A stretch of DNA of 64,000 bases, taken from the human T2T-CHM13v2.0 reference genome, Homo sapiens. Positions 1 through 64,000 of the stretch are shown here, in pieces. Position 1 is the first letter of the stretch. Each line of letters opens with the position of its first letter. The notes under the pieces are model-generated. The model ran no database searches and was not told the origin of the DNA. It saw only the letters and a program-made list of their open reading frames with translations. The translations under genes were made by a program, and so were the position numbers. Location of the stretch: the NCBI RefSeq assembly GCF_009914755.1, contig NC_060947.1; one strand, 5' to 3'.

Positions 1-145
1 CCACACCGGGCTAATTTTTGTATTTTTAGTAGAAACGCGATTTCACCATATTGGCCAGGCTGGTCTCGAACTCCTGACCTCATGATCAGCCTGACTCGGC
101 CTCCCAAAGTGCTGGGATTACAGGCCTGAGCCATCGCGCCCAGCC
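1..145 (-). mobile_element. Alu (partial, cut by window edge)
   Basis: Antisense Alu left arm (ctcccaaagtgctgggattacaggc...cccagcc). Confidence 0.95.
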
Positions 146-384
146 TGAGAATACATCTTTATAGAATACTCAGTATAGTGCTCTGCCTCCACACCCTGCT
201 AAATTAAACTGGTTGTTACTGGGAAAAAAAAATCTCCTGTTTGGGTTTTACCAAGAGACACACACACTTTGACTTTAGTCCTGTCCCCCTCCCAGTGAAA
301 GTGGCAAAAACAATAACTGAAGGATTTAGGCATTACTGTACTCTCTTTTCTTGGGCAGTAGGTAAAAGTTATTTTAAAATTAAC

Positions 385-2230
<1,846 letters not shown>

Positions 2231-2231
2231 T

Positions 2232-2236
2232 AAAAA

Positions 2237-2288
<52 letters not shown>
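2232..2288. repeat. polyA plus (TA)n microsatellite
   Basis: A run followed by about 20 TA units. Confidence 0.95.
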
Positions 2289-2291
<3 letters not shown>

Positions 2292-2395
2292 CTCTTGTTA
2301 CATATTAAAGAATTCCTTAATATGACTAAAAAATCAGTTTTTAAATTTCCCTGGCATAAAACAATCTATGAAGACCGTTTAATAAATTGATGTTT

Positions 2396-4609
<2,214 letters not shown>

Positions 4610-4778
4610 CTACACATACACTCTGAGCTGAAGCATCTTATCCATCTGTCAGAGGCTGGTTCAAGTTGTAGGCTTGAAGGCTGGGATTTGAGTCTTGACC
4701 TAGGCGAAAACAAGGACCAGGGCCTGGCCAGGAAAGGATCAAAAGGATACTGTTCACAACAACCCTTCCTATGAGTAG

Positions 4779-5128
<350 letters not shown>

Positions 5129-5959
5129 CATGTTCATACTCTTTCTTCTTTTTTAATTTTCTTCTTCTTCTTATACTTTAAGTTCTGGAGTATATGTGCA
5201 GAACTTGCAGGTTTGTTACATAGGTATACATGTGCCATGGTGGTTTGCTGCACCCATCAACCTGTCATCTACATTAGGTATCTCTCCTAGTGCTATCCCT
5301 CCTCTAGCCCCCTACCCCCTGACAGGCCCCAGTGTGTGATGTTCCCCACCCTGTGTCCATGTGTTCTCATTGTTCAACTCCCACTTATGAGTGAGAACGT
5401 GAGGTGTTTGGTTTTATGTTCTTGTGTTAGTTTGGTAAGAATGATGGTTTCCAGCTTCATCCATGTCCCTGCAAAGGACTTGAACTCATCCTTTTTTATG
5501 GCTGCATAGTATTCCATGGTGTATGTGTGCCACATTTTCTTTATCTAGTCTATCATTGATGGACATTTGGGTTGGTTCCAAGTCTTTGCTATTGTGAACA
5601 GTGCCACAATAAACATACATGTGCATGTGTCTTTATAGTAGAATGATTCATAAACCTCTTGGTATATACTCAGTAATGGGATTGCTGGGTCAAATGGTAT
5701 TTCTGTTTCTAGATCTTTGAGGAATCGCCACACTGTCTTCCACAATGTTTGAACTAACTTGCACTCCCACCAGCAGTGTAAAAGCATTCCTATTTCTCCA
5801 CATCCTCTCCAGCATCTGTTGTTTCCTGACATTTTAATGATCCCCTTTCTAACTGGCATAAGATGATATCTCATTGTGATTTTGATTTACATTTCTCTAA
5901 TGACCAGTGATGATGACCCTTTTTTTTCATGTTTGTTGGCTGTATAAATGTCTTCTTTT

Positions 5960-6277
5960 GCTGGGTGTGGTGGCTCACGCCTGTAATCCCAGCACTTTGG
6001 GAGCCTGAGGTGGGTGGATCACGAGGTCAGGAGTTCAAGACCAGCCTGGCCAAGATGCTGAAACCGCGTCTCTACTAAAAATACAAAAATTAGCCAGGCA
6101 TGGTGGCAGGCACCTCTAATCCCCACTACTTGGGAGGCTGAGGTAGGAGAATCACTTGAACCCTGGGTGGGTGGAGGTTGCAGTGAGCCAAGATTGCACC
6201 ACTGCATTCCAGCCTGGGTGACAGAGTGACACTCCATCTCAAAAAATAAATAAATAAAATAAAATAAAATAAAAATA
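5960..6277 (+). mobile_element. Alu inserted in L1 ORF2
   Basis: Sense Alu with TSD aaatgtcttctttt on both sides. Confidence 0.95.
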
Positions 6278-9200
6278 AATGTCTTCTTTTGAGAAATGTC
6301 TGTTCATATCCTTCGCCCACTTTTTGTTGGGGTTGTTTGTTTTTTTTCTTGTAAATTTGTTTAAGTTCTTTGTAGATTCTGGATATTAGCCTTTGTCAGA
6401 TGGATAGATTGCAAAAATTTTCTCCCATTCTGTAGGTTGCCTGTTCACTCTGATGATAGTTTCTTTTGCTGTGCAGAAGCTCTTTAGTTTAATTACATCC
6501 CATTTGTCAATTTTGGCTTTTGTTGCCATTGCTTTTGATGTTTTAGTCATGAAGTTTTTGTCCATGCCTGTGTCCTGAATGGTATTGCCTTGGATTTCTT
6601 CTAGGGTTTTTATGGTTTTAGGTCTTACATTTAAGTCTTTAATCCATCTTGAGTTAATTTTTGTATAAGGTGTAAAGAAGGGGTCCAGTTTCATTTTTCC
6701 GTATATGGCTTACCAGTTTTCCCAACACCATTTATTAAATAGGGAATCCTTTTCCTATTGCTTGTTTTTGTCAGGTTTACCAAAGGTCAGATGGTTGTAG
6801 ATGTGTGGTGTTATTTCTGAGGCCTCTATTCTGTTCCATTGGTCTATATATCTGTTTTGGTACCAGTACCATGTGGTTTTGGTTACTGTAGACTCGTAGT
6901 ATAGTTTGAAGTCAGGTAGCGTGATGCCTCCAGCTTTGTTCTTCTTGCTTAGGATTGTCTGCTATGTGGGCTCTTTTTTGGTTCCATATGAAATTTAAAG
7001 TAGTATTTTTCTAATTGTGTGAAGAAAGTCAATTGTAGCTTGATGGGGATAGCATTGAATCTATAAATTACTTTGGTCATTATGGCCATTTTCACGATAT
7101 TGATTCCTCCTATCCATGAACATGGAATGTTTTTCCATTTGTTTGTGTCCTTCTTTAATTTGTTGAGCAGTGGTTTGTAGTTCTCCTTGAAGAGGTCCTT
7201 CACATCCCTTGTAAGTTGTATTCCTAAGTATTTTATTCTCTTAGTAGCAATTGTGAATGTTGTGAATGGGAGTTCATTCATGATTTGGCTCTCTGTCTAT
7301 TACTGATGTATAGGTATGTTTGTGATTTTTGCACATTAATTTTGTATCCTGAGACTTTGCTGAATTTGCTTATCAGCTTAAAAATATTTTGGGCTGAGAT
7401 GATGGGGTTTTCTAAATATACAATCATGTCATCTACAAAACAGAGACAATTTGACTTCCTCTCTTCCTGTTTGAGTACCCTTTATTTCTTTATCTTGCCT
7501 GATTGCCCTGGCCAGAACTTCCAATATTAGGTTGAAGACGAGTGGTGAGAGAGAGCATCCCTGTCTTGTGCCAGTTTTCAAAGGGAATGCTTCCAGTTTT
7601 TGCCCATTCAGTATGATGATGGCTGTGGGTTTGTCATAAATAGCTCTTATTATTTTGAGATACATTCCATCAACACCTAGTTTATTGAGAGTTTGTAGCA
7701 TGAAAAGGTGTTGAATTTTGTCAAAGGCCTTTACTGCATCTTTTGAGATAATCATGTGGTTTTTGTCATTGGTACTGTTTATGTGGTGGATTACAGTTAT
7801 TGATTTGTGGATGTTGAACCAGCCTTCCATCCTAGGGATGAAGCCGACTTGGTCATGGTGGATAAGCTTTTTGATGTGCTGCTGGATTCGGTTTGCCAGT
7901 ATTTTATTGAAGATTTTTGCATCGATATTCATCAGGGATATTGGCCTGAAATTTTCTTTTTTTTGTTGTGTCTCTGCCAGGTTTTGGTATAAGCATGATG
8001 CTGGCATCATCAAATGAGTTAGGGAGGAGTCCCTCTTTTGCTATTGTTTGGAATAGTTTCAGAAGGAATGATAACAGCTCCTTCTCTCTCTTCTTCTTCA
8101 TTATTCTGGCTAGCAGTCTATCTATTTTGTTGATCTTTTCACAAAACCAGCTCCTGGATTCATTGATATTTTGAAGGGTTTTTTTTGTGTATCTATATCC
8201 TTCAGTTCTGCTCTGATCTTAGTTATTTCTTGTCTTCTGCTAACTTTTGAATTTGTTTGCTCTTGATTCTCTAGTTCTTTTAATTGTGATGTTAGGGTGT
8301 CAACTTTAGATCTTTCCTGCTTTCTCTTGTAGGCATTTAGTGCTATAAATTTCCCTCTAAACACTACTTGAGCTGTGTTCCAGAGATTCTGGTACGTTGT
8401 ATCTTTGGTCTCATTGGTTTCAAAGAATTTATTTATTTCTGCCTTAATTTCATTATTTACCCAGTAGTAATTCAGCAGCAGGTTGTTCAGTTTCCAGTAG
8501 TTGTGCGTTTTTGAGTTAGTTTCTTAATCCTGAGTCCTCATTTGATTGCACTGTAATCTGAGAGACAGTTTATTACAATTTCTATTCTTTTGCATTTGCT
8601 GAGGAGAGTTTTACTTCCAATTATGTGGTGAATTTTAGAATAAGTGTGACCTGGTGCTGAGAAGAATGTATATTCTGTTGATTTGGAGTGGAGAGTTCTG
8701 TAGATGTCTATTAGGTCCACTTGGTCCAGAGTTTAGTTCAAGTCCTGAATATCCTTGTTAATTTTCTGTGTCATTGATCTGTCTAATATTGACAGTGGGG
8801 TGTTAAAGCCTCCCACTATTATTGTGTAGGAGTCTGAGTCTCCTTGTAGGTCTCTAAGAACTTGCTTTATGAATCTGGTTTCTCCTGTATTGGGTGCATA
8901 TATATTTAGGATAATTCGCTCTTCTTGTTGCATTGTTCCCTTTACCATTATGTAATGCCCTTCATTGTCTCTTTTGATCTTTGTTGGTTTAAAGTCTGTT
9001 TTATCAGAGACTAGGATTGCAACCCTTGTTTTTTGTTGTTGTTGTTGCTTTTTTTTTGTTTTTTTGTTTTTTGTTTGTTTTTTTTTTGCTTGGTAAATAT
9101 TCCTCCATCCCTTTATTTTGAGCCTATGTGTGTGTTTGCACGTGAGATGGGTCTCCAGAATACAGCACACTGATGGGTCTTGACTCTTTATCCAATTTGC

Positions 9201-9780
9201 CAGTCTGTGTATTTTTACTGGGGTATTTGGCCCATTTATATTTAAGGTTAATATTGTTATGTGTGAATTTGATCCTGTCATTATGATGCTAGCTGGTTAT
9301 TTTCCTGTTAGTTGATGCAGTTTCTTCATAGTATCGATGTTCTTTGTAATTTGGTATGGTGGCTGGTACTGGTTGTTCATTTCCATGTTTAGTGCTTCTT
9401 TTAGTCACTCTTGTAAGGCAGGCCTGTTGGTGACAAAATCTCTCAGCATTTGCTTGTCTGTAAAGGATTTTATTTCTTCTTCGCTTATGAATCTTAGTTT
9501 GGCTGGATATGAAATTCTGGGTTGAAAATTATTTTCTTTAAGACTGTTGAATGTTGGCCCCCACTCTCTTCTGGCTTGTAGGGTTTGTGCAGAGAGATCT
9601 GCTGTTAGTATGATGCGCTTCTTTTTGTGAGCAACCTGACCTTTCTCTCTGGCTGCCCTTAACATTTTTTTCCTTCATTTCAACCTTGGTGAATCTGATG
9701 ATTATGTGTCTTGTGGTTGCTTTTCTCAAGGTATATCTTTGTGTTGTTCTCTGTATTTCCTGAATTTGAATGTTGGCCTG

Positions 9781-10293
9781 TGCCAAGACCAACTCGGTCA
9801 GGGAGACCCTAACCCAGTGGCGCTAGAGGAATTAAAGACACACACACAGAAATATAAAGGTGTGAAGTGGGAAATCTGGGGTCTCACTGCCTTCAGAGCT
9901 GAGAGCCCCAAACAGAGATTTACCCATGTATTTATTAACAGCAAGCTAGTCATTAGCATTGTTTCTATAGATATTAAATTAACTAAAAGTATCCCTTTTG
10001 GGAAACGAAAGGATGGGCCAAATTAAAGGAATAGGTTGGGCTAGTTAACTGCAGCAGGAGCATGTCCTTAAGGCACAGATCACTCAGGCTATTGTTTGTG
10101 GCTCAAGAATGCCTTTAAGAGATTTTCTGTCCTGGGTGGGCCAGGTGTTCCTTGCCCTCATTCCCGTAAACCCACAACCTTCTGGCATGGGTGTTAGGGC
10201 CATTATGAACATGTTACAGTGCTGCAGAGATTTTGTTTATGGCCAGTTTTGCTGCCAGTTTATGTCCAGATTTTGGGGGGCCTGCTCCCAACA
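9781..10293 (-). mobile_element. Solo MER9-type LTR (HERV-K HML-3 group) inserted in L1 ORF1
   Basis: 513 bp; on minus begins tgttgggagcaggcccccc and ends ...tcttggca (TG...CA termini); 6-bp TSD GGCCTG at 9775 and 10294; L1 ORF1 resumes across it. Family name recalled from consensus. Confidence 0.88.
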
Positions 10294-12569
10294 GGCCTGT
10301 CTCGCTAGGTTGGGGAAGTTCTCCTGGATAATATCCTGAAGAGTGTTTTCCAACTTGGCTCCATTCTCCCGGTCACTTTCAGGTACACCAATCAAATGTA
10401 GGTTTGGTCTTGTCACATAGTCCCATATTTCTTGGAGGCTTTGTTTGTGCCTTTTCATTCTTTTTTCTCTAATCTTGTCTTCACACTTTATTTCATTAAG
10501 TTGATCTTCAAACTCTGATATCCTTTCTTCTGCTTGATTGATTTGGCTATTGATACTTGTGTATGCTTCACGAAGTTCTTGTGGTGTGTTTTTCAGCTCC
10601 ATCAGGTCATTTATGTTCTTCTCTAAACTAGTTATTCTAGGTAGCAATTCATCTAGCCTTTTTTCAGGATCTTATCTTCCTTGCCTTGTGTTAGAACATG
10701 CTCCTTTAGCTTGGAGGAGTTTGTTATTACCCACCTTCTGAAGCCTACTTCTGTCAATCTGTCAAACTCATTCTCCATCCAGTTTTGTTCCTTTGCTGGC
10801 AAGGAGTTGTGATCCTTTAGACGTATTCTGGTTTTTTGAATTTTCAGCCTTTTTACAGTGGTTTCTCCCCATCTTCGTGGATTTATCTACCTTTGGTCTT
10901 TGATGTTGGTGACCTTCGGATGGAGTTTCTGAGTGGACATCCTTTTTTGTTGATGTTGATGCTATTACTTTCTGTTTGTTAGTTTTCCCTCTAACAGTCA
11001 GGCCCTTCTGCTGCAGGTCTGCTGGAGTTTCCTGGAGGTCCACCCCAGACCTTATTTGCCTGGGTATCACCAGCAGAGTCTGCAGAACAGCAAAGATTGC
11101 TGCCCGTTCCTTCCTCTGGAAGCTTTGTCCCAGAGGGGCAACCACCAGATGCCAGCTGGAGCTCTCCTGTATGAGGTGTCTGTCTGCCCCTGCTTGGAGG
11201 TGTCTCTCAGTCAGGAGACATGGGCATCAAGGACCCACTTGAGAAGGCAGTCTGACCCTTAGCAGAGCTCCAATGCTGTGCTGGGAGATCTGCTGCTCTC
11301 TTCAGAGCCAGCAGGCAGGGACATTCAAGTGAGCTGAAGCTGTGCCCACAGCAGCCCCTTCCCCCAGGTGCTCTGTCCCAGGGAGATGGGGGTTTTATCT
11401 ATAAGCCCCTGACTGGGGCTGCTGCCTCTTTTTCACAGATGCCCTGCCCAGAGAGGAGGAATCTAGAGAGACTGTCTGACTACAGTGGCTTTGCTGAGCT
11501 ATGGAGGGCTCTGCCCAGTTGGAACTTCCCCAGGGGCTTTGTTTACACTGTGAGGGGAAAAACGTCTACTCAAGCCTCAGTAATGGTGGACTCCCCTCTC
11601 CTCACAAAAGCTCCAGTGTCCCAGGTTGACTTCAGACTGCTGTGCTGGCAGTGAGAATTTCAAGCCAGTGGATCTTAGCTGCTGGGCTCCATGGCTGTGG
11701 GATCCACTGAGTTAGACCATTTGGCTCCCTGGCTTCAGCCCCCTTTCCAGGGTAGTGAATGGTTCTGTCTCACTGGTGTTCCAGGCACCACTGGCGTATG
11801 AAAAAAAAACTCCTGCAGCTAGCTCAGTGTCTGCCCAAATGGCTGCCCAGTTTTGTGCTCAAAACCCAGGGCCCTGGTGGCATAGGTACCCGAGGGAATC
11901 TCCTGGTCTGTGGGTTGTGAAGACCATGGGAAAAGCATAGTATAGGGGCCAGAGTGCACCGTTCCTCATGGCAAAGTCGCTCACAGCTTCCCTTGGCTAG
12001 GGGAGAGAGTTCCCCAACCCCTTGCATTTCCCGGGTGAGATGATGCCTCACCCTGCTTTGGCCCGCCCTCCGTGGGCTGCATCCACTGTCTAACCAGTCC
12101 CAATGAGATAAACCAGGTACCTCAGTCGGAAATGCAGAAATCTTCTGCCTTCTGTGTTGATCTTGCTGGGAGCTGAGGACTGGAGCTGTTCCTATTTGGC
12201 CATCTTGCCTGAGTCTAGCCATGTTCATATTCTTAATGCCCATCAATGAAGTGGGTGCTTTCATCTCTACTTGTTAGATGAGGAAATTAAGTCTCAAGAA
12301 GGAAGAGGCCCTCCAAGGCCACAGTGAGTGAGTATCAAAACTGACTACAAATCAGGCCTTGTAAACTCAGGTCTGTGGCTTCCAAACTACTATGATTTTC
12401 CCCAAATTTGTCCTCTGTCAGTTGCCCATGGCAGAACTGCTCTCAGAGATAATCCCCACTCACCTTATCTGAGCCCTGGAGATTTGGGGGAGAATGGACA
12501 TCACTAAAGGAGGGCAGGGGCAGAAGGAGCACTTTGGCTGACACTACCCAGGCGAGGACGTGGCTGCAG

Positions 12570-12708
12570 CATTTCCACAGAAGTGGTACAGTCTCCTCTG
12601 CAAGATAGGCCTCTTGGAGGAATTCATTTTTCTGAAGCTCAAGAAGCCTGGACAAATCTTGTCAGCCCTATAACCTTCAGCCATGGCATTTATCTCATAC
12701 ATAACCTG
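12570..12708 (+). pseudogene. MROH-like exon A
   Basis: After ctgcag: ISTEVVQS/LCKIGLLEEFIFLK/QEAWTNLVSPITFSHGIYLI with two frameshifts (/); probable donor gtacc at 12709. Confidence 0.65.
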
Positions 12709-13482
12709 GTACCAAGAGGGCCTGGGAATATCACCCCCTCCCCTGAGGAAGTAAATAGGGAGTAGCAGCTCGTTCAATAAACAGACGCAGGGAGTCATTG
12801 AGCACCGTTCAATGGAGTGGAGAAAGAGAGGAGCAGAAAAAGAGAGGAAACCCTGACGGTCAGCCTCTGTATCCTGGCTGTAACCCCAGGATCCATGAGA
12901 AGGATTCAACGGGGCTGGCTGAAGAGTCAGTTCTTTGTTATACTTCTCTATTCATTTCTTCTCTGGATCCTAAAGCCACCCCTGACCCCTATTCATTGAA
13001 CAAGGGACAACCTGGCTGTTTTCTTACTCCTCTTGGTGCCCATGGGCAAGATAGAGGTAGTATGAGGGCCCGATAATCTTGTATCTTAGATGTGAAAAAA
13101 CGAAGGGATGTGATGTCCCCAGGGTCTACCCTAGGGGAACAAAAGCATTAGACATTTTACTCCTTGAAATTGCAAGACAGATCTAAATGTTGGGTCACAG
13201 GCAGGACCCTGGCCATTAGCAGCTACTCTTGGGCTCTGCTTGGCTCAGAGAGGGAGCCAGCAGGGGCCTCAGTGTAGGAGTTTGGGGTCAGATCTGAGAA
13301 CCTTCAGCTTCCCTATAGAAAAAAAAAAAAAACAATCTCCCAAGTCCCTCCCCAAAAGCTCCTGCAAGAATTCTTCAGGCTGCCACTGTCCCCAGGCCAT
13401 ATTCAGCTATGGAGACAGTATACCAGCCTTCCTAAATGCTGGTTTTGATACCAGTCTTATGGCTCAAGTTTCTCTGTTCCAG

Positions 13483-13597
13483 GGCCATGGTGGAGTTCTA
13501 CTGTCTCCAGATTTCAGGAATTCTCTTGTATTCCATTATCATATACCAGACTGAGGATAAGAGGCACAGAATTGCAGCCATGGTCTTCTTCACCAAG
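13483..13597 (+). pseudogene. MROH-like exon B (open frame, intact splice sites)
   Basis: ttccag|G GCC ATG...ACC AAG|gtaaga; 115 nt; (R)AMVEFYCLQISGILLYSIIIYQTEDKRHRIAAMVFFTK. Confidence 0.85.
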
Positions 13598-14153
13598 GTA
13601 AGAACTACCTCCACCCCACAGAAGCCAGGAGCTGGCCTAGGACAGACATGTATATCTTCCTCTAAATAAAACTTGCTTTTGTGCAGGACATTGCTCATTG
13701 TCTGGATTGTTGTATGACTCTAACCAGCCATTGACTCTGGGACTTGGTATAGTCATCTAGAAAATGAGGGGTTCAGACTAGAGAATATGGAAATCCATAG
13801 TATTTAAGACAAGAAGTTTCCTGGGGAGATCCCGTGGAATTTTTCTTGCCCTCCTGAAACCTTTTATCTCCTTGAAGAGAACAGATGCCAAGCATTTGTT
13901 CCTACTCTGGTAGGGACACACTTGGGATGACCCAGGTTACGGTTAGCAGGTGTAAGTCTTATATAGTTCCTTCAGTTCACCAGCATATGGTTCCAGTGGT
14001 CATTTATCCTCTGAGATCAGGGTAGTTGTGGGTTGGTAACAGGGCCACTGAGGGCAGAAGTGCCTCCTGCTTTGGGGAGGACTCTCTCAGCTGGCAGAAT
14101 ATGAGCTGGAAAGCCTTTCAGGGGCCCAAAACCTCAGGGACTGACTCTTCCAG

Positions 14154-14300
14154 CATTTTGAAACTCTCTGGTGTCCAAGTTGTTGTTTTGAGACTCGTTT
14201 CTGAGCTGTCTGTGTAAAGGCATCTGTGCCAGGAGCATGATGGCGAGGCTGGTGAGTCTGCATGGCTTCAACAACATCTTCCACACCCTGGGTATATTGG
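14154..14300 (+). pseudogene. MROH-like exon C
   Basis: After ttccag: VSKLLF*DSFLSCLCKGICARSMMARLVSLHGFNNIFHTL; in-frame stops; 3' boundary uncertain. Confidence 0.65.
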
Positions 14301-14932
14301 GTGCACAGGGCCCAAATGTGGGGTGAGATTCTGAGCAGAGGGAGGAAGGGAGGAATGCTCTAGCACCACTACCTCAGACCTTCCCTTAGCAAAGGCCATC
14401 CTCTAGGAATGGGGAAGCTGGGGAAGGTGGATTTTCTCATCACCCTCCTCCCCTTGCTGGGAAAGCATTAGTGTGCTCCATGATAGGCAGTGCGGCTTAG
14501 TGGAAAGACCCCTGGCCTTTCTGTTAATATCTGGGGGATCTTAGGCCTCCTCTGGGCACTTGAGTTAGATGCTTAACACTTGAAAGAACCTTGGTCTGGG
14601 ATTCAGTCACCCTGGATTCTCACTACAATTCTGTCCCTAACATACAGTGTGACACTGGGAAAATATCTTCATTTCCCTGGAACTTATTTTTCCCATCTGT
14701 AAAAGGTTTGTACTATTAATAGATGCCTAGCACTTTGCTTCAAAAGTCAGGACACCTAAGTTCTAGTCTCAGTTCCAATTTGCTACCAATTTGTTGTGTG
14801 ACCTTGTTCAAATCACTTTGGGCCTCATGTAAGTTTTCCCACCTGTCAGTGGAGAGGGATGCATTTGGATCCAGGGATCTCTGAGGTGCCTTCCTGATCT
14901 AACATTCCATGTGTCTGTGCTTGATGAACCAG

Positions 14933-15108
14933 AGTAGTTTCCATCAGGCCTAGCTGCCAGCCCTTCTGAATGCATTCTTTGAGACCAATGAGTAGGTGAT
15001 TTTGGCCAGCATGAGTGTCCTGTCAGACATATTCTACCCATTGGGTAAGTAACGCATGGGAACCTGGGCCTTGACATCACTGTTTCCTCAAAGTCCTTCT
15101 TTGATGAT
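14933..15108 (+). pseudogene. MROH-like exon D
   Basis: ccag|SSFHQA*LPALLNAFFETNE*VILASMSVLSDIFYPLGK*RMG/LGLDITVSSKSFFDD; three stops, one frameshift, donor reads GC rather than GT. Confidence 0.82.
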
Positions 15109-15367
15109 GCAAAATGTGCAAAGGGAATGACTGCATGTGTTTTTGGGGGTACCTGGGGCTCTTCAAATGTGTTCTGTGGAGGTTGTAGGTGGGTGAACCA
15201 AGTGTACAGAGCATGGGTACAGTGGAGAGATGATGACTCACACTCTGCCTCTGAGACCCAGGTCCACATGCCACCCTGGGAGGCTTTGTCTGACCCTCAC
15301 CACTACCACCTTCCCTCCAAGGCAGAATCAAATTAGCTCCCAGAGTCTTTTCCCCAGCCCTCTAGTG

Positions 15368-15769
15368 CAGGGGTCATCAAAATATTTCTGTAAAAGGTCA
15401 GAGAGTAAATATTTTCATCTTTGTGGGCTATATGGTCTCTATGACAATGGTTCAACTCTGCCATTGCAACCACAGACAACATGTAATTGAATGGGCATGG
15501 CTATGTGCCAATAAAACTTTATTTTCCAAAACAGGCTGGGTGCGGTGGTTCACGCCTGTAATCCCAGCCACTTGGGAGGCCAAAGTTGAACCCGGGAGGT
15601 GGAGATTGCAGTGAGCCAAGATTGTGCCGCTGCACTCCACAGCCTGGGTGACAGAGTAAGACTCTGTCTCCCAAAAAAAAAAAAAAAAAAAAAAAAAAGA
15701 AAATCAAACAAAAGAAAACTTTATTTTCCATCTAGACTTGGTCCCCAGCCTATAATTTTCCAACCCCTG
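15368..15769. mobile_element. MER58-like hAT-Charlie DNA transposon with nested deleted Alu (about 15534-15715, +)
   Basis: cagggg...cccctg terminal inverted repeats; 8-bp TSD (c/t)tctagtg. Confidence 0.8.
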
Positions 15770-16289
15770 TTCTAGTGTAATACTGAGCCCTATGAATTAT
15801 GGGCATTTTGTGTTCACGTTTGTTTCCTCTACCACACCAAGGGCAGGGATAGTGACTTAGTCATCATTTCTTTAACCTCAGAGGCCCACCCAGGGACTGG
15901 AAATTTTCAACTCAACTAATATTTATTAAATACCTACTATGTCTTCAGCTCCCCTCTGCCACCCCGCTATGTCCCAACATCATACACATGCAGAGAACTG
16001 AAACATGGGAAATGTCTGTTGAATTGTTTCACTTAAAACATGCATAAATAATTTTTGAAGCTGGGTGATGGGTTCATGGGCCTTCATTTTACTATTCTTA
16101 CTACTTCTGCATAGTTTTGAAAACTTTCATATGGAAAAGTTTTAAAAAAGAAAAAGAGTATAAGACAAAGAGCCAGAAGGAAGGATATCACACAGACCTA
16201 GGAGAACTTGCAAAGCAACATAAAGCATTAGTACTTGCAAACCAATCTGCTGAGTACATGTAGGAAGTACTGGATGTGTATAGGTAAGC

Positions 16290-16670
16290 ACAGAGGGTGA
16301 GAGTCTGTGTGAATGAGTGTGGTTGTGTGTCTCTGTGTCTGTATATCATTATGTGAGTGTGTAAAGAAACATAGTTGTGTGTGTTTGCAAAGGAGGCTTC
16401 ATTGTGACAGATTGTGGACATGTTTATGTCCAAAGGAGATGAATATGAATGTTCTGAGTGTGGCTAGATGTATATGTACAGGTTTGAGTGTATGCATATG
16501 TAGTGTGTGAGAGTCTGTATGTCCAGGTGTGTGCACTTGTGGATATTTTATGATAGTGTATGTGTGCGTCATACACACATACATCTTCGGGGGAGGTAGG
16601 TACATATGTTTCTGATCAAGGAGCAAGTTGCATGTGAGTATTTAATGGTAAACTTGTGTGTGTGTGTGCC
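16290..16670. repeat. Degenerate TG-rich low-complexity tract
   Basis: Dense gtgt/tatg motifs. Confidence 0.75.
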
Positions 16671-16832
16671 AAAGGAGTAATGGTGACTTACTCAGGGCTG
16701 TGAATCCGAGTGTACTATGTCCTCTACTGCTTGCCTGGGGAGCAGAGGTTGAGTGCTACAGAAATAGGCTCTCATGGCTGGGCTGGGGCCCAGGCACACA
16801 AGGCCCTAGACACATAGCCTTAATCTGCACAG

Positions 16833-16995
16833 GAGGAAGGCTGTGTCCACGCAAGAACTGTCGTCATGTTTAGAAACTTGGTGGGTAGTCTGGAGAACAA
16901 AGGGAATGTGACCTTCTTCCATGATCAGATTTGCCACAGGTTTATTCCCCTGCTCTTTCTTCCACCTCATAGATAAGAATAAGGAAGTGGTGAAG
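16833..16995 (+). pseudogene. MROH-like exon E
   Basis: cacag|EEGCVHARTVVMFRNLVGSLENKGNVTFFHDQICHRFIPLL/FHLIDKNKEVVK|gtgaac; one frameshift. Confidence 0.82.
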
Positions 16996-17063
16996 GTGAA
17001 CTCACAGCCCTCAGCTAATTTCTCCTATGTTCCCCTCTCCCTGCCCCCTTCTTCCCCTTGCAG

Positions 17064-17153
17064 CACCCCCAGTGTCTATGAGCAGCAAGCTCCAAGTTGG
17101 CCTCTAAAGTCACTGGATGCTCTGTTCCCTGTGGTTGTCTCAGGCCTGTTACT
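17064..17153 (+). pseudogene. MROH-like exon F (weak homology, strong splice sites)
   Basis: Long pyrimidine tract + ttgcag acceptor and gtaagc donor; its 3' frame (SWPLKSLDALFPVVVSGLL) joins exon G in phase. Confidence 0.55.
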
Positions 17154-17347
17154 GTAAGCAGGGATGCCTGGGCAAAGCCCACCTCTATTCCTGGAGCTCA
17201 GCTCACTGAAAACCTAAGTTGGTTGATACCCACCCAACTGCCTTTTCGCTTGTCTCCTCCAGGAATCAAAGGTCTCTTGTCCTATCCTATCCCTTTTCCT
17301 TTCTCCCCTTTTTATTTCCCCTGGTTAGGACTGGGCTAGAGGCCCAC

Positions 17348-17740
17348 TATCTTAGTCCATTTTGCATTGCTATACCTAAGACTGGGTAATTTATAAAGAA
17401 AAGAGGTTCTGCAGAGTGTACAAGAAGCATGGTGCTGGAATCTGCTTCTGGTAAGGACCTCAGGAAACTTTCAATCATGGCAGAAGGCAAAGGGGGAGCA
17501 AATGTGTCACATGACGAGAGAGGGAGGAAGAAGGTGAGGGGGTGTCAGGCTCTTTTAAACAACTAGCTTCCACGTGAATTAATAGAGAGAGAACTGAATT
17601 ATTACCATGAGGATGACGCCAAGCCATTCCTGAGGGATCCACCTCCATGACTCAGACACTTCCCATTGGGTCCTAACTCCAACACTGGGGATCAAATTTC
17701 AACATGAGATTTGGAGAGGACAAAAAGCCAAACTGTATCA
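17348..17740 (-). mobile_element. MaLR solo LTR (MST family)
   Basis: tatcttagtcc...gggtaatttataaagaaaagagg...aatcatggcagaaggc...aaactgtatca; 5-bp TSD-like cccac/gccac. Confidence 0.85.
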
Positions 17741-18202
17741 GCCACCTTACCCCCTCCTCCCAGAAAACAGAAAAAGAGGCCAGTGCATGTCTAGGGGGAG
17801 AGGAATTGTTGGAGGATTATCAGAGCCTGGGGCCAGAGCACTTGCCTGACTCCCTCACATCAGCTCCCTTTTCTTGCTCCACAGACTGTCAAACTCACCT
17901 TCTTCCACTGTGCCTATTTCCTCCAGTTGTCAGAGCTCTAGAAGTTCTTTTGCCAGATGGCCTGGGATAGAGACCTGTGGGCTCTGCAAATGTCTGAAAG
18001 TCCTTTATAAGGGTGGATTTAATGGTTGAGACTGGACAAGGTTTTGGTCAAGGGTCTGGGCTTTGGATTCTCTTTTGCCTCTCTGGGATCCCTGGGGCCC
18101 ATGCTAAGGACCCATGACATGGCAACCAGGGTGCCTGACTTGGCCCAAAGATAACTGAGCCTTAGTCCTGAGTTCAAGCCTGTCTTTGTCTCCTTTATAT
18201 AG

Positions 18203-18315
18203 GCAGAAAATGATGTTCATGTTCTGCAAAGTGGACATTTTCCTCTACCAGGCCATCAACCATATTCATTGCAAGCAAGCTGATTTAGGCAGAGCTGCAG
18301 GCAGTCTGTATGTTG
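18203..18315 (+). pseudogene. MROH-like exon G
   Basis: tatag|G QKMMFMFCKVDIFLYQAINHIHCKQADLGRAAGSLYV; the donor expected from homology appears mutated (at instead of gt); an alternative gtatgt lies at 18308. Confidence 0.7.
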
Positions 18316-18962
18316 ATACACAGATTTCCTCTTCCACATCATCTCCACCTTTCAGTTCCTGACACCCACAAAGCTCCTTCCTCTATTTTTTTGGGCTGTT
18401 TACAAGTCTTGGAAGGTCTAATTCTCTCCAGCCTCTACCTAGAAGTGAAAATATAGGGATAGAAAAGTGGTTTAGGATTTTGGATAACTTAAGTTTCATC
18501 CTTCCCAATTCTGCCACCTGATGCAAATCTCTTTGCTGCTCTGGCCTCAGTTTCCTCCAGCTATAAAATGGATTCATTGTAAGTTGCCCTGCCCACTTCC
18601 CAGGGCAGTTGGAGAACAGTCTTTGAAGGTTGGGTATTGACATGTCTGCATGCAAAATAAGCTAGATGACATGTAGACCTGGTTTCCTAGAGAAATTAGA
18701 TTGTGGGTATCAGAGCACTGAACAATGTATCTGGAAGGTGAACATCCTTGCAGAACAATATGCAAATGATTTCTCTGGTCTTGAGCTTGAGAGCACAGTT
18801 AATTTTTGAAATATTCTATATAGCCCTGCTCATAGCACATTGCCTCTTTAGGGAAATTCCTAGTTCTAACCTGAAACTCCTTCTCAATTTGTTACCACAT
18901 TCTTCTAGGGTTTTGAGCCTGGCTCTGGTTGCTCAAGCAACATTTGGGAACCTCTGACTTGA

Positions 18963-22880
<3,918 letters not shown>

Positions 22881-24544
22881 TAGACAGACAGAGAGAGAGA
22901 GAGAGAGAGAGAAAGAGGGAGCTCTCCACATCCTGCCAACTTCACAGAGCTATGGGGGTGCTAATTAGATGGCCATCCAGGTGGTAACCTATTATGGCCA
23001 GATTGCCCTGGCATTCTAATTGTTAGATGTTGAAAAGTAGCTGAAGTATATGGAATACTCCATGGATGTAAAGAGGTTAGATAACAAGTATTAGAATCAT
23101 CCGAGCTCCAGAATCAGCATCCCTTTGGGGTGAGGGGACAACTCCAGGAGACAATGGCATTGTATGCTCCAGGTCTGAAGAGGGGAATGGATGGAAGAGA
23201 AACTTGTGGTCTGAGCCCTTCATGTATGGAAAGTTGTCTTGCTTTACTCCTAGGAGTTCCAAGCCAACCAGGAAATTGATTTCTAAGATCACTTCATTTA
23301 AACATCATTGGGCTGCATAAATTCCATCTCAGCCCACAAAATATGCTTTGACCCCTGCCTAAGCTCCTATTACCCCCACTGGTCTCCATTTTCCCTTCAC
23401 TTATTATCCTTTCCTCCCCTCACCCAATTTTCTAAGCACCACAACCAGCCTGCCAGCAGCCAGCTCACTCAGGGCCTCATCCTTTGGACAAATTCCTAGA
23501 ACTCACGGCCCAGATGGGAGAATAATGAAGATTCATTTACCCCAGGACTCTTGCTTGATTTGTTGTTGAGCCTCTGCCTGATTTTCAGTCATCAGCCCCC
23601 AATTTTATTCCCAGAGCCAGCAAGGGCCAAGCCTCATTTTCCTGGGGGCCCAAATCCTCCCCCATTTTCCTTCCATCCAGGCTTCAAGCCAGAGGCCAAA
23701 CGGGGGTCAAGGATGACGGCTCATTGGCAGGGCCAAGCAGGTGGCCCTGCCCTAGGTTCAGCCCTAGGGAGCTTCTTGTTTTCTCCTGAACTTCCAAGAA
23801 TCTCCATTCCCAGATGAGGCATGCTGTCAGATCTTGGCATATGACACCAAATATGTCCCCCTTTCCCTCTTCTGCCTGAGTCTAAATGTCCCTTTTCCTT
23901 TGACCTACAATGTAGAAGATTCTTGCTAAGAGCTGGATGAGGAAGGCTTCATGGGGTGGGGCGGGGCGGGGGGTGGTGGGTCGCATCAACTAGAGTGCAA
24001 TTCTATGTGCGAAGAGGGAAAAGCCCAGCTTCCGAACCTCCAAGATAGCTTGTTTAAAATTTCTATTGAAAGAATCTAGGGGTATTTACCTCTCAGCTCT
24101 GGACGCTGAGTTTTCAGACCTGCATATTTTGGGTAGAAGGGCCTGTGTCAGGCTGTGAAGCCAGTTCCTGGCAGGCCAAATGTGGCAAAGAACCATTCAG
24201 TAAAGCAGCCAGCCCAGCAACACAGGCCCAGGAGGCAGCTTCGGAGCTGGTTCAGCTACAGAAGGTCTGAGACGCCTCTTCCAAGCCCCTTTAGGAAGCC
24301 TGACTCTCTGGCTTTCAAGCTGCCTGCTGTCCCCAATCCCTCTCTTTCTGGTGCAGACACTGAAGAAAACGGTTGTCTCTTGTTTCCTGCCTGGAGCAGC
24401 TGGGGCTACTTGAATATTCTGCGGGATATTCCTGGAAGGTGACCTCCCTGTATCCTCCTCTTTCGGAGACAAAGGCAAAGCAGGATGTGGTTGGGAATTA
24501 CACTTTTAAGGAACAGGACCATTAGGTGACGCTAAGCCTCTTAG

Positions 24545-24558
24545 CCACTATGTGGCGC
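24545..24558 (+). promoter_or_regulatory. Candidate CTCF motif
   Basis: CCACTATGTGGCGC, one mismatch to CCASYAGRKGGCRS; overlaps a YY1-like CGCCATTT. Motif match only. Confidence 0.4.
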
Positions 24559-25842
24559 CATTTACCCATTTTTCTGTGCAAGGTTAGTGGGCGGTGGCTA
24601 CACGCAAAGCAAACCAAATATCAAAACTCGAAAACTTTTCAGGGATCTAGTTCTGACTAGGCTCCTAATATGTTGAGGGTACTTGGGCAAATCTCTTGAC
24701 CTCTAGGCGCCTCAGTTCCTCATTTTGTGAAATAGGAGACAGATGGTGGGGGGGTCCCTGAAATCCCTTCCAGCTTCATAATTTTGCAACTATGTGAGTG
24801 AATTCCCAATGAACATCCAAGCGATGCAATTTTGGGCCTTTGGGTCACACACAGGGTGGGTAAAAAAAAAAAAATAAAAGCGCACAAGGGCCAAGGCATG
24901 GGTTTGGGGGTGAGGGTGAGAAGGGGGTGGTCATGGAAGCAGGGATCCTCTACAACACATGGGCCAGGATTTTTCTTGAGCTTTCCATGGCGCTAGGGAA
25001 AAGATAAGGAGCCATTCATTTGCTTAGTAAACATTGATCACAAACTAGATGCCAGGCACTGTGTGATAGAGGCAAGGCTGCGGTGGTGGGTGGGAGAGAA
25101 GTGAATGGTGGGTGGGACACCAAGATGAGTAAACCTCAAAGTGTTTACCAGCCAGTGGGGAATAGATGAGTAAACAAATAACCAGTGCACAAGGAAGAAT
25201 GGAGTCTGTGCTAAATAGAACTATAAACTGCTGGAGGTGACAGGGAGGAAGGAGGGATATATTCTGACCAGATAAGAAAGGTCTCACAGAGGAGGAGCCA
25301 TTTTAACTGGGCTTTGAAAGATGAACAGATGTCTGTGTGTGGTGGGGGAGGGGTTTGGAGAAAGGGAGAGCAGGAGGGGGAGGGAAAGGCAGGCATTCTG
25401 GGCAGAAGGAATGGCTTAAGGAAAAATGAGGGATGGGTACATTATGCTGTTTTGGCGGAATAGGGAGTAGTCTGAGGTGGCAGGAGAGACGGAGTGGGAA
25501 AAGAGTTCACAAAAATGGTTTGGGGCCAGATTCTGGATTTACAGAGACTTTTCACCTGGTCAGATAAGGTACAGAGCGTATGGGACAGGCTCCCAAGATA
25601 TGGACAGAGTTCTAGCCCTCCCGTATGGAGAGGGCAAGACCCAGTACTTCATACGTATACAAGGCCACCAAGGGACAGTTAAGGTGAACAAGGCAGGCAA
25701 GCCTGACTGAAAGTATGGTAGATTAAAGGGGAAGGGAGCCTGAGAGGGCATTCTGAAGGAGGGCAGTCTTCCAACAGCGAGTATTCCACTCTCCTCTGTC
25801 CTAAAACCTACATAGTAGAAGCTTTTAAAAATTATTTAACTT

Positions 25843-28986
<3,144 letters not shown>

Positions 28987-30539
28987 ATTTTAATTTTTAT
29001 TTTTGCAATTGCTTTTGGCATCTTGGTAGAAGCTTTAAAGATCTGACCTATGAGGAACAAGAAGAGGTCCTGCTTCAAGGATGGAAGAGTCATTCCAGGA
29101 AACCTGGCAAACTGCCTCTGCTGTGGCTGCATTTGCAGGACTAGTCACCAGTTTGTTTCCAGTTAGACCTCACCAGCCCGCGGCAAATAGGAAAAGGCTG
29201 AGGCATTATGGGAGCTGGCATCAATCTAGTTAGGATAATAAAGCAGGTGGGATTTAGGTCAGTCTTAAGGAAAGCAGAAGACTGTATTCTGAAGAGTGAG
29301 AGATCTGGTAACCGTAAGAGGTTATAACTTGTGTTTGTTCAATAGCCGATGAGTGCCCACTCAATGCCAGGAGCATGGCCGGAGGGAGGAGTATGAAAAG
29401 TACTCTAGGAAAAAAAAAAAACAAAGCAGGTTATGAGAATGCAGAGGACAGGACCCTGTCTTGGAGGAAAGGCATCAAGGAAGGCTCCCACAAAGTGGTG
29501 AGACATTAGAGATGGATATGGAAGAAGTAGTTGATATACAGTTGGAGGGGATAGAGCAGTGTCCCGAAGAAAAGCACCATGCATGAAAGAGACTGGCAGG
29601 TTTAGGGAAGCAAGAAGCAAATGAGCTGGAGTGGTTGAGGAGAAGCACAGGTAAGGGGAAGGGAAAGGGGGCGGGCAGAGAAAGGGAGCTGATGCTTCTA
29701 CCCTCCCCACTCTGAAAATCTCCAAGTGCCCAAGTTCTTATTTGCCATTTTTTGTTAAGAATCCAGCTCCGTAGAGCTGAACTCAGGGGTCCCTGTATAC
29801 CTTTGTGTTTGTCACCACTCCCCTCCGCTCTCATTCTAGCCATGAAGTCCACTGAGGAAACCACCCGCTGCACCAGCCTTACAGCAAGTCAGTAATGAAG
29901 AGGGAAGAGGAGCCAGGAGCCTGCTCGCATGTCTTGAAACTCTCAATTCAGCTCAGCCCTGGCTCTGAGGGAGGAACGGGCTGAAAAGGAAGAGTTAGGG
30001 AGGTTGTTGGATTGTGGTAGGAATTTTTATTCCTCATAGAAATTTCTGGTCTGGTGAAGGGAGAGAGGCATGGAGACTGGGCCAAGGGGTGGGGGCTACC
30101 TTGGAATTTAGATTCATCTGGGTGATCCATTAGCAAACTCTCATTAGCAAAATAGGAGACTGGCCCAATCCTCAGGGATGGGTCCTGGAGGCAGGAGTCG
30201 GGGAAGGGTGGAAGGAGGGGCTATGGCTTGTCTCAAAGGGGCTGGGGTATCTGCCAGTTCTGGCACAGGCCACAGGCAAGCAGGATTCTCTCTTGTTCCT
30301 CTGCCCCTCCCCTTCTCCAATCTCTATCCCCTGCCTTGGCATGAGGGCCTCTAGAGAAAAGAAAATAAAAATGAGTGGGCAGAAACAGCTGGATACAGTC
30401 AGGAACACATCTGGCCTCCCGGACTGTCTCCTGGTCCTTGTTTTGCTTCTCCCCCCATGCCCCTTCCTCCTCTGCAGGCTTCTGATAGGAGGACTGTAGC
30501 ATAGCTGGGGGAAGGGTGGGGAATTAGAGTGGGGCTGGG

Positions 30540-30900
30540 TGATGGGGGAGAAAGTTGTTCTAAATATTAACTGGTCTTGTGAGATGTCTTCTTGGCTGGA
30601 GCCTGACCACCTAACTTACTGTTTTTCCTCCAACTGCTGCCTCCTCCTTTCCCTCTGCTGCAGGCTGGAACTAAGGGCGGCGGGTGGCGGCGGGAGGAGG
30701 AAGGAGGAGAAGCAAAGTTGGCCAGGGTCCTGCTGGCTGGGGGCCAGGACTGCCTCCCTAAACAAGCAGGCGGGGGCACATATAGCCCTGGGTTGAGTTG
30801 TTGCCCTTACTCATCTGGCCACAGCAGGAAGAAGAGGCGCCCGGAAAACCTTAGCTCTTGGCTATCTCTTCCCTGAGCACACCCTGGCCCTGGGGCCTGA
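30540..30900 (+). promoter_or_regulatory. GC-rich promoter-like region upstream of the Kv3-like gene
   Basis: Local CpG cluster and GC boxes (gggcggcgggtggcggcggg near 30674), TAAACA, and catatag near 30779, in repeat-free DNA followed by a gtgagt donor at 31045. Confidence 0.55.
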
Positions 30901-31029
30901 GATCTCTCCATGCAGGGGCAGCCATGAGCTCCGGGGGCAGCAGCAAGGCTGGCCACACCACCCATCAGCCACCTCCAGCCCCGCCGCTCAACCAGCCATC
31001 AGTCCCTTAACTGCCAGTGTTCGTGGACC

Positions 31030-31044
31030 ATGCAAAACAACCAA
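31030..31044 (+). pseudogene. Putative first coding segment MQNNQ at the end of exon 1
   Basis: gaccATG CAA AAC AAC CAA|gtgagt; phase-0 join to the next exon. No homology support. Confidence 0.4.
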
Positions 31045-31317
31045 GTGAGTGAACAGGGGCTGGCTGAGGGTTGGGAGAGGTTCCTGGACAGGAAGTGCCA
31101 GCCTGTGCCCTCTTTTTTTGCCCTCAGGGACAAACATGGGAGGTTTAGGCAAACTCTTCTCAGGGGGTAGGGGACACTGAAATGTTGATCAGTGTAGGTG
31201 TTTTGACCCCCACCCCCCAACCATTTGCTTTTCTGTGTTCCTCTTGCCCTCTCTCCCTCTCTCTCTCTCTCTCCTCTCCCAACTCCCCACTCTGTTCTTA
31301 TTCCTTTCTATTCCCAG

Positions 31318-31500
31318 GCAAGGGACTCATTAAGCCCAAAGCAATTTTAGGGTGCCCAGTGGAGAGACTCACAGAGGCTGCTAGTGCCGATGCTGCTGGT
31401 GCTGCTGCTGAGGAGTGCCCAGGACCAGGTGCCAGGGGAGTTGGAGTCAATAACCACCACTGTCAGATCTACTGACCCCCAAGCCAGTTTCTCCAGTCAG
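31318..31500 (+). pseudogene. Putative exon 2 (N-terminal extension) of the Kv3-like gene
   Basis: Long pyrimidine tract, cccag acceptor, cag|gtacct donor; 183 nt (61 codons), one TAG in frame 0; keeps frame into the T1 exon. Confidence 0.5.
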
Positions 31501-32080
31501 GTACCTCCTACTCCCTGTGGAGGCCTGGGGATCTCTAAGGCCCTACAGCTTCCCTGTCACTCCCATTTTCACTCCACTCTCTATCCCCTGCACTTAGCCT
31601 CCCTTGGTGGCTCTTCCATTTACTTCTTTCCCCACCCCACCCCACCCCAGTCCCAAGTTTTCAAAGTGATGACAGAAGATTAAGAGACACCCCATTCCTA
31701 TCTTGGCCATTTAGTCTGCAGTTGCCTGTCTGTAACTTTCCCTGCTGTATACCGTGGCACAACTATTCTCTCAGAGCCACCAGGTGCCTCCCAAGAGCCC
31801 CTGAAAGACATCTGTTTCTAGGCTAGGCTGGTTTTTCTCCTGGAATCGCTGGGCCCAGGAGAGACTGGCCAGTCACCGTGACCACACTTGAGAGCTCACT
31901 GTCCTCCTGATTCCTGAAGACCGAGGAGGAAAAGGCACTCCAGCTCCCTGCCTGGGTGCCTTGGCTGTCACATCACTTCTGTGGATCTCAGCCCCCTTTC
32001 TGCCCTGGCCAAACCTGGGAAGGGAGAGGAAGGCAGGAGGGTCATGTCCTAACCCCTGTCATCCCTCCTCTTGCCAGTAG

Positions 32081-32887
<807 letters not shown>

Positions 32888-33115
32888 GTAACTCATTAAC
32901 AGTGTGTGGCACCATGCTAGACACTCCTACCCCCGAAGGACGCTCCCAAAATGCCACAATGGCTACACACTTGGCATGGTGCTTGGGACTCGAATCTATA
33001 GACTTCCGGCACAATTTGAGGGCATCCCTCAAAAAGGGAAGCCAAGGATGGAAGTATAGTTAGAGAGGTGGGGATGCTGGCAGATGGGATTTCTGACAAG
33101 CATCTTTTTCTCTAG

Positions 33116-33944
33116 TGCCTTTCCCTGTTCTCCACACTGTTTGCCATGTGTACCCTGGGCATCTTCTTCCAGCAGACGGAAGTCCAGCTGGATTACTTCT
33201 CTGGCAACTTCACTACTATGGAACATGGGATGGGGGGTGGGGGAAAACCAGCAGCAGCAGTAGCAGCAGAACAACGGTTTTGTTTACCACTGTGCCCCAC
33301 ATCTGCTATACCTGGAGCTGCTCTGTCCCCTTTGGTTTGGAACTGACCTCTTTGCCTGGACCATTTCCTGCCCGAATAAGGTGTGCTTCCTGTGTAGCCC
33401 TCTCAATCTAGCTGATATCTTCTGTTTGTTGCCTGCATTGGTGGAATTGGTAGTAGGTGACAAGGCTGTATGGCAACTCTATCTTAGCCTAATCCTTGGG
33501 GCCATTCATTCTCTCTATGTCCTCAAGCTGGTTCGTCTCCTGGGCTTCCTTAAAAAGTCCTTGGCCATGAGAGTCCTTGTTCATACACTCCATTCTTCCT
33601 GGAAAGAGGTGTGTGCCTTTCTCCTGATTTGGGTGGCTGATATCTTATCCTTTGGCTTGCTCTTCCTCTATGGGGAGCTCTTAGGCATGTGTATCTCAGG
33701 TCAAAGTGAGCCCCACTTGGGAGACATCTTTACATGTCTCTGGTGGACTGTCATAACTCTCACCACTGTCGGCTAGGGAGATGTCTATCCCCTGTCTGCT
33801 CTGGGCCAGCTCACTGCTGCTGTCACAGCCACTGCAGGCATGTGCACTGGTATCTTGTTGGTTCCTGTGCTCCTGGTCCACTTCCAGTGCTATTATGCTG
33901 TGGCCCTGGCTCGCCAGAAACTAAGGCCCAGTAGGACCCTGTAA
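33116..33944 (+). pseudogene. Kv3-like transmembrane exon (S1-S6, pore)
   Basis: ttctctag| S1 CLSLFSTLFAMCTLGIFFQQTE; S2 LLYLELLCPLWFGTDLFAWTISCPNK; S3 PLNLADIFCLLP; S4 LGAIHSLYVLKLVRLLG; MRVLVHTL; S5; pore TTVG*GD (TAG 33774-33776); S6 ILLVPVLL; terminal TAA 33942-33944. Confidence 0.93.
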
Positions 33945-34601
33945 ATAGGCCTATTGATCCAGAGGGATGGACCCCACTTTCCCTTCTTTCCTTTTGCCAG
34001 TTTCTGGTTACAGATAAGAAGGAGCCCCAGATCATGGCAATTCCTGCTAGTCAGGATCAGCTAACCATTACCTGCAGGTCATACTTTTCCCTATTATCAA
34101 GGGAACACCCTGAAGGAAGGGGCCTGGGGCAAGGCTAGCTAGGCTTCAGCTTTCCCTTGCCCTACCCCAGGCCTTTTTCTTAACCCCGGAGTGACCAGAA
34201 AGGATAGAAAGTAGTTCTTTCTGGATTAGTGTTATATCTCCCTCTCAACTAGTTCTCCCCTTCCATCCCCTCATCCCTGCCCCTGCCATCTAGACTAGGG
34301 TCCAGATGAGAGACTTCTGAGTGATGGTAGCCATAGGATTATCAACATCCATTGCCTATGAGTATTAATGGTGATTGTCTGTGGGTATTGATAGTTAATT
34401 GTCTGTGAGTACCTGACAGCAACGGGTTATGGCTATTGATGACAATTGGTACCTTCAGTGCCCAAGCATAGCCAGATTGTAGCATTGCTCCCCGTACTGC
34501 TCCTGGGACAAATGCTCCTTAGAGCTGTAAGAAGGCCTTTGAAGGTCCTCAGAGACTCCAAGCAGATGCGGGTCAGTCAGGTCTGAACCAAAGTACTCTA
34601 A

Positions 34602-36361
<1,760 letters not shown>

Positions 36362-37974
36362 TGATTGGGAGAGAAAAACTTTTTGTTTGTGTTGGGACCA
36401 GGTTGAGGAAGGGAAGGAGACAGGTCTAGGAGTTGCTGGTGGAAACTGTGGGTACTTATCAGGTGGGAGGTTGTAGGCAGAGAGGTTTCCGTTTAAGGAA
36501 CACTGAGAGAGGATCAGAATTATGGCAAAACATCAAAGACAATCTCGACCTTCTCATTGCCTAGAAGTGAAAGGTGTTGGAGCAATTTGCAGCTTTCAGA
36601 GACCATTCTAGTCCACCGCCCTTAATTTAGAGTTGGGAAAAAATGAAGTTTAGAGAAGCGGGGGAATTTCCCTAAGGGCACAAAGGCAAGTAGTGGCAGA
36701 ACTGGGAGTTCTGTCACCTCAGAGCAATACTGTATCAATCTTTGTCAACTCATTAGCATCAGAGGTGGGTTGTTAGAATTTCCAAATAAAAGTAGAGAAG
36801 ACTGTACCCTGTTCTAGGCAGCAGCAATGGTGGTAGTGGCATGAGGGGATGGTGGTGGGATGAAGTGGTGGGGGTGGGACTAGGATGTAATGGAAAGCCT
36901 TGGAAGCTTGAATGAGTAGGCTTGGATATTAGGGTTGAAAGGACCTTTGGGAATTGGTGGCCCCTACTTGGGTAGGGGCAGAGAAGCATAGAATACCACA
37001 GAACATTATAAAAATAACCAGATAGAATGTCAGGGCTGGGAGAAACCTGGAACCTCATCAAGTCCAGCTCACTCCTGTTTCAGGTGGGGAAACTGAGATC
37101 CAGAGAGAGGCTGAAAACTTGACCTGGTTTCTACAGTGAATCAGGAGAGAAGTAGGGCTGCAACCATCCCTGTCACACAACAAGAAACACTGGCTGCCTT
37201 TGTTGTTTCCCTTGCATCTGAGTTGGATGATCAGACTTTTTAACCAAGAAAGAGAGATGAGGGAGGGGAGCCCAGTGTTTCATGGCCTGCCTAGAGCTAC
37301 TTATATAATTAAACATTATAGAATGACAGCATGAAAGCCTTAGTATGCACCTGTTTCTGTAACATAACCCTATATCTGAACCCACCCTACACCTCCAGCA
37401 TGTAATGCCCTGCAATACTGAGTCCAAGAAGCCCCTCAAATTTAGTGATACCTCAAGACTGAGACCACAAATCCTGTAGACAGTAGGGCCTTCCCTGAAT
37501 ACCAAGCACTCCCTAGTCTTTCTCATGATTAGGTTCTCACTCTCACACTAAGGTCACTCCTTTTTTCTGCCCAGGCATACATTTTATCTTCTCTGAGGAG
37601 GGAAGGGAGTAGATGGGGATGCTGAAAAGCACTTTAATTTGAGCAGTTCTTGCCATATCTTTGCCCCTCATGTGAAAACTTCTCAGCCATGGAACTAACT
37701 TGTTCCCATACCCACTCTCATAGCACAGTCACCCTCCACCCCCATTCATCCACACCCCTGACATTTACTCACTTCGCCCATGGCAGAGACCGTACTGGCC
37801 ATGCTCTCTGCACAGCCCTGGAAAGCCTCTTGTTTCTAGTCACTAGGAGAGAAGGTCCAGTCTCCCAGCACACACTTCTTATCTGGATGTCTCTCATTGT
37901 GAGGGACTGGGAGGTCTGTAGGCCTACCTCAGCCTGATTCTGGCCCTATCTAGTGAAGCACTCAGTGATCTCTT

Positions 37975-37990
37975 GCGCCCCCCTCTGGCC
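37975..37990 (-). promoter_or_regulatory. Candidate CTCF motif
   Basis: Minus strand GGCCAGAGGGGGGCGC resembles the CTCF core CCACCAGGGGGCGC. Motif match only. Confidence 0.45.
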
Positions 37991-39464
37991 TCAGTTCTTT
38001 AGCGGTTGCTACAGCAAGTGGTCTAGTTGGGCCTGCACTTCCAAGTCAGACCCATAGAGGGCAACCACTTGCCAGTTTATGAGAAATCACTCTGGGTGTG
38101 GCCTCTCCCTTTGTTCACTTCCTTTTCAGTGCTTGTAAAATTCTAGAACCACAGGCTGTCAGAATCAGAGGGTGTGTTTAGATAACTTATATTTGAATAT
38201 CCTCATGATAAAGATAGAGAAACAGGCCCAGAGAAGAGATGAGACCAGTCTAAACTCAGACAGTGATTCACTCTGTGGCAGTTAGGGCTAGAATCCACGT
38301 TTCCTGAATGCCAGTTCAGAACTTTTGAAACACACGGCCAAGCATCTAACCCAAATGCCTCATTTTATAGTTGTGAAAACTGAGGCCCCGGAAAGAAGTT
38401 GACTAAGGTTGTACAGTCGTTGTGATAGAGCTAGGACTCAAACCCAGGTCTTCTGAATCCCAGTCCAGATTCAGAAACATAATGTTAGGCATCTAGTTCA
38501 TCCTGTTGGTTTTTTTTTTTCTTTATAGATGAAAAGAGTTCAGAGAGGGAATCTAATTTACCTGAAGCCACAGAGTAAATTAGTGAAAATCAGAACCGGA
38601 GCCCAAGGCTGGCTGTAGAACTGGGACTGAATGGAAACTGGGGACTCTGACTTCTAGTCTCCAAGAAACCTCAATAACTTAGGGACCCCAGTGTCTTGGA
38701 ATTAAATAACAGAGGTAGGGATGCAGTCCTTGCTTAAGCTGACTATGAATGAATCCCCAGGAGGCTGGAATCTGGGGCATAGTGTGTACGTGTGTGTGTT
38801 TGGGAGGGAGGGAGTCTGCTCTGGTCCCCTCCAAAAAACTCTTAAGAAAAGACTCACCTCATTTCTCCCCTTTCAAGGCCTCTGGCTTTGAGAGTGAGAA
38901 GATGACTCACTCATTGCCCACAGTTGCCGCTGAGAACATAATTGCTAGCTGGGACATCACCACAGCATCCAGCCATCACATTTGCAGAGTAGTGTCTTGT
39001 TTTGTCAAAGCTCTTTCCTATTTTTCTTTTTCTTTTTTTTTTTTTATTTCAGCTTCCTCAAGCTCCAGGGAGCCAGATGAGGCAGATACCATTACCTCTT
39101 CTTTTATAAAGAAGAAACTCATTTATGGAGGGGTGGGGGGAATGAGGGGGGACCTGAACTGGTGTTGGACTGACTGAGACTAAATCCCCAGTCCTCTGAT
39201 TTCCAGCTTTCTGGAGTGTCTGCATAAATACCCAGAGTCCCAGAGGAGACAGCAGTGTCCCTCAAATGCCTGATGACAGCTCCCTCCCTCATTTATTAAT
39301 CACTGAGCTGGGGCCAGATACTGTACTGGGCTTTCATTGGAGACAAAGGTGACAGAAACCCTGCCTTTAAGTGTTCACAATCTGGATATTGATTAAGTCA
39401 CCACTCTGCCCATTTCAATCCTCAGCTTTCTCTTCTTCTACTAGAAAAATAACTCCAACAGTGC

Positions 39465-40080
<616 letters not shown>

Positions 40081-40589
40081 CAATAGTGCTTTTTGGCTGG
40101 AGACATTGAATCAATTTTATAACCTTTTCAGAGATTGATTAGGAGTCAGAACACTAACATTCTAGTTCCAGTTCTGTTACTTCACTGTGTAATAGTGAGC
40201 TAGTCCTTTCCTATGCATGGGCTTCAGTTTTCACATCTGCAAAATGATTTTGTGGGATGGGGTCAGAAGACAGTAGGAATATAGTTTCTAAGAACTTCTG
40301 GCTCAGATCATTTAGGAGATGAAGACACTTTGTAATCTGTGGGCAGTGTTGTTTCTTTGGGTAAAAGGCTGGAGGGTAGGAGCCCGCTGGGCCTGTTATG
40401 AGACCTTTCATCCTGCTGTCTTCCTCCTTAACTTTGTGAGGTACCCTTCCCAAGGAGCAGGGAACTTGGGCTTTCTGAAAACCTCAGAGGGACCCCATTT
40501 CTACCTCTCCTTACCAGCAACACTCAGGAAGCACCAGAACTATTTTGGATTGGAAGTTATTTAGCCAGATTCTGAGGTTGAAGTTCATG

Positions 40590-40895
40590 AAACAGAGACA
40601 GAATCAGAGAAGGAGAAGAGAGAGGCATAAAGGAAGAGGCAAAGAGACAGAGAAAAGAAAGAAAGAGGTGGGGTCGGGGGGAAGAGGGAAAGACTAAAGA
40701 GGAAAAAATGGAGGAGAGATAAAAATAGAGAGCAGGAATTAGAGACAGACAGAAACAGACAGAGACAGGAAGAAAAAGAAAGAAACACAGAGAGAGAAAC
40801 AGAAGAGAGAAAGAAACAGAGAAGGGAAGAGGAGAGAGGAGAGAAAAACAGGGGAAAAGAGACAGAAACAAGGAAAGACAGAGAGAGAGAAAAAA
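40590..40895. repeat. GA-rich purine low-complexity tract
   Basis: About 300 bp of gaga/gaaa/gaca units. Confidence 0.9.
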
Positions 40896-41437
40896 TATGA
40901 ATGAATATGATAATATGATAGTGGACATACCTAGTCCCAGGCAGCCGCATGAGAGAAGTTGCATAAAATCCTACGTCTTGAATAGGATCTAGAAGTGAAA
41001 GAACCCTTGAAAAAATCGAGGCCAGAGAGCAATTGAGCTTTGTTCATAGTCACACAGCAAGCTGGTGGAAGTGCCAGGACTCAAACCCAAGACTAGGATA
41101 GAGTAGTTCAAAACAGACTGGCCTGAGAGTCTAGAGGTCTTGAGGTTTGTCAGTCTGTCTTTGAGGGACTGCGGGCAATGTAATAACACAGGAAGAGTGC
41201 CAGCACATTGTCTGCTGCAGAAGAGGCACTGGCATCAGGGAGTTTTGCCCTCTTCCCCCATCAGCTTTCCTCTGAGGACGAAGACATACAACATACATGC
41301 ATGCCTATTAAGGCTGACTAGGGTAAGTTTGGTTCTATTACACAGCACTTTTGGGAGATTAGAGGCAGACTTCATGGAGGAGGTGACTTGTGGGTCAGGG
41401 CTTGAAGGATGAAAACAACAACCAAAATTTTAGTTGC

Positions 41438-42124
<687 letters not shown>

Positions 42125-44922
42125 TCAAGGGAATAGCACAAGGGGTAGGAGTGCTTGAAGAGGACATGAATAGGCAGCTAAGCAAGGTGTCATCTGCCTT
42201 CTGGAGGGCAGAGGGCATGAAAAAGGGGTCCCAGATTTTGGTCACCCCATGAATGACAGGTGTCTGGGTTGGCTTGTGATGACAGTGAGGAGGAAAGGGA
42301 GGCTTTTGAGAAGGGATGCAGTAAGAACAGGGTTGAGTTCTATGAAGATTCCCTCTGGCAGGCAGCCCTATGGAGGATGGATTGGAGAAAAGATACTGAC
42401 ATCAGGGAGCCGTGACAGATCTTTGCTGTTGTCCAGGTGACAGATAGGTAATAAGAATCTGATGTGGTGTGGTGGGGGTGGGTATAGATGCAGTGGTTTT
42501 GGGGGTGGCTTTCTAAGTTTCCTTTAGAGAAAACATAGGATCTGAATTTGGACCATTGTTGGGGGACTAAGGAGAGAGATGAGCAGAGGGCCAAAAAGCA
42601 GCCACCCAAAATTCCAGACAGGTAGCTGTCTTTTCCTAGCTTATGATTGGAGTGTGTGTGTCTTTTTAAAAATTTCTGTTGGCTGCTCTGAGAGTTTGTG
42701 TGTCTCCCAATGTTCGTGAGCAACCTCCTGCATATGCATCTGTGTATGGATGTGCGTCTCCAGGCGTCTAAATGCGTCTGTACCTTCCTCTGTGCGTGTT
42801 TCACCTAATCCATGCTGTGGTTAAACTGATCGGCTAAAGGAATGACTTCACATTGCTTCATGCATCTTAAAGTGCAGGAATAAGCATCTTTGCTCCCAAA
42901 CGTGCTTCTAAATTGTGTTTGCTAAGCTAGGCTGTGGTGCATTTGATTGACTAAAAGAGCTATTCCGAATTGCCTGTGCTCTGTGGCATAGCTACAGCTT
43001 GAAATCCTATTACTGCTGGCTACAGGAATTACCATAATGTGTTTGGCTTGATTTTCCAGACAATAATTTAGGACCTTGCCACCTCTCTATGCAGATCTAC
43101 ACAGCTAAATGAGAAGCGGAACTGGGAATCTTTTTTGCAAACAAAACTCTGGCCCATTAAGAACTCTCTGCTGCCTTGTGAAGGTAATAGGGAGGGGAAT
43201 GCAGTCTTAAAGGACCCCACAACCCTGATTATGGTTTGATTTTGCCCAGAGACAGAGATATGGAGTCCACATAGGCTTAAGGTCTCTTACAGAATTTAGA
43301 CCATTTTTTTTCATTTTATTTCCATTCCAGCCTGTGAAATGGCGAGTGTTCTCATCATGCTTTCTTCTCTTTCTCAAGAGCCGTCAGCTCTACCAAGCAC
43401 AGTAAGCTCTCAATAAGTATTTATTGCCTTGAAATTGAATTATAGCTGTCTAAGCCAAAACCCAGAGAAAAGGAGAAATTTATTCAAGATCTCACAGAGG
43501 AATTTGAACTTGAATCCTGGTTTCTGGATTTCCTGTCAAGAACTCTTGCAAAAATGTCATCCTGCCTTGTGATAGCTCAGGTTCAGACCTCTGGCAGTGG
43601 AGGGCTTATACTGCTCTGACCAACGTGTGACTGGGTCTAGTCTCTTTACCCCTCTGGGCCTCAGTGCTCTCATCTGCACTGTGTGAAGATTAGGCTACAA
43701 GGTATTCAGAGGGCCTTTCTAGTTCTGCTCCTAGGAATCTGTGACCAACACTGAGAATATAAACCTGTGGGCCCTTGGGTGGGGTGAGGAGGGGAGGAAG
43801 CAGTTGGGGCCTGCCTCATAAGCTGTGTGTCACACCTTCCTCCCTCTCCCCTGACTCCAAATCTCCATTAAAAGAAGTAGAATAACTTTTCCGGTTTGGG
43901 AAATCATTCTCTGACCCAAAAGCCATTGGGCCTCTGGAAAGTGGGACAGCGTGTCCAGCCCACAGCCTCTAAATGCCTTATAGGGCTAGAAAGGCCACGG
44001 TGGCTGGCTGGGCGGGTGGGAAATGGTTGGCTTGGAGAAGCTCCCCATTTCTGGAAGATCTAACCCTGGTGGGGAAGGGAGGTGACTGCCACTTAGCCCT
44101 GGCAGGTTGACAGGCTGGGCTGAACCAGTGTGTTCTGGAAAGGCCAGGAATGATGTCATGGGACACTTTGGGCTGCAACAACAGGAAACCACTGAGTGTT
44201 TACATTGGCTCTCAGAGCTCAGGCAGCCTGTTTTTTCTTCACTTCCTCAGTCTATCTGTTTCCTCTGATTCAAATACTATGAAGAGGGACTCATTGCCCA
44301 GGCCAGGGAAAGTGGAAAGGAGGCCCAAGAAGAAAGAGCCTCCTTCCCAGCCCAGAATGTCAGATGCTTGGGAGGGAAGGCCAGCTTTACCCTAGCTGGG
44401 CCCCTGCCAAGAATAGATCTTAGGGTAGGGAAGCAAGACAGTTAGGGCCTACTCTGAGCGTTCTACAGCTCCATGGATAGCAACTTCAAACTTCTTCCAA
44501 AGACCCAAGTTCTAAACTTGGAAGCCATCTTGTATTCTCTTCAGATCTAATCAGTTACCAAATCTTGTTAATTAAATCTAATTGATTCCATTTTAACCAA
44601 CAGTGGATTTGTGTGCAAACTGCTGTGTTGTGCTGTCTGTGTGTGGCAGGGGAGACAACACAGGTAGTGGGTGACATACAAAGATAAAAGAGTTCTTGCC
44701 CTCAGGGAATTAATGATAGAGTGACAGAGTAACAGTAGGATGTCCTCCATCTGTTTCCATCTCTTCATCTCCAAGGCTGCTGCTCCAGTTCAGGAACACC
44801 CATCATTTCCCAGCTGTATGCAACAGTCTTTTAATGGGCCTCCCTGTTTCCAGTCTTTCCCCTCCCATGCTTCCTTCATAATTATATTGAAGTGACTCCG
44901 ATATAATTATGGAGGAATGCTC

Positions 44923-44972
44923 TCCAGCTCCACTCTCCAGCTCCACTCTCCAGCTCCACTCTCCAGCTCCAC
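44923..44972. repeat. 13-bp tandem repeat (CTCCAGCTCCACT), about 4 copies
   Basis: Read directly. Confidence 0.9.
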
Positions 44973-45444
44973 GCTCTCTCATCAAGCCTCCTAGATGGTG
45001 TGGCAGGGTGGCTTTGAGTTTTGTCTCGGTGTCAGGCAGACCTGGGTTTGAGTGGGTACCTTACCATTCACTATTGGCTGTGTGACAGTGGGCAGTGGCT
45101 TTGCTTTTCCAAACAGCTATTTGTCTAGCTTTAGCTTCTTTATTGACAAAATGAAGATAAATTCTACCTCACGGGGCTGTTGTGAGAATTAAATGAAATA
45201 ATGTATGTATGGTGCCCCATACAGAGTTAACACTTGATAAATGGCAGTTCTAATTACCATGCCTCAGATGTGTCATGTTCATTTCTATCTCAGCTCCTTT
45301 ATGCCATCTGAAACAGGCTCCTTTCTCTTAAAGACTACTGTAACTGGTAGGAACCTTAGAGACCATATAGAGGAGTCTGATTACCCCTACTGAGGCCAGG
45401 GAGGGGAAACAACGTGCTCAAGGTTACACAGAAAGTGAATTCCA

Positions 45445-45745
<301 letters not shown>

Positions 45746-45964
45746 GAAAATGAATTCCAGAACCACAACTAAAACACTTTACAAATGTTAACTCATTTTA
45801 TCTTAACAGCAGCCCTGTAAGGTCGGTAGTAGGGGTAGTATGTACTATTATTAGATCCATTTAATAGATGAAAGGACAGGCTCAGATAGGTTAGGTAACT
45901 TGCCTAAGGTCATGCACCTGGAAATGACAGATCCAGGTTATGAATCTAAGTAGTCTGACCTCAA

Positions 45965-46095
45965 GCAGCTGAGCACTTGAAATGTGATTACTGTGACTAA
46001 GGAATTTAATTTCTAATAATAATTTATTTTAATAAATCTAAAGTTAAAATGTAATAGCCACTTGAAGCTAATGGCTACCATGTTGGACAGGATGG
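45965..46095. mobile_element. MER3-like hAT DNA transposon fragment
   Basis: gagcacttgaaatgtg...aatagccac...ggctaccatgttggacag as recalled for MER3. Confidence 0.6.
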
Positions 46096-46263
46096 TTCTA
46101 GATTATAGGGCTTCTTCAGACTCCGGAAGAATAAGAGCCATATCTAATAAACTTTTATGTCATTACAGTGCCCAGCACTGTGCATGACATATCTACCATT
46201 ATGTTCAAATTCAGTTATGTTAGCAGGCTCTTGTGATCCAGGCAAAAAGTGAGCCTACAATAT

Positions 46264-46375
46264 AGTAGTCACAGTCAAGAGGGACAGAAGGGAACATATT
46301 TGAGAGATCATTATTAACAACGTGGTAGTCACAGTCAAGAGAGACAGAAGGGGACATATTTGAGAGATCATTGTT
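46264..46375. repeat. Two-copy tandem duplication with a period of about 60 bp
   Basis: gtagtcacagtcaagag(g/a)gacagaaggg(a/g)acatatttgagagatcatt occurs twice. Confidence 0.9.
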
Positions 46376-46659
46376 ATCACTATCACCATCATCACCATTA
46401 TCATAGTAAAATTAATAGGTAATTAAGTACTTATGTGCCAGGCAACTGGTTTAGGTGCTTTACATAGATTAATTCATTTGATTCTTACAACAACTTTATG
46501 AAGTAGGCTTAGGTACCATTACCATCATTCCCATTTTGCAGGTAAGGGAATGAGGCACAGAAAGTTGAAGTGACTAGTAAGTTGCAGAGCCAGGATATAA
46601 GCCAAGGCAGGCTGGTTTTAGAAACCAATGTCTTAACAACTACTCTATATCATGCACTG

Positions 46660-48330
46660 GAGCAGAGGACAGATGTCCAGGGAGCAATATGACAGCTTTG
46701 GTTTGGTTCATGGTAGGGTTGTGGTGCACGTGGGATGTCCAGAGGGAGATAGCCAGTAGATGGCTGGCCATGTGGGTTTCAAGCTCAGAGAAGAGTGCAG
46801 GGTTAGAGATAGAATATTTGAAATCATCAGCATAAAGATGGCAGTTGAAGCCACAGGAAACCATGTCATCCCACAGGGAAAGTGTGCGGTGTTAATAGAG
46901 GTTAGGAAACACTATGCATCAACATAAAGGAGGGATTCTCTGATAGTGGATTTCAGGTAGAATGAATAGGCTCCTTCTGAAGGTGGCAGCAGATCAGAAA
47001 TAAGCATAGGGAACAAGAAGGGCAGAGAAAGGGATTGAACTAAACATCTTTCCCCCAAATCTGCTCTTCTCTAGTGGTCTCTACCTCAGTGAATGGCTCC
47101 ACCATCAACATAATTGGACAAACCCAGAACCTGGGGATCACCTCTAACTCTTCCATCTCCTTCACCTGTCATATTCAATCTATTATCAAAGTCCATTGGC
47201 TCTTTTCAAAATTTATCCTGAACCTAACCTCTTCTGCCCACCTCCACCACCACTACCCTTGTCTAAGCCATCATCACACTTCACCTATATGACTGAAGTG
47301 GCCTCCTTCCTGGTCTCCCTGCTTCCATACTTACCTCCCTACAGTCAATGCTCAACCCAGCATTCAGAGTGATCATGTTAAAAACAAAAGTCGGTTTATG
47401 TCATTCCTCTGTTCGCACCTAGCCCATGGCTTCTCCAGCACACTCAGGACTTACAATCCTATTAAAGATGCCTCAGCCTCTGTCCTGGGCTCCAGATTAA
47501 TGTTTGACATCTCCATGTGATAAATTACCATTTGATAATTTGACATCTCCATTTGGTTTGACCTTTCCGTTTGGTAAATTACCATTTGGTAAATTCTCCA
47601 TTTACCACTGGTAAATCAAAGACAGCCAAAACAGAACATTGCCACTCCAAAGCTTGTTCCTACACAATCTTTCCTGCCAAAGAAACATGGCACCATCATC
47701 CACCCAGGTAGCAAGCCAGAAATCTAAGCGTTAGCTTTGCCTCCTCTTTCTTATTACCCCTAACCATTCAGCCTATCGGCAAGTCCTGCTACACTCAGAA
47801 TATATCCCTAACACATCCACCTCTCTCTTCATTTACTTCCCACCAATCCAGTCCAAGTCCCTATCATCTGTCAACTGGATGACTTGCCCTAGCCTCCTTA
47901 CAGGTCTCCTGGCTTCTACCCTTGCCCCCTACAACCCATTCTTTACAATAAATCCAGAAGAATCTTTGTAAAACATAGATCATGCTAATCCCCTGCATGA
48001 AACTCTCCAGTGTCTTTCCATCACATGAGGACCACAAGCCAAATTTTTTGCTATAGCCCAAAAGAGCCTACATGATCTAGTCCCTGCAAATGTTTCCAAC
48101 TCCTTCTCCTACTACTCACTCCTTTTCTCACCGTGATTCAGCCACTCTGATCATTTTTCTGGTATTTGAACAGCTCAAACCCATCACCACCTCCTCTCCT
48201 TACTAATCACCTGATTCACTCCTTCCTCAGGCATCAGCTCAGATATTCACTGGCTCTGAGAGACTCTTTTCCATATCCCAGACTAAGAAATTCCTTCTGT
48301 GTGTCACTCTCACAGCATCCCGTCATTCTC
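46660..48330. mobile_element. Degraded L2 LINE fragments in both orientations
   Basis: L2 3' phrases (agtcatcagcata-like, gaatggctccaccatc, tggtctccctgcttcca, cagagtgatc). Boundaries approximate. Confidence 0.6.
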
Positions 48331-48387
48331 CTTCACAGCGTTAAGCCTAGGTTCAATCGTTAATTTCATTAATTGATTAATCAATCA

Positions 48388-49153
<766 letters not shown>

Positions 49154-52034
49154 TGATCATCAATTTAATTACTAGATTGTAACCTCCATGAGAACAGGGA
49201 CTGTCCATCGTAGAATTCTGTCCCATATGCCTAACACAGTAGCTGCAATATAGTATTAATTCATTTGCTTATTCATTCATGCAAAACTATTTATCAAACA
49301 GTCACTATTTGCAAGTTACTGTTCTAGGAGCTTGAGGTACAAAACAGACATAAATGACTTGCCTTCATGGAGCTTATATTCCAGTGGGTCACACACTGAG
49401 TGGCAGGAATTATATTTGATATTTATTGGATCTGTGATATTAAGCCTGAGTAGAACTGTATTACTTAGTTTATTCATTTATTCAACAAACATCTAATGAG
49501 TATTTTCAATGGACCAGGTATTTTATACATCTTTTCATTTAATCCGTGAAATAACCCTGTGAGAGAGATATCACTAGCCCCATTTCTAAGAGAGAGAAAT
49601 TGAGGCGAGAGAAGTTTAGCAACTTGCCTTAGGTTAAGTAGTAAGCAGTCAAGTGCATGTAGTTTGACCACAAAGCTTGCCAGCTTACTCATCACACTAT
49701 AACATACTGCTTTTGACAAGTCAGTTCTGGCTCTAAAATGATACAAAGGAACCCCTGCAGGGCCTCTGACCCAGAGGGAGATCTTGAGAAAATGAAGCTA
49801 TGGAGAAAACTCCCAGCCTACACCAAGCCTGATATAACCCCGATGTACTCTCCATTCCTTGTGGTGATAGAGTAGACCTCATAACTGGGTTTCCTTTGAC
49901 AGATGGGGAAAATAGAGACACAGGGTCAGGGAAGGAGTCACCCAAAGGCACATTTAGCAGTGAAGAAAGACCCTGGCACCCTTGTATTCATGATATCATA
50001 GAATAAGGCACTGAGAGTTAACTTCAGGAAGGAGACCAGTGGTGGTGGCTACAGAACAAGTACCCAATTGTCAATCTTAAGCCTGGGTTCTTGGGTAAGG
50101 TCCTGTCTCCATGCCTTTATGTGAACCCAGGAGGTCTTTGCTATTCCAGACCATTCCCTGCCCTCACTTCCAATTCTGCCCTATCCTGAGCCAAATGTTT
50201 GAAAGACAGGAGGCAGGGGACATGGTTCTGGGGCTCAACCTCTCCCACCATAAAGGCAAATATAAGGAAAAGTCACTGGGCGTGGTGACACATGCTTGTA
50301 ATTGTTGCTACTCAGGAGGTTGAGGCAGGAGGATCACTTGAGCCCAAGTGATCTGCCCAAGTGAGCCCAAGACTCTGTCTCAATTAAAATTAAGAAATAA
50401 AAAGATACAAGGAAATGTATTCAACACTGAAAGGGAGGCAGGGTGCAAGGGCAGGTGGAAAGGGGCATAGCCCTACCAGACTGCCCTTCCCTGAGGTGCA
50501 GGACAAAGCTCTGTCTGTGTAGTCATCTCTGCGAACTGATTCCAAATGCCACGGTGTGGGGCAGACAAACAAGGAAAGGGGGTGGGAAGGATTTACAATC
50601 TTTGGATATGGGCTGGGCAGAGCCTGTCAGTCGGTATGAGACTGTGTGTGAGTTAAATGAAGACAGTTTTGCATGGAGACAGGGCAGGCCTGGGAGAGGA
50701 GGAGAAAGGGAGGAGCATGAGGCAGGGTGAGTGAAGAACCTCTGTACCCAGTTTTGTTGCTAGAACACAGTTGTGACTGTGTATTTCTAGGAGATGTGTT
50801 CATACCTGAGTGGGTAGGTGGAAGGTAGGGCTTATTTATGCAAGGCCCATGCAGGAATATGTGTATGTGAGGTGTGTGTGTGTGTGTGTGTATGCGAAGT
50901 GTCAGGGGAGGGAAAGTTGTGGGTGTCAGTGTCCTTGTAAAGTCAGTCTGGATGTGCATTTCAGTTTTTGTGTGGAATGCAAGAAACACAGGATATAGGC
51001 AGGCAGTGTGTATCGGGGAGATTTTATATGTGAGACATGTAAGGGGAAAATGGGGCTAAGCATGCAGTGTGTGCTGAGGGTTATGGGGAACATTGAGGTG
51101 AGGTGTTGGCAGAGTACATGGCATGCTGTCTGTGTGGAGTAAACAAGAGCTTTGGAATGGTCTAAGTGTACCAGGCATTCTCAGTAACCTCAGCCATGTC
51201 TCTCTGAACCTCAGCTTCTCTGCTGAAAAAGGATAAGCCCCACCCACATACAGGGTTGTATAAAAATTCAGTGAGTTAATCAATGAGAATTGTCCTGCTC
51301 ACAATAGGTGCTCAAGAAATGGTTACTACCATGATTCTGGTTGTGAAGTGAAATTGCCAACACCTGAGACAGAGCTCATTAAATGTCTACCAAACTGAAG
51401 AATAAATGACTTCTTGGTTTGGTTTTGCCTGCTTAACACCAAAAAGCCAATTGGTAACTTAACTGGGGCTTGTATTAGCTCATTATTTTTTATTCATTTA
51501 TATTTTATTTTTTATTATATTTATAGCTCCAGGGCTCTCAATGAGAGCCCTGGAGCTATATATACAAAGTCCCTGAAGGTGTTGGTGGGGAGTAGGGAAG
51601 GGAAGAGATTGTTGGAAAGCCAATCAGACAGGCCTGGGCAAAAACCAGGGGAAGAGGCCAAGAACACTCTATGCACCCAAGGAACTGAGTCAAGGAGAAG
51701 TAAAAGCCAGTGAAGTGTCCAGAATGCAAGGGGATATAGGGTTTCCATGCCTACCCTGGGCTCCGTTATTCCAAGGCAGCTCTTGAGTTTAAGGCTCAGG
51801 CCTGCCCAGAACAAGGCAAAATTGACCTCTTAAAGAGCAGAGGAAAGGGAGGGGCAGAGACTGCTTGTACAGGAAATGCCCATTGCTATGAACTTGATCA
51901 CATATAAAGCACGTAGCTCTACAACCTAGTCTCTAGGGCTTGACCCAAGCCAGGGCTCAGCAAGTGGTCATGGAGAACAGAAGCCACATAGTCCCAGGGC
52001 CATAACAGTATTAAGGATAAAGAGTAGATTTCCT

Positions 52035-52443
<409 letters not shown>

Positions 52444-52499
52444 TTACAATAGATTATAGCCATAAGAATTATATTTATTGTACCCGTTATTACCATTTT

Positions 52500-55279
<2,780 letters not shown>

Positions 55280-55317
55280 ATGGTGTTTTTTTTTTTTGGG
55301 GGGGGGTACGATACAAC

Positions 55318-57100
55318 TTTTTTTTATATATACTTTAAGTTCTGGGATACATGGGCAGAATGTGCAGGTTTGTTACGTAGATATACATATGCCATGGTGG
55401 TTTGCTGCACCCATCAACTCGCCATCTACGTTAGGTATTTCTCCTAATGTTATCCCTCCCCTTGCCCCCAACCCCCAACAGGCCTCAGTGTGTGATGTTC
55501 CCTGTGTCCATGTGTTCTCATTGTTCAATTCCCACTTATGAGTGAGAACATGCTGTGTTTGATTTTCTGTTCCTGTGTTAGTTTGCTGAGAATGATGGTT
55601 TCCAGCTTCATCTATGCCCCTGCAAAGGACATGAACTCATTCTTTTTTATGGATGCATAGTATTCCATTGTGTATATGTGCCATGTTTTCTTCATCCAGT
55701 TTATCATTGATGGGCATTTGGGTTGGTTCCAAGTCTATGCTCTTGCAAATAGTGCTGCAATAAACATATGTGTGCATGTGTCTTTATAGCAGAATGATTT
55801 ATAATACTTTGGGAATATACCCAGTAATGGATTGCTGGGTCAAATGGTATTTCTGCTTCTAGATCCTTCAGGAATCGCCACATTGTCTTCCACAATGGTT
55901 GAACTAATTTTCACTCCCACCAACAGTGTAAAAGCATTTCTATTTCTCCACATCCTCTACAGCATCTGTTTCCTGACGTTTTAATGATTGCCATTCTAAC
56001 TAGTATGAGAAGGTATCTCATTGTGGTTTTGATTTGCATTTCTCTAATGACCGGTGATGATGATCTTTTTTTCATAAGTTTGTTGACAGCACAAATGTCT
56101 TCTTTTGAGAAGTATCTGTTCATGTCCTCTGCTCACTTTTTGATGGGGTTGTTTGATTTTTCTTATAAATCTGTTTAAGTTCTTTGTATAGTCTGGATAT
56201 TAGCCCTTTGTTGAATGGATAGATTGCAAAAATTTTCTCCCATTCTGTAGGTTGCCTGTTCACTCTGATGATAGTTTCTTTTGCTGTGCAGAAGCTCGTT
56301 AGTTTAATTAGATCCCATTTGTCAATTTTGGCTTTTGTTGCAATTGCTTTTGGTGTTTTAGTCATGAAGTCTTTGCCTATGTCTATGTCCTGAATGGTAT
56401 TGCCTAGGTTTTCTTCTAGGGTTTTTATGGTTTTAGGTCTTACATTTAGGTCCTTATTCATCTTGAGTTAATCTTTGTATAAGGTGTAAGGAAGAGGTCC
56501 AGTTTCAGTTTTCTGCATATGGCTAGCCAGTTTTCCCAACACCATTTATTAAATAGGGAATCCTTTCCCCATTGCTTGTTTTTGTCAGGTTTGTCAAAGA
56601 TCAGATGGTTGTAGATATGTAGTTTTATTTCTGAGACCTCTGTTCTGTTCCATTGGTCTATATATCTGTTTTGGTACCAGTACCATGTTGTTTTGGTTAC
56701 TGTAGCCTGGTATTATAGTTTGAAGTCAGCAAGTGTGATGCCTCCAGCTTTGTTCTTTTTGCTTAGGATTTTCTTGGTTATACGGGCTCTTTTTTTCTTC
56801 CATATAAAATTTAAAGTAGTTTTTTTTCTAATTTTGTGGAGAAAGTCAATGGTAGCTTAATGGGGATAGCATTGAAGCTATAAATTACTTTGGACAGTAT
56901 GGCCATATTCATGATATTCTTTCTTCCTATCCATGAGCATGGAATGTTTTTCCCTTTGTTGTGTCCTCTTATTTCCTTGAGCAGTGGTTTGTAATTCTCC
57001 TTGAAGAGGTCCTTCACATCCCTTGTAAGTTGTATTCCTAGGTATTTTATTCTCTTGTAGCAATTGTGAATCAGAGTTCATTCATGATTTGACTCTCTGT
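55318..57100 (-). mobile_element. 3'-terminal 1.8 kb of an older L1PA element
   Basis: Frameshifted ORF2 C-terminal fragments ([15 protein letters not shown]) and a 3'UTR of the same style as the L1 at 5-12 kb. Confidence 0.92.
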
Positions 57101-57353
57101 TTTTTTTTTTCTTTTATTTATTTATTTATTTTTTCTTTTTTTTTTTTAATTATACTTTAAGTTTTAGGGTACATGTGCACATTGTGCAGGTTAGTTACAA
57201 ATGTATACATGTGCCATGCTGGTGCACTGCACCCACTAACTCGTCATCTAGCATTAGGTATATCTCCCGATGCTATCCCTCCCCCCTCCCCCCACCCCAC
57301 AACAGTCCCCAGAGTGTGATATTCCCCTTCCTGTGTCCATGTGATCTCATTGT

Positions 57354-61180
<3,827 letters not shown>

Positions 61181-61243
61181 TATGATGTTAGCTGGTGATT
61201 TTGCTCGTTAGTTGATGCAGTTTCTTCCTAGTCTTGATGGTCT

Positions 61244-62260
61244 TTATATTTTGGCATGATTTTGCAGTGGCTGGTACCGGTTGTTCCTTTCCATGTTTAG
61301 TGCTTCCTTCAGGAGCTCTTGTAAGGCAGGCCTGGTGGTGACAAAATCTCTCAGCATTTGCTTGTCTATAAAGTATTTTATTTCTCCTTCACTTATGAAG
61401 CTTAGTTTGGCTGGATATGAAATTCTGGGTTGAAAATTCTTTTCTTTAAGAATGTTGAATATTGGCCCCCACTCTCTTCTGGCTTGTAGGGTTTCTGCCG
61501 AGAGATCTGCTGTTAGTCTGATGGGCTTCCCTTTGAGGGTAACCCGACCTTTCTCTCTGGCTGCCCTTAACATTTTTTCCTTCATTTCAACTTTGGTGAA
61601 TCTGACAATTATGTGTCTTGGAGTTGCTCTTCTCGAGGAGTATCTTCGTGGCATTCTCTGTATTTCCTGAATCTGAACGTTGGCCTGCCTTGCTAGATTG
61701 GGGAAGTTCTCCTGGATAATATCCTGCAGAGTGTTTTCCAACTTGATTCCATTCTCCACATCACTTTCAGGTACACCAATCAGACGTAGATTTGGTCTTT
61801 TCACATAGTCCCATATTTCTTGGAGGCTTTGTTCATTTCTTTTTATTCTTTTTTCTCTAAACTTCCCTTCTCGCTTCATTTCATTCATTTCATCTTCCAT
61901 CGCTGATACCCTTTCTTCCAGTTGATCGCATCGGCTCCTGAGGCTTCTGCATTCTTCTCGTAGTTCTCGAGCCTTGGTTTTCAGCTCCATCAGCTCCTTT
62001 AAGCACTTCTCTGTATTGGTTATTCTAGTTATACATTCTTCTAAATTTTTTTCAAAGTTTTCAACTTCTTTGCCTTTGGTTTGAATGTCCTCCCGTAGCT
62101 CAGAGCAATTTGATCGTCTGAAGCCTTCTTCTCTCAGCTCGTCAAAGTCATTCTCCATCCAGCTTTGTTCCGTTGCTGGTGAGGAACTGCGTTCCTTTGG
62201 AGGAGGAGAGGTGCTCTGCTTTTTAGAGTTTCCAGTTCTTCTGTTCCGTTTTTTCCCCAT
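61244..62260 (-). CDS. LINE-1 ORF1p RNA-binding chaperone (open 338-aa frame)
   Basis: MGKKRNRRTGNSK...coiled coil...REKG, ARR and YPAKLS motifs present; canonical length. Confidence 0.93.
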   Translation of the reverse strand: MGKKRNRRTGNSKKQSTSPPPKERSSSPATEQSWMENDFDELREEGFRRSNCSELREDIQTKGKEVENFEKNLEECITRITNTEKCLKELMELKTKARELREECRSLRSRCDQLEERVSAMEDEMNEMKREGKFREKRIKRNEQSLQEIWDYVKRPNLRLIGVPESDVENGIKLENTLQDIIQENFPNLARQANVQIQEIQRMPRRYSSRRATPRHIIVRFTKVEMKEKMLRAAREKGRVTLKGKPIRLTADLSAETLQARREWGPIFNILKEKNFQPRISYPAKLSFISEGEIKYFIDKQMLRDFVTTRPALQELLKEALNMERNNRYQPLQNHAKI

Positions 62261-63170
62261 CTTTGTGGTTTTATCTACTTTTGGTCTTTGATGATGGTGA
62301 TGTACAGATGGGTTTTTGGTGTGGATGTCCTTTCTGTTTGTTAGTTTTCCTTTTAACAGAGAGGACCCTCAGCTGCAGGTCTGTTGGAGTACCCGGCCGT
62401 GTGAGGTGTCAGTGTGCCCCTGCTGGGGGGTGCCTCCCAGTTAGGCTGCTCGGGGATCAGGGGTCAGGGACCCACGTGAGGAGGCAATCTGCCCGTTCTC
62501 AGATCTCCAGCTGCGTGCTGGGAGAACCACTGCTCTCTTCAAAGCTGTCAGACAGGGACATTTAAGTCTGCAGAGGTTACTGCTGTCTTTTTGTTTGTCT
62601 GTGCCCTGCCCCCAGAGGTGGAGCCTACAGAGGCAGGCTGGCCTCCTTGATCTGTGGTAGTCTCCACCCAGTTGGAGCTTCCCGGCTGCTTTGTTTACCT
62701 AAGCAAGCCTGGGCAATGGAGGGCGCCCCTCCCCCAGCCTCGCTGCCGCCCCGCAGCTCCATCTCAGAGTGCTGTGCTAGCAACCAGTGAGACTCCGTGG
62801 GCGCAGGAACCTCCGAGCCAGGTGCGGGATACAATCTCGCGGTGCGCCGCTTTCCAAGCCCGTCGGAAAAGCGCAGTATTCGGGTGGGAGTGACCCGATT
62901 TTCCAGGTGCCGTCCGTCACCCCTTTCTTTGACTCAGAAAGGGAACTCCCTGACCCCTTGCGCTTCCCAAGTGAGGCAATGCCTCGTCCTGCTTCGGGTC
63001 GCGCACGGTGCGCACACCCACTGACCTGCGCCCACTGTCTGGCACTCCCTAGTGAGATGAACCCGGTACCTCAGATGGAAATGCAGAAATCACCCGTCTT
63101 CTGCGTCGCTTACTCTGGGAGCTGTAGACCGGAGCTGCTCCTATTCGGCCATCTTGGCTCCTCCTCCTCC
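62261..63170 (-). promoter_or_regulatory. L1 5'UTR internal promoter and antisense promoter
   Basis: YY1 site (caagatggcc) near the 5' end and retained CpGs; ORF0 remnant on + from 62716. Confidence 0.8.
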
Positions 63171-64000
63171 ATGATGTTTTTTGATACATAAAAGTCTTAA
63201 ATTTTCATGAAATCCAATTTACCTATTTTTTTTTCTTTTGTTACTTTTGGTTTCCTTTCCAAGGATCCATTGTCAAATACTAGATTATGAAGATTTTCAC
63301 TTTTTTTTTTTTTTGAGAGTTTTACAGTTTTAGGTCTTATATTTTGGTTGATACTTCTCTGTTGTTGTTGTTTTTGAGGTGGAGTCTCCCTCTGTCGCCC
63401 AGGCTGGAGTGTAGTGGTGTGATCTCGGCTCACGGCAACCTCCACCTCCCAGGTTCAAGCCATTATCCTCCTGAGTAGCTGGGAATACAGGTGTGTGCCA
63501 CCACGCCTGGCTAATTTTTTGTATTTTTAGTAGAGATGGGGTTTCACCGTGTTAGCCAGGATGGTCTCAATCTCCTGATCTTGTGATCCGCCCACCTCGG
63601 CCTCCCAAAGCACTGGGATTACAGGCATGAGCCTCCGTGCCCTGCCCAGATTGATACTTTCTAAAATTTTAGTAACGTGTGCAAACAAGGTTGATACATT
63701 TTGACTTGATTTTTGTACATGGTGTCAGATAAGGGTCCAACTTTATTCTTTTCATATAGAAGTTCAATTGTCCTGGCACCATATGTTGGAAAGGCTATTC
63801 TTTCCCCCAGTGAATGGTTTCAACATCCTTATCAAAAACGATTAGCCACAGATGGCTGCATTCATTTCTGGCCTTTCAATTTTATTTCATTCATCTATAT
63901 GTCTATACTTATGCCAGTACTGCACTGTTTTGATTTTAGTACCTTCATAGTAATTTTAGAGATTGAGAAAAATGTCCTCCAACTTTCTTCATCTTTTTCA
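63171..64000 (-). mobile_element. Continuation of the old L1M, with an Alu at about 63360-63648
   Basis: L1 antisense sequence resumes from the point interrupted at about 54985 (aatccaatttacc, ttttaggtcttata, tgccagtactgcactgttttgat). Confidence 0.8.

What the first reader, a model, noticed from the sequence alone, without database searches (positions are those of the whole stretch)
12570..18315. Hidden multi-exon MROH-family (HEAT-like repeat) unprocessed pseudogene
Seen: seven collinear exon remnants with splice signals and largely compatible phases, visible in the ORF track only as fragments. Knowledge: translations track the MROH5-type C-terminal region as recalled (RAMV..C.QI; SL.G..NI; LL..FF..SD..SFF.D; PLL.HL.D; I.L.QA). 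Inference: a lost MROH paralogue with more lesions than the channel, so probably an older loss. Its 5' exons are upstream, degraded or displaced by the L1.
Basis: partly seen in the sequence, partly recalled or inferred. Interest (0 to 1): 0.72.

Follow-up and report, generated by a model that had tools for sequence, protein, structure and literature searches.

The report
Lost X-linked MROH gene, marsupials retain
This stretch of the human X chromosome holds the broken, unannotated remains of a HEAT-repeat (MROH-family) gene whose closest intact relatives are in marsupials and platypus, so it likely marks a separate family member that placental mammals lost long ago and that databases likely mislabel as MROH5.

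Summary
Confirmed and extended. The seven exon remnants (12,564-18,315, + strand) are real. Two more follow (19,345-19,420; about 22,016-22,105) and three lie upstream of the window, between LAS1L and the window start. A bilby protein annotated 'MROH5' aligns collinearly with E 7.65e-27. All 8 internal exons match human MROH5 exons in position, phase and, after indels, length. The locus is dead: 6 stops, 9 frameshifts, 6 of 17 splice sites non-canonical, one upstream exon split by an LTR-like insert. It is not a copy of MROH5: 39-46% identical to marsupial/platypus proteins, 27-30% to primate MROH5. Trees give (platypus,(remnant, marsupials)) at 98-99% support, and an AU test rejects remnant+MROH5 (p=0.0025). 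The platypus gene lies on chromosome 6, the homologue of the therian X. No intact placental orthologue turned up, by word-limited searches. Best reading: a unitary pseudogene of an unnamed X-linked MROH lineage, likely lost around the placental radiation. Gene-order synteny and the date are not shown. New member of a known kind; moderate interest.

The parts
12564..12708 (+). Exon a, bilby aa ~911-958; 145 nt vs 144 in MROH5; acceptor GG (lost), donor GT; three frameshifts (-2, -1, +4)
   Evidence: score 75.0
13483..13597 (+). Exon b, aa 958-996; 115 nt as in MROH5; AG/GT intact; no stop or frameshift
   Evidence: score 109.2
14154..14296 (+). Exon c, aa 997-1044; 143 vs 144 nt; one frameshift, one stop; donor TT (lost)
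   Evidence: score 62.7
14933..15108 (+). Exon d, aa 1045-1103; 176 vs 177 nt; three stops, one frameshift; donor GC
   Evidence: score 114.8
16833..16995 (+). Exon e, aa 1104-1155; 163 vs 156 nt (one extra codon, 4-nt insertion); AG/GT intact
   Evidence: score 79.2
17885..18006 (+). Exon f, aa 1156-1196; 122 vs 123 nt; two stops, one frameshift; donor AT (lost)
   Evidence: score 77.4; 43.6% to human MROH5 exon
18203..18315 (+). Exon g, aa 1197-1231; 113 vs 103 nt (7-nt tandem duplication, one extra codon); donor AT (lost)
   Evidence: score 73.1
19345..19420 (+).
   Evidence: 63% over 19 aa within the E 7.65e-27 chain; score 42.8
22016..22111 (+).
   Evidence: 40% to platypus aa 1307-1336, E 0.012; score 45.2; sequence

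Best explanation
The locus is a dead, intron-bearing MROH-family gene on human Xq12, and it is likely the placental orthologue of an intact ~1,290-aa HEAT-repeat gene of marsupials and platypus rather than a copy of human MROH5. Shown: 12 collinear exon remnants over about 35 kb (9 in the window, 3 upstream), MROH-type intron positions and phases, disabling lesions, closest kinship to the marsupial/monotreme proteins, single copy in the genome. Inferred: an MROH duplication before the monotreme-therian split gave an X-lineage gene (platypus chr6, therian X) and a chr8 lineage (MROH5 plus a pseudogene at chr8:143.71 Mb); the X-lineage gene was inactivated in situ, probably around the placental radiation, then decayed neutrally, was invaded by L1, Alu, LTR-like elements and the FRMD8P1 retrocopy, and lost its aa 676-909 and aa 1-560 exons beyond recognition. 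It cannot encode the full protein today. The living orthologue is predicted to be a non-enzymatic HEAT-solenoid scaffold; a testis role is a guess from recalled expression of related MROH genes.
For: phmmer of one window frame against 1.84 billion representatives: 5 hits at E<=0.001, the only full-length one P0003 (E 5.7e-11), a bilby 'MROH5' with PF21047, PF23210, PF23227. tblastn of P0003 vs window E 7.65e-27, 8 chained pieces; primate MROH5 proteins give only 1-2 pieces at E 0.003-0.04. 8 of 8 internal exons agree with MROH5 in junction and phase. Identity 39-46% to 8 marsupial rows, 43% platypus, 27-30% to 6 primate MROH5 rows, 24-27% to 8 turtle rows. Trees: (platypus,(remnant, marsupials)) 99/98 and 98/99, the species-tree order. 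AU rejects remnant+MROH5 (p 0.0025) and MROH5 inside a therian clade (p 0.016). Site patterns over 293 columns with turtle: remnant+marsupial 11, remnant+MROH5 2, remnant+turtle 6; marsupial+platypus 11 vs 1 and 1. Platypus gene on a 51,493,492-bp sequence = chr6, the homologue of the ancient therian X. Four marsupial copies lie on 85-103 Mb sequences, near the ~84 Mb ancestral marsupial X. DNA single copy.
Against: Neighbours of the marsupial/platypus gene (LAS1L, MSN) were not seen; marsupial X linkage is inferred from sequence length only, and the lengths were not found in print. The remnant (0.88-0.91) and MROH5 stem are long branches; the AU test shares any long-branch pull. Without turtle, the quartet remnant/MROH5/marsupial/platypus is unresolved (5, 5, 4 columns of 319). 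MROH5 was sampled from primates only. Absence of an intact placental copy rests on word-limited searches: one search also missed primate MROH5, and one search had 1 candidate. Intron positions are shared family-wide (MROH2A, MROH1, MROH7 junctions seen), so they prove family, not orthology. The date rests on crude lesion counts (d about 0.13-0.22) and recalled neutral branch lengths.
Confidence: 0.78

Rival explanations
1. Out-of-X relocation: the X gene was duplicated at DNA level to 8q24.3 in the placental stem, the copy became fast-evolving MROH5/MROH4, and the parent decayed. The remnant would be a duplicated pseudogene and marsupial 'MROH5' a true co-orthologue.
For: In the human genome the bilby protein's best intact match is chr8 MROH5 (12 of 19 matches); no marsupial or monotreme chr8-type gene appeared; identical exon lengths; MROH5 has a long stem (0.85).
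Against: AU p 0.0025 and 0.016; site patterns 11:2 against; human MROH5 is no closer to bilby than to platypus (40% each); adding the chr8:143.71 Mb pseudogene and MROH1 left the topology unchanged.
Confidence: 0.1
2. Same orthology, later loss: the gene survived the placental radiation and was lost independently, for example in early primates; some placentals still carry it.
For: Stop-codon count alone gives d about 0.13, no more than the recalled neutral distance to the boreoeutherian ancestor; an unnamed ORF P0005 shows a relative of exon c whose translation matches the intact exon end; placental genomes could not be searched directly.
Against: 0 of 17 relatives of the bilby C-terminus are placental although platypus (56%) and turtles (33-38%) were found; splice-site decay gives d about 0.22; end branch 0.88 vs 0.13-0.31 for marsupial tips.
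Confidence: 0.1
3. Chance resemblance of unrelated DNA, or a processed retrocopy.
For: No Pfam hit from the remnant itself; two 3' exons and one upstream exon score near the controls.
Against: E 7.65e-27 chain; seven exons far above all controls; introns at MROH positions.
Confidence: 0.01

Closest known systems
Marsupial and platypus proteins annotated 'maestro heat-like repeat family member 5' (P0003 bilby, P0006-P0012, P0013 platypus)
   Same: 39-46% identity over 357 columns, collinear from aa 562 to the C-terminus, one clade at 98-99% support; platypus copy on the X-homologous chr6
   Different: They are intact; the human locus is disabled and lacks detectable exons for aa 1-560 and 676-909
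Human MROH5 (chr8, 142.55-142.62 Mb in this assembly) and the pseudogene at chr8:143.71 Mb (probably MROH4P; name recalled)
   Same: Same family and domain order; same 8 internal exon junctions and phases; near-identical exon lengths
   Different: Only 29% identical; separate clade (99/97); other chromosome; grouping with the remnant rejected
Named MROH family of 11 members (MRO, MROH1, 2A, 2B, 3P, 4P, 5-9; list in PMC5391009, passages read)
   Same: HEAT-like repeats, conserved C-terminal intron positions, two named pseudogenes already
   Different: Family searches of this genome put the Pfam-detectable members on chr1, 2, 5, 8, 18, 20; none on X. This would be a twelfth, unnamed lineage
Ancient unitary pseudogenes of the placental X (e.g. 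the decayed protein genes around XIST, HSF3; recalled, not checked)
   Same: Intron-bearing gene fossils at the ancestral site, intact in non-placental relatives
   Different: No sign here of reuse as a non-coding RNA; none was tested

Membership tests
MROH family | Significant similarity to MROH proteins | tested here: met
   phmmer E 5.7e-11; tblastn E 7.65e-27
MROH family | Pfam Maestro/MROH2B-like HEAT domains | tested here: inconclusive
   No hit from the decayed pieces (0 of 11; 0 of 9; absent from family searches); the orthologue has PF21047 E 5.9e-66, PF23210 E 6.8e-39, PF23227 E 4.1e-10
MROH family | Conserved intron positions and phases in the C-terminal region | tested here: met
   8 of 8 internal exons match human MROH5
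MROH5 (chr8 gene) copy or orthologue | Groups with placental MROH5 in a tree | tested here: not met
   AU p 0.0025
Unitary pseudogene | Keeps introns (unprocessed) | tested here: met
   Introns of 0.2-2.6 kb between exons a-i
Unitary pseudogene | Disabling lesions | tested here: met
   6 stops, 9 frameshifts, 6 of 17 splice sites non-canonical in exons a-i
Unitary pseudogene | No intact copy of the same lineage in the same genome | tested here: met
   Bilby protein vs own genome: 19 matches, 4 at this locus, 13 on chr8, 1 chr20, 1 chr3 (a stricter first look, so a floor); DNA single copy
Unitary pseudogene | Intact orthologue in outgroup species by phylogeny | tested here: met
Unitary pseudogene | Orthologue at the syntenic position (between LAS1L and MSN) | tested here: inconclusive
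   Chromosome level only: platypus chr6; marsupial X inferred from sequence length; neighbours not visible
Unitary pseudogene | Lesions shared across placental orders (single ancestral loss) | not testable with these tools
   No other mammalian genomes are held

The most novel reading that the evidence does not exclude
Reciprocal loss: early mammals had two MROH5-like genes; marsupials and monotremes kept only the X-lineage gene, placentals only the chr8 lineage, so 'MROH5' across mammals is hidden paralogy. The X copy died once in the placental ancestor, beside a lost Kv-type channel gene 10 kb away, making the LAS1L-MSN interval a small graveyard of ancestral X genes.
Probability: 0.3. Interest if true: 0.62.

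Novelty: new member of a known kind. Interest (0 to 1): 0.46.

Why it matters
It adds a gene fossil missing from RefSeq to the list of genes that placental mammals lost from the X, points to a living, unstudied gene in marsupials and platypus that can be tested for expression and function, and warns that proteins named MROH5 in those species are likely not orthologues of human MROH5. The mechanism, in-place decay of a gene, is ordinary; no present-day function in humans is suggested.

Tried and rejected
Pfam scans of window translations found no MROH domain. Genome-wide search with the multi-exon window frame found only itself above noise (9 matches, best other E 0.36; one was the matching MROH7 exon). 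A candidate exon at 1323-1358 (score 34.6 vs control 31.5) was rejected as chance in repeat-like DNA. No exons clearly above control for aa 1-560 (-22,700 to -12,480) or aa 676-909 (-3,100 to 12,560). The intact exon b is not taken as a sign of selection: with about 15 coding lesions in 1.1 kb, one clean 115-nt exon among nine is expected (my arithmetic). P0001, a 77-aa ORF over exon b and its intron, found on 132 short contigs without a name, is a mechanical ORF call, not evidence of a protein. PDB sequence search with the bilby protein: 0 hits. The protein atlas gave only MROH clusters without useful taxa. A search of print for the marsupial sequence lengths gave nothing relevant. No fold or complex prediction was run; it would not change the verdict. 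Earlier scan findings were not available.
Full report
Observation. Pfam saw nothing in them (0 of 11 pieces; 0 of 9 with an MROH family). A phmmer search with one frame holding several exons (12572-15106) against 1.84 billion representatives gave 5 hits at E<=0.001; four are short ORFs and one is a 1,286-aa protein, P0003 (E 5.7e-11), with PF21047, PF23210 and PF23227, named 'MROH5' of the bilby. Its C-terminal relatives were 17 proteins: 8 marsupial entries of 7 species, platypus, and 8 turtle entries; none placental (only the 7,994 best word-sharing candidates were scored, and primate MROH5 was also missed). tblastn of P0003 against the window chains 8 pieces at E 7.65e-27; five other relatives were run, four giving E 7e-17 to 2e-23 and the turtle protein E 0.005. 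A frameshift-aware profile scores exons a-g at 62.7-114.8 against control maxima of 39.2 and 41.4 and 29.8-36.5 in 12 shuffles.

Anatomy. Human MROH5 exons were read from chr8. All 8 internal exons of the remnant start and end at the same codon positions and phases, and lengths agree once indels are counted: 145/144, 115/115, 143/144, 176/177, 163/156, 122/123, 113/103, 76/75 (three boundaries printed were off by 1-2 nt and were corrected). Exons h and i extend the gene to about 22,110. Lesions in a-i: 6 stops, 9 frameshifts (counted by eye), and 6 of 17 splice sites non-canonical (acceptors a, i; donors c, d as GC, f, g). In 24 kb fetched upstream there are three more exons, for aa 562-674, at window places -12468..-12385 (score 80.8; tblastn 62%, E 2.64e-06), -12007..-11914 (score 37.2, within the whole-profile control range, above the restricted control 25.9) and -4290..-3121; the third is split by a 955-bp LTR-like insert with a 6-bp target-site duplication, its halves scoring 60.7-70.8 together against a null maximum of 29.7 in 150 windows. 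The insert looks like a MaLR (THE1/MST) element by recall; no repeat library was at hand. FRMD8P1 lies between these exons, that is, inside an old intron. Exons for aa 676-909 and 1-560 were not found clearly above control; the first gap coincides with the L1-rich 12 kb before exon a. The gene points away from LAS1L, head to head. The 3-kb core is single copy.

Which gene. Over 357 columns the read-through (X at breaks) is 39-46% identical to marsupial rows, 43% to platypus, 27-30% to primate MROH5 and 24-27% to turtles. A tree of 19 rows (6 of 25 redundant or gappy rows left out: a second devil entry, chimp, four turtles) gives (platypus,(remnant, marsupials)) at 99/98 with MROH5 outside. A second tree of 17 rows, dropping four near-duplicates and adding partial MROH1 and a chr8:143.71 Mb pseudogene, gives the same clade at 98/99, remnant+marsupials 95/89, and MROH5 with the chr8 pseudogene at 99/97. 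AU tests reject remnant+MROH5 (p 0.0025) and MROH5 inside a therian clade (p 0.016). Site patterns agree with a turtle outgroup (11 vs 2 vs 6) but are flat without it (5, 5, 4). Long branches remain a caveat.

Where the intact gene lies. The platypus record is on a 51,493,492-bp sequence; a supplement row of PMC8081666 gives that as the end of chr6 (one supplement row and one passage seen). PMC2453332 states that the ancient therian X is homologous to platypus chromosome 6 (passages). Four marsupial records lie on 85.2, 89.9, 99.5 and 103.0 Mb sequences and the bilby's on 704.7 Mb; PMC11965985 gives about 84 Mb for the ancestral marsupial X (passages) and PMC11239497 describes the bilby X as fused to an autosome (passages; supplements searched without a hit, one file unreadable). 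X linkage in marsupials is thus likely, not shown; gene order was not seen.

How it came about. Most likely an MROH duplication older than the monotreme-therian split, then loss of the X-lineage copy in placentals and neutral decay. Crude clocks give 0.13 (stops) and 0.22 (splice sites) substitutions per site and 11 indels in about 1,130 nt; against recalled neutral branch lengths this brackets the placental radiation, loosely. A 40-aa search for placental orthologues returned 1 of 1 candidates, the human ORF itself, which is weak evidence. For the living gene, HEAT repeats predict a scaffold without catalytic site; Dictyostelium Mroh1 is a lysosomal regulator linked to WASH (PMC5450189, listing and start of abstract only) and MRO is expressed in reproductive tissue (PMC5391009, listing and passages). 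A testis role for this gene is a guess.

In print. RefSeq lists no gene here. PMC5391009 lists 11 MROH members; family searches of this genome placed Pfam-detectable members on chr1, 2, 5, 8, 18 and 20 (gene names assigned from recalled positions). Searches that returned no paper on this locus, judged from listings: MROH/pseudogene/maestro/LAS1L, MROH5/marsupial/X/platypus, MROH5+testis, unitary pseudogene/eutherian/marsupial/MROH, LAS1L/MSN/synteny/pseudogene/Xq12 (0 papers), maestro heat-like repeat/phylogeny, genes lost in the eutherian ancestor. GENCODE, HGNC, subscription journals and genome-wide gene-loss tables in supplements were not seen and may already list it.

Verdict. New member of a known kind; interest 0.46.

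Noticed in passing
L055-L057, G000:C23:63,971,532-63,980,879 (upstream of the window; window places -12468 to -3121): Three further exons of this same gene (aa 562-674), listed here because they lie outside the window; the third is split by a 955-bp LTR-like insert with a 6-bp target-site duplication and carries a 66-bp tandem duplication.
   Followed up: yes
window ~32,500-33,900 (+): Voltage-gated potassium channel-like pseudogene: T1/BTB_2 at 32531-32896 (E 2.7e-10) and Ion_trans at 33264-33773 (E 5.9e-16), in different frames; unannotated, just inside an intron of upstream-starting MSN transcripts.
   Followed up: partly
L059/L060, G000:C8:143,710,800-143,718,000 (-): A second MROH5-like gene remnant with stops and frameshifts on chr8, sister to MROH5 in the tree (99/97); probably MROH4P (name recalled).
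   Followed up: partly
window ~2,400-12,210: Long antisense L1 whose 5' end lies about 350 bp before exon a, with an LTR-like insert at about 9,785-10,290 (family by recall); sits where the missing aa 676-909 exons would be.
   Followed up: no
window ~17,340-17,745: MaLR-like LTR in the intron between exons e and f, resembling the element that splits the upstream exon (family by recall).
   Followed up: no
P0002, P0004, P0005: Unnamed short ORFs 90%, 79% and 53% identical to the exon c / following intron frame, suggesting remnants of this locus in other mammals; P0005 matches the intact exon end where the human donor is lost.
   Followed up: no
P0014-P0021: Turtle proteins also annotated 'MROH5' or unnamed are only 712-774 aa and form a third clade outside both mammalian lineages.
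   Followed up: partly
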